Positions 1 through 10,826 of a stretch of 10,826 nt of DNA are shown here, in pieces. Below the pieces are notes generated by a model. The model was given only the letters and a program-made list of their open reading frames with translations. It ran no database searches and was not told the origin of the DNA. Numbering within the stretch: the first letter of the stretch is position 1; each line of letters starts with the position of its first letter. The position numbers were made by a program, and so were the translations under genes. Source of the stretch: a virus. Its lineage: Duplodnaviria; Heunggongvirae; Uroviricota; Caudoviricetes. The stretch is taken from the IMG/VR virus record IMGVR_UViG_3300012983_002979; one strand, written 5' to 3'.

Positions 1-120
1 GCTAGTTTGTTAGTGGCGTGTCCGTCCGCAGCTGGCAAGCGAATGTAAAGACTGACTAAGCATGTAGTACCGAGGATGTAGGAATTTCGGACGCGGGTTC
101 AACTCCCGCCAGCTCCACCA
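1..120 (+). ncRNA. ssrA: tmRNA (SsrA), 3' terminal 120 nt; gene is truncated by the window start
   Basis: Sequence matches my recollection of the 3' part of E. coli tmRNA, ending in the tRNA-like acceptor arm GGTTCAACTCCCGCCAGCTCCACCA with terminal CCA at 118-120. Recognised from memory, not from a search. Confidence 0.92.
98..120 (+). other. Putative attL core at the ssrA 3' end (island/chromosome junction)
   Basis: An integrase gene lies immediately downstream of the tmRNA 3' end, and a degenerate copy of this segment recurs at 10688-10707. Exact crossover limits cannot be set from one window. Confidence 0.4.
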
Positions 121-153
121 CTTGCTCTTCCGGATACGTCCGGAGAAATCCTG

Positions 154-189
154 AAAGCCCGCATGGCGCAAGCCCTGTGGGCTTTTTTG
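154..189 (+). terminator. Rho-independent terminator downstream of ssrA
   Basis: AAGCCC(155-160)...GGGCTT(178-183) stem around a GC-rich loop, followed by a T-run (181-187). Confidence 0.45.
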
Positions 190-232
190 TGTCTACCGTT
201 GTCCGAGGATATCCCGCTAAATCCAGTGATTA

Positions 233-284
233 TTGGTATACGTTTAGGTATACGATAGGATGTATACCTAAACGCGTATACCAA
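233..284. promoter_or_regulatory. Near-perfect inverted repeat of a 22-bp motif (TTGGTATACGnTTAGGTATAC) just upstream of int; candidate integrase arm-type sites and/or int operator
   Basis: 233-253 TTGGTATACGTTTAGGTATAC; 262-284 is its reverse complement with a 2-nt insertion. A third copy lies at 10613-10634 near the right end. It sits between the ssrA terminator and the int RBS (AAGGAG 291-296). Confidence 0.4.
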
Positions 285-303
285 TTCATTAAGGAGCGGC
301 CAA

Positions 304-1497
304 GTGGCTCGGACAACACGCCCTCTGAGCAACACCGAAGTTCTACGTGCTAAAGCGCTAGATAAGGATCTAACACTGCATGATGGTGATGGGCTTTTTC
401 TGATAGTGAAAACAAACGGTAAAAAACTCTGGCGCTTTCGCTATCAACGACCAACTACAAAAAAAAGAACAATGATAGGGATAGGTGCTTTCCCAGCTAT
501 CTCACTTGCTGATGCTAGAAGGTTAAGGGCGAATTATCTTGCTTTGTTAGCTAATGGCCTAGATCCACAAGTTCAAGCTGAACTTATCGAAGAACAACAA
601 CAGATAGCCATAGACAGTATTTTTTCGACTGTTGCATTCAATTGGTTCCAGCTAAAAAGCAAAAGCGTTACCCCTGATTACGCTAAGGATATATGGCGCT
701 CTCTGGAAAAGGACATATTCCCAGCTATCGGGGAGCTCCCTGTCCAGCAAATCAAAGCCCGGACTCTAGTCGAAGCCCTTGAGCCAATAAAAGCACGTGG
801 GGCTCTTGAAACTGTACGTCGCCTGATACAGCGGATTAACGAGATTATGATTTATGCCGTAAATACTGGTCTGCTCGATGCAAATCCTGCATCAGGCGTC
901 GGGATGGCCTTTGAAAAACCCAAAAAACAAAATATGCGGACGCTGAGACCTGAAGAACTGCCGGAACTAATGCGTTCTTTAGCTATGTCAAACTTATCCG
1001 TTCCCACTCGCTGTCTTATAGAATGGCAACTTCTGACCCTCGTGCGTCCATCAGAGGCATCTGGTGCTCGGTGGGCTGAGCTCGATCTGGATGCAAAGCT
1101 CTGGGTGATTCCAAGCGAGCGGATGAAGGCTAAGCGAGAACATATTGTTCCTTTGTCTCCTCAAGCCTTAGACATTCTTATGGTGATGAAACCAATAAGT
1201 GGGCATCGGACATATATTTTTCCGAGTCGAAACGATCCCCAAAAAGCAATGAATAGCCAAACAGCAAATGCGGCATTAAAACGTATTGGATATGGACAAA
1301 AATTGGTTGCTCATGGTTTGCGTTCTATTGCAAGTACAGCGATGAATGAGGCAGGTTTTAATTCAGATGTTATTGAAACTGCACTTTCTCATGTTGACAA
1401 AGACGAAGTTCGGCGTGCATATAATCGCGCTTTATATCTCGAGCAACGTAAAGAGCTTTTAAATTGGTGGGGATTATTTGTCATGAACTCTAAATAA
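304..1497 (+). CDS. int: Tyrosine site-specific recombinase, P4-type integrase (397 aa, GTG start)
   Basis: ORF 304..1497 with AAGGAG 8 nt upstream. N-terminus (GDGLFLIVKTNGKKLWRFRY) resembles the arm-binding domain of P4-family integrases; C-terminus has HGLRS...RAYNRALYLEQR consistent with the catalytic His/Arg/Tyr region. Location next to the tmRNA 3' end is typical. Confidence 0.9.
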   Translation: MARTTRPLSNTEVLRAKALDKDLTLHDGDGLFLIVKTNGKKLWRFRYQRPTTKKRTMIGIGAFPAISLADARRLRANYLALLANGLDPQVQAELIEEQQQIAIDSIFSTVAFNWFQLKSKSVTPDYAKDIWRSLEKDIFPAIGELPVQQIKARTLVEALEPIKARGALETVRRLIQRINEIMIYAVNTGLLDANPASGVGMAFEKPKKQNMRTLRPEELPELMRSLAMSNLSVPTRCLIEWQLLTLVRPSEASGARWAELDLDAKLWVIPSERMKAKREHIVPLSPQALDILMVMKPISGHRTYIFPSRNDPQKAMNSQTANAALKRIGYGQKLVAHGLRSIASTAMNEAGFNSDVIETALSHVDKDEVRRAYNRALYLEQRKELLNWWGLFVMNSK

Positions 1498-1522
1498 AAG
1501 CTTTTTAATCATCAAAAATTTT

Positions 1523-1546
1523 AAGGCTTTCATTCATGAAAGCCTT
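1523..1546 (-). terminator. Perfect 10-bp-stem hairpin between convergent int and cargo genes; likely terminator for the cargo operon
   Basis: AAGGCTTTCA-ttca-TGAAAGCCTT. On the minus-strand transcript the hairpin is followed by AAAAUUUUU. It overlaps the last codons and stop of cargo gene 2. Confidence 0.45.
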
Positions 1547-2189
1547 CTGTAACAATTATAGGTTCATCTAGCATATATTGTTTTGCAACATATAAAGGAA
1601 AAAAATCTGAGGTATAAAAATTAAAAATATCCCATTGGATATAACACCAAAAAAGAATAACCAAAAGCATCAATGTTATATTTGCCATGGATATATGAAA
1701 ACTCCACAACAAACAAAACAAAAGAGAAAAAATAATCTCAGAGTTAATTATCTTAACTCGAAGATTAGCCTTTTTATCTGATATCTTTTTATCTATCTCC
1801 TTAATAATAAAAAAATCATGGGCATCATTTCGTTTTAACCCCTCATATTTCTCATAAATCCTTAAAATATAGCCATCAAAATCACCAATAAAAACAAGGT
1901 GATTGAAAACTGAAAAGTTTATTTTCTTATGACCATAATTTAAAACCAGAGAAATGATTAGGGCTTGTATTAATTGCAACACTGAAAGCCCTGACAGTAC
2001 TCCCTGTTGAAAATCAAGCACATCCTTAAGGGAAGTTTGATTCATGATATTATATATATCAACATTACCTTTCTGATAAGTCAACATAAAGAAAATTACC
2101 ATGAATAATATCAAAAAACGATGAAGAGGATACTTACAAGTAAGATCCTCAATATATTTCTCTTGGACTTTTTTTGCTAGTTCATCCAT
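1530..2189 (-). CDS. Hypothetical integral membrane protein, ~219 aa, four predicted TM helices (hotspot cargo gene 2)
   Basis: ORF 1530..2222 minus; preferred start is the ATG at 2189-2187 (MDELAKK...), which overlaps the upstream stop as TAATG and has AGGTG 5 nt upstream. Hydrophobic segments FLILFMVIFFMLTY, VLSGLSVLQLIQALIISLVL, IIFSLLFCLLWSF and ITLMLLVILFWCYIQW, with a charged ~60-aa loop between TM2 and TM3. Very AT-rich. Confidence 0.65.
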   Translation of the reverse strand: MDELAKKVQEKYIEDLTCKYPLHRFLILFMVIFFMLTYQKGNVDIYNIMNQTSLKDVLDFQQGVLSGLSVLQLIQALIISLVLNYGHKKINFSVFNHLVFIGDFDGYILRIYEKYEGLKRNDAHDFFIIKEIDKKISDKKANLRVKIINSEIIFSLLFCLLWSFHISMANITLMLLVILFWCYIQWDIFNFYTSDFFPLYVAKQYMLDEPIIVTEGFHE

Positions 2190-3088
2190 TAATACACCTG
2201 TATAAAATATACATCTCCACAATTTGGATCAAAAGCTCCATATTCTATATATGGAGCACCTAAAAACACCATCTCTCTTTCATTCTGAAAATAAGGAAAA
2301 ACCTCTTGAAAATCTTCTTTTGAGGCAAATCTCAGTGTACTTACCGAATTGTTAAAACTGTTTTTCATTTTAGCAGAAAGATATTGCAAATCCATCTCTG
2401 TAACTTTCACTCGATAAATTACAGGGTCACCCAATTTCTTCCTAGTTATAACCCTATGAAAATCATTGGCTTTTGCTCTATTGAACCCAAAAACCTCTGT
2501 GCGATCTGCTGTCAACGATATTTCTAGCGAGCTATCCCCTGAATGATGAGACCTAATAATTGCCAACATTTGATCTATCTCTCTCACAATTGCTCGGTCA
2601 CCATACCGTCGATTAACTGCTGCATCCGGATTTTCCAAAAGTTGCTGATAATCACGAGGTAAAATTTTCTGGCTAGCAATTTGTGCACGTCTAGTCTCTA
2701 CACTTTTACTAATAGTTTCAGCATTTTCAAGACCAGACTGCTGTGCTTCTTTAACTGCATTATTTAGTGCATTTGAAACCCTTTCGACTACTTTTTTTGT
2801 AACATCTTTCTTAGAGAAGAAGTCGATAATATATCCACCTTCTCTAGGGGGCTGTACCAACAGTTCAACATCTTTATAGTAGTCATGATGCATCTTTGCA
2901 TATTTCCAAAGATTACCATGTCTGATGTCAAGATAAGCCCGATCTAAGGCACTTTGCAAATGGCCTAGGCTTTTAGAAAGAGTTCTCAGGGATACTTGGT
3001 GATCAGGTGCAATATCGCCATCAAAATGCAATTCAACAATCGCCACTTCACTTTGCTCCATGTGGAAAAATAAGTCGTTAATGTTCAT
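2189..3088 (-). CDS. Hypothetical protein, 299 aa, no recognisable motif (hotspot cargo gene 1)
   Basis: Long ORF in AT-rich DNA, same orientation as and translationally coupled to the membrane-protein gene. No Walker A, zinc finger or obvious nuclease motif seen by eye. The SD upstream of the ATG at 3088 is weak. Confidence 0.7.
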   Translation of the reverse strand: MNINDLFFHMEQSEVAIVELHFDGDIAPDHQVSLRTLSKSLGHLQSALDRAYLDIRHGNLWKYAKMHHDYYKDVELLVQPPREGGYIIDFFSKKDVTKKVVERVSNALNNAVKEAQQSGLENAETISKSVETRRAQIASQKILPRDYQQLLENPDAAVNRRYGDRAIVREIDQMLAIIRSHHSGDSSLEISLTADRTEVFGFNRAKANDFHRVITRKKLGDPVIYRVKVTEMDLQYLSAKMKNSFNNSVSTLRFASKEDFQEVFPYFQNEREMVFLGAPYIEYGAFDPNCGDVYFIQVY

Positions 3089-3194
3089 ATATTACGTTCA
3101 TATAAAGCACAGATCTACATCTTGAAAATGAATTTTAAAGCTGAATGAGATTTGTGATAATTCTAAAAGACATTTTTATGATACATCGCGCGCA

Positions 3195-3213
3195 GTGCTT
3201 TCCCCGCCTCGCC
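3195..3213. other. cos site: P2/P4-type 19-nt cohesive end (reverse complement of GGCGAGGCGGGGAAAGCAC)
   Basis: 3195-3213 reads GTGCTTTCCCCGCCTCGCC, whose reverse complement matches the P2/P4 cohesive-end sequence as I recall it. Flanked by GC-rich dyad symmetry (3203-3232). Position between int/cargo and psu agrees with P4 organisation. Confidence 0.55.
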
Positions 3214-3314
3214 CGCCCGCTTTGCGGGGCGGTTTTAATGCAGTTGCACTGACACGCTCAGACCGCGCCGGGAATGGTGCGGTCTGCAGAAAATGAGGCA
3301 GGAAAACGCATGCA

Positions 3315-3347
3315 AAGCCATGCACCTTATCGATGCATGGCTTTTTT
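3315..3347 (+). terminator. Rho-independent terminator-like hairpin between cos and the psu stop
   Basis: AAGCCATGCA-ccttatcga-TGCATGGCTT followed by TTTTT on the plus strand. On the minus strand (psu sense) the hairpin is not followed by a U-run, so it would mainly stop rightward transcription. Confidence 0.4.
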
Positions 3348-3377
3348 CAGTAAAAACGGGCGGATTTTCGGGGAATT

Positions 3378-3950
3378 TTACACAGACTGATGTGATGCCA
3401 GTTGCGCACTTTTACGCGAAAAAATCATGTTCTGCGCAGGGGTGAATTTTTCACGGCTGTCATCCACCGAAGCCGCGTCAGGCCTGAATCCGATGGTCGT
3501 TAAAATGTCGCTATCCTGTGCGGAATAATTAATTTTTTCACCCTTCGCAAGCCAGGACAGGAGGGCTTCACGCAGGGCATCTGTGGCACGCTGTATGGCA
3601 CAGTTTCGGGCAATGGCCGTCAGCTCACTGTAGCCCATCAGCTCCGGTGCCAGTGCCGCCGCCAGTGCTGTGCCGTGCTGCTGCATAAAATCATTCAGCC
3701 GGTCGCGGATGCTGATGTGCTGAACGGCTTCATGCGAACGAATATAACGACCGGCGGCCTGATTCACCTGCCATTTTCTGACTTCGATAATATTGCGTAA
3801 TTCGTCCAGGCGACTGACGTTTCTGCCTTCTCCTGACTGAAGCCGCAGATATTCCTGTTCGGCCGCTGCCAGCTCATTTTTGCGTTGCAGCCATGCTGCT
3901 TTGTTATTCTGACAGGTGTCAAAGGCCTGCTGTAAGGCTGTGCTTTCCAT
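3378..3950 (-). CDS. psu: Psu, polarity suppression / capsid decoration protein (190 aa)
   Basis: 190-aa ORF beginning MESTALQQAFDTCQNNKAAW, which I recognise as P4 Psu; length and position (last gene of the psu-delta-sid operon, adjacent to cos) match. Confidence 0.9.
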   Translation of the reverse strand: MESTALQQAFDTCQNNKAAWLQRKNELAAAEQEYLRLQSGEGRNVSRLDELRNIIEVRKWQVNQAAGRYIRSHEAVQHISIRDRLNDFMQQHGTALAAALAPELMGYSELTAIARNCAIQRATDALREALLSWLAKGEKINYSAQDSDILTTIGFRPDAASVDDSREKFTPAQNMIFSRKSAQLASHQSV

Positions 3951-4023
3951 CGTTATCTCTTTCTCATCATGCTGAAGAATAAAAATACGGTGTGCGGCGA
4001 CGGCCGGGGTTAACCGGCAGCCC

Positions 4024-4524
4024 TCATTCCAGACGCAGCGAATATGATTGTGTTTTTAACCGTACTGGCGGCAGTTCCTGTTTTTCATGCAGGCGTTCTG
4101 CCAGTTCGTCCGGTGTGACCGGGCGGACAATGAAGCGGTTGATGGTCTGAAGCGTTTTAAACACCAGACCACAGCCCGGATCCGTGCACACATAAAAACG
4201 TTCGGTGACTTCCTGAGACAGACGCCGCGATGTTCTTGACAGTGCAAGGCCTTTACATCTCCGACAACAATATCCGGTAACAAGCATTCTTTTCGGGCGT
4301 TTCATACTGCCGGAGGCAGAAGTCAGTGAATCGCGGTATCTCTGTTTGCCTGAAATGTATTCCATTCCTGAATCTTTACTGTCAGAGAAAAAGCTTTCAC
4401 TCGCTTCAAATGTCGCAGAGCAATAAATATTCCGGCACTGTGCAATCATTATCTTGGTGCCATCGTCCATGAAATGTGCGCGGCGGGTGTGAGCAACATG
4501 TCCACACGACGGGCAGTAAATCAT
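4024..4524 (-). CDS. delta: Delta, late-gene transcription activator with tandem Ogr-like zinc-finger domains (166 aa)
   Basis: Two Cys-rich Ogr-type halves (CPSCGH...CRNIYC and CCRRCKG...CTDPGC). 166 aa as in P4 Delta. Start overlaps the sid stop as ATGA (4521-4524). Confidence 0.9.
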   Translation of the reverse strand: MIYCPSCGHVAHTRRAHFMDDGTKIMIAQCRNIYCSATFEASESFFSDSKDSGMEYISGKQRYRDSLTSASGSMKRPKRMLVTGYCCRRCKGLALSRTSRRLSQEVTERFYVCTDPGCGLVFKTLQTINRFIVRPVTPDELAERLHEKQELPPVRLKTQSYSLRLE

Positions 4525-5255
4525 GACAGCAGTCCTCTGGCCTTAAGCTCTGCACCCTGCTGGTCTATTTTGTCCTGCCACACCTTGCGCTGTGCCGGTG
4601 TGCCTGCCACCTCATAATCCATGTGCGGGAGTGTTGCCGCTGACAGTCCGGTCAGCCGGAGAACCGGCTCGCCGGTGAGGCTGATTTGCATCTGTTTAAT
4701 TTTCTGTTCCAGCGATGATTTCACCTGCTGCATGACAGCTTTATCGGGTGCGACGTAGCCCTGATGGCCGGTGGTGTTGGCGAGCGGATTTTCCTGTACC
4801 AGGATACTCAGATGCATTGCCCGGACAAGCGCCTCACAGGTTTCATTCAGGGCGTGTTCCAGCTCATGCTCTGCATACAGACTCAGAAGGTGATGATGTG
4901 CCTTCCGGTAGGCGGTGGCCGTGCTGTCACACGCCCCTTTCAGGCGTTCACGTTCGAAATTCAGCACCACGGCCAGATTGTCATATTCCTGTACCAGCTC
5001 CCGGCGTGCCACGCGCTCAATGTGGCGCTGTTTCAGCTCGTCGCTCAGGACACCACCGGCTGCACGAAAGGCCGTGCGCCAGTCGTCAGCGTCGTTTCCG
5101 TCGGCCTGCGCCAGCGCATTTTTTTCCTGCTCTGCCCGTTCAATGGCCGTGACGGTCTCATCCATCAGGCGGGCGTTCTCAAGGTGGGCGGCTCTGGCCT
5201 TTTCCAGTTGTGCCAGTGCGGGTTGCAGATATTCAGGGATGGTGTTGTCAGACAT
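4521..5255 (-). CDS. sid: Sid, external scaffold / capsid size determination protein (244 aa from the ATG at 5255)
   Basis: ORF 4521..5273; the ATG at 5255-5253 has GAGGAG 8 nt upstream and gives 244 aa, the P4 Sid length as I recall it. The track's start at 5273 is a GTG. Coiled-coil-like, Ala/Glu/Leu-rich composition. Confidence 0.85.
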   Translation of the reverse strand: MSDNTIPEYLQPALAQLEKARAAHLENARLMDETVTAIERAEQEKNALAQADGNDADDWRTAFRAAGGVLSDELKQRHIERVARRELVQEYDNLAVVLNFERERLKGACDSTATAYRKAHHHLLSLYAEHELEHALNETCEALVRAMHLSILVQENPLANTTGHQGYVAPDKAVMQQVKSSLEQKIKQMQISLTGEPVLRLTGLSAATLPHMDYEVAGTPAQRKVWQDKIDQQGAELKARGLLS

Positions 5256-5289
5256 TTTCCGGCTCCTCGTCACTTCAGGTTAAGAAAAT

Positions 5290-5345
5290 TGTGACGTACA
5301 CCGGACAACAACACGACGCATTGCAGATGTGCCAGCCCTGACACA
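5290..5345 (-). promoter_or_regulatory. Psid-like late promoter: two TGT-N12-ACA dyads (candidate Delta/Ogr binding sites)
   Basis: TGT(5290-5292)-N12-ACA(5305-5307) and TGT(5328-5330)-N12-ACA(5343-5345), centres ~38 bp apart. Relative to a leftward start near 5281 they would sit near -18 and -55. P2/P4 late promoters are activated through TGT-N12-ACA dyads. Confidence 0.45.
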
Positions 5346-5424
5346 GGAGACTCATCCTCAGACCGGCAAGCCAGGAAAAGGTCGCAGGAAAAACCGGCTT
5401 ACTGTTTGTTTTTTTATATTTTAC

Positions 5425-5528
5425 TGTTCACCTCTGTTCATCATAAGAAAAAAGATAAGTAATACAGTAAGTTAAAGGGTGAACAATCGCAGTAATGACT
5501 GTTCACCGTCTGTTCACCACTGTTCACC
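5425..5528. repeat. Iteron cluster of TGTTCACC octamers; ori-like replication origin
   Basis: TGTTCACC at 5425, 5500, 5511, 5521 (the last three ~10-11 bp apart), a variant TGTTCATC at 5436, and an inverted GGTGAACA at 5478. The same octamer recurs in the crr-like repeats after alpha, ~4.9 kb away. P4 alpha binds TGTTCACC iterons in ori and crr. Confidence 0.5.
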
Positions 5529-5807
5529 CGTTGATGGGCTTTTTGTGCTGTTTACTACTGTTTGTTTTTATTAATTTGCCGGGAATGAATAAGAAAAAAC
5601 GATTTGTATTTCACTATAAAAATTACGAATTGCTTTAAGTGGCTTTAAATGACTTTAAGTGGAGATGAACAAAAAACACACAAGCATTGTAAGGCTGCCG
5701 GAACAAATCCCCCCTGTTGCGTCTGCTGAAAATATTCACAAAATAAAGCGCTACCCGAAGCCGGACGGACTTATCCGGTGCTGTATGGACATTAACGAGG
5801 TAGCCCG

Positions 5808-6074
5808 ATGCAAGCTGTTTTTTCTTCCCCGTCTCCCGCCCCTGTGACGCCACTGATGCCGCTGCCGGACATCACGCAGGAGCGTTTTTTACGTCTGCCG
5901 GAAGTGATGCACCTGTGCGGCCTGTCACGCTCGACCATCTATGAACTCATCCGTAAGGGGGAATTTCCGCCGCAGGTGAGTCTTGGCGGTAAAAATGTGG
6001 CCTGGCTGCACTCTGAAGTCACCGCATGGATGGCCGGCCGCATTGCCGGACGCAAACGGGGGTATGACGCATGA
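5808..6074 (+). CDS. vis: Vis/AlpA-family HTH regulator, excision and late-gene control (88 aa)
   Basis: [50 protein letters not shown] matches the AlpA-type HTH pattern. 88 aa from the ATG at 5808 (GAGG 8 nt upstream); an alternative start at 5856 would give ~72 aa. Confidence 0.75.
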
Positions 6075-6108
6075 TGATGCCCGCTCTGCAAAAAGTCCCT
6101 TTTTCTGG

Positions 6109-6138
6109 CTTGCCTTTTTCCGGCATTTGCGGATATAG
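6109..6138 (+). promoter_or_regulatory. Candidate sigma70 promoter (PLE-like) for the immunity/left operon
   Basis: TTGCCT (6109-6114), 18-bp spacer, TATAGT (6133-6138), ~30 bp upstream of the seqA-like element. Pattern match only. Confidence 0.3.
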
Positions 6139-6329
6139 TTTTTCCGCTGTCGCAAAATCGGCAGCCGGGCGTAGGAACCCGTGTAACTCGAAGGCGACAT
6201 ATGACGCGCCATGCGTCTTTTTTTGTGTCGCAATCAACGCCACAGAGCGCCAGATTATGGTGTGGCGTGTGGTTTGCCGTGCAGGTATGATCCTGTTCGC
6301 AATCGCATGTTATGCCACTGAGTCAATGG

Positions 6330-6400
6330 TAGCTCAGGCGGGGCAGCCTCCGGGCTGGCCGGTATTCTTCGAGGCCGGTATTCCTACCCCCGTCTGGGCT
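6330..6400 (+). ncRNA. cI: CI-like immunity RNA region (seqB-like core); boundaries approximate
   Basis: The central segment 6367-6387 (CTTCGAGGCCGGTATTCCTAC) is complementary to the bipartite GTAGGAA...CTCGAAG(G) motifs at 6171-6194 and 6414-6453, as in P4 seqA/seqB/seqC. RNA ends cannot be set from sequence. Confidence 0.35.
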
Positions 6401-6463
6401 ATCGCCATCGAGCGTAGGAACTCCGGCGATAGCAGTTATTTGCTACTCGAAGGAGACTGCCTT

Positions 6464-6661
6464 ATGGCTACAACCCTTACCCCCTCACACCCTGAATTTG
6501 TCTTTGTGTTTGCGGCTGTCCGTCGCGCAGACCGTCATCCCCGTATCTGCATGCTTCGCACCGTCGCCGGTGATGAACGCAGCGCCCGCCGTTCCCTTGT
6601 CCGTGACTATGTGCTCTCCCTTGCTGCCCGTCTGCCGGTGGTGGAGGTGTCCCGTGCGTAA
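6464..6661 (+). CDS. Small protein (65 aa) in the eta-like position; SD overlapped by the seqC-like element
   Basis: ATG at 6464 preceded by AAGGAG (6450-6455). It is in frame with the 196-aa track ORF, whose upstream part spans the cI region and is unlikely to be coding. Stop overlaps the next gene's start region. Confidence 0.45.
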
Positions 6662-6941
6662 TAAAAAAGCCCCTCAGACCGTCTCAGCGCGTCATGACGC
6701 CCGTGAACACCTCAGCATTGAGGCTTACCATAAGCTCAACCGCGCCAGCGCCGTATCCCAGTTTGTTGGGGGTGATTTGATTCACCGTGAACTCTCCGGC
6801 CTGCATCAGCTCTACATTCCGCATATTTTCAGCTACCTGAATGAAGATATTGATTTTGTGCTGAATGAGCTGAAAGCCAAAGGCCTGTGCCGCGATTTTC
6901 TCGCCCAGCAGAAAGACCGGGGAGACAGGACGCATGTTTGA
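6654..6941 (+). CDS. eps: Epsilon-like protein (helper-prophage derepression), 95 aa from the GTG at 6654
   Basis: Frame of track ORF 6498..6941. GTG at 6654 with GGAGG 6 nt upstream gives 95 aa, the length I recall for P4 epsilon; upstream in-frame ATGs lie inside the preceding small gene. Stop overlaps the orf151 start (ATGTTTGA). Start choice is uncertain. Confidence 0.5.
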
Positions 6942-7389
6942 TTTTCCCCAGCCCGGTGAGATTTACCGTTCTGCCGGTTTTCCCGATGTGGCCGTGGTCG
7001 GCATTCTGGAAGACGGTATTCCGTGGGAAATGCCGTACCGCTGCCCGGAAATTGTCTGGAACCCGTACCGCCGTAAATTCAGTATCCTTGTGCGTATCCT
7101 TGGTGACGGGCGCACCACAGACATCCCGCTGGGGCGTTTTCTGCGGGAATTTACCTGTGACTGTCCTGACCTGTTCAGACGCAGCCCCGTAAACCGGCAT
7201 GCGGTACTGAAAGAAATGGCCGGAGACCCGGAATTACAGAAATGGCGGGAGAAATATCTGGATATTTACCCGCAGGACACTGTTCCGGTCAGCCGGGCGG
7301 CACCGGTGGCGCGGGAATGGCGGGAAATCCCCCGCACGGAGCCTGACCCGGAAATCACACCGGATAACAGTTACCGCAATTATCTGTAA
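6934..7389 (+). CDS. Conserved P4-family protein, orf151-like (151 aa)
   Basis: 151-aa ORF with GGAGACAGGA upstream, coupled to the preceding gene. Length and position between epsilon and alpha match P4 orf151. Confidence 0.8.
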   Translation: MFDFPQPGEIYRSAGFPDVAVVGILEDGIPWEMPYRCPEIVWNPYRRKFSILVRILGDGRTTDIPLGRFLREFTCDCPDLFRRSPVNRHAVLKEMAGDPELQKWREKYLDIYPQDTVPVSRAAPVAREWREIPRTEPDPEITPDNSYRNYL

Positions 7390-7524
7390 TTAAAAAACGA
7401 CACCCGAAAAATTAAATGTGCGTATTCGCGCAGGGATACGCACGTCTTCAGGAGACGCAGATATGCCTTATCAGTTAATGCAACCGGCACGGAATGCAGT
7501 CATCTGTCACAGGGAGGAAAGCAA

Positions 7525-7845
7525 ATGAAAACACCCTTACCGCCCGTCTTACGCGCAGCCCTTTACCGTCGCGCTGTCGCCTGTGCCTGGCTGACCGTGT
7601 GCGAACGTCAGCACCGCTACCCGCATCTCACCCTTGAATCACTGGAGGCGGCCATCGCCGCTGAGCTGGAAGGCTTTTATCTGCGCCAGCACGGTGAGGA
7701 AAAAGGGCGTCAGATAGCCTGTGCCCTGCTGGAAGATTTAATGGAATCCGGCCCCCTGAAGGCCGCGCCGTCGCTGTCCTTTCTCGGGCTGGTTGTGATG
7801 GATGAACTCTGTGCCCGTCACATAAAAGCGCCGGTACTGCACTGA
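7525..7845 (+). CDS. Conserved P4-family hypothetical protein, orf106-like (106 aa)
   Basis: 106-aa ORF with GGGAGG upstream, immediately before alpha. Confidence 0.75.
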
Positions 7846-7859
7846 AGGAGAACAACACC

Positions 7860-10193
7860 ATGAAAATGAACGTAACCGCCACCGTCAGCCATGCGCTCGG
7901 CCACTGGCCGCGTATTCTCCCGGCGCTGGGGATTCAGGTGCTGAAAAACCGTCATCAGCCCTGTCCGGTCTGTGGCGGGAGTGACCGCTTCCGTTTTGAT
8001 GACAGGGAGGGGCGCGGCACCTGGTACTGCAATCAGTGTGGTGCCGGTGACGGCCTGAAACTGGTTGAAAAGGTGTTTGGTGTTTCCCCGTCCGACGCGG
8101 CCGCAAAGGTGGCTGCCGTGACCGGCAGCCTGCCACCGGCTGACCCGGCAGTGACGACCGCCGCCGTTGCTGAAACAGACGCTGCCCGGAAGAGCGCCGC
8201 CGCACTGGCACAAACCCTGATGGCGAAAACCCGTCCCGGAACCGGTAACGCCTACCTGACCCGCAAGGGCTTTCCCGGCCGGGAATGCCGGATGCTGACC
8301 GGCACACTCAGAGCCGGTGGCGTGAGCTGGCGTGCCGGTGACCTTGTGGTGCCACTGTATGACGACAGCGGCGAACTGGTTAACCTTCAGTTAATCAGTG
8401 CTGACGGCCGTAAGCGCACCCTGAAAGGCGGACAGGTCAGGGGCACCTGTCACACCCTTGAAGGACAGAATCAGGCCGGAAAACGTCTGTGGATAGCGGA
8501 GGGATACGCGACCGCACTTACCGTACATCACCTGACCGGTGAAACGGTGATGGTGGCGCTTTCTTCCGTGAACCTCCTTTCTCTGGCCAGCCTTGCCCGG
8601 CAGAAGCATCCGGCCTGTCAGATTGTCCTTGCCGCAGACCGTGACCTCAGCGGTGACGGCCAGAAAAAAGCCGCCGCAGCCGCAGATGCGTGTGAAGGTG
8701 TTGTTGCCCTGCCGCCGGTCTTCGGTGACTGGAATGATGCCTTCACGCAGTACGGCGGGGAGGTCACCCGTAAGGCCATTTACGATGCCATCCGGCCACC
8801 GGCTGAAAGCCCGTTCGACACCATGAGCGAAGCAGAGTTTTCCGCCATGAGTACCAGCGAAAAGGCCATGCGTATCTATGAGCATTACGGCGAGGCGCTC
8901 GCGGTCGATGCCAACGGCCAGCTTCTGTCCCGCTATGAAAATGGTGTCTGGAAGGTGCTGCCGCCACAGGACTTTGCCCGGGATGTGGCCGGGCTGTTTC
9001 AGCGTCTGCGCGCGCCGTTCTCCTCCGGGAAGGTGGCCTCCGTGGTGGACACCCTGAAGCTGATTATTCCGCAGCAGGAAGCCCCCTCCCGCCGCCTGAT
9101 TGGCTTTCGTAACGGTGTGCTCGACACGCAGAACGGCACGTTCCACCCGCACAGTCCGTCACACTGGATGCGCACCCTGTGCGATGTGGATTTCACCCCG
9201 CCGGTGGACGGTGAAACGCTGGAAACCCACGCCCCCGCGTTCTGGCGCTGGCTTGACCGTGCCGCCGGTGGCCGTGCGGAAAAACGCGACGTGATTCTGG
9301 CCGCACTGTTTATGGTGCTGGCAAACCGCTACGACTGGCAGCTCTTTCTGGAGGTGACCGGTCCCGGCGGCAGCGGCAAAAGTATCATGGCCGAAATAGC
9401 CACCCTGCTGGCCGGGGAGGATAACGCCACGTCGGCCACCATCGAGACGCTGGAATCCCCGCGTGAACGTGCCGCGTTAACTGGCTTCTCACTGATACGC
9501 CTGCCGGACCAGGAAAAATGGAGCGGCGACGGTGCCGGACTCAAGGCCATCACCGGCGGCGATGCGGTGTCCGTGGACCCGAAATACCGGGATGCGTACT
9601 CCACGCATATCCCGGCGGTGATTCTGGCCGTGAACAATAACCCGATGCGCTTCACCGACCGCAGCGGCGGCGTGTCACGCCGGCGGGTGATTATTCACTT
9701 CCCGGAACAGATAGCCCCGCAGGAGCGCGACCCGCAGCTTAAGGACAAAATCACCCGCGAGCTGGCGGTCATCGTGCGTCACCTGATGCAGAAATTCAGC
9801 GACCCGATGCTCGCCCGGTCACTGCTTCAGTCCCAGCAGAACTCAGACGAGGCACTGAACATCAAACGGGATGCCGACCCGACGTTTGATTTTATCGGCT
9901 ATCTGGAAACCCTGCCGCAGACCAGCGGCATGTATATGGGGAACGCCAGTATCATCCCGCGTAATTACCGTAAATACCTCTATCACGCCTATCTGGCCTA
10001 CATGGAGGCAAACGGCTACCGGAATGTACTCAGTCTGAAAATGTTCGGGCTGGGGCTGCCGGTGATGCTGAAGGAATACGGACTGAATTACGAGAAGCGC
10101 CATACCAAACAGGGGATACAGACCAACCTGACGCTGAAAGAGGAAAGCTACGGCGACTGGCTGCCAAAATGTGACGACCCTGCAACAACCTGA
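7860..10193 (+). CDS. alpha: Alpha: bifunctional primase-helicase replication protein (777 aa)
   Basis: N-terminal zinc-binding primase motif (CPVCGGSDRFRFDD...WYCNQCG), TOPRIM-like region (LWIAEGYATALT...LAADRD), Walker A (VTGPGGSGKS) in a D5-like helicase domain. 777 aa as in P4 alpha. Confidence 0.95.
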   Translation: MKMNVTATVSHALGHWPRILPALGIQVLKNRHQPCPVCGGSDRFRFDDREGRGTWYCNQCGAGDGLKLVEKVFGVSPSDAAAKVAAVTGSLPPADPAVTTAAVAETDAARKSAAALAQTLMAKTRPGTGNAYLTRKGFPGRECRMLTGTLRAGGVSWRAGDLVVPLYDDSGELVNLQLISADGRKRTLKGGQVRGTCHTLEGQNQAGKRLWIAEGYATALTVHHLTGETVMVALSSVNLLSLASLARQKHPACQIVLAADRDLSGDGQKKAAAAADACEGVVALPPVFGDWNDAFTQYGGEVTRKAIYDAIRPPAESPFDTMSEAEFSAMSTSEKAMRIYEHYGEALAVDANGQLLSRYENGVWKVLPPQDFARDVAGLFQRLRAPFSSGKVASVVDTLKLIIPQQEAPSRRLIGFRNGVLDTQNGTFHPHSPSHWMRTLCDVDFTPPVDGETLETHAPAFWRWLDRAAGGRAEKRDVILAALFMVLANRYDWQLFLEVTGPGGSGKSIMAEIATLLAGEDNATSATIETLESPRERAALTGFSLIRLPDQEKWSGDGAGLKAITGGDAVSVDPKYRDAYSTHIPAVILAVNNNPMRFTDRSGGVSRRRVIIHFPEQIAPQERDPQLKDKITRELAVIVRHLMQKFSDPMLARSLLQSQQNSDEALNIKRDADPTFDFIGYLETLPQTSGMYMGNASIIPRNYRKYLYHAYLAYMEANGYRNVLSLKMFGLGLPVMLKEYGLNYEKRHTKQGIQTNLTLKEESYGDWLPKCDDPATT

Positions 10194-10209
10194 CCATCAT
10201 GACTCATCT

Positions 10210-10234
10210 GACCGGCATCTGCCGGTCTTTTTTT
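10210..10234 (+). terminator. Rho-independent terminator after alpha
   Basis: GACCGGCA-tc-TGCCGGTC followed by TTTTTTT, 17 nt after the alpha stop. Confidence 0.6.
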
Positions 10235-10252
10235 ATCCCTGAATTCCCCGAA

Positions 10253-10554
10253 GGTGAACAATCCACTGTTCACCCTTCACCGTATATTCACCCGTTATCA
10301 CACTGAAATTAAAAGAGAAAAACGAAAGGTGAACAGTGTGAACAATCAAATCAAAAAAAACTTTTTTCTCCCTGTGTGATTTTCAGTACGGGGGATTAAT
10401 CACCGGTATGAGTCACACCGGCAGAATGCCGGAGGTGAAGAATCGAATGTTCACCCTTCACCCATTATTCACCACCTATCCAACTGAAATAAAAGGAGAA
10501 AACAGAAAGGTGAACAGTGTGAACAGTTCTTTCGAAAAAAAATTTTTTTCCTGT
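10253..10554. repeat. crr-like cis replication region: two ~120-bp direct repeats (10253-10375 and 10433-10554) separated by ~57 bp, each with TGTTCACC/GGTGAACA iterons
   Basis: The two units align along their length (GGTGAACAATCCACTGTTCACCCTTCACC...GAAAGGTGAACAGTGTGAACA...CCTGT versus GGTGAAGAATCGAATGTTCACCCTTCACC...GAAAGGTGAACAGTGTGAACA...CCTGT). P4 crr is two 120-bp direct repeats ~60 bp apart carrying the alpha-binding octamer. Confidence 0.6.
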
Positions 10555-10612
10555 ACGATATAGCATCAATCCAAGTAAAAATGCGTTTTCATTTCACATT
10601 AACTTACAGCCA

Positions 10613-10634
10613 TTGGTATACGATTAGGTATACG
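10613..10634. promoter_or_regulatory. Third copy of the 22-bp TTGGTATACGnTTAGGTATACG motif; candidate integrase arm site near the right end
   Basis: TTGGTATACGATTAGGTATACG differs by 1 nt from the 233-254 copy. Confidence 0.35.
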
Positions 10635-10687
10635 CACAAAAAATGAATTAAACAAAATCATTAAAAATCAAAGCAATACAATATTTA

Positions 10688-10707
10688 TTCAAACTCCGCC
10701 AGCCCAC
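10688..10707 (+). other. Degenerate copy of the ssrA 3' end; putative attR or junction with a neighbouring element
   Basis: TTCAAACTCCGCCAGCCCAC versus ssrA TTCAACTCCCGCCAGCTCCAC (99-119). Followed at 10741-10774 by a terminator-like hairpin resembling the one at 154-189. Confidence 0.35.
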
Positions 10708-10740
10708 TTTTTAGTTGTTTGAAGTTCAATGAAGTCTACT

Positions 10741-10774
10741 AAGCCCACACAGCACAAGCTCTGCGGGCTTTTTT
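10741..10774 (+). terminator. Terminator-like hairpin plus T-run, paralogous to the ssrA terminator
   Basis: AAGCCC...GGGCTT then TTTTTT; similar in sequence and layout to 154-189. Confidence 0.35.
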
Positions 10775-10826
10775 ACGTCTATTGTCGTCCAGTGAGAATT
10801 GCTGAGAACTACGAGTTATGGCACCC

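Follow-up and report, generated by a model that had tools for sequence, protein, structure and literature searches.

An ssrA-integrated P4-type phage satellite with an exchanged integration and cargo block and immunity RNA loops unlike those of P4

The window analyzed here, a stretch of 10,826 nucleotides that opens inside ssrA, raises the question of which parts of a satellite that stands at this site, with other genes in the place of gop-beta-cII, belong to phage P4. The first-pass annotation had proposed a complete P4-like satellite at ssrA. With the core components all intact and att repeats at both bounds, this description was borne out, and positions 98-10707 very probably represent an intact phage satellite P4 prophage, integrated site-specifically in the 3′ end of ssrA. 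The host gene of insertion is the Escherichia coli tmRNA gene ssrA at its 3′ end; positions 1-120 match ssrA copies from other E. coli records at 100% identity and are annotated as ssrA in RefSeq genomes, in which the element locus comes after smpB-ssrA. On the right, RefSeq genomes with the element part from the window sequence at 10704-10707, where a second ssrA-associated island begins; this island carries a separate terminator-like copy and, outside the window, a separate integrase. The features are collected in Table 1.

Table 1. Features of the window, with the evidence for each assignment
Feature	Position	Strand	Evidence or remark
ssrA 3′ part (window opens inside gene)	1-120	+	Rfam RF00023, 99.5 bits, model positions 249-374
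attL core region	98-120	+	last ~23 nt of ssrA
attL P′ arm, element-borne	121-303	+	terminator-like site, repeat families, GGTATAC motif
Replacement ssrA terminator hairpin	170-184 and T-run	+	terminator-like site
Putative integrase arm-type sites GGTATAC, attL arm	235, 247 direct; 262, 276 inverted		repeat families
Tyrosine integrase, CP4-57 IntA type, ssrA-targeting, 397 aa	304-1497	+	Pfam and NCBIfam
Terminator-like hairpin after cargo gene 2	1523-1546
Cargo gene 2, 219-aa predicted membrane protein, 4 TM	1530-2189	-	annotated CDS, hydrophobic segments
Cargo gene 1, 299-aa soluble protein	2189-3088	-	helical N-terminal part, C-terminal OB-like beta-barrel
Cargo operon upstream region, AT-rich, 29% GC	3089-3194	-	P4 homology break at ~3187 lies inside
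Promoter-like site of cargo operon	3160 to 3132	-
P4-type backbone, cos through crr	3187-10548		DNA alignment to P4
cos, 19-nt P2/P4 cohesive end GGCGAGGCGGGGAAAGCAC	3195-3213	-	exact match
psu (polarity suppression/capsid decoration), 190 aa	3378-3950	-	187/190 identical to P4 Psu
delta (transactivator of helper late genes), 166 aa	4024-4524	-	164/166 identical to P4 Delta
sid (external scaffold setting small capsid size), 244 aa	4521-5255	-	242/244 identical to P4 Sid
ori	5425-5662	none	P4 ori alignment, motif positions, P4 annotation
ori type I repeats TGTTCACC	5425-5528		5 of 6 exact, sixth with one mismatch
ori type II repeats, three	~5633-5662		exact; P4 ori alignment
vis/orf88 (P4 AlpA-family regulator and excisionase), 88 aa	5808-6074	+	87/88 identical to P4 ORF88
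196-aa ORF overlapping immunity RNAs	6071-6661	+	RefSeq label Icd-like; counterpart of P4 214-aa ORF
seqA leader element, first CI RNA target	6146-6223	+	Rfam isrK RF01394, 69.4 bits; covariation
seqA recognition elements	GTAGGAA 6171-6177; CTCGAAGG 6187-6194	+
CI immunity RNA (C4-type antisense)	6322-6409	+	Rfam C4 RF01695, 74.4 bits, full length
CI RNA recognition loops	TCTTCGAG 6366-6373; TTCCTAC 6381-6387	+	both unlike P4
seqC, second CI RNA target	6414-6453	+	two recognition elements identical to those of seqA
epsilon (helper derepression), 95 aa	6654-6941	+	94/95 identical to P4
orf151	6934-7389	+	146/151 identical to P4
orf106 (cnr, copy-number control)	7525-7845	+	106/106 identical to P4
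alpha (primase-helicase-origin binding protein), 777 aa	7860-10193	+	770/776 identical to P4
crr, two 120-bp direct repeats	10248-10367, 10429-10548	none	repeat family, P4 crr alignment
attR P arm	10549-10706	+	two arm-type sites at 10615 and 10627, then core TTCAAACTCCGCCAGCC
Degenerate ssrA-3′ core repeat TTCAAACTCCGCCAGCC	10690-10706	+	right att core
Left end of second ssrA-associated island	10707-10826	+	outside element

Alignment to the P4 reference (NC_001609/X51522) covered window positions 3214-10548 in a single piece of 7.3 kb at 97.8% DNA identity, which revealed a core that is neither distantly related to P4 nor disrupted. The right edge of crr, at 10548, is also the end of P4 homology, and at the other side cos adjoins psu, with the psu-side flank conserved with P4. 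The eight P4 proteins compared were equal in length to their counterparts in the window and 97-100% identical to them, in agreement with the earlier claim of likeness down to protein lengths. The SatelliteFinder type A core set (int, psu, delta, sid, alpA/vis, epsilon (ash) and alpha) comprises seven genes, and the window has every one of them in intact form, arranged as in P4. The window copy contains no IS element, the eight compared core genes carry no frameshift or premature stop and the cis sites are intact; the proposal that cos, ori, crr, alpha, delta and sid were intact thus stood, with cos exact, ori near-exact, and crr and the proteins intact. No DNA similarity to P4 was found by this alignment in the att arms, the integrase or the two cargo genes. 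One mismatch in an ori type I repeat and a genome ∼1 kb under that of P4 were counted against the view of an intact satellite.

In its integration functions the element departs from phage P4 in the strict sense. With P4 Int the integrase shares only 36% identity, against 59% with IntA of CP4-57, the ssrA island of E. coli K-12, and the site is ssrA, marked by the Rfam tmRNA match at the left end, not the tRNA-Leu gene (leuX) of P4, as had been proposed. Three Pfam domains (Arm-DNA-bind_3, Phage_int_M and Phage_integrase) were identified in the protein, which scored 565 bits against NCBIfam PRK09692 (cutoff 434). A three-domain recombinase beside the ssrA 3′ end with flanking arm-type sites is consistent with membership in the PRK09692/IntA family. 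The GGTATAC motif occurs six times in the window, and all six copies are confined to the two att arms.

In the circular form of the genome, a single contiguous block has very probably been replaced; it starts where crr ends, takes in attP, int and the cargo, and stops 7-8 nt past cos. The new block carries the CP4-57 IntA-type, ssrA-targeting integrase with its own arm sites, together with a low-GC two-gene cassette placed in the known psu-int hotspot that adjoins cos. Modular exchange of the integration and hotspot modules on a P4 backbone, suggested by the first-pass annotation, was demonstrated by comparison with other strains. In E. coli OkiPb01716, an element at tRNA-Leu shares the backbone of window positions 3187-10548 at 98.0-98.6% identity and with identical break points, yet its integrase is of the P4 type and its two cargo genes are different ones. 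Strain MMC-J-0105 contains an ssrA-integrated P4-like element in which the integrase is related but the cargo, of 545 aa, is another.

At least 80% of the window was present in 294 of the 5426 complete E. coli genomes, and the integrase-plus-cargo block was found in 24 of the 5426 at 99.6-100% identity. The 24 isolates bearing the block came from human, poultry, dog, cattle and sediment sources, and their right flanks differ, although many of these identical copies belong to one chicken sampling series. The idea that the cargo is tied to other integrases in E. coli was rejected, as the same integrase 3′ end was present in all 24 occurrences. A variable psu-int hotspot next to cos (PMC9122126), frequent exchange of integrases (PMC8628076) and rapid swapping of defense loci (PMC13586616) have been described in P4-like satellites, and P4-family integrases at ssrA are also on record (PMC10107115). 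The hotspot, the frequent integrase exchange and the cargo are already published (PMC9122126, PMC8628076, PMC13586616, PMC10107115).

The first-pass annotation had also expected other cargo where P4 has gop-beta-cII, and two unrelated genes were found there. The GC content of cargo gene 2 is 29%, and its product and protein 2 of the “HP + 4TMs” system in the cloned fragment pFR87 differ at a single residue; the cos-proximal junction sequence is identical to that of pFR87. Near-identical cargo proteins with the same cos-proximal junction are recorded from Escherichia marmotae E1118. The pFR87 system is no. 30, with 51 loci, in Rousset et al. 2022 (PMC9122126), where it appears in Table S2B among “additional tested systems,” outside the seven validated ones (PMC9122126). 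Searches of the cargo proteins against PADLOC-DB 2.0, Pfam and NCBIfam gave no significant matches, and PHROGs returned only families of unknown function (phrog_31922 for cargo gene 2). Some cargo homologues touched DUF7946 at or just under the Pfam cutoff; a literature search found no mention of this family. None of the six named systems of a 2026 NAR paper fits the description of the cargo. A weak resemblance to hemagglutinin HA2 in a PDB-sequence profile search (coiled-coil-like, E ∼0.01) was rejected as compositional. The gene pair is conserved in Enterobacteria, Xanthomonas, Shewanella and a cyanobacterium, and in Xanthomonas it adjoins AIPR and SIR2 genes.

Inspection of the immunity region revealed that P4-like architecture is combined with altered recognition sequences, and the earlier description of this module as P4-like was upheld for the former only. 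The 196-aa ORF, which corresponds to the kil/eta region of P4, shares 84% identity with its P4 counterpart, and the differences concentrate at the RNA recognition elements. The first target of the CI RNA matches the isrK family, and IsrK has been described as a structural homologue of the P4 SeqA RNA (PMC4825925). The window encodes a C4-family RNA whose two exposed loops are complementary to two targets on the same transcript, as expected for C4/CI antisense immunity. These loops differ from those with which P4 CI (seqB) recognizes P4 seqA and seqC. The differences from P4 in the CI loops and in the seqA and seqC targets are compensatory; within CI they are restricted to the two unpaired loops, and they are mirrored in both targets. 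Cognate CI/target duplexes gave calculated energies of -33 to -37.5 kcal/mol, whereas crosses between P4 and the window gave -20.7 to -24.5 kcal/mol, a weakening of 12-15 kcal/mol.

When eight alleles were compared over 15 intermolecular pairs, all 120 of 120 cells were paired, and double changes were present in 9 of the 15 pairs. Each of the eight alleles has a different loop combination, with at least three variants of one loop and at least five of the other, and CI, seqA and seqC show perfect three-way covariation. Compensatory departures from P4 in the CI loops and in both targets lead to the prediction that the window element is probably heteroimmune to P4. No survey of CI/seqA/seqC allele diversity in P4-like satellites was found in the searchable literature. 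To judge from the covarying alleles, the RNA immunity code of these satellites has diversified.

The near-identity to P4 suggests a life cycle in which pairing of the CI RNA with seqA and seqC would silence the replication operon. Expression of sid-delta-psu would be turned on by a P2-like helper, with Ogr, Delta and Epsilon as reciprocal activators; Alpha would use ori and crr to replicate the genome, Int and Vis would excise the element, and the helper terminase would cut cos and package the ∼10.6-kb genome into Sid-sized capsids. Mobilization by a P2-like helper, which the first-pass annotation took to be probable, is plausible given the intact parts and the near-identical copies in diverse strains, and the sequence itself holds nothing that speaks against it. 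A search for words of 9 nt or longer common to the att arms and the PLL region, as a candidate Vis-binding motif, found none. Vis is of the P4 type, whereas neither the integrase nor the arms are, and no such word links the arms to PLL; excision control could therefore be impaired.

The different lineages of Vis and integrase would also fit a domesticated or cryptic remnant like CP4-57, intact in appearance but no longer able to be excised or packaged and inherited only vertically. Other copies that are interrupted by IS elements, one of them truncated by IS1 after the integrase, and the weight of the single chicken series among the identical copies are consistent with decay of this kind. It is nonetheless quite unlikely for the window copy, given its uninterrupted core genes and intact cis sites and given the near-identical copies with different right flanks in diverse hosts, E. 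marmotae included. Neutral drift of the immunity region in an element still co-immune with P4 is unlikely as well. The conserved CI stem and overall architecture, together with the -21 to -24 kcal/mol that the cross duplexes retain, would be compatible with drift; the confinement of the changes to unpaired recognition loops, their mirroring in both targets and the eight covarying loop combinations in eight alleles argue for a change of specificity instead.

That the two cargo genes serve some end other than defense, such as addiction of the toxin-antitoxin kind, a factor directed at the helper P2 or a role in the host membrane, is a less likely but serious possibility: pFR87 stands outside the validated systems, and therefore no defense is reported for the cargo, no known defense domain was detected by PADLOC or Pfam, and a fold search yielded only a generic OB-like barrel. 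Against this, the pair sits in a hotspot from which more than one-third of the cloned systems protected, and in a 2026 study defense was obtained from 6 of 8 randomly picked unknown loci. Its conservation from Enterobacteria to a cyanobacterium and its position beside AIPR and SIR2 genes in Xanthomonas likewise favor defense. Abortive-infection systems typically pair a membrane partner with a soluble protein, as is seen here. The role most likely for the cargo is accessory defense, as an anti-phage or abortive-infection module in which the membrane protein would be the effector.

P4-like elements are common in E. coli and combine a near-invariant backbone for helper exploitation and replication with swapped integrases and a swapped, cos-adjacent defense hotspot; the window illustrates this cleanly, with break points fixed exactly at cos plus 7-8 nt and at the end of crr. 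There is an even chance that the element belongs to a large combinatorial set of heteroimmune P4 satellites and that its “HP + 4TM” cassette may be an uncharacterized abortive-infection module. If so, immunity type, integration module and cargo would all be reshuffled on a ∼98% identical backbone, and near-identical satellites could share a cell without mutual repression or competition for att sites. The cassette, conserved from enterobacteria to cyanobacteria, might then act on a target phage outside the published panel.

Among known systems, satellite P4 has the same gene order as the window element (∼10.6 kb) and a genome ∼1 kb longer. The element belongs exactly to the class of P4-like satellites with a variable psu-int hotspot (PMC9122126, PMC8628076, PMC13586616), and cloned examples of that hotspot have a matching break point a few bases beyond cos. 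CP4-57 of E. coli K-12 shares its attB, the ssrA 3′ end, has a degenerate ssrA-3′ repeat at its far end, as here, and encodes an integrase of the same NCBIfam family (59% identity). Unlike the window element, it lacks P4 psu, delta, sid, epsilon and alpha in the K-12 annotation, and its arm-type repeats are of the GGCCCA type as opposed to GGTATAC. Excision of CP4-57 leaves a defective ssrA (PMC10107115), and by analogy the tmRNA gene is predicted to be defective once the window element has been excised. The immunity of the window element finds its counterpart elsewhere. In retronphage phiR73 and in the c4 system of P1/P7, heteroimmunity arises through compensatory changes in short antisense loops and two targets, the same principle as that seen in CI, seqA and seqC of the window.

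Alignment of the window to the phage records by megablast revealed that positions 3214-10548 match P4 (NC_001609, X51522) in one piece at 97.8% identity, from P4 coordinate 11624 down to 4291, which corresponds to the stretch between the cos end and the beginning of crr. No other record in the phage collection covered more than small pieces of the window. The eight backbone products that were compared are equal in length to their P4 counterparts and nearly identical to them, which bears out the earlier claim of a P4-type core. At ori, the three type II repeats all match P4 exactly, and so do five of the six type I repeats; the remaining type I repeat (5435-5442) carries a single mismatch (GATGAACA versus GGTGAACA in P4). 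Both 120-bp crr repeats are present and unchanged. The element upstream of the antisense immunity RNA (CI RNA) was assigned to the isrK family, IsrK having been described as a structural homologue of the P4 SeqA RNA (PMC4825925). With all cis sites in place and protein lengths equal to those of P4, the description of a complete P4-like satellite held.

Features of the satellite and its insertion site (window coordinates), with P4 comparisons
Feature	Position	Strand	Detail
ssrA (tmRNA gene), 3' third	1-120		Rfam RF00023, 99.5 bits
Integrase	304-1497		Three domains of arm-binding tyrosine recombinases
Cargo 219-aa protein	1530-2189	minus	~4 hydrophobic helices
Cargo 299-aa protein	2189-3088	minus	Soluble
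cos, 19-nt cohesive end	3195-3213	minus	GGCGAGGCGGGGAAAGCAC, exact
Immunity region	6146-6453		
seqA-like element	6146-6223		Rfam isrK family, 69.4 bits
seqA (CI target)	6171-6194		
CI immunity RNA	6322-6409		Rfam C4 family, 74.4 bits
CI loops	6366-6387		
seqC (CI target)	6414-6453		
Element a, seqA/seqC targets			GTAGGAA; P4, GTGAGAA
Element a, CI RNA loop			TTCCTAC; P4, TTCTCAC
Element b, seqA/seqC targets			CTCGAAGG; P4, TTCACAGG
Element b, CI RNA loop			TCTTCGAG; P4, CCTGTGAA
Degenerate ssrA 3'-end copy, right end	10690-10706		TTCAAACTCCGCCAGCC; ssrA 3' end, TTCAACTCCCGCCAGCTCC
alpha			770/776 residues identical to P4
sid			242/244 residues identical to P4
delta			164/166 residues identical to P4
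psu			187/190 residues identical to P4
epsilon			94/95 residues identical to P4
vis/orf88			87/88 residues identical to P4
orf106			106/106 residues identical to P4
orf151			146/151 residues identical to P4

The window is E. coli chromosome immediately 3' of smpB, and the gene order smpB, ssrA, integrase was found in RefSeq genomes with the same sequence. The degenerate ssrA copy at the right end closely resembles the attR of CP4-57, the cryptic ssrA island of E. coli K-12. Because this copy is present, genomes that share the satellite begin to diverge from the window at 10704-10707 and a second island starts beyond, the limits of 98-10707 set in the first-pass annotation are right. The window contains six copies of the motif GGTATAC, of which four are located between ssrA and int and two just inside the right end, a distribution as would be expected of arm-type sites of the integrase. 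The satellite is a real and complete feature with correct limits, and its original interpretation is sound.

The second ssrA-associated island begins directly to the right of the satellite (window 10707-10826; 22829-34828 of comparison locus L003). This island carries a separate copy of an ssrA-terminator-like hairpin (10741-10790) and a separate IntA-like integrase, after which come recombinase and ParB genes; the junction sequence is also present in phage phi467. This arrangement points to tandem occupation of ssrA by the two elements. As with CP4-57, ssrA owes its functional 3' end and its terminator to the satellite. In contrast to the attL copy at 98-120, the attR copy (10690-10712) is degenerate; judging from positions 10700-10710, ssrA would read CGCCAGC-CCAC... 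after excision and would be without the U357 position, a ΔU357-like state; loss of U357 inactivates tmRNA in K-12, the CP4-57 case (PMC10107115).

On one side, similarity to P4 ends 7-8 nt past the cos end (~3187); on the other, it ends with the final base of crr (10548). In the circular form the replaced part is one contiguous block comprising the P arm, core, P' arm, int and cargo. The integrase scored 565 bits against NCBIfam PRK09692 (cutoff, 434) and is only 36% identical to P4 Int, compared with 59% to IntA of CP4-57. The ssrA location, the distant integrase and the two-gene cargo confirmed that integration site and hotspot content differ from those of P4.

In E. coli OkiPb01716, a P4-like element adjoins tRNA-Leu, the site of P4 itself; its backbone is 98.0% identical to the window at 3187-7848 and 98.6% identical at 7844-10548, and its integrase (419 aa) and two cargo genes showed no similarity to their window counterparts. 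In E. coli MMC-J-0105, a P4-like element at ssrA has a related integrase (~87% identical in DNA), with one 545-aa gene as its cargo. These two elements demonstrate the exchange of integration and hotspot modules that had previously been suggested. Of the 5426 complete E. coli genomes searched, 294 contained 80% or more of the window in one place and only 24 contained the integrase-plus-cargo block; the cargo was joined to the same integrase in all of these 24. In one further genome, IS1 had cut the element down to the integrase and a fragment of the cargo. IS1, IS3, IS5 or, between orf106 and alpha, IS21/ISEc12 had inserted into other copies of the satellite; the interrupted copies and the IS1-reduced remnant show decay in some lineages.

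From vis to epsilon, the differences from P4 are unevenly distributed, clustering at 6145-6191, 6266-6319, 6366-6385 and 6416-6463, and they bear on immunity specificity, a point absent from the first-pass annotation. P4 immunity involves pairing of CI with its targets seqA and seqC, leading to transcription termination (PMC4825925). Relative to P4, the loop and target changes in the two short recognition stretches, elements a and b, are complementary to each other in both targets. Predicted duplex energies were -33.0 and -35.4 kcal/mol for the cognate window pairs, -36.2 and -37.5 kcal/mol for those of P4, and -20.7 to -24.5 kcal/mol for the four window/P4 cross combinations. Since P4 immunity rests on this pairing, which is changed compensatorily here, the satellite is predicted to be heteroimmune to P4. 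Retronphage phiR73 provides a precedent for heteroimmunity of this type.

The comparison was extended to eight alleles, comprising the window, P4 and six further E. coli loci (L013-L018), and all eight differed in their element a/b combinations. Standard pairs were found in all 120 cells of the CI-seqA pairing, with two-sided changes in 9 of 15 pairs; when the pairing was slid by 1-3 columns, at most 51% of cells were paired. The same elements recur in seqC of every allele, offset by one alignment column in two rows. Eight loop combinations in eight alleles, with perfect three-way covariation, suggest that P4-like elements have a diversified RNA immunity code. The window immunity allele was found at ≥99% identity in 142 records, more than carry the window integrase, and these include the tRNA-Leu element. 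Strains AH02 and GN05056 have P4-type seqA, CI and seqC with an Icd-like ORF directly after a gene annotated 'P2 family phage major capsid protein' (L017, 1-699; L018, 1-702), which implies a different kind of element with the same RNA immunity. Approximately 890 places on E. coli plasmids, annotated 'ash family protein', match the CI (C4) part at ~83% identity and presumably represent P1-like plasmid prophages that carry c4 RNA.

With regard to putative mobilisability, every known trans and cis function is intact, which counts in its favor, as does the spread of near-identical copies across isolates from human, poultry, dog, cattle and marine sediment, which have differing right-hand neighbors and include another Escherichia species. 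Excision would require the P4-type Vis to cooperate with a foreign integrase and foreign arms. The satellite genome is 10.6 kb, compared with 11.6 kb for P4.

The GC content is 37% for the 299-aa cargo gene and 29% for the 219-aa gene, compared with 55% for the backbone. Because the cargo region (1530-3194) is 29-37% GC and the integrase 44%, the two differ in compositional history, though they are always together in E. coli. A promoter-like site of the cargo adjoins cos, and a terminator-like hairpin follows the second gene. Neither Pfam nor PADLOC gave a match to the cargo proteins, NCBIfam gave none that was significant, and in PHROGs they matched only families without assigned function. 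A search of 5.8 billion proteins yielded 95 homologues of the 299-aa protein at E ≤ 1e-3, from Salmonella, Serratia, Rahnella, Vibrio, Shewanella, Xanthomonas, Pseudomonas, a Desulfobulbus and a cyanobacterium. In all three distant contigs examined, the homologue lies directly 5' of a 184-222-aa gene; these partners gave no Pfam hits, and their products can be aligned to the transmembrane protein of the window, with a common N-terminal MDELAK..Y motif. The pair lies downstream of glmS in Shewanella, adjoins AIPR and SIR2 genes in Xanthomonas and is also a unit in the cyanobacterium Phormidium (L005, 6001-7415; L006, 6001-7541; L008, 6001-7541). The conservation of the unit in these three genera means that its movement as a cassette extends well outside P4 satellites. 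An AlphaFold model based on 77 sequences was confident (pLDDT 90.2, pTM 0.83), and the best guess is that the cargo is a putative sensor-plus-membrane-effector accessory module.

The psu-int hotspot adjoining cos was defined by Rousset et al. 2022 (PMC9122126), who described over 300 gene arrangements across 5,251 loci. Their Table S1 lists WP_024238668 and WP_024238669 as "hypothetical + hypothetical", and the cassette is system no. 30, found in 51 loci with the remark "4 TM in protein 2" (PMC9122126). It was cloned from Escherichia marmotae E1118 as pFR87, "HP + 4TMs", which appears in Table S2B among "additional tested systems", outside the seven validated ones (PMC9122126). The pFR87 fragment and the window share one cos junction. 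Their versions of protein 1 appear identical on visual inspection, and there is a single-residue difference in protein 2. A 2026 NAR study reported that elements sharing identical core genes rapidly exchange their defense loci (PMC13586616), and P4-family integrases at ssrA have been tabulated (PMC10107115). Hotspot, cargo cassette, defense-locus swapping and ssrA integrases have thus all been described previously, and the satellite is an ordinary representative of a well-studied family and has already been catalogued.

Follow-up and report, generated by a model that had tools for sequence, protein, structure and literature searches.

In phage lambda, Int is a heterobivalent integrase whose N-terminal domain binds the arm-type sites P1, P2 and P'1-P'3. 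Repeats in the attP arms of the satellite phage P4 were reportedly described by Pierson and Kahn in 1987. The P4 reference record (NC_001609) annotates 12-mers as "attP arm sequence repeat" and, read in the orientation of int, shows crr, the tandem 12-mers AGTGGGGGCACA and AAAGGGGGCATA, 53 nt and a 20-nt core, followed past the core by 112 nt, the tandem 12-mers ATTGGGGGCATA and ATTGGGGGCATC, 16 nt and an inverted 12-mer that overlaps the int ATG. Sites of this type have also been connected with control of the integrase gene. According to two papers (PMC2951348; PMC7286903), P4 Int binds DNA directly at positions comparable to those considered here and thereby represses Pint, and IntS and TorI of KplE1 repress intS via attL sites overlapping its promoter; a passage of the former (Panis et al. 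2010, PMC2951348) proposes that repression by an autoregulated integrase is general for tRNA-associated integrases.

The 10.8-kb window (10,826 nt, the whole stretch of DNA analysed) is a complete P4-like satellite prophage in the tmRNA gene ssrA of E. coli. The 3' part of ssrA, the integration target, occupies positions 1-120 on the plus strand (Rfam RF00023, 99.5 bits, model positions 249-374), its 5' part being cut off by the window start, and because of this truncation ARAGORN called no tmRNA in the window. Identical E. coli loci carry an ssrA annotation over this stretch, and smpB-ssrA lies directly to the left of the window in E. coli genomes matching at 99-100%. Alignment of the left and right ends places the attL core region, TTCAACTCCCGCCAGCTCCACCA, at 98-120 (+), with an octamer, CCGCCAGC, at 106-113 that is common to attR. 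On the other side, other E. coli genomes cease to match the window at 10704-10706. This point falls within a degenerate copy of the 3' end of ssrA that contains CCGCCAGC at 10696-10703, which identifies the copy as attR (core region TTCAAACTCCGCCAGCCCAC, 10688-10707, +) and sets the end of the element at about 10704-10706. The initial annotation had noted att-like sequences near its motif, and the two octamers, one of them in the ssrA 3' end, bear this out. A highly conserved terminator-like hairpin with a T run at 170-190 (+) is carried by the element itself and takes the place of the ssrA terminator after integration; positions 155-204 recur as a direct repeat of 78% identity at 10741-10790, where the next island has its equivalent terminator.

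The gene content agrees with this assignment. int (304-1497, +) begins with GTG, is preceded by the ribosome-binding site AAGGAG (291-296) and encodes a P4-family tyrosine integrase of 397 aa, in which the Pfam matches PF13356, PF22022 and PF00589 represent the arm-binding, central and catalytic domains. Between int and psu, where P4-like satellites carry variable anti-phage cargo, lie two overlapping ORFs of 230 and 299 aa on the minus strand (1530-3088), for which no Pfam or PADLOC match was found; the same ORF pair, at 67% and 85% identity, also adjoins an int of the second type defined below (type B) in a related locus, L028. The satellite gene set further comprises psu, delta and sid on the minus strand and vis/alpA (5808-6074, +; Pfam PF05930), the excisionase and regulator gene, whose product is identical to P4 Vis at 87 of 88 positions by BLASTP. 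ash, orf151 and orf106 stand between vis/alpA and alpha in the gene list of the element, and Rfam matches to isrK (6146-6223, 69 bits) and to C4 antisense RNA (6322-6409, 74 bits) lie inside or beside the ash/icd-like ORF, corresponding to the P4 CI-type immunity RNA region. The alpha primase-helicase gene (7860-10193, Pfam) is followed by a crr-like pair (10248-10548), two direct repeats of 120 nt that share 81% identity and are rich in GGTGAACA iterons. An ori-like cluster is present at 5420-5530 and, like the crr-like pair, is built of GGTGAACA/TGTTCACC iterons that match the annotated type 1 repeats of P4.

The feature considered here was originally described as a 22-bp motif occurring three times. 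The 22-nt pattern TTGGTATACGNTTAGGTATACG is indeed exact at 233-254 and at 10613-10634 (0 matches in 200 shuffles), whereas the inverted copy at 261-284 does exist, albeit gapped and mismatched: its reverse complement reads TTGGTATACG-CG-TTTAGGTATACA, with a 2-nt insertion that sets the GGTATAC cores 14 nt rather than 12 nt apart and with one terminal mismatch, and because of these two departures a gapless search misses it. The true repeat is a 12-nt tandem unit, ATTGGTATACGN/TTAGGTATACGN. GGTATAC occurs six times in the window, at 235 and 247 (+), 262 and 276 (-) and 10615 and 10627 (+), against a chance expectation of 0.56 and a maximum of 3 in 200 shuffles. All copies are confined to 232-285 and 10612-10635, close to the two att cores (about 120 nt at most), and a looser search of the window for the unit returned no extra copies, for example none inside int, where P4 has one. 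We designate the candidate arm-type units on the left P'1 (ATTGGTATACGT, 232-243, +) and P'2 (TTAGGTATACGA, 244-255, +), which are followed by two inverted units directly preceding int, P'3 (260-271, -; reverse complement TTAGGTATACAT) and P'4 (274-285, -; reverse complement ATTGGTATACGC); the candidate units on the right are P1 (ATTGGTATACGA, 10612-10623, +) and P2 (TTAGGTATACGC, 10624-10635, +). Relative to the CCGCCAGC octamer, the right-end tandem pair is located 61 nt before and the left-end pair 118 nt after. In a full-text literature search, the motif strings turned up nothing but primers unrelated to them.

From the presence of a PF13356 domain in Int, a layout on both arms that matches P4, conservation among relatives and a repeat variant that follows the Int N-domain, we infer that the six GGTATAC units are very probably the arm-type binding sites of the satellite's own integrase, as the initial annotation had suggested. 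Excision would join the right end (P1, P2, 61 nt and core) to the left end (core, 118 nt, P'1-P'4 and int), producing a single attP of about 400 bp. Int would attach to the 12-nt units through its N-domain (about residues 1-95) and to the core in the ssrA 3' end through its C-terminal domains, and this bridging of arm and core would build the intasome for integration and, together with Vis, for excision. As in lambda, short repeats unlike the core are found on both arms of attP, here at a fixed distance from the core, and would be read separately by the N-domain; a recombination directionality factor and bending proteins are likewise expected to act between arm and core. The exact IHF consensus, WATCAANNNNTTR, is found nowhere in the window, which counts against the arm-site reading. 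The two systems differ in the N-domain itself (PF13356 here, lambda type there), and in the number, orientation and spacing of the sites; moreover, no promoter within attL drives transcription of int in lambda.

The resemblance to P4 is closer. When the ends of the element are joined, the order is crr, P1 and P2, core, P'1 and P'2, the two inverted units, AAGGAG and the GTG at 304, which reproduces the P4 order of alpha, crr, attP and int with a tandem pair of 12-mers on the crr/alpha-side arm and a tandem pair plus inverted 12-mers at the start of int on the other. Distances agree as well: 52 nt separate the end of the second repeat (10634) from the TT that opens the core region, compared with 53 nt to the annotated core in P4, and 112 nt separate the core end from the first unit in both, measured in the window from the CCA end of ssrA to 233. 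Between core and units, the P' arms of the window and P4 are identical at 62 of 113 positions (alignment score 64, versus 19 ± 8 for shuffled sequence). This alignable P' arm and the matching layout indicate that the GGTATAC repeats are the counterpart of a feature known in P4 since the 1980s. There are also differences: the unit is ATTGGTATACG here and ATTGGGGGCATA in P4 (or, in the alternative rendering, GGTATACG and GGGGGCAT), the two Ints are only 36% identical, and the target is ssrA rather than a leucine tRNA gene. Two inverted units are present here and one in P4, whose single copy corresponds to P'4, and the extra repeat copy annotated inside P4 int is absent. Since Vis is almost the same in the two elements (87/88) but Int and the repeat are not, the repeat follows Int and not Vis.

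A scan of one genome per species yielded 79 loci in Enterobacterales with an Int 68-87% identical to that of the window; their hosts include Escherichia, Enterobacter, Kluyvera, Citrobacter, Erwinia, Pantoea, Serratia, Yersinia and Rahnella, and most of the loci are P4-like satellites with vis, ash and alpha. The initial annotation had left the occurrence of the motif in related elements to a search, and the layout proves to be kept in 73 of 80 sequences of this integrase family, with the tandem pair some 70 nt upstream of the start of int and an inverted unit at about -29. Only this int-proximal inverted unit (P'4 in the window) is strongly conserved across relatives; the other (P'3, about -43) is degenerate in most of them and intact only in the Escherichia/Enterobacter/Kluyvera subgroup, which is closest to the window. 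By phylogenetic footprinting of 68 distinct sequences, the units rank with the most conserved positions of the ssrA-int interval. At the right end, the tandem pair stands 61 nt before CCGCCAGC in every one of the 18 loci (of 20) whose sequence reaches the core. In many loci a lone GGTATAC also occurs about 570 nt upstream of int (e.g., L001:3700-3757); considered as an arm repeat, this copy was rejected, being the extended -10 element of the ssrA promoter (TGGTATACT, TCTGGTATACT).

The relatives fall into two main groups according to the sequence of the unit. Variant A, GGTATACG, is found in 42 loci including the window and variant B, GGTACACG, in 28; the two differ by one base, and all units of one element share the variant. 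Agreement between the proximal and distal units was seen in 18 of 19 elements (A-A in 12, B-B in 6 and B-A in 1), for which a Fisher exact test calculated by hand gives p of about 2.6e-4, a value to be read with the phylogenetic non-independence of the loci in mind. A third variant, GGCCCACG, is present in a single locus from Candidatus Symbiopectobacterium (L071:9900-10000), which has the same layout, with TTGGCCTAAG, TTAGGCCCACG and an inverted CGTGGGCC; the right end of this element lies outside the DNA examined.

The choice of variant is matched by the integrase, and specifically by its N-terminus. As expected of a heterobivalent integrase, Int has a separate N-terminal arm-DNA-binding domain (PF13356, Arm-DNA-bind_3, residues 9-91, E = 1.3e-21). 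Alignment of 64 full-length Ints reveals seven columns (residues 4, 11, 13, 19, 23, 57 and 76) that split A from B without overlap. Residues 1-95 cluster by repeat variant, with 83% identity within and 66% across types, whereas residues 96-397 cluster by host clade (A26/B25 and A11/B2), with 82% within and 80% across types. A sliding window likewise places the excess A-B divergence only in residues 1 to about 110, a stretch matching the extent of the Pfam arm-binding domain, and the excess falls to 0.00-0.02 from about residue 160 on. The repeat sequence thus changes with the cognate N-domain, although physical linkage may account for part of this coupling: in the circular form the distal units, core, proximal units and first 300 nt of int make up one stretch of about 700 bp, and elements so contiguous are expected to be co-inherited whatever their function. 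The independent switches are few: A and B can be contrasted in two C-domain backgrounds, to which P4, the neighbouring island and L071 are to be added. The cargo genes vis, ash and alpha vary independently of the repeat variant. Apo structures of homologous N-domains are available (3JU0 and 3JTZ), and a PDB sequence search with the N-domain family returned only chains of the isolated domain, none of them annotated as a DNA complex.

The left-end units also coincide with a promoter for int predicted by eye and from conservation. A -35-like TTGGTA lies within P'1 (233-238), and the TAnnnT sequence that follows it at 17 nt is represented in the window by TAGGAT (256-261, +), directly after P'2. 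Of 73 loci, 72 have a TTGGTA-N17-TAnnnT pair that overlaps the units; the -10-like hexamer is TATAAT in 14 loci and TATACT in 14, and T256, A257 and T261 are each at least 95% conserved. The -10 of the window itself is weak, and a generic promoter scan of positions 1-420 gave no sigma-70 site at threshold. If TTGGTA-N17-TAnnnT is Pint, transcription would start near 268, so that P'1 would contain the -35 element, P'2 would fill the 17-nt spacer and P'3 and P'4 would cover the start site and leader, and occupancy of the units by Int would shut off int. Because the units overlap this conserved promoter-like pair, repression of int by its own product is plausible by analogy with P4 and KplE1. A parallel in arrangement is KplE1 (CPS-53), where int likewise lies beside attL and is transcribed away from the core, and where P' sites cover the -35 and -10 elements. 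In KplE1, however, repression by both Int and the recombination directionality factor was shown by experiment whereas here repression is predicted, and the integrase there is of another subfamily, the target is argW, the P' motif contains TAAA and the directionality factor is TorI.

The same inverted arrangement could be read in terms of secondary structure, with 232-285 extruding as a cruciform when the DNA is supercoiled or, in transcripts that run in from upstream, folding into an RNA hairpin that attenuates or stabilises the int mRNA. Folding lends this some substance: taken as a single strand, 225-295 reaches -31.2 kcal/mol (z = -7.3), the corresponding regions of relatives and of P4 give -19 to -31 kcal/mol, and the inverted unit takes up the T/C change of the direct units, which preserves complementarity. 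A structural role nevertheless leaves the distal pair at 10612-10635 unaccounted for, since that pair has no inverted partner and yet carries the same variant in 18 of 19 elements, and it provides no function for the tandem 12-nt organisation; in addition, most relatives have a degenerate inner inverted unit, the 5' arm would be untranscribed if TTGGTA-N17-TAnnnT is the promoter, and the terminator at 170-190 stops read-through from ssrA. We therefore regard it as very improbable that structure is what the units are for. Folding and binding by Int are not mutually exclusive, and a hairpin may be an additional property of the arm-type sites.

The units might instead be targets of Vis, bound by this AlpA-family protein to bend attL and attR and to repress int. 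Directionality factors usually bind direct repeats about one helical turn apart, according to a passage of PMC7498355, and the units are in tandem with a period of 12 nt; P4 Vis is moreover said to repress int in passages of PMC7286903 and PMC2951348. The sequence of the units, however, does not follow Vis. P4 pairs a near-identical Vis with another repeat at these positions, and in 45 loci no column of Vis separates A from B, 100%-identical Vis segments occurring with both variants. Sites for directionality factors are also normally restricted to one arm, whereas the units are on both. A better candidate for Vis is provided by TCC triplets phased at exactly 10 nt, which form two clusters on the plus strand, at 129, 139 and 149 (cluster 1, 129-151) and at 202, 212 and 222 (cluster 2, 202-224; GTCCGAG, ATCCCG and ATCCAG). 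Both clusters are conserved in the 68 distinct relatives, and the P' arm of P4 has TCC at aligned positions (9/19/29 and 72/82/92/102 after the core); such an array also suits the way in which directionality factors usually bind (PMC7498355). We infer from this phasing and shared placement that the triplets are putative Vis (excisionase) binding arrays, and we give little credence to the GGTATAC units as Vis sites. AAATCC is also found upstream of vis, at about 5704-5712.

Least credible is that the units are an operator through which some other regulator from the host, the satellite or a helper controls int only, the right-end copy being incidental: a palindromic layout over a promoter is typical of dimeric repressors and GTATAC is itself a 6-nt palindrome, but the right-end pair is fixed 61 nt from the core in 18 of 18 relatives and so is not incidental, the palindromy of the unit is gone in variant B (GTACAC), the variant tracks the Int N-domain alone while vis, ash and alpha vary independently, and a host factor would leave unexplained why different integrases of one strain have different repeats.

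Such a second integrase is found next to the element. From 10707 on, the window enters the left arm of another integrase island, arranged in tandem with the first at ssrA in the same strain, whose Int is 48% identical to that of the window. Its first unit begins at 10815, and the corresponding region (L001:14800-14875) contains two direct units, ATGGCACCC/TTGGGACCC, followed by two inverted copies of GGGTCC before the ATG, in a layout like that of the window; this island thereby represents a third repeat core, GGCACCC/GGGACCC. Tandem arrangement also brings the two variants together, as in Kluyvera sichuanensis (L007:20340-20700), where a variant-A satellite is directly followed by a variant-B satellite with a B-type Int N-terminus, so that the two elements have the same core and different arm repeats. 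In L059, by contrast, an A element is apparently followed by A-like remnants. One interpretation of the A and B repeats with their matching N-domains is that they constitute orthogonal arm specificities kept by selection on one pool of core sites and catalytic domains; if so, tandem ssrA satellites would each regulate their own int and excise alone, and mixed intasomes would not form. The sharp, domain-limited divergence between types (66% cross-type identity in residues 1-95 versus 80% elsewhere) is compatible with this idea. A difference of one base may not be sufficient for orthogonality, however, and both L059 and the hybrid element L051 count against it; we consider the interpretation rather unlikely. 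L051 (Citrobacter amalonaticus, int at +7486) combines an int and P' arm of type B with a right-end pair of type A, carries only psu and alpha, and looks like the product of deletion or recombination between two tandem satellites.

As a kind of feature, the repeats are ordinary, being long known for lambda and P4, and, in the literature searched, they had not been spelled out before for this integrase family; the mechanism would be of the textbook lambda/P4 type and leaves existing concepts unchanged. What they offer is a definition of the full attP of the widespread ssrA-targeting P4-like satellites, which aids in delimiting these elements and predicting their mobility. The one-base difference between A and B with their N-domains also represents a natural pair of putative domain and arm site, to which two more distant pairs can be added, as a tool for studying how PF13356 domains read DNA.

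Within E. coli, 444 of 5426 complete genomes carry a member of the int family. At least 80% of the window is found in 294 E. coli genomes, whereas the segment comprising the int upstream region and N-terminal coding sequence (195-500) is matched at 99% or more in only 25, at 80-90% in 357 and at 60-80% in 62. The small number of genomes with a near-identical 195-500 segment, compared with the 294 that have most of the window, suggests that the int/attP module and the cargo seem to reassort within the species.

What the first reader, a model, noticed from the sequence alone, without database searches (positions are those of the whole stretch)
1530..3088. Unclassified AT-rich two-gene cargo operon in the int-cos hotspot: candidate novel anti-phage system
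Two translationally coupled minus-strand genes lie exactly between the integrase and cos, the position that holds gop-beta-cII in P4 and that is reported to be a variable hotspot for defence systems in P4-like satellites. The DNA is strikingly AT-rich (by eye about one-third G+C) against a >50% G+C core, which argues for recent foreign acquisition. The architecture, a 299-aa soluble protein followed by a 4-TM membrane protein, resembles sensor-plus-membrane-effector abortive infection systems; gene order matches rexA-rexB and is opposite to kwaA-kwaB. I see no sequence motif that places either protein in a known family, so this is a candidate new or poorly characterised system.
Basis: partly seen in the sequence, partly recalled or inferred. 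Interest (0 to 1): 0.85.

Follow-up and report, generated by a model that had tools for sequence, protein, structure and literature searches.

The report
Untested-looking P4 cargo pair, already tested
Two overlapping genes (a soluble protein and a four-helix membrane protein) sit in the defence-gene hotspot of a P4-like phage satellite and look like an antiviral module, but the same pair was catalogued, cloned and challenged with 13 phages in 2022 with no protection reported, so its function is still unproven.

Summary
Two minus-strand genes (A 2189-3088, 299 aa; B 1530-2189, 219 aa, 4 TM) overlap as TAATG. They fill the variable slot between the integrase and cos (3195-3213) of a P4-like satellite at ssrA. 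Their G+C is 29-37% against 55% in the P4 core.

The novelty claim does not hold. Rousset et al. 2022 list this pair (WP_024238668 + WP_024238669). They cloned it as pFR87 "HP + 4TMs" and placed it among tested but non-validated systems (8 coliphages plus 5 P2-like phages, native promoter). DefensePredictor (Science 2026) scores A as a predicted novel defence gene (log-odds 4.9) but did not test it.

My additions:
- Neither protein matches any PADLOC model, RexA/RexB-type or KwaA/KwaB.
- A has a DUF7946-like helical N-terminus and a C-terminal OB fold.
- A is followed by B in 33 of 37 assessable loci, from enterobacteria to cyanobacteria. One clade has an unrelated 2-TM protein (B') instead.
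- The module also rides on P2-like phages, an inovirus and integrase islands, and is always AT-rich.
- Both genes are under purifying selection.

The most likely reading is a narrow-range two-component defence module (about 0.5). The function is unproven.

The parts
2189..3088 (-). Gene A. A 299-aa soluble protein (WP_024238668); possibly 290 aa if it starts at Met10 (ATG at 3061). It has a DUF7946-like helical N-terminal region and a C-terminal OB-fold barrel at about residues 217-298.
1530..2189 (-). Gene B. A 219-aa inner-membrane protein (WP_024238669) with 4 TM helices arranged 2+2 around a charged helical segment of about 55 residues. Its cytosolic N-terminus is highly conserved (MDELAK..Q.KYIED.T.KYPLHRF).
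   Evidence: Hydropathy analysis. Colinear homologs. All-helical AF2 model, pLDDT 82. dN/dS 0.14-0.19.
2187..2191 (-). TAATG junction. The stop codon of A overlaps the start codon of B by one base, the layout of translational coupling.
   Evidence: Sequence. In other loci the gap between the genes ranges from -8 to +6 nt.
3132..3160 (-). Sigma-70-like promoter candidate (TTATCA-17-TAAAAT) upstream of A, inside the variable region.
   Evidence: Consensus scan only; the number of sites found is not above the shuffle expectation. Rousset's pFR87 relied on this native upstream region.
1523..1546 (-). Hairpin spanning the stop codon of B. A possible terminator, placed between the convergent B and integrase genes.
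   Evidence: Terminator-like scan: 10-bp stem with a weak T run.
1498..3187 (.). Variable cargo slot of the satellite, running from the integrase stop to about 6 nt past cos.
   Evidence: Alignment with the P4 gop locus and a PARIS-carrying satellite diverges right after cos+TGCGCG. P4 homology ends at 3214.
3195..3213 (-). cos cohesive-end sequence GGCGAGGCGGGGAAAGCAC.
   Evidence: One exact match; none expected by chance.
304..1497 (+). Tyrosine integrase of the satellite. It is not the P4 integrase, and the element is integrated at ssrA.
   Evidence: ORF. RefSeq annotation. Not covered by the P4 match.
1..120 (+). 3' end of ssrA (tmRNA), the attachment-site side of the element.
   Evidence: Rfam RF00023, 99.5 bits. 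Annotation in L001.

Best explanation
A and B form a two-component accessory module that mobile elements carry in their defence-cargo slots. Most likely it is an anti-phage (or anti-MGE) system with a narrow or unusual target range.

Proposed mechanism, Rex-like in logic: cytosolic A docks on the conserved cytosolic N-terminal helix of the membrane protein B. A recognises an infection cue through its OB-fold barrel and/or its DUF7946-like domain. This switches B, probably as an oligomer, into a state that compromises the inner membrane and aborts the infection.

Shown:
- Gene structure and overlap.
- Strict A-then-membrane-partner pairing across phyla.
- Purifying selection on both genes.
- Carriage in P4, P2-like, inovirus and integrase-island cargo positions.
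- The domain architecture of A and B.

Inferred:
- The defence role itself.
- A-B contact.
- Which partner senses and which executes.
- Membrane damage as the output.

I put about 0.5 on a defence role of any kind and about 0.3 on this specific direction of signalling.
For: - Position: the pair sits exactly in the P4 psu/cos-int hotspot. Published tests of cargo from this hotspot found protection for 7 of 19 systems with 8 phages (PMC9122126). With 28 phages, 6 of 8 randomly chosen unknown loci protected (preprint 10.64898/2026.02.27.708500).
- Pairing: 33 of 37 assessable loci have B immediately after A. Hosts span gamma-, beta- and delta-proteobacteria and cyanobacteria.
- Partner exchange: one A clade carries an unrelated 2-TM protein B' in the same place (L028, L039, L040). 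This is typical of sensor/effector modules.
- Other carriers: a P2-like phage between the gpA replication gene and the terminase (L034; L035/36 next to gpA), an inovirus after Zot and secretin (L039), integrase or resolvase islands, and a site downstream of glmS.
- Neighbours include AIPR+SIR2 (L006), a type IV retron, PDC-S05, PDC-M37B, PDC-S31, AriA-like and MADS genes. A NERD+UvrD gene abuts A in L004 and L023.
- The module is AT-rich relative to the host in 20/20 loci.
- dN/dS is 0.06 for A and 0.14-0.19 for B.
- DefensePredictor gives A log-odds 4.90, above its strict cut-off of 4 (PMC13092281 Table S10).
- A's fold matches three uncharacterised (pro)phage proteins at E 5e-11 to 5e-9.
Against: - Direct test: the same pair (A identical, B one residue different) was cloned with its native promoter. 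It is listed only among non-validated systems after challenge with 8 coliphages in MG1655 and P2 plus 4 P2-like phages in E. coli C.
- No sequence or fold link ties either protein to any validated defence protein.
- No catalytic motif was recognised.
- A is more conserved than B, the opposite of what is often seen for fast-evolving sensors.
- Many neighbours are housekeeping genes.
- DefensePredictor uses neighbourhood information, so it is not independent of the hotspot argument. Its overall validation rate was 45%.
- NCBIfam labels the distantly related LAPAL family 'putative phage structural protein'.
Confidence: 0.5

Rival explanations
1. Kiwa/Zorya-like logic with the roles reversed. The membrane protein (B or B') senses phage attachment or DNA injection at the envelope. 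It then releases or activates A, whose OB fold binds phage nucleic acid and blocks replication or expression. No host killing is needed.
For: - A ends in a canonical OB fold. Its best matches include ssDNA binders: RPA, PriB, SSB and the MCM N-terminal domain.
- The most conserved motif of the family (P.IEYGAFD..GD.YF) lies in the beta4-beta5 region of that barrel.
- A is the constant, more conserved partner, while the membrane partner is exchanged.
- A NERD+UvrD nuclease-helicase is fused into the operon position upstream of A in two loci.
Against: - The top OB match is a metal chaperone (SilF), and AB5-toxin B subunits score similarly, so the fold does not specify nucleic-acid binding.
- The invariant residues in the barrel are acidic (E282, D292).
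- There is no homology to KwaA or KwaB.
- The same negative phage test applies.
Confidence: 0.17
2. The pair is not an antiviral system. It could be an addiction (toxin-antitoxin-like) module or another selfish or accessory cargo that stabilises or benefits the mobile element, for example a membrane-stress, exclusion-of-conjugation or niche-fitness factor. It would then sit in hotspots only because these are permissive insertion sites.
For: - No protection was reported against 13 phages.
- No defence-family signature was found.
- Some loci lie among ordinary metabolic genes.
- Copies are inactivated in nature: IS5 in A in E. coli M15, and a split B in Lonsdalea.
- In the gop-beta-cII system of the same slot, gop is toxic without beta, which shows TA-like logic is common here (PMC9122126).
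Against: - Strict co-inheritance and strong purifying selection across phyla and across four kinds of mobile element.
- Recurrent proximity to known defence genes.
- High defence scores from an ML predictor.
- A high empirical hit rate for unknown P4-hotspot cargo when larger phage panels are used.
- pFR87 was clonable without reported toxicity.
Confidence: 0.28
3. A is a phage structural or morphogenetic protein, as the NCBIfam name of the related LAPAL family suggests, and B is a membrane-associated assembly factor.
For: - 33/47 family members weakly hit NF053583 'LAPAL motif-containing putative phage structural protein', and 25/47 hit phrog_3243.
- Structural matches are to phage-encoded proteins.
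Against: - The hits cover only the N-terminal ~90 residues and lie far below the 60-bit cut-off.
- PHROG lists these families as 'unknown function'.
- The pair sits in the variable slot of P4, which has no virion genes of its own there.
- It occurs in non-phage chromosomal islands and in an inovirus, a P2-like phage and a satellite, which have unrelated virions.
- It is absent from most P4-like and P2-like elements: 25 of 5426 E. coli genomes carry it.
Confidence: 0.03

Closest known systems
'HP + 4TMs' P4-hotspot system of Rousset et al. 2022 (plasmid pFR87; entry 30 of Table S1B)
   Same: This is the same system. Protein 1 is identical to the window's A, and protein 2 differs from the window's B by one residue (H vs R). 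The flanking psu-cos DNA is also the same.
   Different: Nothing material. That study listed it among tested but non-validated systems and did not analyse it further.
Lambda RexA-RexB (abortive infection by membrane depolarisation)
   Same: A two-gene operon with a soluble protein of about 280-300 aa first and a 4-TM membrane protein second. It is carried by a temperate mobile element. I propose the same sensor-to-membrane-effector logic.
   Different: - There is no sequence similarity. PADLOC gives 0 hits, and hhalign against a P4-hotspot RexA-like protein and its 4-TM partner gives probability 0.3%.
- B is 219 aa with a long central cytosolic helix, whereas RexB is about 144 aa (my own knowledge).
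- No phenotype has been demonstrated.
Kiwa (KwaA 4-TM + KwaB DUF4868)
   Same: A 4-TM protein of about 200 aa paired with a soluble protein of about 300 aa. Kiwa is also found in the P4 hotspot (WYL-Kiwa, pFR79).
   Different: - The gene order is opposite.
- There is no homology: hhalign probability is 0.2-0.3%, and Pfam finds no DUF4868.
- B's fold gives only generic helical-hairpin matches.
Validated P4-hotspot systems with membrane partners: Hydrolase+3TM and RT-nitrilase+1TM (Rousset 2022)
   Same: Same slot and the same two-gene layout: a cytosolic protein followed by a small TM protein thought to be an abortive-infection effector.
   Different: Their cytosolic proteins have recognisable enzymatic domains (HAD hydrolase; RT-nitrilase), whereas A has none. 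They protected against T7 or other phages, and this pair did not in the same assay.
DUF7946 (PF25678) / NCBIfam LAPAL_fam (NF053583) / phrog_3243 superfamily
   Same: They share A's N-terminal module of about 90 residues (HFDG...R...Q..DRA). The proteins have similar overall lengths of about 290 aa and are phage-associated.
   Different: The matches are at or below the curated thresholds and limited to the N-terminus. All of these families are functionally uncharacterised.

Membership tests
P4-like satellite hotspot cargo (Rousset 2022) | Located between psu/cos and the integrase of a P4-like element | tested here: met
   P4 identity of 97.8% up to cos. cos lies at 3195-3213. Sequence diverges right after cos. 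Integrase at 304-1497, next to ssrA.
P4-like satellite hotspot cargo (Rousset 2022) | Identity with the catalogued system 'HP + 4TMs' (WP_024238668 + WP_024238669) | tested here: met
   The accessions and full protein sequences are found in Tables S1 and S2B of PMC9122126.
Validated anti-phage defence system | Experimentally shown protection against at least one phage | not testable with these tools
   Published test: pFR87 is listed only in Table S2B ('additional tested systems'), not in S2A ('validated'). The panel was 8 coliphages plus 5 P2-like phages. It was not among the DefensePredictor cloned TUs or the sequences synthesised for the 2026 preprint.
Any known or candidate defence family in PADLOC-DB v2 | HMM match of A or B | tested here: not met
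   0 families at E<=1 for both proteins. The B' partner also has none.
RexAB | RexA-homologous soluble component | tested here: not met
RexAB | RexB-type 4-TM partner encoded downstream | tested here: inconclusive
   The topology (4 TM) and gene order agree. There is no sequence similarity to the 4-TM partner of the P4-hotspot RexA-like system, probability 0.3%.
RexAB | Infection-triggered membrane depolarisation | not testable with these tools
   Needs a physiological assay.
Kiwa | KwaA homolog and KwaB (DUF4868) homolog, in the order kwaA-kwaB | tested here: not met
   hhalign probabilities are 0.2-0.3%. Pfam finds no DUF4868. The gene order is reversed.
OB-fold domain (C-terminus of A) | Five-stranded barrel with a helix between strands 3 and 4, and structural similarity to OB folds | tested here: met
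DUF7946 (PF25678) | Score at or above Pfam's gathering threshold (27 bits) | tested here: inconclusive
   The window protein scores 15.5 bits. Relatives score 26.4-27.7 bits over profile positions 1-97 of 183. 20/47 members match at E<0.01.
NCBIfam LAPAL_fam (putative phage structural protein) | Equivalog score of at least 60 bits over the full length | tested here: not met
   17.5 bits, N-terminal 96 residues only. The best E-value among 33 matching members is 2.8e-6.
DUF6575-containing PD system (Vassallo 2022) | Homology of A to the DUF6575 defence protein | tested here: inconclusive
   The only link is a Foldseek match of A's model to a viral 'DUF6575 domain-containing protein' (E 2.3e-9, TM 0.35-0.41). 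No Pfam or PADLOC sequence match was found. I could not identify which PD system it is.

The most novel reading that the evidence does not exclude
The pair is the founding example of a widespread defence family that nobody has validated. In this reading the constant cytosolic component, with its DUF7946-like and OB-fold domains, detects single-stranded nucleic acid or a replication or injection intermediate and signals to interchangeable membrane partners (4-TM B or 2-TM B'). Its targets, such as ssDNA or filamentous phages, conjative DNA entry or siphoviruses absent from the 2022 panel, were simply not tested. That would explain the negative result.
Probability: 0.12. Interest if true: 0.75.

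Novelty: new member of a known kind. Interest (0 to 1): 0.42.

Why it matters
If the pair is a defence system, it adds a family with no similarity to any validated one. Its reach spans enterobacteria to cyanobacteria and four types of mobile element, and its two alternative membrane partners offer a natural experiment on sensor/effector modularity.

It is also a concrete known unknown: a hotspot cargo that scores as defence by context and by machine learning yet failed a first phage panel. Resolving it would help calibrate how much of the unexplained P4/P2 hotspot content is truly antiviral and how far small phage panels under-detect it.

For this scan, the main value is a correction. The candidate and the proposed experiment are already in the literature.

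Tried and rejected
- PADLOC, Pfam, NCBIfam and PHROGs on both proteins gave no informative family. The only matches were own-family PHROGs 28486 and 31922 (unknown function) and weak N-terminal hits.
- A profile search of PDB sequences gave only coiled-coil-type noise (influenza HA2, E about 0.01), which I rejected.
- The weak STING_TM hit of B (E 0.042, below threshold) was rejected.
- The Foldseek AFDB50 library was unavailable.
- The exhaustive profile search found 173 clusters, all with the single ~290-aa architecture. There are no domain fusions to borrow function from.
- The 2026 P4/P2 preprint's new systems (Crouga, Bandua, Aernus, Toga, Reve, Hailong) are not this pair, and its DNA is absent from their constructs.
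- The DefensePredictor tables of cloned and validated TUs do not contain it.
- A full-text search for the accessions and for DUF7946 found nothing.
- The search for more B relatives with a broad profile timed out twice. B is also too variable to give scan patterns. So I could not test whether B ever pairs with a protein other than A.
- The DUF6575 lead could not be closed because my supplement look-ups were exhausted.
- The idea that AT-richness shows recent acquisition was rejected. The low G+C is intrinsic to the module in every host.
Full report
**1. The observation**

The window is a P4-like satellite integrated next to ssrA.
- Positions 1-120 are the 3' end of tmRNA (Rfam). An integrase occupies 304-1497(+).
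- Positions 3214-10548 are 97.8% identical to phage P4 up to P4's last base. They include psu, delta, sid, the C4/isrK immunity RNAs and the alpha primase.
- The 19-nt cos end lies at 3195-3213(-). Alignment with the P4 gop locus and with a PARIS-carrying satellite shows that similarity stops about 6 nt beyond cos.
- So 1498-3187 is the variable slot.

Two minus-strand genes fill that slot.
- A is 2189-3088 (299 aa). B is 1530-2189 (219 aa; the 230-aa TTG ORF listed mechanically is not the RefSeq call).
- They overlap as TAATG.
- G+C is 37.2% for A and 28.6% for B, against 55.3% for the P4 core.
- B has four hydrophobic helices and A has none.
- At this composition a 299-codon ORF is expected with a probability near 1e-9 (my calculation).
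- Both genes have homologs across phyla, and dN/dS is 0.06 (A) and 0.14-0.19 (B).

**2. It is already in the literature, and already tested**

RefSeq names the proteins WP_024238668 and WP_024238669, both 'hypothetical'. The pair occurs in 25 of 5426 complete E. coli genomes.

Rousset et al. 2022 (PMC9122126):
- Table S1 lists exactly this pair as 'hypothetical + hypothetical' in P4 hotspot loci. One of them is NZ_CP024127, which is my hit H4.
- It is summarised as entry 30, with the number 51 (apparently the number of occurrences) and the comment '4 TM in protein 2'.
- Table S2B lists plasmid pFR87, 'HP + 4TMs', amplified from Escherichia marmotae E1118. The insert includes the native region from the 3' end of psu, on a low-copy pSC101 vector.
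- Protein 1 is identical to the window's A. Protein 2 differs from the window's B by one residue.
- The paper states that validated systems are in Table S2A and 'additional tested systems' in S2B.
- All were challenged in MG1655 with lambda, T4, P1, 186cIts, CLB_P2, LF82_P8, AL505_P2 and T7. In E. coli C they were challenged with P2 and four P2-like phages, where only TIR-NLR protected.

Two caveats come from the same paper. Only the native promoter was used, and PARIS-1 was silent until it was induced.

A 2026 preprint on P4/P2 hotspots found that 6 of 8 random 'unknown' P4 loci protect when 28 phages are used, mostly against siphoviruses. This pair was not among its constructs.

DefensePredictor (PMC13092281) lists WP_024238668.1 in Table S10 as a 'predicted novel defense gene'. 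Its mean log-odds is 4.90, above the strict cut-off of 4. It is not in the tables of cloned or validated units.

**3. What the proteins are**

Family searches:
- Neither protein matches any PADLOC model at E<=1.
- Pfam, NCBIfam and PHROGs give only own-family PHROGs of unknown function and weak N-terminal hits.

The A family:
- It is compact. There are 173 clusters at 50% identity among 1.84 billion proteins. All are about 285-297 aa with one architecture and no fusions.
- Invariant residues include R35, Q45, R50, K62, Y162, E170, D172, H211, E282 and D292.

Structure of A:
- The AlphaFold2 model is confident (pLDDT 90.4, pTM 0.83).
- It shows a helical N-terminal region with a small sheet, followed by a C-terminal barrel with beta1-3/helix/beta4-5 topology.
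- Nothing in the PDB matches the whole protein.

Wider relatives of A:
- The N-terminal ~90 residues match DUF7946 at about Pfam's threshold in relatives.
- 33/47 members weakly hit NCBIfam LAPAL_fam, and 25/47 hit phrog_3243.
- Foldseek against viral models gives three significant, nearly full-length matches to uncharacterised (pro)phage proteins (E 5e-11 to 5e-9). One is annotated DUF6575.
- DUF6575 occurs in one validated PD system of Vassallo et al. 2022. I could not establish any link beyond this, so it stays a lead.

Structure of B:
- It is all-helical (pLDDT 82).
- It has a 2+2 TM layout around a charged helix of about 55 residues.
- Its most conserved part is the cytosolic N-terminus.
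- Its fold matches only generic helical hairpins.

**4. The pair is a conserved, mobile module**

Pairing:
- I examined 39 related loci (six contexts from exact-protein look-ups, 23 from species genomes, 9 from IMG/VR). Some are redundant.
- 37 could be assessed. 33 have a B homolog directly after A, with a gap of -8 to +6 nt. In one of these B is split (Lonsdalea).
- Three have an unrelated ~248-aa 2-TM protein, B', in the same place. One (Desulfobacter) has neither.
- B and B' are unrelated (hhalign probability 0.15%).
- The A proteins paired with B' form their own clade. This points to one partner replacement that was then co-inherited.

Hosts and carriers:
- Hosts include Enterobacterales, Vibrionaceae, Aeromonas, Shewanella, Pseudomonas, Xanthomonas, beta-proteobacteria, Desulfobacter and cyanobacteria.
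- Carriers include P4-like satellites and P2-like phages. In the latter, A-B lies next to the gpA replication gene, and in L034 between it and the gpP-type terminase.
- An inovirus carries A-B' right after Zot and secretin.
- Other sites are integrase or resolvase islands and one downstream of glmS.

Neighbours and composition:
- Neighbours include AIPR+SIR2, a type IV retron, PDC-S05, PDC-M37B, PDC-S31, AriA-like and MADS genes. Many are ordinary housekeeping genes.
- A NERD+UvrD nuclease-helicase ends within 12 nt of A's start in two loci from different A clades.
- In 20/20 loci the pair is 5-30 G+C points below its flanks. Low G+C is therefore intrinsic to the module and does not indicate recent arrival.

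**5. How it most likely works**

The best-supported reading is a two-component defence-type module, with probability about 0.5 for any defence role. I estimate this from three things:
- the published hit rates for hotspot cargo;
- a discount for the negative 13-phage test;
- the multi-element carriage, partner exchange and defence-gene neighbours.

My preferred mechanism (about 0.3) is Rex-like. Cytosolic A docks on B's conserved N-terminal helix, senses an infection cue, and B then compromises the membrane. Only the anatomy is shown. The contact, the trigger and the output are inferred.

A serious rival (about 0.17) inverts the roles, as in Kiwa or Zorya. The membrane protein senses injection, and the OB-fold protein acts on phage nucleic acid. 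This fits three observations:
- A is the constant and more conserved partner;
- A carries an OB fold;
- a nuclease-helicase is associated with A in two loci.

A non-defence role (addiction or another accessory function) keeps about 0.28, mainly because of the negative test. A structural role is very unlikely (0.03).

**6. Comparison with known systems**

- The pair resembles RexAB in gene order and topology, and Kiwa in component sizes.
- It is a member of neither. hhalign against P4-hotspot RexA-like, its 4-TM partner, KwaB and KwaA gives probabilities of 0.2-0.3%, and PADLOC gives no hits.
- It shares slot and layout with the validated Hydrolase+3TM and RT-nitrilase+1TM systems, but A has no recognisable enzymatic domain.

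**7. Verdict**

- The feature is real and the context call is right.
- The 'novel candidate' label is not. It is a catalogued, once-tested (negative) and ML-flagged known unknown.
- What is new here:
  - the module's breadth;
  - the alternative partner B';
  - the carriage on P2-like phages and an inovirus;
  - the OB-fold and DUF7946-like anatomy.
- Interest is moderate (0.42). If it is functional, it would be a new member of the known class of two-gene defence modules made of a cytosolic protein plus a membrane protein.

Noticed in passing
L028:10907-11653, L039:6906-7655, L040:6943-7686: A second partner family, B', replaces B downstream of one clade of A proteins. It is about 248 aa, with TM helices near 6-28 and 160-182 flanking a helical domain, and the three copies are 48-53% identical. 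It shows a weak sub-threshold DUF948 similarity and no PADLOC hit.
   Followed up: partly
L004:4173-5999 and L023:8124-9989: A NERD+UvrD nuclease-helicase ends 1-12 nt before the start of A in two loci whose A proteins belong to different clades. It matches PADLOC candidate C3a187 at E 1.7e-165, and the two copies are 50% identical to each other. This may be a three-gene variant of the module.
   Followed up: partly
L039:3325-7655 (IMG/VR contig, 12 kb): A-B' sits directly after Zot and secretin genes, as cargo of a filamentous (inovirus-type) prophage.
   Followed up: partly
L034:1753-11558; L035/L036:5959-10705: A-B relatives (57% and 49% identical) lie next to a P2-type replication gene (Phage_GPA). 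In L034 they lie between it and a gpP-like terminase, which looks like the P2-like phage variable region. This is notable because the 2026 preprint reports that P4 and P2 almost never share defence genes.
   Followed up: partly
L041:2383-4155 (E. coli M15, NZ_CP185789.1): An IS5 transposase has inserted into the 3' part of gene A, leaving a truncated 252-aa CDS, while B is intact. This is a natural knockout of A.
   Followed up: partly
L014:10873-11531 (Lonsdalea britannica): Gene B is split into two ORFs (97 and 82 aa), so it is probably a pseudogene. A is intact and 74% identical to the window's A.
   Followed up: no
window 3061-3088: The start of gene A is ambiguous. RefSeq uses the ATG at 3088 (299 aa), but family members begin about 5 residues before the HFDG motif, which fits Met10 (ATG at 3061, 290 aa). 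Neither ATG has an obvious Shine-Dalgarno sequence.
   Followed up: partly
window 304-1497 and 1-120: The integrase is not covered by the match to P4, and the element sits at ssrA rather than at P4's tRNA-Leu site (the latter from my own knowledge). The satellite therefore combines a near-identical P4 core with a different integration module as well as different cargo.
   Followed up: no
window 10248-10367 and 10429-10548: Two 120-nt direct repeats (81% identical, 181 nt apart) lie at the end of the P4-homologous region. They correspond to the direct repeats annotated as the cis replication region (crr) in P4 record X05623.
   Followed up: no
window 6146-6223 and 6322-6409: Rfam finds isrK (69 bits) and C4 antisense RNA (74 bits), the P4 immunity-region RNAs, both intact.
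   Followed up: no
window 10688-10826: The last ~140 nt, beyond the P4 homology, match Escherichia phage phi467 at 96.5%. This may be junction sequence or part of a neighbouring element. No repeat of the ssrA 3' end (attR) of 16 nt or more was found inside the window.
   Followed up: no
L008:3671-7415 (Shewanella sp.): The A-B pair lies about 500 nt downstream of glmS, the classical Tn7-type attachment region (my own knowledge). The contig ends inside B.
   Followed up: no

Follow-up and report, generated by a model that had tools for sequence, protein, structure and literature searches.

Two genes that lie side by side in a P4-like phage satellite are, as comparisons of their sequences show, a conserved unit that is spread across the Gamma- and Betaproteobacteria, which is new in this analysis. 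Gene 1 (2189..3088, minus strand; WP_024238668) encodes a soluble protein of 299 amino acids as annotated, and gene 2 (1530..2189, minus strand; WP_024238669) encodes a 219-amino-acid protein that is predicted to lie in the inner membrane. The second assignment draws on the open reading frame, hydropathy, the PGAP annotation, alignments, and an AlphaFold2 model. Our leading idea is that the two genes are an operon-type anti-phage module that acts by abortive infection in the manner of RexAB, with gene 1 as the sensor and gene 2 as the membrane effector. We hold this idea tentatively, with slightly less than even confidence.

The pair itself is not a new discovery. It entered the literature in 2022 as an unvalidated candidate from a hotspot of anti-phage systems, so its value lies in retesting it on wider panels of phages and not in its discovery. 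What we add is the conservation of the pair, its defence-related neighbours in other genomes, the OB fold of gene 1, and the size of the gene 2 family.

The satellite and its cargo

The window, by which we mean the whole stretch of 10,826 nucleotides that was analysed, is a 10.8-kb P4-like phage satellite integrated at ssrA. It starts with the last 120 nt of the tmRNA (Rfam RF00023, 99.5 bits), and this fragment is the ssrA attachment site. E. coli E21845 has an identical locus with the same site, and there the same int/cargo/psu layout is annotated next to ssrA. The tmRNA fragment is followed by a tyrosine integrase, two minus-strand genes of low GC content, Psu, and then the rest of the satellite. 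The P4-type markers that we recognized with Pfam are int, Psu, Ogr/Delta, AlpA, DUF5375, and the primase. More precisely, beyond Psu there are an Ogr/Delta zinc-finger protein, an ORF of the size of Sid, AlpA, DUF5375, and a primase-helicase of 777 amino acids. Matches to RNA families place the isrK RNA at 6146-6223 and the C4 antisense RNA at 6322-6409.

The two low-GC genes lie between the integrase (304..1497, plus strand; Pfam Phage_integrase, Phage_int_M, and Arm-DNA-bind_3), which is convergent with gene 2, and the gene for the polarity suppression protein, psu (3378..3950, minus strand; Pfam Psu, E = 4.3e-88). The psu-proximal edge of this interval is marked by GGCGAGGCGGGGAAAGCAC (3195..3213, minus strand), which we take to be the core sequence of the P2/P4 cos site; the match is exact, and none would be expected by chance. 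The integrase and psu are the two boundaries of a known hotspot: the psu-int locus of P4 satellites, which adjoins cos, is a reservoir of anti-phage systems (Rousset et al. 2022, PMC9122126).

GC content is 0.28-0.39 over positions 1250-3250, which take in both genes, as compared to 0.50-0.64 in the backbone of the satellite. Also, among 5,426 complete genomes of E. coli, just 25 have the pair (at 99% identity or more), always on the chromosome, and it is one of many alternative systems that are listed for the P4 hotspot (Table S1 of PMC9122126). An earlier note on this DNA, which was made from the letters alone, had described gene 2 as cargo. The low GC content, the site between int and psu and next to cos, and the variation between satellites all agree with that description.

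Previous reports of the pair

WP_024238668 and WP_024238669 appear in the 2022 survey of P4 satellites as a "hypothetical + hypothetical" hotspot locus, and system 30 of its Table S1B is the same pair, with both sequences given (PMC9122126). The number 51, which is apparently the count of loci, stands beside this system, and the sole comment on it is "4 TM in protein 2". The same survey cloned the Escherichia marmotae E1118 copy under its native promoter to give pFR87, which is labelled "HP + 4TMs" (PMC9122126). Over the stretch that is printed in the table, the insert of pFR87 is the minus strand of our window from the 3' end of psu, and its protein 2 differs from gene 2 of the window by H98R.

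pFR87 is placed in Table S2B, among the "additional tested systems", and the validated systems are in Table S2A (PMC9122126). The panel in that study was eight coliphages in MG1655. Its authors point out that a small panel underestimates activity, and one variant of PARIS was active only after its expression was induced (PMC9122126). For this pair, the survey offers no analysis of domains, folds, phylogeny, or context and no validated activity.

A second source is DefensePredictor, in whose Table S10 gene 1 (WP_024238668) is among the novel defence genes that are predicted, at a log-odds of about 4.9, as compared to the authors' stringent cutoff of 4. Gene 1 is absent from the table of units that were cloned in that work (Table S6). 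In another study, six of eight randomly chosen P4-hotspot loci of unknown function were protective with a panel of 28 phages (PMC13586616, 2026), and none of the six that it describes resembles our pair. A search of the main text of the literature for the two accessions found no mention of either; they occur in supplements only.

The junction between the genes

On the minus strand, gene 1 runs into gene 2 as ...CAGGTGTATTAATGGAT, or more fully as CAGGTGTATTAATGG. Gene 1 ends in TAA (2191-2189) and gene 2 begins with ATG (2189-2187), so that one nucleotide is shared and the junction is TAATG at 2187..2191 (minus strand). The earlier note had read the junction in the same way, and PGAP annotates the same 660-nt coding sequence for WP_024238669 with the same one-base overlap. 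Junctions in homologous loci are tight as well. A Shine-Dalgarno-like motif, AGGTG at 2199-2195 on the minus strand, lies 5 nt upstream of the ATG.

The start codon of gene 2 matters to this reading: if translation began at TTG 2222 instead, then the hydrophobic segments would be unaffected and the coupling would be lost, as the earlier note itself had pointed out. However, all 18 of the homologues that we aligned are about 219 amino acids long and begin with an invariant MDELAK..Q.KYI.D.T..YPL.RF, so the ATG at 2189 is the start of gene 2 and the TTG is ruled out. The one-nucleotide overlap supports the view that genes 1 and 2 are translationally coupled. It does not imply a fixed stoichiometry of the two proteins, as the earlier note had supposed, because this does not follow from an overlap of start and stop codons.

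At the other end of gene 2 there is a terminator-like hairpin (1523..1546, minus strand) with a 10-bp stem and a 4-nt loop. Read in the direction of transcription (1546-1523), it covers the last three codons and the stop codon of gene 2, so the overlap with the last codons that had been remarked on before is correct. The 66-nt region around the hairpin folds with -15 kcal/mol (z = -3.3), a stability that none of 200 shuffled sequences reaches. In a Buttiauxella locus, a compensatory change (from AAGG...CCTT to ATGG...CCAT) maintains the hairpin, and the run of T after it is cleaner. In the window, AAAATTTTT comes after the hairpin, so this copy is only a moderate intrinsic terminator. We think that transcription of the operon probably terminates at this hairpin.

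Upstream of gene 1, there is a match to a sigma-70-like promoter, TTATCA-17-TAAAAT (9/12; 3132..3160, minus strand), which lies 44 nt upstream of the annotated start. This is a match to the consensus only, and promoter-like sites are no more numerous here than is expected from shuffled sequence. Another hairpin, at 2257-2235 within gene 1, might have served to attenuate transcription between the genes, but we rejected this reading because even the Buttiauxella copy, which is 85% identical, does not have it.

Gene 2 is predicted to be a four-helix membrane protein

By Kyte-Doolittle hydropathy, gene 2 has four hydrophobic segments, at about residues 22-38, 63-85, 151-167, and 171-190, with KD19 maxima of up to 2.16. 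Each segment is long enough to span a bilayer, and the same pattern is common to 65 diverse relatives, in which the mean Kyte-Doolittle score per segment is 1.4-1.8. The arrangement that the earlier note had proposed, with two pairs of helices on either side of a charged stretch, fits both the hydropathy of the window protein and its 65 relatives. From these sequences, we take gene 2 to be a four-helix protein of the inner membrane.

The charged stretch (residues 86-150) is 65 amino acids long, with 13 K/R and 9 D/E. Across the 65 members, the mean for this segment is 12.0 K/R versus 6.8 D/E, and the first loop has 2.5 K/R. By the positive-inside rule, the N-terminus, the C-terminus, and the domain at 86-150 should all be cytoplasmic. 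The earlier note had called this stretch a large charged loop. It is charged, and net basic, but a loop it does not seem to be: in the AlphaFold2 model of gene 2, which is all-helical (pLDDT 82.7), the helices of TM2 and TM3 continue into this stretch, which also has one short helix and is not a coil.

Gene 2 can thus be described as a conserved N-terminal helix, a basic helical domain (86-150), and a conserved C-terminal motif with Y192 and P198, which are joined by membrane helices that are themselves poorly conserved. Conservation is concentrated in the N-terminal helix, at E151 (where TM3 starts), and at Y192/P198 after TM4. The invariant residues include Y12, E151, Y192, and P198.

The family is small. 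A word-indexed search recovered 30 clusters of relatives, and when 1.84 billion representatives were searched exhaustively with a profile, the count came to 165, nearly all of which are full length (215-232 amino acids) and free of fusions. The family has no relative in Pfam, PADLOC, or the PDB. One profile match, to the calcium channel TMCO1 (E = 0.0062), is no more than a weak lead. The suggestion in the earlier note that gene 2 is a pore-forming or membrane-disrupting effector does not gain from any of this: no relative by fold or by sequence backs a pore.

Gene 1 has a predicted OB fold

The model of gene 1 is confident (pLDDT 88.9), and the protein has no hydrophobic segment by Kyte-Doolittle. 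In the annotated protein, residues 1-11 show neither order nor conservation, and the conserved core begins at around residue 15, so the true start of gene 1 is probably Met10, at 3061. The protein consists of an N-terminal region that weakly resembles DUF7946, a helical middle, and a C-terminal barrel (residues ~217-299). In the model, this barrel has five beta strands, is closed, and superposes on known OB folds, and on the strength of that model we assign the C-terminal domain to the OB fold. Its structural neighbours are mostly binders of single-stranded DNA (RPA, SSB, PriB, Ten1, and MCM-N). Many polar residues of gene 1 are invariant, including K62, Y162, E170, D172, H211, E282, and D292, which would be compatible with a putative ligand-binding or catalytic site. 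Profile matches of gene 1 in the PDB were to the coiled-coil-like haemagglutinin HA2, with E values of 0.016 or above, and we dismissed these as compositional.

The resemblance to DUF7946 (Pfam PF25678) is weak, and the sequences support it at the level of the family only. Of 36 homologues of gene 1, 16 match this model at E <= 0.01, with a best value of 4.8e-6. The match is to the N-terminal ~70 residues, around the motif HFDGDI..NH..R.L, and to positions 2-69 of the 183 in the profile. Gene 1 of the window is below the gathering threshold (15.5 bits vs. 27), with roughly a third of the profile covered. DUF7946 is itself a family of no known function, and our search of the literature on it found no paper that mentions it. 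A profile search with the N-terminal domain, aimed at relatives or fusions of DUF7946, returned only fragments of the gene 1 family. That family has at least 95 clusters, which are typically of 285 amino acids and come mainly from Gamma-, Beta-, and Deltaproteobacteria, along with one cyanobacterium.

Conservation and genomic context of the pair

We count 18 canonical pairs: the pair in the window, 16 of the 23 loci that were recovered from genomes, and a locus from Xanthomonas. In all of these, and in a variant from Salmonella, a four-TM ORF of 218-229 amino acids begins between -4 and +5 nt from the stop codon of gene 1. The pairwise divergences of gene 1 and gene 2 are correlated (r = 0.94, 17 pairs). 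The two genes are inherited together, and both the spacing and the correlation uphold the tight coupling that the earlier note had proposed for the window alone. Gene 2 diverges about 2.2 times faster than gene 1.

In some lineages, gene 1 has a different membrane partner. First, in a Desulfocapsaceae MAG and in an uncultured deltaproteobacterium, an ORF of 122 amino acids with three TMs lies upstream, beside gene 1. Second, gene 1 of a Desulfosarcina is found with a two-TM ORF of 132 amino acids. Third, gene 1 of a Paraburkholderia is found with an unrelated two-TM ORF of 248 amino acids. Because gene 1 is conserved and its membrane partner evolves quickly and is sometimes swapped, we suggest that gene 1 would be the sensor and gene 2 the effector. 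A constant sensor whose effectors can be exchanged is the usual arrangement in CBASS, retron, and Thoeris systems.

Some of the neighbours of the pair also suggest a role in defence. A P4-like remnant in Salmonella carries a variant with 54% identity at the corresponding site, immediately beyond Psu. One Pseudomonadaceae genome has the pair directly after PtuA and PtuB of Septu (E = 2.4e-238 and 1.1e-94). Two Pseudomonas genomes have a retron reverse transcriptase within a few genes of the pair (type VI, 2.3e-77; type IV, 1.4e-162), and in Xanthomonas, AIPR and SIR2 genes come after it. On the other hand, many neighbours of the pair in other genomes are housekeeping genes, so we consider the association with defence outside of E. 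coli to be suggestive but not overwhelming.

The pair is also found outside of satellites, in Pseudomonas, Xanthomonas, Variovorax, Photobacterium, and others. A tblastn search with gene 2 found no match in 50,697 phage records or 72,556 plasmid records. In E. coli M15, an IS5 element disrupts and truncates gene 1 and separates an intact gene 2 from its upstream region.

These observations bear on two explanations other than defence, and given the pair's presence outside of satellites and the disrupted gene 1 beside an intact gene 2 in M15, we consider both of them to be less likely. One is that the genes are a toxin-antitoxin or addiction cassette, or some other non-defence module, in which gene 2 would be a membrane toxin, gene 1 would neutralize it, and the satellite or island would be stabilized. 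Two tightly coupled genes, one of which encodes a small membrane protein, on a mobile element would suit such a cassette, and so would the lack of a defence phenotype in the sole published test (PMC9122126). The IS5 insertion in M15 could even reflect selection against a costly cassette. Yet a truncated gene 1 next to an intact gene 2 would be hard to tolerate unless gene 2 were silent. Also, gene 1 is unlike typical antitoxins, given its length (285 amino acids), its conserved multi-domain fold, and its invariant polar residues, and the fact that the pair is repeatedly found in defence hotspots and next to Septu, retron, AIPR, and SIR2 genes speaks for a role in defence. We find this explanation improbable, and it shades into the one that we favour, as many cassettes that resemble toxin-antitoxin systems act in abortive infection.

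The other is that the pair serves the life cycle of P4-like elements, by holin-like lysis, by remodelling the membrane, or by superinfection exclusion that blocks the entry of DNA. A gene for a membrane protein that adjoins cos in a satellite makes one think of this, and temperate phages often rely on small inner-membrane proteins for exclusion. But this is a variable locus, with this cargo in so few of the complete E. coli genomes (25 of 5,426), and the pair is not confined to satellites. As for lysis, gene 2 matches no Pfam family, holin families included, and no endolysin gene is adjacent or nearby; and with 219 amino acids and a large predicted cytoplasmic domain, gene 2 does not look like a typical holin. 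A role in the satellite's own life cycle seems to us very improbable.

How the pair might act

Under the abortive infection model, the two proteins would be inert in uninfected cells. Gene 1, which would be a cytoplasmic protein of about 285 amino acids, would use its OB fold to bind a phage-derived cue, which might be single-stranded nucleic acid or a phage protein. Upon infection, gene 1 would sense this cue and act on the conserved cytoplasmic parts of gene 2, and gene 2 would then oligomerize and compromise the membrane, so that the infection is aborted.

The location in the P4 hotspot, the DefensePredictor score of about 4.9 for gene 1, the Septu, retron, AIPR, and SIR2 neighbours, and the psu-adjacent variant in Salmonella all support a role in defence. 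Against it, pFR87 is unvalidated, the proteins have no similarity to validated defence proteins, there are the housekeeping neighbours, and the pair is absent from the phage and plasmid records. A more ambitious version of the idea is that the pair is a membrane-associated immune system with a new mechanism, in which the OB-fold protein, whose fold is unmatched apart from that domain, would detect an intermediate of phage replication or an SSB-type protein and would gate the four-TM protein, whose family is related to no known channel or effector. The negative result of 2022 would then be due to the small panel and to expression from the native promoter. We see this version as possible but doubtful.

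If the pair is active, then gene 1 would be a candidate OB-fold sensor. The pair is also tractable: there are just two genes, they are found in E. coli and have already been cloned, and nature provides both variants and swaps of the partner.

Comparison with known systems

Scans of the two window proteins against NCBIfam and Pfam gave nothing above threshold, and PADLOC v2 gave 0 families for both. The 65 relatives of gene 2 gave only single weak matches to PADLOC. We treated weak matches to STING_TM (E = 0.042), PTPS, LAPAL_fam, and DUF6363 as noise. In PHROGs, only two families of unknown function were matched, and these are essentially the same proteins. So far as sequence models can tell, the pair does not belong to RexAB, to Kiwa, or to any other modelled defence family, despite the similar architectures.

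The likeness to RexAB is one of architecture only: in each case, a soluble protein of about 280 amino acids is followed in one operon by an inner-membrane protein with four TMs. Also, both are carried by prophages or satellites. In RexAB, a cytoplasmic sensor (RexA) activates a membrane effector (RexB), and this is the logic that we tentatively propose for our pair. RexB is about 144 amino acids long, which is shorter than gene 2 with its 219 amino acids and its predicted cytoplasmic helical domain of 65 amino acids. Neither protein of the pair, nor any of their relatives, has a Pfam or PADLOC match to RexA (PF15969) or RexB. RexAB-like pairs are also found in the P4 hotspot (PMC9122126; pFR86).

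Kiwa is another two-gene defence unit that combines a four-TM protein with a soluble partner (PMC11785009), and in our pair, too, the soluble protein probably binds nucleic acid. In Kiwa, KwaA, with its four TMs, detects stress on the membrane, and KwaB, which is soluble, binds phage DNA (PMC11785009). Our proteins have no match to DUF4868, the domain of KwaB, and the models of KwaA and KwaB each match just 1 of 65 members (E = 0.009 and 0.0011), which is at the level of chance. The fold of the soluble partner differs from that of KwaB, as gene 1 has the predicted OB fold. The order of the genes in Kiwa is opposite to that of genes 1 and 2.

By analogy with Kiwa, the roles might be reversed: gene 2 would sense the perturbation of the membrane when a phage attaches or ejects its DNA, and gene 1 would bind phage DNA as it enters or replicates and block its replication or transcription without killing the cell. 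This is the principal rival to the abortive infection model. The division of labour between KwaA and KwaB is a precedent for it (PMC11785009), and it would make sense of the ssDNA binders among the structural neighbours of gene 1, of the invariant polar residues, and of a gene 2 that has no pore-like fold. The modelled OB fold, in particular, makes the reversal credible. Nevertheless, we think that it is unlikely. Neither window protein has any sequence relationship to KwaA or KwaB (among the members, 1 of 65 each, E ~0.001-0.009), and the gene order is the opposite of that in Kiwa. The occurrence of gene 1 with unrelated small membrane proteins fits interchangeable effectors better than it fits a dedicated sensor in the membrane. 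The outcome of the plaque assays, in which pFR87 was not among the validated systems, applies to the reversal just as it does to abortive infection.

Returning to abortive infection, two other systems from the same locus, Hydrolase + 3TM and RT-nitrilase + 1TM, also consist of a soluble protein and a downstream TM protein (PMC9122126). The TM proteins of such hotspot systems were interpreted by the authors as effectors of abortive infection (PMC9122126). Our pair differs in that it is unvalidated and in that gene 1 has no recognizable enzymatic domain. If the pair does turn out to be active, it would add a family that is unrelated in sequence to the small group of defence systems, such as RexAB and Kiwa, that combine a soluble protein with a four-TM protein.

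Variants and partners of the gene pair

A Salmonella version of the pair, 54% identical, accounts for 280 indexed blocks in the contig collection. In the loci that we compared (L026-L028, positions 5733-8520), the two genes overlap by 4 nt and lie immediately after Ogr/Delta and Psu, within a P4-like remnant that is adjoined by the flagellar phase-variation genes hin-fljB-fljA.

Other homologues of gene 1 are found beside different small membrane proteins, which suggests that the membrane partner has been swapped in some lineages. Two desulfobacterial loci have an upstream ORF of 122 amino acids with three transmembrane (TM) segments (L007 4266-5536 and L016 6600-7980; the L016 copy of gene 1 is apparently disrupted), a Desulfosarcina locus has a downstream ORF of 132 amino acids with two TM segments (L008 6986-8497), and a Paraburkholderia locus has an ORF of 248 amino acids, also with two TM segments (L023 6986-8653).

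The pair can also be broken by insertion. In E. coli M15 (L025 2383-4155, from NZ_CP185789.1), an IS5 element within gene 1 has reduced it to a 252-amino-acid remnant; gene 2 is intact, but IS5 separates it from the upstream gene.

Start of gene 1 and a hairpin near its end

Gene 1 probably begins at Met10 (ATG at 3061) rather than at the annotated start. Residues 1-14 as annotated (window 3047-3088) are not conserved among homologues, and the annotated N-terminus is disordered in the structure model. A clear Shine-Dalgarno motif is absent before both of these candidate starts.

Within the 3' end of gene 1, about 45 nt ahead of the start of gene 2, the minus strand contains a 9-bp hairpin that is followed by TTTT (window 2235-2257; -16.9 kcal/mol). 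Because none of the homologous loci that we compared keeps this hairpin, it is probably incidental; it lies over the stretch that encodes the conserved GAPYIEYGA motif.

Landmarks of the satellite

The first 120 nt of the window are the 3' end of the tmRNA gene (ssrA), truncated by the window edge. This fragment marks where the satellite attaches, and 184 nt separate it from the start of the integrase downstream. Two RNAs scored above the Rfam gathering threshold: the Hfq-binding sRNA isrK (6146-6223) and a C4 antisense RNA of the P4 CI immunity type (6322-6409). Around them, our ORF listing for the window has only overlapping ORFs, which are probably spurious.

On the plus strand, a GC-only hairpin of 6 bp (CCGCCC...GGGCGG, then TTTT; 3213-3232) abuts positions 3195-3213, which we take to be the P2/P4 cos core. 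The hairpin belongs to conserved cos-proximal sequence, which the fragments cloned by Rousset et al. 2022 (PMC9122126) contain as well. Downstream of the primase gene, an AT-rich stretch contains two direct copies of a 120-nt repeat (10248-10367 and 10429-10548), 81% identical and 181 nt apart from start to start. They may form a replication repeat of crr/ori type for the satellite.

A marginal profile match of gene 2 to TMCO1

With a family profile, residues 71-168 of gene 2 gave a marginal match to TMCO1 (6w6l chain 6; E = 0.0062), which structure searches did not support. The layout predicted for this part of gene 2 does recur in TMCO1, the calcium-load-activated channel of the ER: a TM segment, a cytoplasmic helical hairpin, and another TM segment.

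Follow-up and report, generated by a model that had tools for sequence, protein, structure and literature searches.

A P4-like satellite carries a conserved gene pair for a soluble protein with a predicted OB-fold and a four-TM membrane partner, a possible exclusion or abortive-infection module

The stretch of DNA analysed here (the window; 10,826 nucleotides, IMG/VR record IMGVR_UViG_3300012983_002979) contains a P4-like satellite inserted at ssrA, with two adjacent cargo genes, cargo 1 and cargo 2, between int and psu. Its features are as follows.

1-120: 3' end of the tmRNA
304-1497, plus strand: P4-type integrase, left boundary of the hotspot (Pfam Phage_integrase, Phage_int_M, Arm-DNA-bind_3)
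1523-1546, minus strand: hairpin over the cargo 2 stop codon, candidate operon terminator (10 pairs, weak T-tail)
1530-2189, minus strand: cargo protein 2, WP_024238669.1, four-TM inner-membrane partner, 219 aa
2189-3088, minus strand: cargo protein 1 as annotated, WP_024238668.1, soluble, in two parts, 299 aa
2189-3061, minus strand: cargo protein 1 as it is probably translated, from Met10, 290 aa
3132-3160, minus strand: sigma-70-like promoter candidate for the two-gene operon (TTATCA, 17 nt spacer, TAAAAT; consensus scan only, 9/12 matches)
3213-3232: GC-rich hairpin between psu and the cargo operon, likely psu terminator
3378-3950, minus strand: psu, polarity suppression protein, right boundary of the hotspot (Pfam Psu, E = 4e-88)
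4024-4524: delta (Pfam)
6322-6409: C4 immunity RNA
7860-10193: primase (Pfam)

The two genes fit the definition of P4-like int-psu hotspot cargo, namely variable genes flanked by a P4-type integrase and psu, with delta, sid and the alpha primase elsewhere in the element; the annotation of E. coli E21845 shows the same arrangement. Their GC content of 0.28-0.39, against 0.5-0.6 elsewhere in the window, marks the pair as acquired. The ATG of cargo 2 overlaps the stop codon of cargo 1 (TAATG), and this overlap suggests that translation of the two genes is coupled. Cargo protein 2, for which Table S1 of Rousset et al. 2022 remarks '4 TM in protein 2', has a K/R-rich loop of 66 residues between TM2 and TM3; this long loop and both termini are predicted to be cytoplasmic, and Pfam found no transporter signature in the protein. 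The hairpin at 3213-3232 is likely the psu terminator, separating the two transcription units. The promoter candidate falls within the fragment that Rousset et al. cloned and described as carrying the native promoter, and the number of sigma-70-like sites in the region is not above that in shuffled sequences.

The open reading frame of cargo protein 1 comprises 299 codons from ATG to TAA, and its dN/dS ratio against a 92%-identical allele is 0.065; it is a real gene under strong purifying selection. The ATG at 3088, from which it had earlier been read, is probably 27 nt too far upstream, and the ATG at 3061 (Met10) is the likelier start, since conservation across 49 aligned homologues sets in at about residue 15, a length of 285-290 aa is found in most relatives, and a Buttiauxella orthologue (85% identical), which opens 'MRTEQNEV...', has no counterpart of residues 1-9. 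Annotations of 290 aa are present in the protein's own 90% cluster, and residues 1-10 have a pLDDT of 56. Initiation signals are weak, as had been noticed for ATG 3088: no Shine-Dalgarno-like sequence lies upstream of it (best 3/6 matches to AGGAGG), nor is there one upstream of ATG 3061. A direct repeat overlapping the annotated start, which had been taken as a hint of regulated translation, does exist (ATATGAAC at 3083-3090 and at 3096-3103). It is not distinctive, and nothing points to a regulatory role for it: such local repeats are common in the window, where an 8-mer recurs within 30 nt in 34 cases, 5 of them in the low-GC region (shuffled sequences give 1.2 ± 1.6 there). For any re-testing of the pair, the revised start codon and the absence of a Shine-Dalgarno sequence are of practical importance.

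Cargo protein 1 is charged and hydrophilic, with 27% charged residues, no hydrophobic segment and a maximum 19-residue hydropathy of 0.45; neither a TM segment nor a signal peptide was found. The sequence-only reading had described it in these terms and as lacking any motif recognisable by eye, a description that holds for catalytic and DNA-binding sequence motifs alike: Walker A, CxxC and HxxxH are all absent, neither an HTH nor any other DNA-binding domain suited to autoregulation was found, and no Pfam, NCBIfam or PADLOC model reaches threshold. PADLOC 2.0.0 gave zero families for either cargo protein at E <= 1, and searches of both proteins against Pfam, NCBIfam, PADLOC and PHROGs returned sub-threshold matches only, except for PHROGs of unknown function. 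Sequence searches of the PDB, with the single sequence and with the family profile, returned only noise, such as the haemagglutinin HA2 coiled coil at E ~0.01. The profile and predicted-structure searches produced no strong match to a non-defence family, and what they did bring out was a C-terminal OB-fold behind an N-terminal domain with no solved relative.

In the predicted structure, a high-confidence model, residues ~15-218 form this alpha/beta N-terminal domain and residues ~219-299 an acidic OB-fold. The latter has predicted strands at 223-233, 238-243 and 249-253, a helix at 257-268 and further strands at 272-282 and 293-298, and with this five-stranded barrel and a helix between strands 3 and 4, which define the class, the modelled C-terminal domain is an OB-fold; the OB-fold structural matches vanish once residues 219-299 are removed. 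Conservation mapping across the family picks out ~20 polar residues of the N-terminal domain that are invariant or nearly so (H21, D23, H30, R35, Q45, R50, K62, R103, Y162, D164, R165, E170, D172, H211), together with E282 and D292, which are invariant in the OB domain. The Cys/Gly-containing tail that had been pointed out (...GAFDPNCGDVYFIQVY) is present at the C-terminus but is not a motif: Cys290, the sole cysteine of the protein, is Ala in 27 of the 49 homologues, and conservation in the tail is confined to P279, E282, G291 and D292, all in the last hairpin of the OB-fold. No Met or His occupies a conserved OB-domain position.

Two assignments that these domains might invite were rejected. 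Across the family the OB domain has a median net charge of -3 and a pI of 4.9, an acidity that does not favour sensing of ssDNA; a ssDNA-binding OB protein (SSB/RPA/PriB) is further contradicted by the lack of an SSB match in Pfam and by the identity of the invariant residues, the four of the tail. A HEPN domain, suggested by R204-x6-H211, finds no match by sequence or fold, and only H211 of that pattern is conserved.

A weak, recurrent similarity links the first ~90-100 conserved residues to DUF7946 (PF25678), LAPAL_fam (NF053583) and PHROG 3243, all uncharacterised proteins of ~290 aa that are partly phage-encoded (the LAPAL_fam and phrog_3243 profiles have 292 and 293 positions). DUF7946 matches 21 of 49 family members at E <= 0.01 (best E = 3e-6), LAPAL_fam 35 of 49 (best 3e-6) and phrog_3243 26 of 49 (best 1.5e-6), and some members have a precomputed Pfam label of DUF7946. 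The window protein itself is sub-threshold for all three, with E-values of 0.002-0.02 that are far below curated cut-offs (for DUF7946, 15.5 bits and E = 0.018 against a Pfam gathering threshold of 27 bits). On these profile matches, cargo protein 1 is probably distantly related to DUF7946 in its N-terminal region; the link adds no mechanism, since none of the three has a known function.

Foldseek against viral models gave three full-length matches to cargo protein 1, with E-values of 1e-9 to 8e-12 and TM-scores of only 0.33-0.46. These include a protein of the PADLOC candidate type PDC-M02B from Leptospira phage LE1 and a phage protein annotated as DUF6575, a domain that the main text of Vassallo 2022 names without naming its system. 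The LE1 match, Q6NE06, is identified as LE1-0037 by its unique length of 381 aa alone. LE1-0037 matches PDC-M02B at E = 1e-64 and adjoins a DUF4365 protein (PDC-M02A) and a type IIG RM enzyme; its partner is a soluble DUF4365 protein, that of cargo protein 1 a four-TM protein. Membership in PDC-M02 was rejected, as hhalign gave a probability of 0.2% against LE1-0037 alone and 1% against a 12-member PDC-M02B alignment, and the link to PDC-M02B is a Foldseek resemblance only (TM-score <= 0.46) because hhalign lends it no sequence backing.

An exhaustive HMMER search of 1.84 billion representatives placed the family at 173 clusters; the family is spread over Proteobacteria, Cyanobacteria and Chrysiogenes. 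No domain fusion was found among the 150 matches listed, and the listed matches of this search and of an N-domain profile search showed only the ~285-297-aa architecture or fragments of it; judged by these profiles, the family is small, closed and of fixed architecture. A tblastn search of GenBank phage records and PLSDB plasmids gave no match. The pair occupies the int-psu slot in 24 of 5426 E. coli genomes, and in Salmonella and Serratia elements this slot, adjoining psu/delta, is filled by alleles of only 54-57% identity. Nine family loci were found in IMG/VR, with P2-type and filamentous-phage genes among their neighbours, and in all seven examined in detail, which are 33-57% identical, the TM partner is present. 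The pair is found in bona fide prophage contexts and also at chromosomal loci without visible phage genes; its repeated placement in the cargo slots of mobile elements is a plain observation.

The partner travels with cargo protein 1. An automated scan found it directly downstream in 20 of 26 loci, with a gap of -38 to +24 nt; two of the six other loci (L013 and L018) have it on inspection, and three Desulfobacterota loci have a small TM ORF upstream instead. Over 11 loci, identity in one protein tracks identity in the other (Spearman 0.96). The membrane partner accompanies cargo protein 1 in nearly all loci examined, and the two form a conserved, co-evolving, overlapping pair; the view of cargo protein 1 as a member of such a pair, carried in the cargo slot of a satellite, is supported. 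Elsewhere the pair adjoins AIPR and SIR2 genes, and of 118 neighbouring ORFs three encode reverse transcriptases with matches to PADLOC retron/DRT models and another three encode AAA_21 ATPases; outside the enterobacteria, neighbours of the homologues are mostly ordinary housekeeping genes.

The pair itself was catalogued in 2022, and its domain architecture, family limits and distribution are what is new here. Rousset et al. 2022, who described the int-psu slot as a reservoir of antiviral systems, list it without annotation or function as P4 hotspot system 30, 'HP + 4TMs', cloned from Escherichia marmotae E1118 as plasmid pFR87; protein 1 of pFR87 is identical to ours over 299 aa, protein 2 differs by one residue, and the psu-int position is the same. 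Their E. coli survey gives the pair the number 51, apparently an occurrence count. Seven systems protected in their assay (eight coliphages in MG1655, native promoter), and pFR87 is absent from the validated ones of Table S2A, appearing instead among the 'additional tested systems' of Table S2B; in E. coli C challenged with P2-like phages, only TIR-NLR protected among 18 P4 systems tested. The defence role that had been assumed for the pair is therefore weaker than it seemed, although the negative for pFR87 is not conclusive because the phage panel was limited. In a 2026 P4/P2 paper, eight unknown P4 loci were picked at random, of which six conferred protection from phages. Neither this paper nor the DefensePredictor paper contains a system matching the pair, and nothing was found in the main-text literature on DUF7946, the 'LAPAL motif', PDC-M02, the PHROG identifiers or the WP accessions.

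Two known systems have a comparable build. Like the pair, RexA/RexB of lambda and 'RexA + 4TM' (pFR81, from other P4 hotspots) are prophage- or satellite-borne two-gene operons in which a cytosolic protein of ~280 aa is followed by a four-TM membrane protein. In Rex, a cytosolic sensor opens a membrane channel. The operon layout alone is alike, however: the window pair matches no Rex family in Pfam, and neither BLASTP nor HMM searches link it to the P4 RexA-like protein of pFR81 or its 4TM partner, so we rejected the identification. Kiwa, which also occurs in P4 hotspots, likewise joins a four-TM membrane protein (KwaA) to a soluble protein of ~300 aa (KwaB, DUF4868), but in the reverse gene order; it too was rejected, there being no PADLOC or Pfam match and no hit by BLASTP or HMM to KwaA and KwaB of pFR79.

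Being soluble and having a four-TM partner, cargo protein 1 is a natural candidate for the sensing or regulatory half of the pair. In the explanation we prefer, which we regard as evenly poised between right and wrong, it would act in the cytosol as sensor or adaptor for a module that excludes phages or aborts infection through a membrane effector, a two-gene unit carried by satellites and prophages whose other half is the translationally coupled inner-membrane protein. Cargo protein 1 would reside in the cytoplasm, free or docked on the K/R-rich cytoplasmic loop of its partner, and upon infection by a competing phage would bind a phage-derived cue, more likely a protein or small ligand than a nucleic acid given the acidic OB-fold and the conserved N-terminal domain. 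Binding of the cue would then cause the membrane partner either to collapse membrane integrity or potential, as in Rex-like abortive infection, or to block genome entry (exclusion). That the pair acts against phages at all, what the cue is, which way regulation runs and what the membrane protein does are inferences.

In a bolder form of this explanation, the pair would be a working system of a new type, directed against phages or satellites, that was overlooked in 2022, perhaps because native expression was weak or the right phage was not in the panel. Its N-terminal domain and acidic OB-fold would together recognise a phage protein and gate the four-TM effector, with a fold remotely common to PDC-M02B, DUF7946 and LAPAL proteins, and relatives would pair with different effectors, a membrane protein here and a DUF4365 nuclease-like protein in PDC-M02. 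We think this unlikely as a whole; if true, it would reveal a new, widespread sensor superfamily with swappable effectors.

The negative phage assay also suits a role outside defence. The pair could be a toxin-antitoxin-like or addiction module that stabilises its mobile element without responding to phage, the four-TM protein being the toxin and cargo protein 1 its neutraliser, or the reverse. The tight operon with its overlapping stop and start, the conserved gene order, the co-evolving partners and the carriage on satellites and prophages would all fit, and P4 gop-beta-cII in the same hotspot has been described as possibly TA-like. We nevertheless rate this as rather improbable: a two-domain 'antitoxin' of 285 aa with a dN/dS of 0.065 is big for a neutraliser, and the HTH or autoregulatory DNA-binding domain that was looked for did not appear. 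It also overlaps with the preferred explanation, as TA-like and abortive-infection functions are not mutually exclusive.

The sequence-only reading had left open whether cargo protein 1 is a sensor or an enzyme. Its many invariant polar N-terminal residues could equally be read as a catalytic site, and an enzyme of a previously unseen fold acting on a small molecule, nucleic acid or protein would account for the ~20 near-invariant polar residues, the invariant E282 and D292 of the OB domain and the strong purifying selection; as the N-terminal domain matches no solved structure, an unrecognised active site is possible. The partner would then be an anchor, a transporter of substrate or product, or a separate effector. 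Yet Pfam, NCBIfam, PADLOC and the PDB profile search yielded no catalytic motif or enzyme family, nor was an enzyme-like fold found, and we hold an enzymatic role to be quite unlikely.

Holins and exclusion factors are common among small phage proteins with several TM segments, which bears on a reading in which the pair serves the mobile element itself, through lysis timing (holin/antiholin-like), exploitation of the helper or modification of the host envelope. Its occurrence in bona fide prophages and its place outside the validated defence systems when tested would agree with this. We consider such a role very unlikely, because the int-psu slot holds variable cargo and not core satellite functions, with only the 24 of 5426 E. 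coli genomes carrying the pair there, the pair is also chromosomal without visible phage genes, and its spread over Proteobacteria, Cyanobacteria and Chrysiogenes speaks against a P4-specific function. We rejected as scarcely credible a SilF/CusF-type role, in which the protein would bind metal in the periplasm alongside a membrane transporter, since cargo protein 1 has no signal peptide or hydrophobic segment, lacks Met and His at conserved OB-domain positions where CusF/SilF-type metal sites use such residues, is only 6-7% identical to SilF and has a partner without a transporter signature.

Few sources of new bacterial immune systems are as rich as the P4 and P2 hotspots, where many cargo genes are unannotated. 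If active, the pair would bring in a kind of sensor with no relationship to RexA or KwaB in sequence or fold, and would give DUF7946, LAPAL and phrog_3243 proteins a function; should it truly have no effect on phages, it would be a useful counter-example to the view that everything in the hotspot is defence.

A P4-like phage satellite makes up the window; it is integrated at ssrA, the 3' part of which marks the integration site. Its two cargo ORFs, cargo 1 (the protein under study) and its downstream neighbour cargo 2, have a GC content of 0.28-0.39 against 0.5-0.6 in the remaining window. The features are:

1-120, + strand: 3' part of the tmRNA (ssrA; Rfam), truncated by the window start
304-1497: P4-type integrase
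1530-2189, - strand: cargo 2, low-GC ORF
2189-3088, - strand: cargo 1, low-GC ORF
3378-3950: psu
4024-4524: delta
4521-5273, - strand: sid-sized ORF (250 aa) in the sid position
6146-6223, + strand: isrK RNA (Rfam, 69 bits, above gathering score)
6322-6409, + strand: C4 antisense (immunity) RNA (Rfam, 74 bits, above gathering score)
7860-10193: alpha primase

C4 is the Rfam family of the P1/P7 and P4 immunity RNAs. Pfam gave nothing at E ≤ 1 for the ORF in the sid position, in contrast to the adjoining psu and delta. Hairpins flank the cargo operon on either side, one with a 6-bp all-GC stem directly downstream of psu (3213-3232) and one with a 10-bp stem spanning the cargo 2 stop codon (1523-1546). 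Escherichia coli E21845 carries an identical region, with the same annotated order of ssrA and int and with the pair between integrase and psu; PGAP labels the two as hypothetical proteins, WP_024238668.1 (299 aa) and WP_024238669.1 (219 aa). Of 5426 complete E. coli genomes, 24 carry the pair in full.

The 299-codon ORF of cargo 1 is present as first read, and the claim that it lacks any recognisable motif was borne out: Walker A, CxxC and HxxxH motifs are absent, as are hydrophobic segments, and all Pfam, NCBIfam and PADLOC models scored below threshold. The initiation signal at ATG 3088 is indeed poor, with no Shine-Dalgarno-like sequence upstream. The repeat said to overlap this start is real (ATATGAAC at 3083-3090 and 3096-3103) but not distinctive, there being 34 local 8-mer repeats across the window, and the C-terminal cysteine is no hallmark of the protein, as its sole Cys, Cys290, is replaced by Ala in 27 of 49 homologues. 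The annotated start itself fits the homologues less well than does Met10 (ATG 3061), which is more likely the true start on comparative grounds, since conservation sets in near residue 15 in the alignment of 49 homologues, most relatives are 285-290 aa long, annotated members of its 90% cluster include 290-aa versions, and the Buttiauxella orthologue (85% identical) begins MRTEQNEV, having nothing in common with window residues 1-9. A search upstream of ATG 3061 found no Shine-Dalgarno sequence either. The gene is clearly functional, dN/dS being 0.065 in comparison with a 92%-identical allele and 0.064 with the Buttiauxella orthologue. Once start codon, Cys and repeat are corrected, the sequence-only observation holds, and its interpretation is supported in part.

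The stop codon of cargo 1 overlaps the start of cargo 2 in a TAATG at 2187-2191 (- strand). Our ORF list extends cargo 2 to TTG 2222 (230 aa); PGAP and Rousset et al. take ATG 2189 (219 aa). Cargo 2 has four hydrophobic helices and a predicted N-in/C-in topology, with a K/R-rich cytoplasmic loop of 66 aa between TM2 and TM3. An automated scan placed a homologous partner of ~218-248 aa directly downstream of cargo 1 homologues in 20 of 26 genomic loci, inspection added two of the six left over, and the partner is directly downstream in all seven IMG/VR loci examined in detail. Across 11 loci the identities of cargo 1 and cargo 2 rise and fall together (Spearman 0.96). That this pair is a toxin-antitoxin-like maintenance module seems unlikely to us. 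Three Desulfobacterota loci lack a downstream four-TM partner and have a small 2-3-TM ORF immediately upstream of the cargo 1 homologue, which appears frameshifted in L019:

L010, 4266-4634: small 2-3-TM ORF
L011, 7736-7975: small 2-3-TM ORF
L019, 7600-7968: small 2-3-TM ORF

AlphaFold2 with the family alignment gave a confident model of cargo 1 (pLDDT 90.4, pTM 0.83). Residues ~219-299 have, in this prediction, the classic OB topology of three strands, a helix and two strands, and the OB-fold matches are lost once the final 81 residues are cut off. The domain is acidic family-wide (median net charge -3, pI 4.9), and its invariant residues P279, E282, G291 and D292 all lie in the last hairpin; with these properties the modelled domain does not look like an ssDNA-binding face. 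The N-terminal domain (residues ~10-218; pLDDT 82.8 when modelled separately) holds the majority of the invariant polar residues, namely H21, D23, H30, R35, Q45, R50, K62, R103, Y162, D164, R165, E170, D172 and H211. An enzyme with an unrecognised fold is nonetheless an improbable account of cargo 1.

Relatives of cargo 1 numbered 95 by word-indexed search and 342 by N-domain profile search, and HMMER, run exhaustively over 1.84 billion representatives, returned only 173 clusters. Among the matches listed in these searches there were no domain fusions, all having the ~285-297-aa architecture of cargo 1 or being fragments of it. Hosts include Gamma-, Beta- and Deltaproteobacteria, Cyanobacteria and Chrysiogenes, and every source-given name is 'hypothetical'. 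Weak but recurrent matches to three uncharacterised families span the first ~90-100 conserved residues: DUF7946 (21 of 49 family members, best E 3e-6), NCBIfam LAPAL_fam (35/49, best E 3e-6) and phrog_3243 (26/49, best E 1.5e-6). Foldseek against viral models gave three full-length matches (E 1e-9 to 8e-12); their TM-scores are low (0.33-0.46). One is annotated with DUF6575, among the domains new to defence in Vassallo et al. (2022). The match from Leptospira phage LE1, equated with LE1-0037 by its unique length, matches the PADLOC candidate defence family PDC-M02B (E = 1e-64); because profile-profile comparison of this family with that of cargo 1 gave a probability of 1%, the likeness is treated as a structural lead rather than homology. 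In LE1 (L029, BX571876; 38735-43418), LE1-0037 lies with the type IIG restriction-methylase LE1-0039 and the DUF4365 protein LE1-0038 (PDC-M02A), so that a candidate defence pair adjoins a restriction-modification enzyme within a temperate phage.

P4-like elements of Salmonella and Serratia carry alleles just 54-57% identical in the same psu/delta-proximal slot. The Salmonella cargo 1 protein is indexed in 280 blocks of the genome collection; at L031-L034 (5733-8520) it sits in a degenerate P4-like remnant (delta, psu and the pair, at times with int or primase fragments) adjoining the flagellar phase-variation genes hin-fljB-fljA. In Serratia (L035/L036, 8528-9388) a third gene follows the pair, encoding a 286-aa DUF2971 protein that may be an extra component or separate cargo. 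Around the IMG/VR homologues lie, among others, P2-type genes (GPA, portal, gpP terminase, P2 capsid, CI, CII) and filamentous-phage genes. That the pair serves the mobile element's own life cycle is a rather slim prospect. The Xanthomonas pair adjoins AIPR and SIR2 genes, and 118 neighbouring ORFs in other genera include three reverse transcriptases (PADLOC retron/DRT models), three AAA_21 ATPases and two integrases, the remainder being mostly housekeeping genes. In Shewanella (L001, 3671-7415) the pair lies ~500 bp downstream of glmS at a contig end. As this is the classic region for Tn7-type attachment, the pair may be on an island there.

The data show a real gene with a two-domain architecture, a co-evolving partner and placement as mobile-element cargo. 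The likeliest reading, to which we give about an even chance, is that cargo 1 acts in the cytosol as sensor or adaptor for a two-gene membrane-effector module, with Rex-like logic, on satellites and prophages. Neither cargo protein resembles KwaA or KwaB of Kiwa, or the RexA-like + 4TM pair of other P4 hotspots (the variable int-psu cargo slots). A SilF-like metal binder can be practically dismissed, as cargo 1 lacks a signal peptide and its OB domain has neither Met nor His at conserved positions. As a sensor, cargo 1 would bind a cytoplasmic cue, this binding would switch its four-TM partner, and the switched cargo 2 would bring about abortive infection or exclusion; we infer activity, cue and effector action alike.

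WP_024238668 and WP_024238669 appear as recurrent 'hypothetical + hypothetical' hotspot content in the supplements of Rousset et al. (2022, PMC9122126), where they are entered as system 30 with the number 51, apparently a count, after it and with the remark '4 TM in protein 2'. The same authors cloned the Escherichia marmotae E1118 pair under its native promoter, giving pFR87 ('HP + 4TMs'); protein 1 is identical to that of the window and protein 2 differs by one residue. Plasmid pFR87 stands in Table S2B ('additional tested systems') and is absent from Table S2A, the seven systems protective against an eight-phage panel; against P2-like phages on E. coli C, TIR-NLR was the sole protective system (Rousset et al. 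2022, PMC9122126). The later searchable literature does not name the pair. A single negative assay under the native promoter is weak evidence that the pair is inactive, because a 2026 study found six of eight randomly picked unknown P4 loci protective when expressed from pTet and challenged with 28 phages; the missing Shine-Dalgarno sequence makes that evidence weaker still. The pair is already catalogued, tested with no reported phenotype and still uncharacterised. What is new here is the predicted OB-fold in cargo 1, its N-terminal domain with no solved relative, a closed family of broad distribution, and remote links to other uncharacterised families.

Follow-up and report, generated by a model that had tools for sequence, protein, structure and literature searches.

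The window, a stretch of 10,826 nucleotides of viral DNA, very probably carries at positions 3188-3345 the cos packaging site of a P4-type satellite prophage, within which positions 3195-3213 would be the 19-nt cohesive end. This reading draws on sequence identity, position, pattern of conservation and an intact P4 backbone, each of them observed directly, and the site is a real, ordinary and already known one, namely the cos of a P4-type satellite adjoining a known variable cargo hotspot. While a preliminary description made from the letters of the DNA had flagged 3195-3232 as cos with coordinates that are exact, that interval is only part of the cos region, which spans approximately 3188-3345 and is made up as follows.

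3188-3194, no strand: GCGCGCA, the left edge of the conserved core and proposed nick half-site for the plus-strand cut at 3194/3195
3195-3213, minus strand: cohesive end, GGCGAGGCGGGGAAAGCAC, an exact match to P4 1-19 and to P2 cosL
3213-3232, plus strand: GC-rich dyad CCGCCCGCTTTGCGGGGCGG, part of the cos core, with its left arm (3214-3220) as the proposed second nick half-site
3233-3248, plus strand: right edge of the helper-shared core, TTTTAATGCAGTTGCA, with two proximal TGCA (3239 and 3245)
3310-3337, plus strand: distal ATGCA array of three repeats (3310, 3320 and 3333; spacings of 10 and 13 nt), a candidate helper-terminase binding array
3303-3345, no strand: strong hairpin with arms 3314-3324 and 3334-3344, flanked by an A-run and a T-run on opposite sides; it lies 33 nt downstream of the psu stop
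3188-3345, no strand: the whole putative cos, as the union of core, spacer (with a hairpin at 3259-3286) and distal array

On the plus strand, positions 3195-3213 read GTGCTTTCCCCGCCTCGCC, the reverse complement of which, GGCGAGGCGGGGAAAGCAC, is present in a single copy across the window. The P4 record (NC_001609; 11,624 bp) opens with GGCGAGGCGGGGAAAGCAC, where the minus strand from 3213 to 3195 corresponds to P4 positions 1-19, and the window crosses the joined P4 ends, with 3214 onward being the P4 right end from 11624 downward. A BLAST comparison of 3090-3400 with phage records matched 3214-3400 to P4 11438-11624, which are its last 187 bases, on the minus strand with 97.9% identity. In P2 (NC_001895), the annotated cosL (1-19) and cosR both consist of exactly the same 19 bases, and the annotated cos of phage 186 (NC_001317), GGCGTGGCGGGGAAAGCAT, differs from the 19-mer at 2 of 19 positions. 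The preliminary description had placed the reverse complement of the P2/P4 cohesive end at 3195-3213, and comparison with the P2, P4 and 186 sites bears this out, as both the coordinates and the sequence are exact against P4 and P2. A chance match within GC-rich intergenic DNA can be discarded as an explanation of the 19-mer, as none of 200 dinucleotide-preserving shuffles contained it even with up to three mismatches allowed, and the flanks carry on the P4 sequence.

The agreement extends through the core, where 3188-3248 follows the consensus of 100 distinct cos sites at every invariant column and matches P4 base for base except at 3194, which is A in the window and in P2 and G in P4. Among these 100 sites, the central CGCGC of GCGCGCA is invariant or conserved in at least 90% and the terminal A in at least 90%, and GTTGCA is largely conserved, most of its columns at 90% or above, although the search pattern had left it free. 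The segment TTTTAATGCAGTTGCA is common to the window, P4 and 186, and P2 shares it only as far as TTTTAATGCA. Ziermann and Calendar, in a 1990 paper (Gene 96:9), are reportedly the source of the conserved P2/P4 cos core of approximately 55 bp. A published "55-bp core" of cos is cited in PMC5694545, and P4 circles have been described as being cut at a 55-bp cos to give 19-nt cohesive ends (PMC2231350). In the spacer, the hairpin at 3259-3286 (CAGACCGCGCC / GGTGCGGTCTG) is kept in P4 with wobble changes; in phage 186, its place is taken by another palindrome, CGCCAGCTCTGGCG.

The element in which this site lies is a complete P4-type satellite prophage of approximately 10.6 kb, integrated at the 3' end of ssrA, with the following features around cos.

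1-120: 3' end of ssrA (tmRNA), the attachment site
304-1497, plus strand: integrase (Pfam)
1530-3088, minus strand: cargo, two overlapping genes of 299 aa (2189-3088) and 219-230 aa (1530-2189 or 1530-2222)
3089-3187, minus strand: cargo leader, AT-rich and variable, the first hotspot DNA, with no P4 similarity and near-zero conservation among P4-like elements
3378-3950, minus strand: psu (Pfam Psu, 4e-88)
4024-4524, minus strand: delta (Pfam Ogr_Delta, 7e-22)
4521-5273, minus strand: sid, 99% identical to P4 Sid
3378-5273, minus strand: late operon sid-delta-psu, from Pfam and P4 identity

Pfam also recognises AlpA, Ash and the domains of a 777-aa alpha primase, and orf151 and the 120-bp crr repeats in the style of P4 are likewise present. 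The P4 core gene set was found in full (int, psu, delta, sid, alpA, the epsilon region, alpha and CI/C4 RNA), as were the marks of an excisable replicon of packageable length, namely the ssrA 3' end, paired repeats and a unit of approximately 10.6 kb. The flanking 50-nt repeats, at 155-204 and 10741-10790, resemble the ssrA terminator, are 78% identical and lie 10,586 nt apart, which gives this unit length, and arm-type integrase repeats (ATTGGTATACGNTTAGGTATACG) are found at 232-254 and 10612-10634. A degenerate copy of the ssrA 3' end is seen near 10690-10708. Rfam places isrK and the C4 antisense RNA (P4 CI immunity) at 6146-6223 and 6322-6409, in or beside an Ash/Icd-like ORF. From cos to crr, 3214-10548 aligns collinearly with P4 (97.75% identity, 7,345 aligned bases), and the DNA to the left of 3188 (cargo, int and att) has no detectable similarity to P4. 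The window is thus mosaic with respect to P4, with cos as the breakpoint for a swap larger than the cargo alone (cargo, int and att). The nearest complete genome is that of E. coli 14EC001 (NZ_CP024127), which contains the same element at 99.2-99.96% identity. The 14EC001 copy (L003 11742-13051) has a 1.3-kb IS3-family insertion at window position ~6933-6935, between the epsilon-like gene and orf151, which is absent here.

Many genomic P4-like elements are degraded, as in locus L005 with its frameshifted delta and an internal stop in alpA, and no helper is visible in the window, so that the site could be conceived of as an inactive relic in a domesticated satellite remnant that is no longer mobilisable. 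This is very improbable, as every backbone ORF is intact and of the same length as in P4, the cos barely departs from that of functional P4 (97.9% identity across 187 nt in addition to the exact 19-mer), and a unit of approximately 10.6 kb suits the small capsid. 

The distribution of the site among bacterial genomes and viral contigs locates the edge of what is conserved. In a megablast search of 3195-3500 against 5,426 complete E. coli genomes, 2,242 matched and 1,065 covered at least 80% of the query, the threshold for calling a match P4-like. Approximately 1,180 further genomes matched partially, and those sampled covered only the first ~48-119 nt, mostly 48-66, which is the core also found in helper prophages. 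Viral contigs were scanned for a pattern in which most of the 19-mer and of TTTTAATGC was prescribed and the 19 nt between them could vary, such that the conservation of these two segments cannot be assessed in this sample. The scan returned 120 loci, with a spacing of exactly 19 in all of them, and 106 distinct sites of 520 nt were taken from viral contigs, 14 of them P4-like and 92 P2-like. In the 14 P4-like sites, the information per column is close to its maximum across GCGCGCA (3188-3194) and everything to its right up to and including psu, and it is approximately zero at 3187 and leftward, which sets the edge of conservation at 3187/3188, 7 nt to the left of the 19-mer. The pattern is reversed in P2-like sites, where the GCGCGCA (portal gene) side is moderately conserved and conservation falls after TTTTAATGCAGTTGCAT. 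By these alignments, the core common to satellites and helpers is ~3188-3250.

P4-like loci with the same cos-psu segment have different genes between int and cos. The view of cos as a hotspot boundary, advanced in the preliminary description, is supported at nucleotide resolution by the collapse of conservation in the 14 P4-like sites, with the refinement that, on these alignments, the boundary is the edge of the conserved core (3187/3188) and not the 19-mer itself. Its statement that cos separates the late operon from the cargo also holds, with sid-delta-psu at 3378-5273 (minus strand) on one side and the low-GC cargo at 1530-3088 (minus strand) on the other. Variable hotspot DNA starts directly outside the core, probably because the core alone must be kept. 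The adjacency of cos and hotspot is said to have been published by Ziermann and Calendar in 1990, who are credited with it alongside Rousset and colleagues in 2022. The link is stated by Rousset et al. (2022; PMC9122126), whose Fig. 1A marks conserved and variable cos-proximal sequence, and it is repeated in later literature. What the present comparison adds is the exact breakpoint, 3187/3188, and the extent of the block that, against P4 itself, also takes in int and att.

The sides of the core at which variable DNA is found can be set out for both classes. In P4-like elements, the hotspot adjoins the GCGCGCA side, at most 7 nt from the nick. In helpers, the variable locus (old/tin in P2) is found on the side of the core that bears the dyad and the ATGCA array, beyond approximately relative position +150 (loci L011-L130; P2 right end). 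P4 has its variable gop-beta-cII at the left end and P2 has old/tin at the right end, which places them on opposite sides of the core.

The dyad at 3213-3232 consists of CCGCCC, GCTTTGCG and GGGCGG followed by TTTT, and it is the sole terminator-like site reported by a consensus scan in 2900-3600, with 6 G-C pairs, an 8-nt loop, the tail TTTTAATG and a T-run of only 4. The caution in the preliminary description that this dyad could pass for a terminator was well placed, as the scan does call it terminator-like and the comparative data give no positive evidence of selection for a hairpin. It could nonetheless be a working intrinsic terminator besides lying in cos, one that stops plus-strand transcription from the hotspot before it runs antisense into psu; the consensus requirements are present in the 6 G-C pairs and TTTT, the stem can still be formed in 85-89% of pair cells across 100 cos sites, and in L006, a P4-like locus with cargo reading toward cos, the scan finds no other terminator before the dyad. 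This is unlikely in view of how the dyad varies, where its left arm, C[C/T]GCCCGCTT, is nearly invariant across 100 distinct sites and its right arm bears nearly all of the variation, in changes that are mostly one-sided and often break a pair, with up to 35% of sequences unpaired at one pair. No covariation was seen in the 6-bp register across the 100 sites, the score being equal to the shuffle mean and reached in 305 of 500 shuffles; a bulged 8-bp register was marginal (16 of 500 shuffles), which is within the range that the tool gives for unstructured alignments. The predicted fold of the 70-nt cos segment has no advantage over that of shuffled sequence (z -0.19 and -0.96), and the adjacent segment 3250-3360 gives z -5.2 on the minus strand and -3.9 on the plus strand.

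The gene arrangement also speaks against termination at the dyad. No plus-strand gene reads into it here, as the two cargo genes run on the minus strand and int, the closest plus-strand gene, ends at 1497. Two of the three P4-like loci with cos-directed cargo (L004 and L005) have a stronger terminator of their own upstream of cos, and P2 and 186 annotate their own terminators ahead of cos, tQ (160-181) and tW (164-187), respectively. Taken together, these lines argue against the dyad having been selected as a terminator, though it may still act as a backstop, since the stem can form in most of the variants. Two further roles were considered and rejected. The first, termination of the helper portal/terminase operon, fails as tQ and tW are already annotated between the portal gene and cos. 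The second, termination of the psu operon, fails as no minus-strand T-run follows the dyad and the far stronger hairpin at 3314-3344 lies between psu and cos. An apparent compensatory change from G-C to A-T in the dyad of 186 was likewise dismissed as a general feature, as most variants pair G with T there. Searches of Rfam at the gathering threshold and, for 3090-3400, at permissive settings yielded nothing at cos beyond chance matches below threshold.

A different account of the dyad is suggested by symmetry around the nicks. GCGCGCA (3188-3194) and GCGGGCG, the reverse complement of 3214-3220, are related by rotational symmetry, and the contexts of the nicks are GCGCGCA/G on the top strand and GCGGGCR/G on the bottom strand. 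In the window, these agree at 6 of 8 positions (P ~0.013, which is modest for a single sequence), and five of the matched half-site positions agree in 94-100% of the 100 sites. Such two-fold symmetry would be expected of a site cut by two nuclease protomers. GCGCGCA most likely has its rotational counterpart in the invariant left arm, the two forming half-sites for the two nicks, and only the left dyad arm would be invariant because the half-site symmetry flanks the nicks.

The second conserved element of the site lies further to the right. To the right of the core, TGCA is overrepresented 9-10 fold, with 4.57 copies per site as opposed to 0.46 in P4-like sites and 3.83 as opposed to 0.41 in P2-like sites, and there is no such enrichment to the left of the core or further to the right. 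These copies fall into a proximal pair at relative positions 44 and 50 (window 3239 and 3245), with a mean of 1.8 copies per site at relative positions 40-59 in both classes, and a group of two or three ATGCA at relative positions 115-140 (window 3310, 3320 and 3333). When P2-like sites with spacers less than 60% identical were considered (n=44), 41 of them were found to keep at least two TGCA at relative positions 100-149, where successive copies are most often 10 nt apart and the first one lies mostly at 115-117, and at 116 in the window. The array recurs in P2 and 186 at an equal distance. In the window, the triple pattern occurs only once and was matched in none of 200 shuffles, and ATGCA overall is not enriched there. 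The array lies approximately 97 nt from the nearer nick and is kept by helpers and satellites across unrelated spacers (loci L011-L130, P2 and 186).

From this conservation, which is the basis for the assignment, the array is most likely a candidate terminase-binding subsite. The overlapping hairpin could explain conservation of the array in P4-like sites, but not in P2-like ones. The arms of this hairpin (3314-3344) form a perfect inverted repeat of 11 nt that is fully conserved in P4-like sites, and the hairpin at 3303-3345 is likely a terminator between psu and cos that overlaps the array. Its 9-nt loop causes the terminator scan to miss it. Judged by its sequence, with T6 on the side opposite the A-run, its stronger orientation as a terminator is on the plus strand, facing transcription from cos and not the psu strand.

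These observations can be joined in a tentative model of a bipartite cos, in which GCGSGCR half-sites would flank the 19-nt stagger and a distal array of two or three ATGCA would be phased at one helical turn; we regard it as possible, with the odds somewhat against it. If it is true, the apparent "terminator" dyad would partly be a by-product of the second half-site. If the array binds the small subunit of terminase, it would be the minimal element that a satellite must copy to hijack packaging, and this would explain why the P4 hotspot abuts the core on one side only. A search of the papers available found no description of cos subsites in P2-like phages, and the 1990 cos paper may already cover the array or the symmetry.

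Because of the near-identity to P4, the packaging steps for the window element can be inferred as follows. The element of approximately 10.6 kb would excise and circularise, and the terminase of a P2-type helper would bind cos. GCGCGCA and the invariant left dyad arm would serve as half-sites for two nicking events, and the ATGCA repeats as the site of terminase binding; in this element, cleavage is predicted from sequence, as are the function of the half-sites and terminase binding by the array. The two nicks, 19 nt apart, would fall at 3194/3195 on the plus strand and 3214/3213 on the minus strand to leave 5' overhangs, a polarity that follows the annotation of the 186 record, in which the 19-mer is nicked at its 5' end on the top strand and at its 3' end on the bottom strand. 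Linear DNA with 5' single-stranded ends would then be packaged in a small capsid. The packaged molecule would open with the 19-mer and the 106-nt cargo leader, continue through both cargo genes, int and att, and finish with sid, delta, psu and the right-hand portion of cos. The cargo would thus sit at the left end by P4 convention, its first start codon lying 125 nt in from the terminus, and psu at the right end. In P4, the preferred packaging substrate has been reported to be closed circles (PMC2231350).

The cargo itself has a GC content of 28-39%, and the promoter-like sites of its leader fire away from cos, including a minus-strand site at 3160-3132. Both of its proteins fall below the family threshold in Pfam, PADLOC and NCBIfam, and they match phrog_28486 and phrog_31922, which are PHROGs without assigned function. 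This same cargo, from NZ_CP024127, is listed in Table S1 of Rousset et al. (2022; PMC9122126) as WP_024238668 and WP_024238669, "hypothetical + hypothetical". It may be regarded as an uncharacterised candidate anti-phage system, and the two cargo genes beside cos are the more interesting lead from this region. For the rest, the site matters in that recognising cos establishes where the packaged satellite genome begins and ends and which way it runs, and 3187/3188 offers a precise anchor for delimiting hotspot cargo. It is also a warning for annotation, as the only terminator-like site that the scan reports in 2900-3600 is part of a packaging signal and the stronger hairpin beside psu is missed.

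A cos shared between a P2-type helper and a P4-type satellite, with an adjacent defence hotspot, is established biology and raises no new question by itself. The closest known system is P4 (NC_001609), which has the same 19-mer and differs by only 4 substitutions in 187 nt across the dyad, T-run, spacer hairpin and ATGCA array; there, cos likewise lies downstream of psu, and the backbone is 97.75% identical, as mentioned above. The two differ on the other side of cos, where P4 has gop-beta-cII with its own int and attP, while the window has two uncharacterised genes and an integrase beside ssrA. With respect to the psu-int defence hotspot of P4-like elements (Rousset et al., 2022; PMC9122126), nothing of substance differs.

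P2 and 186 (Peduoviridae) share with the window a core of approximately 55-60 bp (GCGCGCR, the 19-mer, the dyad and TTTTAATGCA) and the fixed 19-nt interval between the 19-mer and the T-run. Phage 186 is unlike the window in having 2 substitutions in the 19-mer and a variant dyad, while P2 has a different dyad loop and is without GTTGCA. In both helpers, the portal gene neighbours GCGCGCA, and the variable locus follows the distal array on the dyad side, opposite to the hotspot of P4.

A more distant parallel is the cos of phage lambda (cosN, cosB and cosQ), in which staggered nicks are made in a partly symmetric site with accessory terminase repeats nearby. The logic is the same as that proposed here, where the roles of the subsites are predicted from the comparisons above. 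The two have no sequence relationship, the overhang is 12 nt in lambda as opposed to 19 nt here, and P4 differs further in its preference for closed circles (PMC2231350).

Follow-up and report, generated by a model that had tools for sequence, protein, structure and literature searches.

The window, by which we mean the whole 10,826-nucleotide stretch of DNA analysed here, begins with the 3' part of tmRNA (positions 1-120; ssrA, RF00023), followed by a tyrosine integrase that is not common to this element and reference P4. From the partial tmRNA and the distinct integrase we infer that the element is a P4-type satellite prophage integrated at ssrA rather than at P4's site. Two overlapping ORFs lie between the integrase and the P4-like part of the window. 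They have a GC content of 33.6%, compared with 55% elsewhere, gave no match in Pfam or PADLOC and no homology to P4, and are uncharacterised cargo at a position where P4-like elements usually carry defence genes. We compared the remainder with the P4 reference records X51522, NC_001609 and X02534. Window 3214-10548 corresponds to P4 4291-11624 at 97.8% identity, and the region around the stretch of interest (5150-5900) is 97.9% identical to satellite phage P4. The features discussed below are collected in Table 1.

Table 1. Positions in the window of the genes, control elements and RNAs around the sid promoter.
Feature	Position	Strand	Basis or remark
Tyrosine integrase	304-1497	+	not common to reference P4
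Two overlapping ORFs, 230 and 299 aa	1530-3088	-	between integrase and P4-like part
psu, 190 aa	3378-3950	-	last gene of sid-delta-psu; Pfam PF07455, E = 4.3e-88
delta, 166 aa	4024-4524	-	two Ogr/Delta zinc-finger domains; Pfam PF04606, two stretches, E = 6.9e-22
sid, 244 aa	4521-5255	-	capsid size-determination scaffold, first late-operon gene; translation, P4 annotation, homologues
sid Shine-Dalgarno, GAGGAG	5263-5268	-	read from sequence
Psid transcription start	5280-5281	-	predicted from the -10; A, 7 nt downstream of the -10
-10 hexamer, CACAAT	5288-5293	-	sole -10-like element; CA.AAT invariant in family
Proximal dyad	5290-5307	-	TGTCCGGTGTACGTCACA on sid strand; -26..-9, centre -17.5; overlaps -10 hexamer
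Distal dyad	5328-5345	-	TGTGTCAGGGCTGGCACA on sid strand; -64..-47, centre -55.5 from the predicted start
P4 ori type-1 repeats	~5425-5530		CTGTTCAC units, direct and inverted; annotated in X51522
Separate exact dyad	5688-5705	+	TGTAAGGCTGCCGGAACA; ~55 bp upstream of expected PLL start (~5752)
vis/orf88	5808-6074	+	AlpA family; gene of rightward late promoter PLL
isrK	6146-6223		Rfam match; P4 immunity region
C4 antisense RNA	6322-6409		Rfam match; P4 immunity region; alpha then follows

The start codon of sid is an ATG at 5255 on the minus strand, and the stretch upstream of this leftward gene is non-coding. A motif scan of the window found two exact matches to TGT-N12-ACA there, one at 5290-5307 (TGTGACGTACACCGGACA) and a second at 5328-5345 (TGTGCCAGCCCTGACACA), with a start-to-start distance of 38 bp. 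The scan thereby bears out the pair of exact dyads that the first-pass annotation had described upstream of sid from the letters alone. Exact TGT-N12-ACA sites occur nine times in the whole window, compared with 2.4 expected, and as many were reached in none of 200 shuffles and in 5 of 5000 in a larger run. A pair no more than 60 bp apart arose in 191 of 5000 dinucleotide shuffles (3.8%). The pair by itself is therefore only modestly improbable, and composition alone is not compelling; its weight rests on its position and its conservation.

Besides the pair upstream of sid and the separate dyad listed in Table 1, further exact sites start at 813, 2005, 2853, 6182, 7385 and 10170. The site at 6182-6199 lies inside the isrK-like leader RNA, directly before its terminator, and that at 7385 overlaps the stop codon of orf151. 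The site at 10170 (TGTGACGACCCTGCAACA) is at the end of alpha and has TGTGACG in common with the proximal of the two dyads upstream of sid.

On the sid strand the order of elements is TGTGTCAGGGCTGGCACA-N20-TGTCCGGTGTACGTCACAAT. Taking CACAAT as -12 to -7 places the start at the A at 5281 (5280 is also an A) and the centres of the two dyads at -55.5 and -17.5. From this start it is ~26 nt to the sid ATG and ~13 nt to the Shine-Dalgarno sequence, so the ~25 nt separation from the Shine-Dalgarno proposed earlier was off. The -35 position reads TCGTGT, with no consensus -35, and a sigma-70 scan of 5150-6100 found no consensus promoter on either strand, consistent with what is expected of an activator-dependent promoter.

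Late promoters of the Ogr/Delta type combine a repeat at about -55 from the start, a -10 without a consensus -35, a cognate zinc-finger activator and a place at the front of a morphogenesis operon. Here the distal dyad is at that distance from the start predicted from the -10, CACAAT (5293-5288) stands without a consensus -35, delta (4024-4524) encodes the activator, and the elements are immediately upstream of sid-delta-psu.

The same region can be compared directly with the reference promoter. Over window 5247-5420 every base agrees with P4 (100% identity) in both X51522 and X02534, and this block takes in both dyads, the -10, the Shine-Dalgarno sequence and the start of sid. A 191-column alignment with P4 contained two substitutions, both within the sid coding sequence, and was otherwise identical. 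X02534 places the sid start and Shine-Dalgarno at equivalent positions, its potential Shine-Dalgarno mapping to window 5264-5266. Given the complete identity of 5247-5420, the locus is P4 Psid inside a P4-type prophage. We thus consider it very probable that the 56-bp stretch is the Psid control region of satellite phage P4, which drives sid-delta-psu leftward, with the -55 dyad activating and the -18 dyad a second Delta site that activation does not need. The leftward late promoter with dyads near -55 and -18 that had been suggested earlier accordingly stands, on the strength of the identity to P4, the conserved distal dyad at a fixed distance from the -10 and the geometry of P2 promoters; use of the -18 site for activation is unlikely.

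Since Psid is a textbook promoter and the sequence is the same as the reference, the dyad pair is, judged by its sequence, already known: a correct but ordinary identification of the long-studied P4 Psid late promoter. Reportedly, Dale et al. mapped the Psid start in 1986. Julien and Calendar are said to have found in 1995 that MBP-Delta footprints the -55 site of each of the six P2/P4 late promoters and, in Psid, the -18 site as well, and that activation can do without the latter.

Late transcription starts and activator-binding sites are also marked in the P2 GenBank record, and these provide a second point of reference for the geometry. The PO/PP site of P2 reads TGT-N12-CCA and is centred at -55.5 from the annotated PO start, and PF and PV have their sites at about -57, as a TGT-N12-CCA and a TGT...ACA repeat, respectively. 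A single activator site is common to the divergent PP and PO starts, which are 111 bp apart. Ogr occupies inverted repeats whose centres lie at about -55, and it depends on contact with the alpha subunit of RNA polymerase (PMC3152322, which also cites a mutational analysis of P4 Psid). TGT-N12-ACA is given as the late-promoter consensus in PMC3931495, which credits Julien & Calendar 1995.

To ask how general this arrangement is, we collected loci from an alignment of Sid homologues, comprising 23 genomic and 80 viral-contig loci. Among the genomic loci, 22 had a Sid 51-66% identical and one (L003) was P4-type; their hosts include Mangrovibacter, Scandinavium, Enterobacter, Citrobacter, Kluyvera, Tatumella, Klebsiella, Raoultella, Buttiauxella and Atlantibacter. 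The viral-contig loci were 74 P4-type and 6 diverged. An exact TGT-N12-ACA forms the distal dyad in each of the 28 diverged loci having upstream DNA and in 76 of 76 P4-type copies, with TGTGyCA-N4-TGCCACA as its extended consensus in the family. Family promoters align without gaps from the distal dyad to the CA.AAT hexamer, which is invariant, and at constant spacing from that dyad, in 23 distinct family sequences. This conservation is strong evidence for selection on the distal dyad and on its spacing from the -10.

The proximal element behaves differently. It is an exact dyad in 76/76 P4-type copies, but each of the 22 distinct diverged sequences has TGT-N12-AGA, owing to a -10 that reads CAGAAT rather than CACAAT. 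Every one of the 23 distinct family promoters, with or without an exact proximal dyad, keeps an unchanged TGTTGT block (5305-5310 in the window; -29 to -24 on the sid strand), which overlaps the proximal TGT. This block might serve as a Delta half-site or be contacted by polymerase. Its invariance even without an exact dyad means that the TGT at -18 may be conserved for another cause, such as contact with RNA polymerase. Within the P4 type, the 12 TGT/ACA positions of the two dyads showed no variants in 45 distinct sequences, where only ~1.5 were expected (38 of 310 columns being variable).

Two further differences were seen in these alignments. On the sid strand, 5-20 nt before the distal dyad, most diverged relatives (L004-L024) carry GCCGGGTTTT, which resembles an intrinsic terminator tail reading toward sid; P4 has GCCGGTCTGAGG at this place. 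One P4-type locus (L107:1676-1775), in an assembly rich in frameshifts, lacks 3 bp between the dyads, which are thus 35 rather than 38 bp apart; this is probably an assembly error.

Taken together, these comparisons suggest the following mechanism. Psid would be silent alone, having a usable -10 (CACAAT) and no real -35. Late in infection, P4 Delta or helper Ogr would bind the distal dyad at 5328-5345, and the bound activator would recruit RNA polymerase through the alpha C-terminal domain to start transcription at ~5281. The proximal dyad at 5290-5307 would be a second Delta site, separately occupied, lying over the -10 and spacer and unneeded for activation. Delta bound there would most likely damp or cap expression after Delta accumulates. 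The -18 dyad extends from -26 to -9, over the spacer and half of the -10, so a protein bound to it should compete with polymerase. Because the dyad is exact only in the P4 clade and overlaps the core promoter, an activating role appears unlikely from the sequence comparison. Its overlap with the core promoter indicates that it is probably modulatory or inhibitory instead. As delta is itself transcribed from Psid, a ceiling or negative feedback would be the simplest reading of the site.

The distribution of Delta forms bears on how such feedback could have arisen. A single-domain Delta of 67-87 aa directly follows sid in 28 of 28 diverged elements (L004-L025 and L101-L106). P4-type elements encode the 166-aa tandem Delta, and among the satellites compared the tandem form occurs in the P4 clade only. 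An HMMER scan of 1.84 billion representative proteins returned no other two-domain Delta, and a word-index search returned no tandem Delta below 83% identity. Three lineages that seemed intermediate (P0069, P0083 and P0099, with Sid/Delta matches of 77-85%) proved to be P4-type elements in frameshifted or noisy assemblies with the same promoter. One and the same clade is marked by the tandem Delta and by exact dyads both at -18 and ahead of PLL. This distribution is suggestive of co-evolution between the tandem Delta and the exact dyads, but a shared clade represents one evolutionary event, so the co-occurrence carries no statistical weight. One speculative possibility, to which we would give only limited credence, is that the P4 clade acquired the exact -18 dyad through a single G-to-C substitution in the -10, together with the duplication and fusion that turned Delta into a covalent two-domain protein, and thereby gained a Delta-operated negative feedback or ceiling on sid-delta-psu. 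If so, satellites with a single-domain Delta would be without such feedback.

Conversely, only the distal dyad might be functional. The proximal dyad would then consist of the conserved TGT (-26 to -24) and an ACA produced by a neutral G-to-C change at the third -10 position, with no regulatory effect. We regard this as unlikely but worth serious weight. The TGT-N12-AGA form in 22/22 distinct diverged promoters, which confines the exact proximal dyad to the P4 clade, speaks for such a by-product, and the G-to-C change does not alter the match to TATAAT. The reported dispensability of the -18 site for activation points the same way, as does the 3.8% of shuffles with a pair within 60 bp, which is not very rare. 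However, the proximal dyad is intact in 76/76 P4-type copies while nearby positions vary, an observation of low power given the ~1.5 variants expected. In addition, Delta reportedly leaves a footprint at -18, and P2 sites with five of six matches are functional, so the TGT-N12-AGA of the relatives may bind as well. We retain the reading in which the -18 dyad is a second Delta site.

The first-pass annotation had also suggested that a tandem-zinc-finger Delta could occupy both dyads. In its strongest form, one such molecule would sit on both, with one Ogr-like domain on each, which we consider very improbable. Delta does have two Ogr_Delta domains, and the tandem form and the second exact dyad co-occur in one clade and only there. 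Nevertheless, this co-occurrence is one evolutionary event without independent replicates, and the geometry is unfavorable. The dyad centres are 38 bp apart, which corresponds to ~129 A (38 bp x 3.4 A) and 3.62 turns, leaving them ~223 degrees out of phase on roughly opposite faces of the helix, and a single 166-aa Delta over both dyads is therefore implausible. Moreover, each dyad is two-fold symmetric and fits one two-domain Delta or one Ogr dimer, and a single dyad mediates activation at PLL and at each of the four P2 promoters. Occupancy of both dyads is thus sensible with separate molecules on each, as in the reading we prefer, and not with one molecule spanning the pair.

A rightward promoter served by the pair, in addition to or instead of Psid, was likewise raised earlier. 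Its mirror geometry would place a start at ~5354, with 5290-5307 at -55 and 5328-5345 at -18, or at ~5392, with the distal dyad at -55. The dyads are palindromic and hence neutral as to orientation, P2 offers a precedent in the single site shared by PP and PO, and a 5' untranslated region is entered from window 5397 in the old X02534 record. Yet the positions required for a -10 read CACAGG (5342-5347) and GGTCGC (5380-5385), in which the conserved A and T are missing, and on the + strand the sigma-70 scan picked up nothing resembling a promoter ahead of PLE. Relatives show little conservation on that side of the distal dyad. Downstream, only the P4 ori repeats precede the next ORF, vis at 5808, which is equipped with a dyad of its own (5688-5705), placed for PLL ~400 bp further on. 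With no -10-like hexamer, sigma-70 hit, conservation or gene to serve before PLL, the rightward alternative is unsupported and we hold it to be highly doubtful. The inverted CTGTTCAC pair at 5478-5507 within the ori repeats was picked up as a terminator-like hairpin by a simple scan.

Least credible of all, and close to negligible in our estimation, is that the dyads are sites for the cAMP receptor protein (CRP): the distal TGTGC-N6-TGACA has 8 of 10 matches to TGTGA-N6-TCACA and the proximal element begins TGTGA, but the proximal right half (CCGGA) is not CRP-like, and the family keeps the N12 spacing with TGTGyCA...TGCCACA rather than a CRP N6 core, relatives reading TGTGC-CATTTT-TGCCA. As the TGTGA-N6-TCACA core is not retained among relatives, we rejected membership of the dyads among CRP sites and return to Psid as a Delta/Ogr-dependent promoter.

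On the rightward side, the start of PLE at 6146 is fixed by the isrK match, and a PLE promoter hit at 6110-6139 predicts the same start. PLL lies ~400 nt upstream of PLE. Judged against the regions preceding vis in L004-L025, the exact N12 dyad in front of PLL is confined to the P4 clade. In most relatives its place is taken by another inverted repeat, for example TGTTGTGTGGTGGGCCACTACA, whose spacing differs. The relatives keep their -10 (CACAAAAT) and a TTGTTGCC block. P2 Cox is a further regulator of PLL (PMC3936717).

Few parts of the P2-P4 helper-satellite system have been studied for as long as Psid and its Delta/Ogr dyads, and their presence here has little weight as a discovery. Their value lies in anchoring the annotation of the prophage, namely its late operon, promoter and predicted start, and in showing that what had been deduced from the sequence without further information proved accurate. 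The modestly new element is the family comparison only: the -55 dyad is universal, and the -18 dyad and tandem Delta belong to the P4 clade only.

When placed in the context of known systems, the closest match is P4 Psid itself, from which nothing in the promoter differs and which heads the same sid-delta-psu operon. The difference from reference P4 is outside 3214-10548, where P4 has its int, cII, beta and gop end and this element has an ssrA-linked integrase and a low-GC two-gene cargo. P4 PLL lies in the same genetic element and has the same activator as Psid, with an exact TGT-N12-ACA ~55 bp upstream of the expected start. However, it is rightward, drives vis and the replication and immunity operon, and has no exact dyad over its core promoter, unlike Psid.

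The P2 promoters PP, PO, PV and PF resemble Psid in having an activator inverted repeat at about -55, a weak core promoter and an activator of the Ogr/Delta family. Their sites are single, imperfect in PO/PP and PF, and none is accompanied by a second site over the core promoter, in contrast to Psid. One site serves the two divergent starts of PP and PO, an arrangement that Psid apparently lacks. Finally, diverged P4-like satellites of Klebsiella, Enterobacter, Citrobacter, Raoultella, Mangrovibacter and others have the same ungapped series of distal dyad, TGTTGT, CA.AAT, Shine-Dalgarno and sid, but differ from the P4 clade in their proximal TGT-N12-AGA and single-domain Delta.

Follow-up and report, generated by a model that had tools for sequence, protein, structure and literature searches.

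The repeat cluster beside sid in a P4-like satellite prophage at ssrA of Escherichia coli is very probably the known P4 origin ori1

A cluster of short repeats was analyzed in a window of 10,826 nt, by which we mean the whole stretch of DNA under study. Judged from its sequence, the cluster is very probably ori1 of a P4-like satellite prophage that is integrated beside ssrA in E. coli. It is a near-exact copy of the well-studied replication origin of P4, and the finding is therefore real and at the same time already known: the origin of P4 has been re-identified in a close relative. The first-pass annotation of this DNA had proposed a P4-type ori that shares octamers with crr, and this proposal was borne out by an identity of 97.8% to the P4 ori and by the presence of alpha, cnr and crr in nearly identical form. 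For the window as such the result matters little, and it is best read as a positive control for that annotation and not as a discovery. What goes beyond the textbook is a rare allele of iteron 2, the family-wide invariance of a 35-bp spacer inside the origin, and a tentative division of the iterons into C and T classes.

Positions 3214-10548 of the window, from psu to crr, were collinear with P4 4291-11624 at 97.8% identity. When the segment 5250-5700 was searched by BLAST against phage records, it matched phage P4 (X51522/NC_001609), likewise at 97.8%; the 450 bp aligned to X51522 9139-9588, inside the annotated rep_origin at 9086-9809, a region that the P4 record describes as the 'origin of DNA replication'. 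Compared with the P4 ori region, the segment 5250-5720 differed by one change in iteron 2 and by nine further substitutions. The interval 5401-5580, to which the origin had first been assigned, lies in an intergenic region of 534 bp with the leftward sid on one side and a rightward gene of 88 codons on the other. The features of this region, and of the adjoining immunity region, are as follows.

5255 (ATG), leftward: sid homologue, 244 codons
5328-5345, minus strand: TGT-N12-ACA dyad upstream of sid, left border of the ori region
5401-5422: left AT-rich block, ACTGTTTGTTTTTTTATATTTT, next to iteron 1 on its upstream side
5425-5432, plus strand: iteron 1, TGTTCACC, P4 'ori type 1 repeat' 9406-9413
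5435-5442, plus strand: iteron 2, variant TGTTCATC (in P4 TGTTCACC), P4 'ori type 1 repeat' 9396-9403
5443-5477: AT-rich spacer of 35 bp between iterons 1-2 and 3-6, 80% AT
5478-5485, minus strand: iteron 3, inverted, GGTGAACA on the plus strand, P4 'ori type 1 repeat' 9353-9360
5500-5528, plus strand: iterons 4, 5 and 6, TGTTCACC at 5500, 5511 and 5521, in tandem at distances of 11 and 10 bp
5557-5578: right AT-rich block, ACTGTTTGTTTTTATTAATTTG, starting with ACTGTTTG
5632-5661, plus strand: three tandem 10-bp 'ori type 2 repeats', GCTTTAAGTG, GCTTTAAATG and ACTTTAAGTG, corresponding to the three copies of the P4 'ori type 2 repeat' at 9176-9205
5688-5705, plus strand: TGT-N12-ACA dyad upstream of orf88/vis, right border of the ori region
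5808-6074, rightward: orf88, 88 codons, encoding an AlpA-family DNA-binding protein
6110-6139: PLE-like promoter, TTGCCT-18-TATAGT
6146-6223: isrK-family RNA (Rfam), with a terminator-like hairpin at 6203-6217
6322-6409: C4 RNA (cI antisense RNA; Rfam)

Exact copies of the octamer TGTTCACC were located at 5425 (+), 5478-5485 (-), 5500 (+), 5511 (+) and 5521 (+), and TGTTCATC at 5435-5442 (+) is a copy with one mismatch. The earlier count of six octamers, one of them inverted and one a variant, was in agreement with these positions within 5425-5528. All six coincide base for base with the six 'ori type 1 repeats' of P4, iterons 4, 5 and 6 falling on P4 9331-9338, 9320-9327 and 9310-9317, respectively. 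The five direct iterons have offsets of 0, 10, 75, 86 and 96 bp and lie within about 2 bp of one helical face of the DNA. They are grouped as a pair (iterons 1-2) and, together with the inverted copy, as a set of four (inverted iteron 3 and tandem iterons 4-6) on either side of the spacer. The arrangement known from P4 ori1, with six type I iterons, five direct and one inverted, in near helical phasing, is thereby reproduced in the window. Iterons 3 and 4 together make an imperfect palindrome; a terminator-like hairpin called at 5478-5507 is this same palindrome, has no T-run following it, and was rejected as a terminator.

The whole window holds ten exact copies of TGTTCACC against 0.30 expected, and none of 200 dinucleotide-preserving shuffles reached ten. 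Five of these copies belong to the cluster at 5425-5528 and five to the crr region at 10253-10516, so that the sharing of octamers between ori and the crr-like repeats, as it had been described, is correct. That the octamers came together by chance in AT-rich intergenic DNA could be argued from the shortness of the motif alone; the excess over the shuffled sequences, and the conservation of the octamer positions in 52 elements from many genera, exclude this reading. These elements were drawn from a sample of alpha-encoding loci, with one genome per species, from which 52 distinct origin regions were aligned. Identity of the alpha proteins ranged from 57% to 100%, and the genera represented were Escherichia, Enterobacter, Citrobacter, Klebsiella, Kluyvera, Pantoea, Erwinia, Pectobacterium, Serratia, Rahnella, Rosenbergiella and others. 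The 52 origins keep the same order of elements: a T-rich left flank, two iterons 10 bp apart, the spacer, the inverted iteron and three tandem iterons. At the position of iteron 1 most relatives have TATTCACY, iteron 3 is conserved at about 90% or more, and iterons 4, 5 and 6 are strongly conserved. Alpha proteins with 97-99% identity to the one encoded in the window were also encountered on four short contigs (L012, L013, L014 and L045) binned in Ferruginibacter, Clostridiales, Ruminococcus and 'bacterium' MAGs, and these contigs are almost certainly mis-binned fragments of E. coli P4-like elements.

Judged from conservation and calculated duplex stability, opening most likely takes place in the internal spacer at 5443-5477, which is kept in both length and sequence and is of low stability. 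Its length was 35 bp in 49 of the 52 origins and 34 bp in the other 3, with a median AT fraction of 0.83, and few stretches of the ori region are as well conserved in this set as its sequence, AAAAAGATAAGTAATACAGTAAGTTAAAG. In a nearest-neighbor stability profile of the P4-homologous part, the lowest stability over 20 bp was reached at 5444-5463, in the spacer, followed by 5405-5424, in the left block. An AT-rich region of ~35 bp, which we take to be a defining feature of P4 ori1, is present inside the iteron cluster of the window at 5443-5477. Inspection of the spacer by eye for an IHF-type site gave no convincing match to WATCAANNNNTTR.

The first-pass annotation had looked for the unwinding elements elsewhere, in two similar AT-rich blocks on either side of the iterons. 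Both blocks do exist, the first exactly at 5401-5422 as described, but the second is displaced by one base and lies at 5557-5578, not 5556-5577. Their likeness is that of a genuine repeat: 19 of 22 positions (86%) match in the register 5400-5421 versus 5556-5577, and a pair of 22-mers matching at 19 of 22 positions arose in none of 500 dinucleotide-preserving shuffles of the region, where the maximum was 18. In duplex stability the left block is roughly on a par with the spacer and near the lower extreme, and a high AT content is kept on both flanks throughout the family, with medians over the 52 origins of 0.79 on the left and of 0.80 on the right at +30 to +60 past iteron 6. These observations would suit DNA unwinding elements at 5401-5422 and 5557-5578. 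The right block, however, is less extreme than the spacer in the stability profile, and it is the internal spacer that combines a fixed length with a conserved sequence. The T-run of the left block, TTTGTTTTTTTA, was invariant in six E. coli/P4 copies and 60-90% conserved across the 52 origins. The 5' half of the right block (ACTGTTTGTTTTT) was common to less than 10% of the origins, the relatives having TTAGAC..TTTTTA.CGATTAAAAA at this place, which is still AT-rich. This half belongs to the P4/E. coli lineage only, and with it the close match between the two blocks; AT-rich flanks are thus a trait of the family, and the resemblance between the blocks is a peculiarity of one lineage. Moreover, the minimal ori1 defined by Tocchetti et al. 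in 1999 reportedly consists of 123 bp with the six iterons and the 35-bp AT-rich region, and a fragment of this size cannot hold both flanking blocks, which together span 178 bp. An unwinding function of the paired blocks is for these reasons unlikely and not the best reading of the region. Taken singly, the left block is a possible accessory opening element, and the right block is unlikely to be an opening element. The length-invariant spacer of 35 bp is hence singled out as the melting-site candidate in preference to the flanking blocks.

In iteron 2 a C has been replaced by T at a core position where 51 of 51 other aligned origins have C. In IMG/VR the 24-mer containing the variant was found in 0 contigs, compared with 75 contigs for the canonical 24-mer. 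The variant was also present in E. coli P15-385 (at leuX) and E. coli E21845/O/A (at ssrA), in two different P4-like elements; the ori region of P15-385 is 100% identical to that of the window, and the element there is a different P4-like one, situated at leuX. The C-to-T change could weaken the binding of alpha. Carried further, this would make the cluster a weakened or dead homologue of the P4 ori in which TGTTCACC has become TGTTCATC, and after induction the element would either need the alternative replicon II of P4 (ori2 in alpha together with crr) or fail to replicate. The universal C in the other origins and the absence of the variant context from IMG/VR agree with such a loss. It would also fit the removal of single iterons that, in the 1999 study of Tocchetti et al., is said to have inactivated oriI. 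On the other hand, no fewer than two distinct P4-like elements have the allele, P15-385 at leuX and E21845/O/A at ssrA, with alpha, cnr and crr intact in both, and a single base change is milder than a deletion. An even larger alteration is seen in 02E060 (L006), where a 10-bp deletion, aligned to 5423-5432, removes one of the two left iterons and leaves five; this element persists in nature, and some variation in iteron number is thus naturally maintained. We consider a crippled origin improbable and keep to the assignment of the cluster as ori1. Being a rare change in the core of iteron 2, the allele provides a natural test of the extent to which an origin depends on having all six iterons intact.

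The annotated origin of P4 also includes the type 2 repeats, which lie outside 5401-5580. Their sequence varies among P4-like elements and the tandem layout of 10 bp persists, as illustrated by the type 2-like repeats of RM9387 (CCTTCAGAAC/CCTTTGAGAC/CCTTCCAGTC) and NCTC9041 (TTGCCAACAA/TTACCAAAAG/ATTGCCAACG). The neighboring AlpA/Vis-like protein may be the one that binds these repeats. The orf88 protein of 02E060 (WP_001149160.1) is identical to that of elements with P4-type repeats, and yet the type 2 repeats of 02E060 differ, which argues against a simple one-to-one co-evolution of these repeats with the AlpA/Vis-like protein.

The two TGT-N12-ACA dyads mark the borders of the ori region. 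In the left dyad, 5328-5345, TGT and ACA are conserved in A2, and we take the pattern to be the P2/P4 late-promoter activator site assigned to Psid. The right dyad, 5688-5705, presumably represents the PLL side; about 395 nt separate it from the PLE-like promoter farther downstream at 6110-6139, and the sequence downstream of the dyad, 5715-5750, is highly conserved. The slightly longer stretch 5715-5775 (CTGTTGC...AAAATATTCACAAAATAAAGCGCTACCCGAAGCCGGACGGAC) was almost invariant across the 52 P4-like elements, exceeding most of the origin in conservation, and coincides with the expected place of the PLL start and the vis leader. A scan for sigma-70 promoters over 5200-6450 found none inside the iteron cluster, the sole match being the PLE-like site at 6110-6139. 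With its location between two divergent genes and two activator-type dyads, and with an AlpA-family DNA-binding protein as the product of orf88, the cluster could conceivably be a set of operators in a divergent late-promoter control region for sid and orf88/vis, acting in transcription and not in replication. This is very improbable: the dyads are separate from the octamers and lie outside the cluster, and the octamers recur in a promoter-less repeat downstream of alpha, co-vary with the winged-helix domain of alpha and are annotated as ori repeats in the P4 record. Binding of alpha at the octamers may nevertheless have a secondary effect on transcription.

P4 replicates bidirectionally by the theta mode from ori, with crr needed in cis, and does so independently of the host proteins DnaA, DnaB, DnaC and DnaG; Cnr holds this replication in check by acting on the DNA binding of alpha. 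The alpha protein, which is essential for P4 replication (PMC8628076), unites a DnaG-type primase, an SF3 helicase and a winged-helix domain (PMC2777425; PMC4889955), and binds the origin repeats through this C-terminal domain before unwinding and priming (PMC4234260). The window contains the corresponding set of genes and sites.

7525-7845, plus strand: cnr (orf106), copy-number regulator, Pfam DUF5375, identical to P4 ORF106 at 106 of 106 residues
7860-10193, plus strand: alpha gene, with zinc ribbon, Toprim primase, D5_N / SF3 helicase and C-terminal winged-helix domains (Pfam)
10248-10367, plus strand: crr direct repeat 1, 120 bp, with iterons at 10253 (-), 10267 (+) and 10328 (-) and degenerate TTCAC sites
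10429-10548, plus strand: crr direct repeat 2, 120 bp, with iterons at 10434 (-, TCTTCACC), 10448 (+) and 10509 (-)

The encoded alpha (777 aa) is identical to P4 alpha at 770 of 776 positions, and over residues 671-770 it shows 100% identity to PDB 1KA8, the crystallized origin-binding winged-helix domain of P4. Repeat 1 aligns to the 'direct repeat 1 cis replication region (crr)' of P4, repeat 2 is 81% identical to repeat 1, and the iterons of both repeats are identical to the crr iterons of P4. A cognate alpha and cnr, and a distant crr downstream of alpha, accordingly accompany the cluster as they do P4 ori1. The distance between ori and crr had been likened to that of P4, and the comparison was confirmed by a spacing of about 4.8-4.9 kb from 5425-5528 to 10253-10516; the layout is the same because the entire stretch is collinear with P4. 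In several other elements (L010, L019, L038, L047 and L066) the crr cluster was found 0.7-3.1 kb downstream of alpha and not directly after it. Two genes of the sce7726 and sce7725 families lie between alpha and crr in one of these, NCTC9041 (L010 10932-12712), which suggests a second insertion spot for cargo at this place.

The eighth base of the iteron varies in concert at ori and crr. E. coli E70 (L009) has mostly TGTTCACT among its ori iterons and likewise among its crr iterons, and its alpha winged-helix domain is 73% identical to that of the alpha encoded in the window. The same TGTTCACT class, in ori as well as in crr, was seen in L009 (E70), L022, L047, L055, L061, L088, L091 and others; the element of the window belongs to the P4 (C) class. 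In 28 elements the sites were numerous enough for a comparison, and the share of iterons with T as the eighth base correlated between ori and crr with a Spearman coefficient of 0.87, equaled in 0 of 10000 permutations and uncorrected for shared ancestry. In the winged-helix domain, residues 718, 727, 731, 750 and 765 split perfectly with the iteron class in 14 versus 12 elements, and residue 689 partly so, the class differences being N718 to H/R, K727 to T, L731 to K/R, K750 to N and G765 to A. The split extends to distant members of the family, such as Rosenbergiella versus Serratia, with about 57-59% alpha identity. This covariation of ori, crr and the winged-helix domain, uncorrected for shared ancestry throughout, is the pattern expected if one protein reads both sites; we take it as indirect support for binding of alpha to the iterons and for alpha-dependent replication from ori with crr, and not as proof. 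It also raises the tentative and rather doubtful possibility that P4-like satellites fall into at least two alpha-iteron specificity classes, TGTTCACC versus TGTTCACT; shared ancestry of the sampled elements could give the same class pattern without any change in specificity. If these residues do read the eighth base, satellites of different classes could replicate side by side in one cell without interference, and the covariation of ori, crr and alpha in Enterobacterales could guide the design of orthogonal P4-based delivery vectors.

The element as a whole is a P4-like satellite prophage at ssrA with the P4 replication module almost unchanged. Integration at the 3' end of ssrA is evident from positions 249-374 of the tmRNA model, which were matched at 1-120 of the window. 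The left 3.2 kb is not P4 and consists of the ssrA end, a tyrosine integrase at 304-1497 without a P4 match, and two AT-rich ORFs. The same locus occurs between ssrA and ypjA in E. coli E21845/O/A and in about two dozen other complete genomes; P4 itself and most of the relatives examined occupy a tRNA-Leu site. The order of genes is that of P4-like elements: int, cargo, psu, delta, sid, ori, vis/alpA, cI RNA, epsilon, orf151, cnr, alpha and crr. Besides the alpha domains, the Pfam families AlpA, Ash, Derepression and DUF5375 were recognized, and a P4-like gene set is also what RefSeq annotates at the identical E. coli locus. The P4 immunity region, 6110-6409, is intact. The cargo consists of two overlapping ORFs on the minus strand, of 219 aa (1530-2189) and 299 aa (2189-3088), with 27-31% GC, corresponding to the hypothetical proteins WP_024238669 and WP_024238668 of E. 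coli E21845/O/A. Searches of 1530-3088 with Pfam and PADLOC gave no match. These ORFs take the place of P4 gop/beta/cII between int and psu, a known defense hotspot of P4, and are candidates for uncharacterized defense cargo.

A course of replication can be proposed for this element. In the repressed prophage alpha would not be made and the origin would be silent. Once the left operon of the satellite is expressed, alpha would be produced, and its winged-helix domain would, as described in the P4 literature, bind the TGTTCACC iterons both at ori and at crr some ~4.8 kb away, crr, just downstream of alpha, being required in cis. Alpha assembled on the helically phased iteron arrays, two on one side and four on the other, would then open the duplex, and the comparative data would place this opening in the 35-bp AT-rich spacer bracketed by the two groups of iterons. 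The helicase of alpha would unwind and its primase would prime, so that host DNA polymerase III could replicate the element bidirectionally in the theta mode, with no need for the initiator, the replicative helicase or the primase of the host. Cnr would modulate alpha binding and so keep the copy number down.

Among known systems, the closest is replicon I of P4, with the same six iterons in the same positions and orientations, the 35-bp spacer, the type 2 repeats and a crr with two 120-bp repeats; alpha is 99% identical, its origin-binding domain 100% and Cnr 100%. The two elements differ in that P4 resides at leuX and carries gop/beta/cII, whereas the element described here resides at ssrA and has another integrase and two unknown cargo genes. 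Iteron plasmids such as pSC101, P1 oriR and R6K resemble P4 in having helically phased direct repeats that bind their own initiator beside an AT-rich segment, and in these plasmids distant sets of iterons, paired through the initiator, have an influence on initiation or copy number. The Rep proteins of pSC101, P1 oriR and R6K, however, only recruit host DnaA, DnaB and DnaG, while P4 alpha is itself helicase and primase, and the distant iteron set of P4 (crr) is needed for initiation and does not just inhibit. Gram-negative PICIs, for example EcCICFT073 with its pri-rep-ori module, are comparable in that two sets of iterons flank an AT-rich proposed melting site beside a satellite primase/replicase (PMC6092414). 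Their initiators and iteron sequences are unrelated to those of P4, and no second cis site like crr is described for them; the likeness is one of layout only. As in alpha, a single polypeptide recognizes the origin repeats and then acts as the replicative helicase in SV40 large T antigen, papillomavirus E1 and ORF904 of pRN1 (PMC4889955; PMC2777425). These SF3 initiators differ from alpha by having other origin-binding folds or AEP-type primases, and the pRN1 origin, unlike the P4 ori, is a stem-loop without iterons (PMC4234260).

Follow-up and report, generated by a model that had tools for sequence, protein, structure and literature searches.

The locus directly downstream of the vis gene in the 10,826-nt stretch of DNA analysed here (in the following, the window) is, with high confidence, the immunity switch by which a satellite prophage of the P4 family maintains lysogeny. 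It is the known P4 RNA immunity switch with a different lock-and-key sequence and not a discovery; every testable defining feature of P4/P1-type antisense immunity was present. We base this on homology, RNA family, RNA structure, complementarity, covariation, the overlap with a Shine-Dalgarno (SD) sequence and the coding status of kil. An earlier note on this DNA had already proposed the P4 CI-RNA mechanism, and this reading is supported by an identity to P4 of 93.4%, by matches to the Rfam families C4 and isrK, and by compensatory changes in the base pairs.

The element and its genomic setting

The window is a P4-like satellite prophage of E. coli adjoining ssrA. The 3′ end of this tmRNA gene covers positions 1–120 (Rfam, 99.5 bits) and forms the integration site of the element, whereas P4 integrates at a leucine tRNA gene. 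A tyrosine integrase gene is located at 304–1497. Two overlapping ORFs of 230 and 299 amino acids (1530–2222 and 2189–3088, minus strand) occupy the variable hotspot between int and psu. No match for them was found in Pfam or PADLOC, and none of significance in NCBIfam; the only hits were PHROG 31922 and 28486 (function unknown). P4-like satellites often have defence genes in the int-psu hotspot (PMC9122126), and a strain with an identical immunity region carries other genes there. After the hotspot ORFs, psu, delta and sid are encoded on the minus strand.

The AlpA-family gene vis (5808–6074, plus strand; Pfam Phage_AlpA, E 7e-21) is situated directly upstream of the immunity region and is the orthologue of P4 ORF88, annotated as “excisionase and transcriptional regulator.” The next gene that would be controlled by the switch is epsilon, coding for the helper derepression protein (6654–6941, plus strand; Pfam Derepression PF25738, E 8e-51; P4 annotation), and downstream of it follow orf151, a DUF5375 gene and the gene of a 777-aa P4-type primase, in that order and on the plus strand. 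Two 120-nt direct repeats, 81% identical (10248–10367 and 10429–10548), correspond to P4 crr, the cis-required replication region. Thus, the core set of P4-like satellites (int, psu, delta, sid, alpA/vis, epsilon, alpha primase) is complete here, and the RefSeq annotation of an identical locus agrees. In a phage DNA search, the 93.4% identity was found between positions 5800–6700 and positions 8129–9038 of phage P4 (NC_001609; ORF88, “cI,” epsilon), and the gene order vis-PLE-cI-epsilon-orf151-orf106-alpha is kept as in P4.

Many P4-like islands are degraded, and one strain with the identical region has an integrase broken by IS1. The window could, therefore, represent a decayed cryptic prophage in which the immunity module is a non-functional relic. 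However, we consider this improbable: int, psu, delta, sid, vis, kil, epsilon, orf151, orf106, alpha and crr are intact in the window, all six recognition segments described below are perfectly matched, and the search for regions of at least 99% identity gave 142 E. coli records; complete E. coli genomes with such a region number more than 130.

Promoter, leader RNA and terminator

A sigma-70 promoter of the PLE type was located at 6110–6139 on the plus strand, with the −35 box TTGCCT (6110–6115), an 18-nt spacer and the −10 box TATAGT (6134–6139). It is the sole promoter-like site in 5750–7000. Its −10 box matches the “consensus −10” annotated in the P4 record X02534, and TATAGT is kept in the alignment of relatives. 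From its position, we infer a transcription start near 6146, which is also where the isrK match begins.

The seqA/IsrK-type leader RNA (6146–6223, plus strand) matched the Rfam family isrK (RF01394) over the full length of the model with 69.4 bits (gathering 50; E 1.5e-13). Its layout comprises hairpin 1 (6146–6165), hairpin 2 with the recognition segment a1 in the loop, the single-stranded segment b1, and an intrinsic terminator. Variability of the leader among relatives is low (0.098); folded alone, the leader is no better than its shuffles (z −1.27). The Rho-independent terminator (GACGCGCCATGCGTC followed by T7; 6203–6224, stem 6203–6217, plus strand) ends the leader, is part of the isrK model and is conserved in the alignment of relatives. 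Stem and T-run were the only terminator-like site found nearby. IsrK-like RNAs have been equated with seqA of P4 (PMC3632133, PMC4825925), and the pair of families RF01695 C4 and RF01394 isrK corresponds to the CI RNA and seqA of the P4 literature (PMC3632133).

According to the earlier note, both flanking copies of the recognition motifs overlap the SD sequences of small ORFs. This stood for the downstream copy, where b2 (6446–6453) overlaps AAGGAG (6450–6455) in front of ATG 6464, and did not stand for the upstream copy with ATG 6201. We rejected a small ORF starting at 6201, as this ATG is located directly 5′ of the terminator stem 6203–6217, is unconserved and shows no coding signal. It is absent in 59 of 101 homologues with an exact b1, the consensus at the site being GGCGACACCAGACGCG, and variability by codon position in its frame (0.207/0.230/0.184) gave no codon-position signal. 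The a and b targets form two sites of two parts each; of these, the upstream one is tied to the intrinsic terminator and not to a translated small ORF.

The CI RNA

A C4/CI antisense RNA was detected at 6322–6409 on the plus strand (Rfam RF01695 C4, 74.4 bits, gathering 45, model positions 1–87 of 87, E 2e-13). Folding and duplex prediction, named as a check in the earlier note, were both run. The 88-nt C4 match folds with a minimum free energy of −48 kcal/mol (z −4.69), with b′ placed in a hairpin loop and a′ unpaired in a bulge, and the cognate duplexes reach −21.8 kcal/mol with seqA and −23.4 kcal/mol with seqC.

The predicted mature CI RNA (6328–6407, plus strand) consists of a 17-bp tRNA-acceptor-like stem, two hairpins and a 3′ GCCA tail. 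The closing stem pairs 6328–6344 with 6387–6403 and is followed by GCCA at 6404–6407. We take the mature ends to be at about 6328 and 6406/7, mapped from the coordinates of the P4 CI RNA. The RNA would, therefore, measure 79–80 nt, longer than the approximately 70 nt given in the earlier note. In P4/P1-type systems, the mature RNA has about 77–80 nt, RNase P generating the 5′ end and trimming the 3′ end. A substrate of RNase P is expected to carry such a tRNA-like feature, an acceptor-like stem followed by GCCA, and PMC5499578 includes the CI RNA in its list of RNase P substrates.

Recognition motifs

All motif sites given in the earlier note proved exact: GTAGGAA starts at 6171 and 6414, CTCGAAGG at 6187 and 6446, CTTCGAG at 6367 and TTCCTAC at 6381. 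On the plus strand, they make up six segments. Upstream, a1 (GTAGGAA, 6171–6177) is the target of a′ and b1 (CTCGAAGG, 6187–6194) that of b′. Within the CI RNA, b′ (TCTTCGAG, 6366–6373) forms the loop of hairpin 2 and has b1 and b2 as partners, while a′ (TTCCTAC, 6381–6387) lies in the single-stranded bulge and has a1 and a2 as partners. The downstream target, seqC, comprises a2 (GTAGGAA, 6414–6420) and b2 (CTCGAAGG, 6446–6453, with the predicted duplex extending to 6457). For b2, a duplex of −14.1 kcal/mol with nine contiguous pairs plus two further pairs was predicted.

The 7-mers are short, and further copies occur in the window, GTAGGAA at 78 inside the tmRNA and CTCGAAG at 1757; we take the copy at 78 as a coincidence. 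The arrangement was compared with 5000 dinucleotide-preserving shuffles of 6140–6470. One 7-mer occurring twice with its complement in between was found in 97 of the 5000 shuffles, and two separate triples of this kind in 2 of 5000. A chance arrangement, to which the shortness of the motifs and the copy in the tmRNA might point, has a negligible probability in view of these counts and of the Rfam matches, and is refuted by the covariation described below. The complementary triple motif is real.

The first gene, kil

The first translated gene after PLE is an ORF of 65 amino acids (6464–6661, plus strand), which also contains a nested in-frame ATG at 6551. Residues 12–59 matched the NCBIfam Icd-like domain NF033153 (E 1.6e-21). 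Variability among relatives was 0.142, 0.138 and 0.303 at the first, second and third codon positions, which is a third-position excess. An ORF of 63–67 amino acids is present in 113 of 116 relatives, and GGAG follows b2 in nearly all of them. We conclude that 6464–6661 is a real coding gene, the counterpart of P4 kil.

Covariation of the recognition pairs in relatives

Relatives were gathered with a search pattern in which the stems flanking a′ and b′ were fixed and the 8 + 4 recognition bases left free. The survey covers the close P4 clade, in which hairpin 2 is invariant by construction of the pattern, and it yielded 33 loci in genomes from across the Enterobacterales, together with at least 119 viral contigs. 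In 109 distinct loci, each RNA was compared with its own flanks. A complement of a′ was present on the upstream side of 107 loci and on the downstream side of all 109; for b′, the corresponding numbers were 93 and 100, and most of the remaining sites pair via G-U. Foreign alleles matched in about 1% of the tests.

In an alignment of 100 sequences, standard pairs between seqA and seqB occupy 99.1% of cells, with compensatory changes at 9 of 15 pairs; between seqB and seqC they occupy 99.8%, with compensatory changes at 10 of 15. Broken down by segment, a1 is paired in 99.6% of cells (compensatory at 3/7 pairs), b1 in 98.7% (6/8), a2 in 100% and b2 in 99.6% (7/8). None of 500 shuffles reached the observed values, and sliding the partner by one to three columns reduced pairing to 34–55%. 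The CI RNA’s own helices were paired in 100% of 2700 cells, and eight of their pairs showed compensatory changes.

This covariation also bears on the function of the leader. In Salmonella, the IsrK/STnc1160 RNA of Gifsy-1 fits the same covariance model full-length, and a processed small RNA is found downstream of it as well (PMC4825925). IsrK is reported to be a trans-activator of the translation of its own read-through isoform and to control an antirepressor and AntQ. The leader 6146–6223 might act likewise, its short terminated transcript binding the long read-through isoform in trans and activating translation of the genes downstream, with the C4-like RNA being secondary. The isrK match here indeed spans the full model, the trans mode has been shown in Salmonella and structural homology to P4 seqA has been noted (PMC4825925), and a requirement for the IsrK-like elements of P4-like prophages has been reported in S. 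Typhi (PMC3632133). However, a1 and b1 strictly covary with the CI RNA of the same locus, as a CI target would; the locus is linked by synteny and 93% identity to P4, for which repression by the CI RNA is described; and no antirepressor genes of the orf45/anrP type are found downstream. We, therefore, regard an IsrK-like mode as unlikely and interpret the leader as a target covarying with the CI RNA.

In the surveyed loci, the 8-nt b′ and 4-nt a′ alleles occur in at least 25 combinations, built from at least three a alleles and more than 12 b alleles. The a alleles CCTA, TCCA and CTCA are freely joined to many b alleles, and this free combination suggests a modular exchange of specificity. The combination of the window, TCTTCGAG/CCTA, was seen ten times. 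Recognition alleles sort P4-like satellites into predicted immunity groups, which could explain which of them co-reside in one cell. The CI RNA and immunity go unmentioned in a large published survey of P4-like elements (PMC8628076), and the diversity of a/b alleles is not discussed there.

The long open reading frame

The immunity region is spanned by an open frame of 196 codons (6071–6661, plus strand), which covers PLE, the leader, the CI RNA, seqC and kil and is annotated in RefSeq as a single “Icd-like” CDS. A protein repressor encoded in this region, as in the historical P4 “cI/Ash” and here in the form of the 196-aa CDS, would make the motifs incidental to coding. No stop codon interrupts the frame in 92 of 99 relatives, compared with averages of 5.1 and 2.7 stops in the two alternative frames, and indels preserve the register: spacer lengths of 53, 62, 65, 71, 83, 89, 101 and 110 nt are in the same register, almost all of them being equal modulo 3. 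In addition, the translated sequence upstream of kil is hit by Pfam PF10554 Phage_ASH (E 4e-23) and by PHROG 6928 (“transcriptional repressor”).

However, the sequence upstream of 6464 shows no excess of variability at the third codon position (0.186/0.198/0.178), unlike kil. The variable positions are the RNA recognition bases, which covary as base pairs. The start of the frame overlaps the vis stop codon (ATGA, 6071–6074), and in 104 of 108 relatives both the frame and its first ATG precede the PLE +1; consequently, transcripts from PLE cannot encode the protein. The Icd-like domain, the only curated one, is located wholly inside kil. Any conserved RNA can be expected to give family matches such as Phage_ASH and PHROG 6928 once it is translated in silico, and as a constrained protein the matched translation was not corroborated, since it has no codon signature and its variation is explained by RNA pairing; all that is conserved is that the frame stays open. 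Further, immunity of P4 itself is conferred by a processed RNA that is not translated (PMC4825925). A protein repressor is thus very improbable. Protein coding was dropped as the source of the motifs because of the missing codon-position signal and the covariation of RNA pairs, and we conclude that the motifs are RNA recognition elements and not protein-coding features.

As the Icd-like domain is confined to 6464–6661, the RefSeq CDS probably starts 131 codons too early. The N-terminal two thirds of what RefSeq (6071–6661), Phage_ASH and PHROG 6928 present as protein would be an in-silico translation of a structured RNA. Nevertheless, some translation of the region may take place under some conditions, and the open frame may reflect translation from late transcripts initiated upstream. 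P4 also has a long ORF, “orf199,” and its late-promoter transcripts are insensitive to immunity. A joint explanation, which we offer tentatively, is that the RNA module is embedded in a frame, corresponding to the long one of P4, which selection holds open and in register over widely differing spacers without constraint on the peptide. Ribosomes on late-promoter transcripts might sweep seqA, cI and seqC, making late transcription insensitive to the CI RNA, while a and b modules might be reshuffled among satellites, giving rise to many heteroimmune classes.

Comparison with P4 and predicted immunity specificity

The locus is orthologous to that of P4, with which it shares gene order, promoter, leader terminator, CI RNA scaffold and bipartite sites, including the overlap of seqC with the kil ribosome-binding site. 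The recognition sequences differ. The a pair is GTGAGAA/TTCTCAC in P4 and GTAGGAA/TTCCTAC in the window; the b pair is TTCACAGG/CCTGTGAA in P4 and CTCGAAGG/TCTTCGAG in the window. Apart from these three motif sets, a 9-nt indel in the spacer and a divergent spacer stretch, the two sequences are almost identical. In the alignment with P4, the differences in a1/b1, b′/a′ and a2/b2 are mutually compensatory. Cross-pairings between window and P4 reached −10.5 to −15.4 kcal/mol, and the cognate duplexes are about twice as stable. Since the recognition bases differ and compensate at all three sites and the cross-pairings are weaker, the element is predicted from its sequence to be heteroimmune to P4. 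In the P4 system, the names t1/t4/timm, eta and orf199 are in use, and heteroimmunity has been the subject of work on phiR73.

Proposed mechanism

In P4, the CI RNA is processed from an untranslated transcript and pairs with seqA and seqC, which leads to premature termination (PMC4825925); for this RNA-dependent termination, which uses a Rho-dependent site in or after kil and silences the replication genes, Sabbattini 1995 and Briani 2000 are cited (in PMC4825925). By analogy with the P4 literature, the following sequence of events would apply to the window, including expression of the region, processing by RNase P and PNPase, and Rho- or CI-dependent termination. The constitutive promoter PLE (6110–6139) would transcribe the untranslated leader, and transcripts reading through would be cut at the tRNA-like stem with its 3′ GCCA to give a stable CI RNA of about 79–80 nt. 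This RNA would expose b′ in the hairpin loop and a′ in the bulge, which would pair with a1/b1 in seqA, beside the intrinsic terminator, and with a2/b2 in seqC. As the b2 duplex would cover the SD of kil (ATG 6464), translation of kil would be blocked, transcription would become uncoupled from it and would stop before epsilon, orf151 and the alpha primase gene. Replication and helper derepression would thereby be kept off. Pairing at seqA would be expected to favour termination upstream of cI, and the CI RNA would in this way be autoregulatory.

Related systems

The same RNA family, RF01695, controls the immI region (c4, icd, ant) of P1 and P7. There, too, a processed RNA uses a′ and b′ to bind two sites on its upstream side and two on its downstream side, the ribosome-binding site of icd is covered by b2, and the first gene is Icd-like. 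In contrast, no DNA similarity to P1 was detectable in the phage search, and the downstream genes are epsilon, orf151 and alpha primase here and the Ant antirepressor gene there. The host element is a satellite and not a plasmid prophage as in P1/P7. P1 and P7 differ from each other in c4 specificity.

The anti-immunity CB RNA-icd-antA loci of N15, phiKO2 and PY54 are a further counterpart. CI RNA and kil showed weak DNA similarity (about 79%) to phiKO2, PY54 and Klebsiella N15-like phages, at a query coverage of 12–24%. Control by a processed RNA has been cited for N15-type loci (PMC7567579, ref 53). N15, phiKO2 and PY54 are, however, linear plasmid prophages, and their RNA controls an antirepressor operon.

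Further observations on individual loci

In two of the surveyed loci (L093, 8608–8933, and L039, 7067–7392), the upstream seqA is mismatched to the locus’s own CI RNA while seqC is matched. Both resemble products of recombination, the breakpoint lying between seqA and cI.

Only four genomes were informative for elements residing together. Co-resident elements with different a′ and b′ alleles were present in two of the four (L015/L021 in Citrobacter youngae and L022/L034 in Enterobacter intestinihominis), and the same allele was found on separate contigs in the other two, both IMG genomes (L039/L086 and L115/L123). In L086, two copies are 2.6 kb apart.

P4-type immunity regions were also found on contigs of a “Clostridiales bacterium” MAG (L014) and of “Vagococcus sp.” (L018); these are probably contamination or mis-binned Enterobacterales DNA.

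A C4-family RNA (77.5 bits) was detected on an IncI-type E. coli plasmid (NZ_CP173488.1; L156, 2390–2645), where RefSeq annotates it as “ash family protein.” Matching a1/b1 segments are present upstream of it and a2/b2 downstream, with b2 abutting GGAG and the ATG of traA. About 890 places in E. coli plasmids match this stretch.

Follow-up and report, generated by a model that had tools for sequence, protein, structure and literature searches.

The region between positions 6071 and 6661 of this DNA carries reading frames that overlap one another as well as a series of small RNAs, which raises the question of which of these frames are genes and to which control system they belong. In this study, we compared the window (the whole stretch of viral DNA that was analysed, 10,826 nucleotides of IMG/VR record IMGVR_UViG_3300012983_002979) with bacteriophage P4 and with homologous loci. 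The first-pass annotation of the sequence had recognised a P4-type immunity region, which was correct, and had proposed that two small coupled ORFs of 29 and 65 amino acids flank a CI-like RNA in the positions of the P4 kil and eta genes, the 29-aa product being hydrophobic in the manner of small toxic peptides. Our analysis leads to a different assignment of the genes. With a probability of roughly 0.9, the stretch 6071-6661 is a P4-type immunity and early-control region in which the 65-aa ORF is kil, the 196-aa ORF that encloses it is eta and the 29-aa ORF is no gene. The region is the already described RNA-based immunity switch of P4, that is, a known system.

The element in the window is an E. 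coli P4-like prophage that is inserted at ssrA. The 3' end of the tmRNA gene (ssrA, 120 nt) opens the window at 1-120, the 397-aa ORF that follows it (within 1-1497) is taken to be a candidate integrase, and after the integrase the left operon of a P4-like satellite phage is complete. The insertion at ssrA presumably recalls CP4-57. The window and bacteriophage P4 are 95.6% identical over 5600-7400, and the gene order of P4 (orf88, eta/kil, epsilon, orf151, orf106, alpha) is matched. The octamers TGTTCACC / GGTGAACA, which are repeated at 5400-5560 of the window, correspond to the "ori type 1 repeats" annotated for P4 in NC_001609. Several complete E. coli chromosomes carry identical copies of 6000-6700, strains E21845/O/A and 14EC001 being examples. 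The features on which the argument is based are as follows, with the last three mapped from the annotation of P4.

5808..6074, + strand: vis/orf88, AlpA-family excisionase and regulator (Pfam Phage_AlpA, 7e-21; P4 ORF88 is annotated at the matching position)
6071..6661, + strand: eta, 196 aa (ORF listing, homology, RefSeq ORF)
6110..6139, + strand: PLE-like constitutive promoter within eta (promoter scan)
6146..6223, + strand: SeqA / IsrK-like leader RNA (Rfam RF01394)
6201..6290, + strand: 29-aa ORF, judged a chance ORF, in frame +1 relative to eta
6322..6409, + strand: CI (C4-type) antisense immunity RNA (Rfam RF01695)
6413..6454, + strand: seqC, second CI target (sequence; repeats the seqA boxes)
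6464..6661, + strand: kil, 65 aa, Icd-like (P4 identity, NF033153)
6654..6941, + strand: epsilon, helper derepression protein, 95 aa, GTG start (Pfam Derepression, 7.7e-51; P4 annotation)
6934-7389: ORF151
7525-7845: ORF106
7860-10193: alpha

The start of epsilon overlaps the end of kil and eta.

The 65-aa ORF is the Kil of P4, an Icd-like protein that is nested in eta. Its 65 residues are all shared with the product translated from P4 8171-8365, its residues 12-59 fit the NCBIfam family NF033153 (Icd-like) with a score of 76.1 bits, for which the cut-off is 25 (E = 1.6e-21), and it has been seen on at least 1000 contigs as an Icd-like protein. Its in-frame ATG at 6464 inside the 196-aa ORF, which the first-pass annotation had singled out as a plausible start, proved to be genuine and conserved; it is present in all 50 homologous loci, which come from many Enterobacterales genera, and the motif ahead of it is GGAG or GGAGG except in three loci, which have GGAA or GGAT. 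The pN/pS of kil is 0.32 in its own frame against 1.36 and 1.65 in the other two, and conservation at the three codon positions is 0.88, 0.90 and 0.71, the third being the most variable; both the pN/pS and the codon-position pattern signify purifying selection at the protein level. The Shine-Dalgarno sequence of kil, AAGGAG (6449-6454), overlaps the second box of seqC (6445-6452), and this arrangement is the same in all 50 loci. Since the ORF downstream of CI is kil, it does not take the eta-like place that had been proposed for it; it forms the 3' part of eta and is the first conserved translated ORF downstream of PLE. In P4, kil is reportedly the first gene after PLE to be translated. PMC10111431 is consistent with such an order without stating it. 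According to Forti et al. 1999, as summarised in PMC10111431, Kil is a truncated Eta that is produced from a promoter internal to eta.

The 196-aa ORF is eta, a genuine gene that contains kil. The first-pass annotation preferred the 65-aa start in its place, a choice that the comparison does not bear out, as the 196-aa ORF is eta itself and is open in 51 of 53 loci. Three tandem ATGs at 6071, 6074 and 6077 yield products of 196, 195 or 194 aa; the eta of P4 is three codons longer and yields 199, 198 or 197 aa from its three ATGs. The published size of Eta, which we take to be 197-199 aa, agrees with these P4 lengths. The frame is 83.9% identical to the P4 ORF, matches Pfam Phage_ASH (4e-23, residues 22-143) and phrog_6928 (8e-87), and is exactly the ORF that RefSeq annotates. 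Its layout is that of the P4 Eta: its start precedes PLE and is coupled to the stop of orf88/alpA, and its end is the stop of kil, so that the stop at 6659-6661 is common to both genes, and it encloses PLE, the SeqA RNA, the CI RNA, seqC and kil. The start ATGATGATG at 6071 overlaps the TGA stop of vis/alpA as ATGA, and PMC10111431 describes the same overlap for P4.

It could be argued that only the 65-aa ORF is real and that the 196-aa ORF is an accidental upstream extension over RNA elements that happen to lack stops. No amino-acid constraint was found upstream of kil, where the pN/pS of the eta frame (0.65-1.13) is no lower than that of the other frames, and the conserved "protein" blocks of this part coincide with the RNA elements. 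In addition, the "protein" similarity of four loci (L057-L060) is split over two frames, with isrK and C4 above the Rfam thresholds. We nevertheless consider an accidental extension to be very unlikely. A single uninterrupted eta frame is found in 50 homologues with 38-90% amino-acid identity, and in five non-overlapping segments upstream of kil the 50 sequences contain 0 stops in the eta frame against 135 and 260 in the other two. Between the leader terminator and the ATG of kil lie 200 to 249 nt, with eight different lengths among the loci, and the spacer is in frame in 51 of 53 loci, in six different lengths. The same restriction is visible in the comparison with P4, in which a 9-bp indel keeps the frame and two single-base differences, +1 and -1 (6434 and 6461, 27 nt apart), change nine codons and restore it. 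The overlap with the vis stop and the genetics summarised in PMC10111431, in which translation of Eta prevents termination, likewise argue for a real gene. As for the +1/-1 pair at 6434/6461, it could represent either real compensating indels or errors in the P4 sequence of the 1980s.

That the 196-aa ORF is eta is not affected by the missing amino-acid constraint, because the eta of P4 is defined genetically, although it does bear on the question of whether Eta acts as a protein. The lack of constraint fits the published role of eta translation itself; according to PMC10111431, translation of Eta on transcripts from the upstream PLL promoter prevents their Rho-dependent termination. The chances appear to us about even that the frame of the first 131 eta codons is kept open solely for the transit of ribosomes over the immunity RNAs, with the amino-acid sequence left unconstrained. 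Such a transit would shield late-promoter transcripts from CI pairing and from Rho. This proposal is in agreement with a pN/pS of approximately 1 in every frame upstream of kil and with the loci that have no kil, in which the "protein" similarity splits over two frames and the RNAs are intact. If eta is needed only for its translation, then the conservation of the PF10554 "Ash protein family" may be that of the SeqA, CI and seqC RNAs read as protein. The match to PF10554 (Phage_ASH; 6134-6499, residues 22-143) coincides exactly with the stretch of eta in which PLE, SeqA, CI and seqC are encoded; the PGAP name "ash family protein" is attached to some members of the cluster. The N-terminal two-thirds of eta can be described as frame-constrained and not sequence-constrained, which could be useful for work on satellite-helper conflicts. 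In loci with a broken eta frame, isrK and C4 continue to score above their Rfam thresholds; the RNAs are the primary conserved objects of the region.

These RNAs begin with a promoter. A promoter scan located a site at 6110-6139 (TTGCCT, an 18-nt spacer and TATAGT), the stretch is identical in the window and P4, and its P4 counterpart is taken to be PLE. The predicted transcript start, at about 6146, is the first position of the Rfam isrK model. The SeqA/IsrK RNA at 6146-6223 scores 69.4 bits against the RF01394 gathering score of 50 and folds into three hairpins, the third of which is a terminator-type stem (6203-6217) that is followed by a U-run, as found by a terminator scan. Among 44 distinct sequences, 94.9% of the cells in these helices are paired compared to 29-43% in slid controls, and compensatory changes occur in 8 of 18 pairs; none of 500 shuffles came up to the observed value. 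The RNA thus belongs to the isrK family by both its score and its three covariation-supported hairpins. In the naming used in PMC4825925 and PMC3632133, IsrK corresponds to the seqA of P4 and C4 to its CI.

A C4/CI-type RNA between the two small ORFs, as the first-pass annotation had it, is indeed present. It lies at 6322-6409 and scores 74.4 bits against the RF01695 gathering score of 45. Its seqB boxes in the CI loop, TTCCTAC (6381-6387) and CTTCGAG (6367-6373), are complementary, in this order, to the boxes GTAGGAA (6171-6177) and CTCGAAGG (6187-6194) of seqA, which are repeated in seqC as GTAGGAA (6413-6419) and CTCGAAGG (6445-6452). The assignment to the C4/CI family is based on the score above threshold together with this complementarity to an upstream and a downstream target. 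The repetition of the seqA boxes in seqC is found in all 50 loci, and the CI boxes complement both targets, seqA and seqC, in the window as well as in the 50 loci; the complementarity was established by explicit matching, as RNAduplex with the whole structured CI gave long and non-specific duplexes. The boxes of seqA, seqB and seqC covary, with 24 seqA types among the 50 loci that are always matched within a locus. In P4, the boxes are GTGAGAA and TTCACAGG, with matching changes in the P4 CI. Because both boxes differ from those of P4, the element in the window is probably heteroimmune to P4, as far as can be judged from the sequences. At least 24 combinations of CI, seqA and seqC boxes across 50 Enterobacterales loci could be a further resource for studies of the conflict between satellites and helpers; the box code and the frame constraint of eta extend known biology and open no new question. 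The two-box code is shuffled combinatorially among the loci L001-L056. The four loci L057-L060 (Pectobacterium, Brenneria, Lonsdalea) have isrK and C4 above the Rfam thresholds with a short spacer of about 25 nt between the two RNAs, no Kil homologue was found in them, and in L058 and L060 an EFASI RNA lies about 1.3 kb downstream. They represent a different architecture of the same RNA switch.

An ATG ORF of 29 aa at 6201-6290 exists, as had been noted. Most likely, as judged from the alignments, it is a spurious frame that arose by chance over a conserved regulatory RNA, and that it has any function at all is quite improbable. It lies inside eta, in another frame, over the SeqA/IsrK leader RNA and not in the position of kil, and in the P4 literature nothing else is known at this position, which is that of the leader; the frame is open only by chance in the P4 clade. 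RefSeq annotates nothing at 6201 in the identical E. coli copies. The claimed coupling with the 65-aa ORF was not found either, as 173 nt, with the CI RNA among them, separate the stop of the one (6290) from the start of the other (6464). The occurrence of the ORF does not go beyond chance. When the window is shuffled with its dinucleotides preserved, 7.2 +/- 3.0 ORFs begin with ATG, reach 29 aa or more and are preceded by an SD-like 4-mer, compared to ten in the unshuffled window, most of which are real genes. The triplet that is homologous to ATG 6201 is ATG in only 4 of 50 sequences (the window, P4, L003 and the distant L055), while elsewhere it is CAG, AAC, CGG or GAC and, in two cases, TAG. 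Across the homologues the open stretch in this frame varies from 0 to 68 codons, and the P4 version has 46 aa with a different C-terminus. The frame has a pN/pS of 0.94, and 19 in-frame stops occur among the codons compared; conservation is highest at its third codon position, which is the opposite of the coding pattern, and no coding periodicity was found. No match to the ORF was found in Pfam, NCBIfam or PHROG, and the exact peptide is absent from a collection of 15 billion proteins. Conservation at this site is therefore at the RNA level only, the outcome that the first-pass annotation had named as speaking against its own proposal.

The AAGG that was read as a Shine-Dalgarno sequence is present at 6191-6194, 6 nt before the ATG, but it is part of the CI-target box of seqA, that is, the 3' half of the variable seqA box 2. 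The purine run at this site is AAGG, CAGG, TCGG, ATGG, TTGG, ACGG or GTGG according to the immunity type, and it is not a conserved ribosome-binding site because it varies in this manner. The position of AAGG in a box that is paired by CI, together with the occurrence of the ATG in P4 and L055 as well, could suggest that the ORF encodes a small toxic hydrophobic peptide, kil-like or similar to a type I toxin, whose translation is controlled by CI pairing. Hok, Ldr, Ibs and TisB are similarly short ORFs whose ribosome-binding site, putative here, can be covered by an antisense RNA; unlike them, the 29-aa ORF has no segment of transmembrane length, no conserved start or frame and no coding signature. 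Hydrophobicity is weak in this peptide (GRAVY +0.27; the longest stretch free of charged, polar or Pro residues is 9), which does not sustain the description given in the first-pass annotation. The Kyte-Doolittle mean over 19 residues reaches 0.36 at most. For a membrane helix, the rule of thumb is a mean of about 1.6, by which the predicted peptide cannot form one, and no hydrophobic helix of membrane-spanning length (about 18-20 residues) was found in it. In addition, the ATG abuts and enters the terminator stem. Together with a start codon that is lost in 46 of 50 sequences, a P4 version that ends differently, the non-coding substitution pattern and the missing database matches, these features make a toxic peptide exceedingly improbable.

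The position of the ATG in the leader bears on a second proposal, in which the ORF is a regulatory leader ORF of the P4 clade, the loading of ribosomes melts the SeqA terminator or competes with the pairing of CI and seqA, and the peptide itself is irrelevant. ATG 6201-6203 occupies columns 56-58 of the leader RNA alignment, exactly at the 5' foot of the terminator stem. Its G (column 58) pairs with column 72, a pair that changes from G-C to C-G in 13 distinct sequences, and its U replaces, in the four sequences that bear the ATG, the A of the closing A-U pair found in most relatives. A precedent for such control could be seen in the isrK locus of Gifsy-1, which uses the short translated orf45 downstream of IsrK. 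The parallel is imperfect, as orf45 starts approximately 30 nt after the terminator (+107), whereas the 29-aa ORF starts at +56, inside it. Furthermore, the ATG is missing in 46 of 50 relatives that have the same RNA architecture, two bearers of the ATG, P4 and L003, have CAGG and TCGG, respectively, in place of the SD-like AAGG, and kil is reportedly the first gene to be translated downstream of PLE. We therefore regard a regulatory leader ORF as extremely unlikely and retain the reading of a chance frame over the leader RNA. A 36-aa ORF at 6211-6321 was rejected as well; its ATG lies in the variable terminator loop (CCATG, CCACG, CCTTG, CCAGG and others) and it has no family match. Another ATG, at 6257, shares the frame of eta and begins the old 137-aa "cI/ash" ORF. 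It lies at about +112 from the predicted PLE start, which resembles the first AUG of orf45 at +107 downstream of the Gifsy-1 IsrK, so that the two may be counterparts, and it occurs in the P4-proper subgroup only.

The mechanism that we propose for eta, kil and the RNAs follows the P4 literature, from which promoter usage, Rho termination and the toxicity of Kil are carried over to this element. The sequence comparison itself demonstrates the layout, the identity to P4, the family assignments, the coding and non-coding signatures, the covariation of the RNAs and the box code. The constitutive PLE inside eta would produce a transcript that starts with the SeqA/IsrK leader and runs through the CI RNA, which, according to the literature, would be processed out of it. 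Two short boxes of CI would then pair with the seqA of the leader as well as with seqC. Because seqC contains the ribosome-binding site of kil, pairing at seqC would mask this site and block the translation of kil. The unread RNA would be terminated by Rho inside kil, as in the literature, and the downstream replication genes would remain silent. A stretch at 6420-6540 that spans seqC and the first third of kil is rich in C and poor in G (C 31-36%, G 18-19%), a composition that would suit a Rho-utilisation site of the immunity-dependent terminator. Translation of Kil, in turn, would keep Rho off the transcript, and Kil would be toxic when overproduced, both as known from the literature. For P4, overexpression of Kil is reported to kill the cell or block its division, and translation of kil to keep Rho from terminating at timm (PMC10111431). 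Only on transcripts that come from the late promoter upstream would eta be read from ATG 6071, coupled to vis/alpA, and ribosomes over the whole eta region would allow these transcripts to escape immunity.

The closest known system is the kil/eta and CI/seqA/seqC region of P4 (Forti et al. 1999 J Bacteriol 181:5225; Sabbattini et al. 1995). The two share the gene order, the ORF sizes, Kil (65/65), Eta (84%), the three tandem ATGs, the overlap with the orf88 stop, an identical PLE and the positions of the CI and SeqA RNAs. They differ in the specificity boxes, which have changed in a compensatory manner (GTAGGAA/CTCGAAGG here, GTGAGAA/TTCACAGG in P4), and in Eta, which is three codons shorter here; the integration of the element at ssrA was also noted among the differences. 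Similarities extend to the c4-icd-ant operon of P1/P7 and the CA RNA-icd-antA operon of N15/PY54. In these, as here, an antisense RNA of the C4 family is processed from the very transcript on which it acts as a repressor, its target box and the ribosome-binding site of a small Icd-like ORF overlap, and transcription continues downstream only if this ORF is translated. The likeness to N15/PY54 is also seen in the protein, as Kil falls into NF033153 and is 44-50% identical to N15 gp32 and PY54 Icd. The C4 clan of Rfam includes a1b1 targets, and the a1b1 model overlaps isrK in related loci. Unlike in these operons, the small ORF here is nested in the long eta, which is read from a second promoter, and the downstream cargo is epsilon, orf151, cnr and alpha and not an antirepressor, so that the genes downstream of kil serve helper derepression and replication. 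The isrK-orf45-anrP locus of Gifsy-1 in Salmonella (Hershko-Shalev et al. 2016, PMC4825925) resembles the region in an IsrK-type leader with its own terminator, in transcription that reads through into a short translated ORF and an effector further downstream, and in a C4-like stable RNA (STnc1160 there) that is processed from the read-through transcript. It differs in that the short IsrK of Gifsy-1 acts in trans to activate the translation of orf45.

As the region is a textbook P4 immunity switch, it has little value for discovery, and its practical value lies in annotation. The 65-aa ORF should be named kil (Icd-like), the 196-aa ORF eta and 6146-6223 SeqA/IsrK RNA, with no gene call at 6201. 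In the identical E. coli copies, RefSeq names the whole 196-aa ORF "host cell division inhibitor Icd-like protein". The RefSeq record of P4, NC_001609, has no kil, eta or CI RNA features, and the obsolete 137-aa "cI gene product" (L001, 2155-2571) is still annotated there as "transcriptional repressor". The same label, "transcriptional repressor", is attached to PHROGs 6928 and 1743, which hold Kil and Eta homologues, and it probably derives from the obsolete P4 "cI" annotation.

Follow-up and report, generated by a model that had tools for sequence, protein, structure and literature searches.

A P4-type satellite prophage in Escherichia coli ssrA whose right end very probably abuts an older ssrA island, at a junction belonging to a nested series of deletions

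The stretch of DNA analysed here (10,826 nucleotides, hereafter the window) is a complete P4-type satellite prophage inserted in the tmRNA gene (ssrA) of E. coli. The features are summarized in Table 1. RefSeq annotates ssrA at the position of window 1-120 in matching genomes, and the satellite integrase gene, the product of which contains the Arm-DNA-bind_3, Phage_int_M and Phage_integrase domains, begins 184 nt past the CCA end of ssrA. The core set of a P4-like satellite is present (psu, delta, sid, alpha, a CI-type RNA and crr). Psu and Ogr/Delta (Pfam) and a Sid-like gene are encoded on the minus strand of the satellite; the assignment of sid comes from the RefSeq annotation of near-identical copies only, with no Pfam match. 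At least 80% of the window was found in 294 of 5426 complete E. coli genomes by megablast, always beside smpB-ssrA, and RefSeq annotates sid, psu and Icd-like genes in the genomes carrying it. Window 10400-10548 matches the crr of the P4 phage at 97% identity, and homology to P4 ends with the crr-like region as a whole, after which comes the swapped integration module.

Matches to isrK (69 bits) and to the C4 antisense RNA (74 bits) adjoin each other on the plus strand at 6146-6223 and 6322-6409 (Rfam); the pair is presumably the P4-type immunity RNA region, CI RNA with its leader. Between int and psu lie two overlapping cargo ORFs of 230 and 299 amino acids on the minus strand (1530-2222 and 2189-3088), which match only PHROGs of unassigned function (phrog_31922 and phrog_28486) and gave no match in Pfam or PADLOC scans. 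We take the int-psu slot of P4-like satellites to be a variable hotspot for cargo and defence genes; in strain P15-385 it is occupied by a SIR2 protein and an ATPase.

Table 1. Features of the window (positions in nucleotides from its first letter)
Feature	Position	Strand	Basis or remark
ssrA (tmRNA), 3' third	1-120	+	Rfam RF00023, 99.5 bits, model positions 249-374
attL core TTCAACTCCCGCCAGCTCCACCA	98-120	+	within ssrA 3' third
8-bp block CCGCCAGC common to attL and attR, attL copy	106-113	+	
T corresponding to U357 of the G.U identity pair	114		within ssrA 3' third
Satellite P' arm: spacer, terminator, probable arm-type integrase sites	121-303	+	
Terminator now ending ssrA transcription	hairpin 153-186, T run to 189	+	fold
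Candidate arm-type sites in P' arm, TTGGTATACGTTTAGGTATAC	233-253	+	direct repeat D18
Inverted pair of GTATACC half-sites, P' arm	262-282		motif count
Satellite integrase, P4-type tyrosine recombinase with arm-binding domain	304-1497	+	Pfam
AlpA/Vis-family excisionase and regulator	5808-6074	+	Pfam Phage_AlpA 7e-21; PHROG 'excisionase and transcriptional regulator'
alpha primase-helicase	7860-10193		Pfam primase domains
P4 crr-like replication region, two 120-nt direct repeats	10248-10548	+	repeat D1
Candidate arm-type integrase site in P arm, TTGGTATACGATTAGGTATAC	10613-10633	+	D18, motif count
Satellite-borne attR half TTCAAACTCCGCCAGC, attP-derived core	10688-10703	+	sequence comparison
8-bp identity block CCGCCAGC, attR copy	10696-10703	+	
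CCA, remainder of displaced ssrA end TCCACCA	10704-10706	+	compared with intact junction of 11PC
Element 2 left (P') arm: spacer 10707-10740, putative relic ssrA terminator 10741-10774, integrase leader	10707-10826	+	

The motif GGTATAC/GTATACC occurs six times in the window and is confined to the two att arms, against an expectation of about 1.3 in 10.8 kb on both strands. The left arm (233-283) has one direct and one inverted pair of copies and the right arm one direct pair; they are probably arm-type sites of the integrase. This integrase is 59% identical to IntA of CP4-57 and 48% identical to the integrase of a second island, element 2, which is described below.

The original prediction held that the right end bears a diverged copy of the ssrA 3' end at 10688-10707, followed by a terminator-like hairpin at 10741-10774 that parallels the one at the left end. 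Both were confirmed, the core copy at the coordinates first given and the hairpin as a homologue of the terminator at 153-189. Positions 98-120 read TTCAACTCCCGCCAGCTCCACCA and positions 10688-10709 read TTCAAACTCCGCCAGCCCACTT; a gapped local alignment has 19 identities, three single-base indels and a score of 23, which none of 2000 shuffles reached (mean 10.3, maximum 20). The terminator pair (155-204 and 10741-10790, repeat family D6) is 78% identical over 50 nt without gaps, and its score of 45 compares with a maximum of 24 both in 2000 shuffles, none of which reached it, and across 338 other windows of the same sequence. Both hairpins fold into a G+C-rich stem followed by a U run, at -23.4 kcal/mol on the left (z -4.6) and -15.0 kcal/mol on the right (z -4.0), and the helix is kept across five aligned homologous copies, with one compensatory GC/AU pair. 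The spacing from core to hairpin is also similar at the two ends (56 and 53 nt). The likeness of the terminators and spacers follows from the homology of the two integration modules; the ssrA terminator of K-12, which is borne by CP4-57, aligns with both.

Comparison with other genomes locates the right end of the satellite. In genomes that have the satellite alone, the match to the window (megablast) runs to 10704-10707 and is lost beyond. In E21845/O/A, for example, the sequence is 100% identical up to 10704, reading GCCAGC-CACCA-ATCATGATTGG and then ypjA; the same flank ATCATGATTGG follows ssrA at empty sites and follows the CP4-57 attR in K-12. A comparison with the empty locus, put forward along with the original prediction, agreed with this placement: an unoccupied ssrA-TCCACCA-ATCATGATTGG is present in many genomes, including the type strain, and this empty site is composed of attL-left and attR-right, as an integrative island requires. 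The attR predicted for a fresh insertion of the satellite at the empty site (satellite, TCCACCA, ATCATG) was likewise found at 100% identity. Since the satellite ends there and the empty-site flank lies beyond, we place the right boundary of the satellite at 10703/10704.

The right-end copy had also been read as a decayed attR lacking the terminal CCA context, a reading that holds for one side of GCCAGC only. On the left side, where the window has TTCAAACT and TTCAACTC at its two ends, the differences are the element's own core arm, because they are identical in every copy of the satellite examined and near-identical in CP4-57. The half TTCAAACTCCGCCAGC was invariant in all 19 satellite attR sequences read, whatever flank follows, and the attR of CP4-57 in K-12, a remnant of 14 nt annotated as the pseudogene psaA, reads TTCAGACTCCGCCAGC-CCACCA. 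On the right side the decay is real and amounts to the loss of TCCA. Four bases of the terminal context are thus gone, yet a CCA persists (GCCAGC-CCA-C). Fresh junctions have 15 bp in common between attL and attR (CCGCCAGCTCCACCA); at the window junction the block of identity with attL is CCGCCAGC only.

The original prediction also raised the possibility that a second element adjoins the first in a tandem array at ssrA, and the DNA beyond the boundary bears this out. In many E. coli genomes, an intact ssrA is directly followed by DNA 100% identical to window 10704-10826; ssrA abuts this arm in approximately 636 genomes. In CRE10 the order is GCCAGCTCCACCA-CTTTTTAGTTG, then the hairpin, then an integrase that begins 166 nt past the CCA end of ssrA, and the state of the window context before integration is represented there by GCCAGCTCCACCACTTTTT. 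As the DNA from 10704 onward is the attL arm that abuts intact ssrA elsewhere, the hairpin at 10741-10774 would be the ssrA terminator of element 2 and not part of the satellite attR; it presumably still terminates transcription where element 2 occurs by itself, and would be a relic in the window. The junction of satellite and element 2 was found in 67 genomes, and in genomes with the window's junction the second integrase begins about 46-50 nt past the window-equivalent end. In P15-385, the junction of which is base-for-base identical to that of the window, this distance is 46 nt; strain E2 has a diverged variant of the arrangement. The array is seen in the genomes that share the junction, and the window itself would end 47 nt before the second integrase. 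We consider that the right end of the window is a tandem-array junction, at which the attR of the satellite abuts the left end of an older ssrA island, with a probability of about 0.88. These assignments of the boundary and of the hairpin matter for delineating the islands and for predicting the outcome of excision.

A single island, with an attR that simply decayed from an exact ssrA copy and ordinary chromosome beyond it, is very unlikely. Direct repeats flanking tRNA and tmRNA islands do decay in old cryptic elements, and the right-end copy differs from ssrA by three indels, but the differences to the left of GCCAGC recur identically in every satellite copy read and nearly so in the CP4-57 attR, the DNA past 10703 is the attL arm of another island that abuts intact ssrA in hundreds of genomes, and a second integrase comes after that arm in the genomes inspected. 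That the two ends resemble each other by chance, or that the indels are errors of sequencing or assembly, deserves practically no credence: the core copy is short (20 nt) and C-rich and homopolymer errors are common in long-read assemblies, but neither alignment score was reached by shuffling, the 4-nt difference is not a homopolymer change, the identical junction stands in an independent complete genome (P15-385) and a neighbouring allele recurs in 17 assemblies.

The 5.5-kb remnant that is element 2 carries an integrase gene, a small ORF and genes for a receiver-domain protein and an ATPase. At its distal end it is cut by an IS3 beside a truncated ygaQ (alpha-amylase) pseudogene (locus L012 5944-8280 of CRE10; locus L004 17549-19884), and no attR of its own is present at these two loci; element 2 is probably immobile. 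The arm motifs of the islands differ, being GGTATAC in the satellite, GGGACCC/GGGTCCC in element 2 and repeats of the GGCCCA/GGACCA type in CP4-57.

For the tandem array, we propose the following order of events. The older element 2 would have integrated in ssrA first, supplying a new 3' end (TCCACCA), a spacer and an intrinsic terminator. A P4-like satellite with a CP4-57-type integration module would later have entered the same ssrA 3' end, so that the live ssrA end and terminator would now come from its P' arm (121-303), and its P arm would close with TTCAAACTCCGCCAGC, an imperfect core half belonging to the satellite. What had been the ssrA end and terminator of element 2 would have moved 10.6 kb downstream (10704-10790) and would now be relics. 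The loss of TCCA directly 3' of GCCAGC would have come after integration, or during it. Two routes may be considered: the satellite may have entered a CRE10-type site, the junction then losing 4 nt, or an H19-type site (GCTCCAC-TTTTT; see below), the junction then losing the T.

The deletion at the window junction is one member of a nested series anchored directly after GCCAGC. The intact junction of satellite and element 2, GCCAGC|TCCACCAC-TTTTT (GCCAGCTCCACCACTTTTT), was read in strain 11PC (locus L010), and three further records have the same alignment length; strain MCJCHV-1 has an intact junction as well. The window lacks TCCA relative to the intact form. Besides the intact form, about 11 deleted forms of the junction were read, with losses of 1 to 26 nt. 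After GCCAGC, the alleles continue, from the smallest loss to the largest, as TCCACCAC-TTTTT (intact), CCACCAC (T lost), CCCAC, CCAC (the window), CC-TTTTT (17 records have this alignment length), CC-TTTT, C-TTTT, C-TTAG, TT-GTTTG (15 nt lost), C-GTTTG and TC-AATGAAG (26 nt lost). Every deletion read starts immediately 3' of GCCAGC and the element side is uneroded among these alleles, which are a sample (the satellite attR junctions number roughly 240 in all) and in which assembly errors may underlie part of the 1-nt differences within runs of T or C. In the empty-site context, the junction was either intact or had lost T, TC, TCCA or 5 nt. When one genome per species was scanned for TTCARACTCCGCCAGC, at least 120 stretches matched, mostly by chance and in unrelated phyla; among the matches listed, five attR sites from Enterobacterales were usable, of which those of Xenorhabdus and two Pantoea lack 4 nt, that of Raoultella lacks TCC and that of Cedecea lacks T. 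The Raoultella and Cedecea sites are followed by a CP4-57-like left arm, and are thus tandem arrays too. The anchor was seen in two E. coli flank contexts and in five other genera. For other ssrA islands, the alleles CGCCAGC-CCACCA, CGCCAGC-----CA and CCCCAGC----CCA appear, after Williams 2003, in Table 1 of PMC10107115. The attR and the tandem junction are of a known kind, and the fixed anchor of the deletions is a mildly new point.

Why the deletions share an anchor can be explained in two ways. If the integrase cleaved or joined abortively or wrongly at the right edge of the overlap, only the chromosomal (B') side would be eroded, and the loss of TCCA in the window would be one step of this erosion. 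This explanation is quite possible, with the odds slightly against it. At least 11 alleles in the element 2 context (1 to 26 nt) have a common left end with the satellite side uneroded, the same anchor is seen at the empty site (losses of 1, 2, 4 and 5 nt) and it recurs in CP4-57 of K-12, Xenorhabdus, two Pantoea, Raoultella and Cedecea. The surrounding DNA is approximately 100% identical among the genomes, which puts the rate of deletion at this spot far above background. Cleavage at the anchor bond is, however, a prediction from sequence, and the conversion of a single-strand covalent intermediate into a fixed deletion is speculative; moreover, the alleles were sampled, so a left-eroded one may have been missed, and assembly errors may account for part of the 1-nt changes.

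Selection could enrich the same alleles instead, in that islands whose loss kills tmRNA would be retained, as in the 'regulatory switch' idea of PMC10107115, and the alleles that make island loss costly would be the survivors. Closely related STEC genomes of 5.4 Mb show a stepwise shortening (CC-TTTTT, CC-TTTT, C-TTTT, C-TTAG), and there is no microhomology by which slippage would explain the loss of 1 nt (T) or 4 nt (TCCA); both observations favour a site-specific process. The fuller proposal, that the attR deletions are a footprint of P4-type integrases extending from the C356/U357 bond and turn excisable elements into ones whose loss kills tmRNA, appears rather doubtful to us. If it were true, the cleavage site of this integrase family could be located by comparative genomics alone, and mobile elements would become 'locked in' through damage to the displaced gene copy.

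The series also bears on excision, which the original prediction expected to be hindered by the decayed attR. This expectation was not supported, as CCGCCAGC, the only block common to attL and to all attR alleles, is intact. Because no other block is common to them, strand exchange is likely to lie within CCGCCAGC. This 8-bp block is also present in the attR of CP4-57, where only the T next to it is missing (1 nt, compared with 4 nt in the window), and CP4-57 excises experimentally, deleting U357 and inactivating tmRNA (PMC10107115, PMC3105296). The excision of CP4So was verified by sequencing and deletes the U from SsrA (PMC5148205). A crossover in CCACCA with a T-less attP was considered and rejected, since fresh attR alleles keep the T and since the published excisions of CP4-57 and CP4So remove U357, which puts the exchange to the left of the T (PMC10107115, PMC5148205). 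The satellite keeps its integrase, AlpA/Vis and arm sites, and is probably still excisable; the 4-nt loss alters the presumed right core-type binding site and could impair excision after all.

The G.U pair is an identity element for alanyl-tRNA synthetase. In the window, attR lacks U357 and more with the crossover block intact (GCCAGC-CCA-C, compared with GCCAGCTCCACCA in ssrA), and excision would be expected to leave ssrA as GCCAGC-CCA-CTTTTT, with a predicted attB of ...CTCCCGCCAGC|CCACTTTTTAG and a predicted attP of ...TTCAAACTCCGCCAGC|TCCACCACTTGCTC. Because this product lacks U357 and three further bases, the tmRNA of an excisant would presumably not be charged with alanine and could not support trans-translation. 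Inactivity has been shown for tmRNA with U357 deleted and for larger deletion alleles (PMC10107115). ARAGORN still calls a tmRNA in the simulated excision product, with a shifted acceptor stem, which is no evidence of function. With this analysis, a P4-type satellite joins the ssrA elements for which excision is predicted to shut down trans-translation; the shutdown has been shown experimentally for CP4-57 and CP4So only.

No excised or circular form of the satellite (attP, pattern TTCAAACTCCGCCAGC-N(2-12)-CTTGCTCTTCCGG) was found in IMG/VR, and the phage collection held no packaged relative with this att region, the only match to the right arm being the crr of P4. The scar predicted for the window allele in a live ssrA was found in none of the complete genomes searched, which fits counter-selection of excisants and equally fits rare excision. 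A 67-nt query for an empty site with U357 deleted gave 13 exact matches, of which those in DTU-1 and KL53 were looked at; only the match in DTU-1 (NZ_CP026612), a laboratory strain, was to an annotated ssrA. The DTU-1 sequence matches the published excision scar of CP4-57. The match in KL53 (NZ_CP030919, locus L013 2501-2567) is a displaced ssrA fragment beside a P2-like prophage (CI repressor, integrase); it comprises at least 31 nt of perfect ssrA and lacks U357, though the crossover of that element must lie far upstream. One possible origin is integration into a host in which ssrA already bore the U357-deleted scar, that is, the rescue of a dead ssrA.

Among the closest known systems, CP4-57 shares with the satellite the target, an IntA-family integrase, an AlpA-type excisionase, a homologous terminator supplied to ssrA and a deletion directly after GCCAGC, and its attR core half, TTCAGACTCCGCCAGC, corresponds to TTCAAACTCCGCCAGC. 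However, CP4-57 is a cryptic element of 22 kb, whereas the satellite is of P4 type and 10.6 kb, with sid, psu, delta, alpha and crr; the CP4-57 attR is followed by chromosomal DNA (ypjA side) and that of the window by the left arm of another island; and the two differ in the length lost at attR (1 and 4 nt) and in their arm-type motifs. Satellite P4 resembles the window in gene set and order, crr, the C4/CI-type RNA, an integrase beside att and repeated arm sites. P4 integrates in leuX, in contrast to the window, where the integration module (10549-10703 and 121-1497) has been exchanged for an ssrA-specific one. The P4 core is an exact 20-bp copy of the leuX 3' end, whereas the satellite shares only the 15 bp of CCGCCAGCTCCACCA with its target even in fresh junctions. 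CP4So of Shewanella oneidensis also has a P4-type integrase at ssrA and an attR without the T (PMC5148205), but it belongs to a different genus, is a prophage of 36 kb, shows the 1-nt allele only and has no tandem neighbour described. In other known arrays at ssrA, successive integrases likewise act on one and the same 3' end, every newcomer restoring the gene and displacing the former end downstream; displaced ssrA fragments are listed for islands of Salmonella, Yersinia, Vibrio and E. coli. The portions of the literature covered by our search contained no description of the pair of this satellite with the 5.5-kb element 2 or of the within-species allelic series.

Other alterations were observed at the ssrA locus. 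The live ssrA reads GCCAGCTCCAC-TTTTT in 11 complete genomes of STEC type, among them H19 (NZ_AP027165, locus L005 2489-2511), O111:H11 8D and RM6927; these genes encode the CCA end without its last two bases, CA, an unusual state for E. coli. Elsewhere, in related strains (locus L006), this allele is a displaced fragment behind another island. We considered the H19 ssrA (GCTCCAC-TTTTT) as an excision scar of a window-type array and find this unlikely, as it needs a crossover to the right of the T, contrary to the experiments; slippage loss of one CCA unit from CCACCAC would be the simpler explanation. Older attR-like remnants, TTCAGTCACTGCCAGCCCACCA and TTCAGACACCGCCAGCTCAACAA, occur in K-12 (locus L008 28061-28082, pinH-ypjB) and at locus L002 26865-26887, approximately 5 kb past the CP4-57 attR, and the interval from ssrA to ygaQ therefore holds fossil ends of several successive islands.
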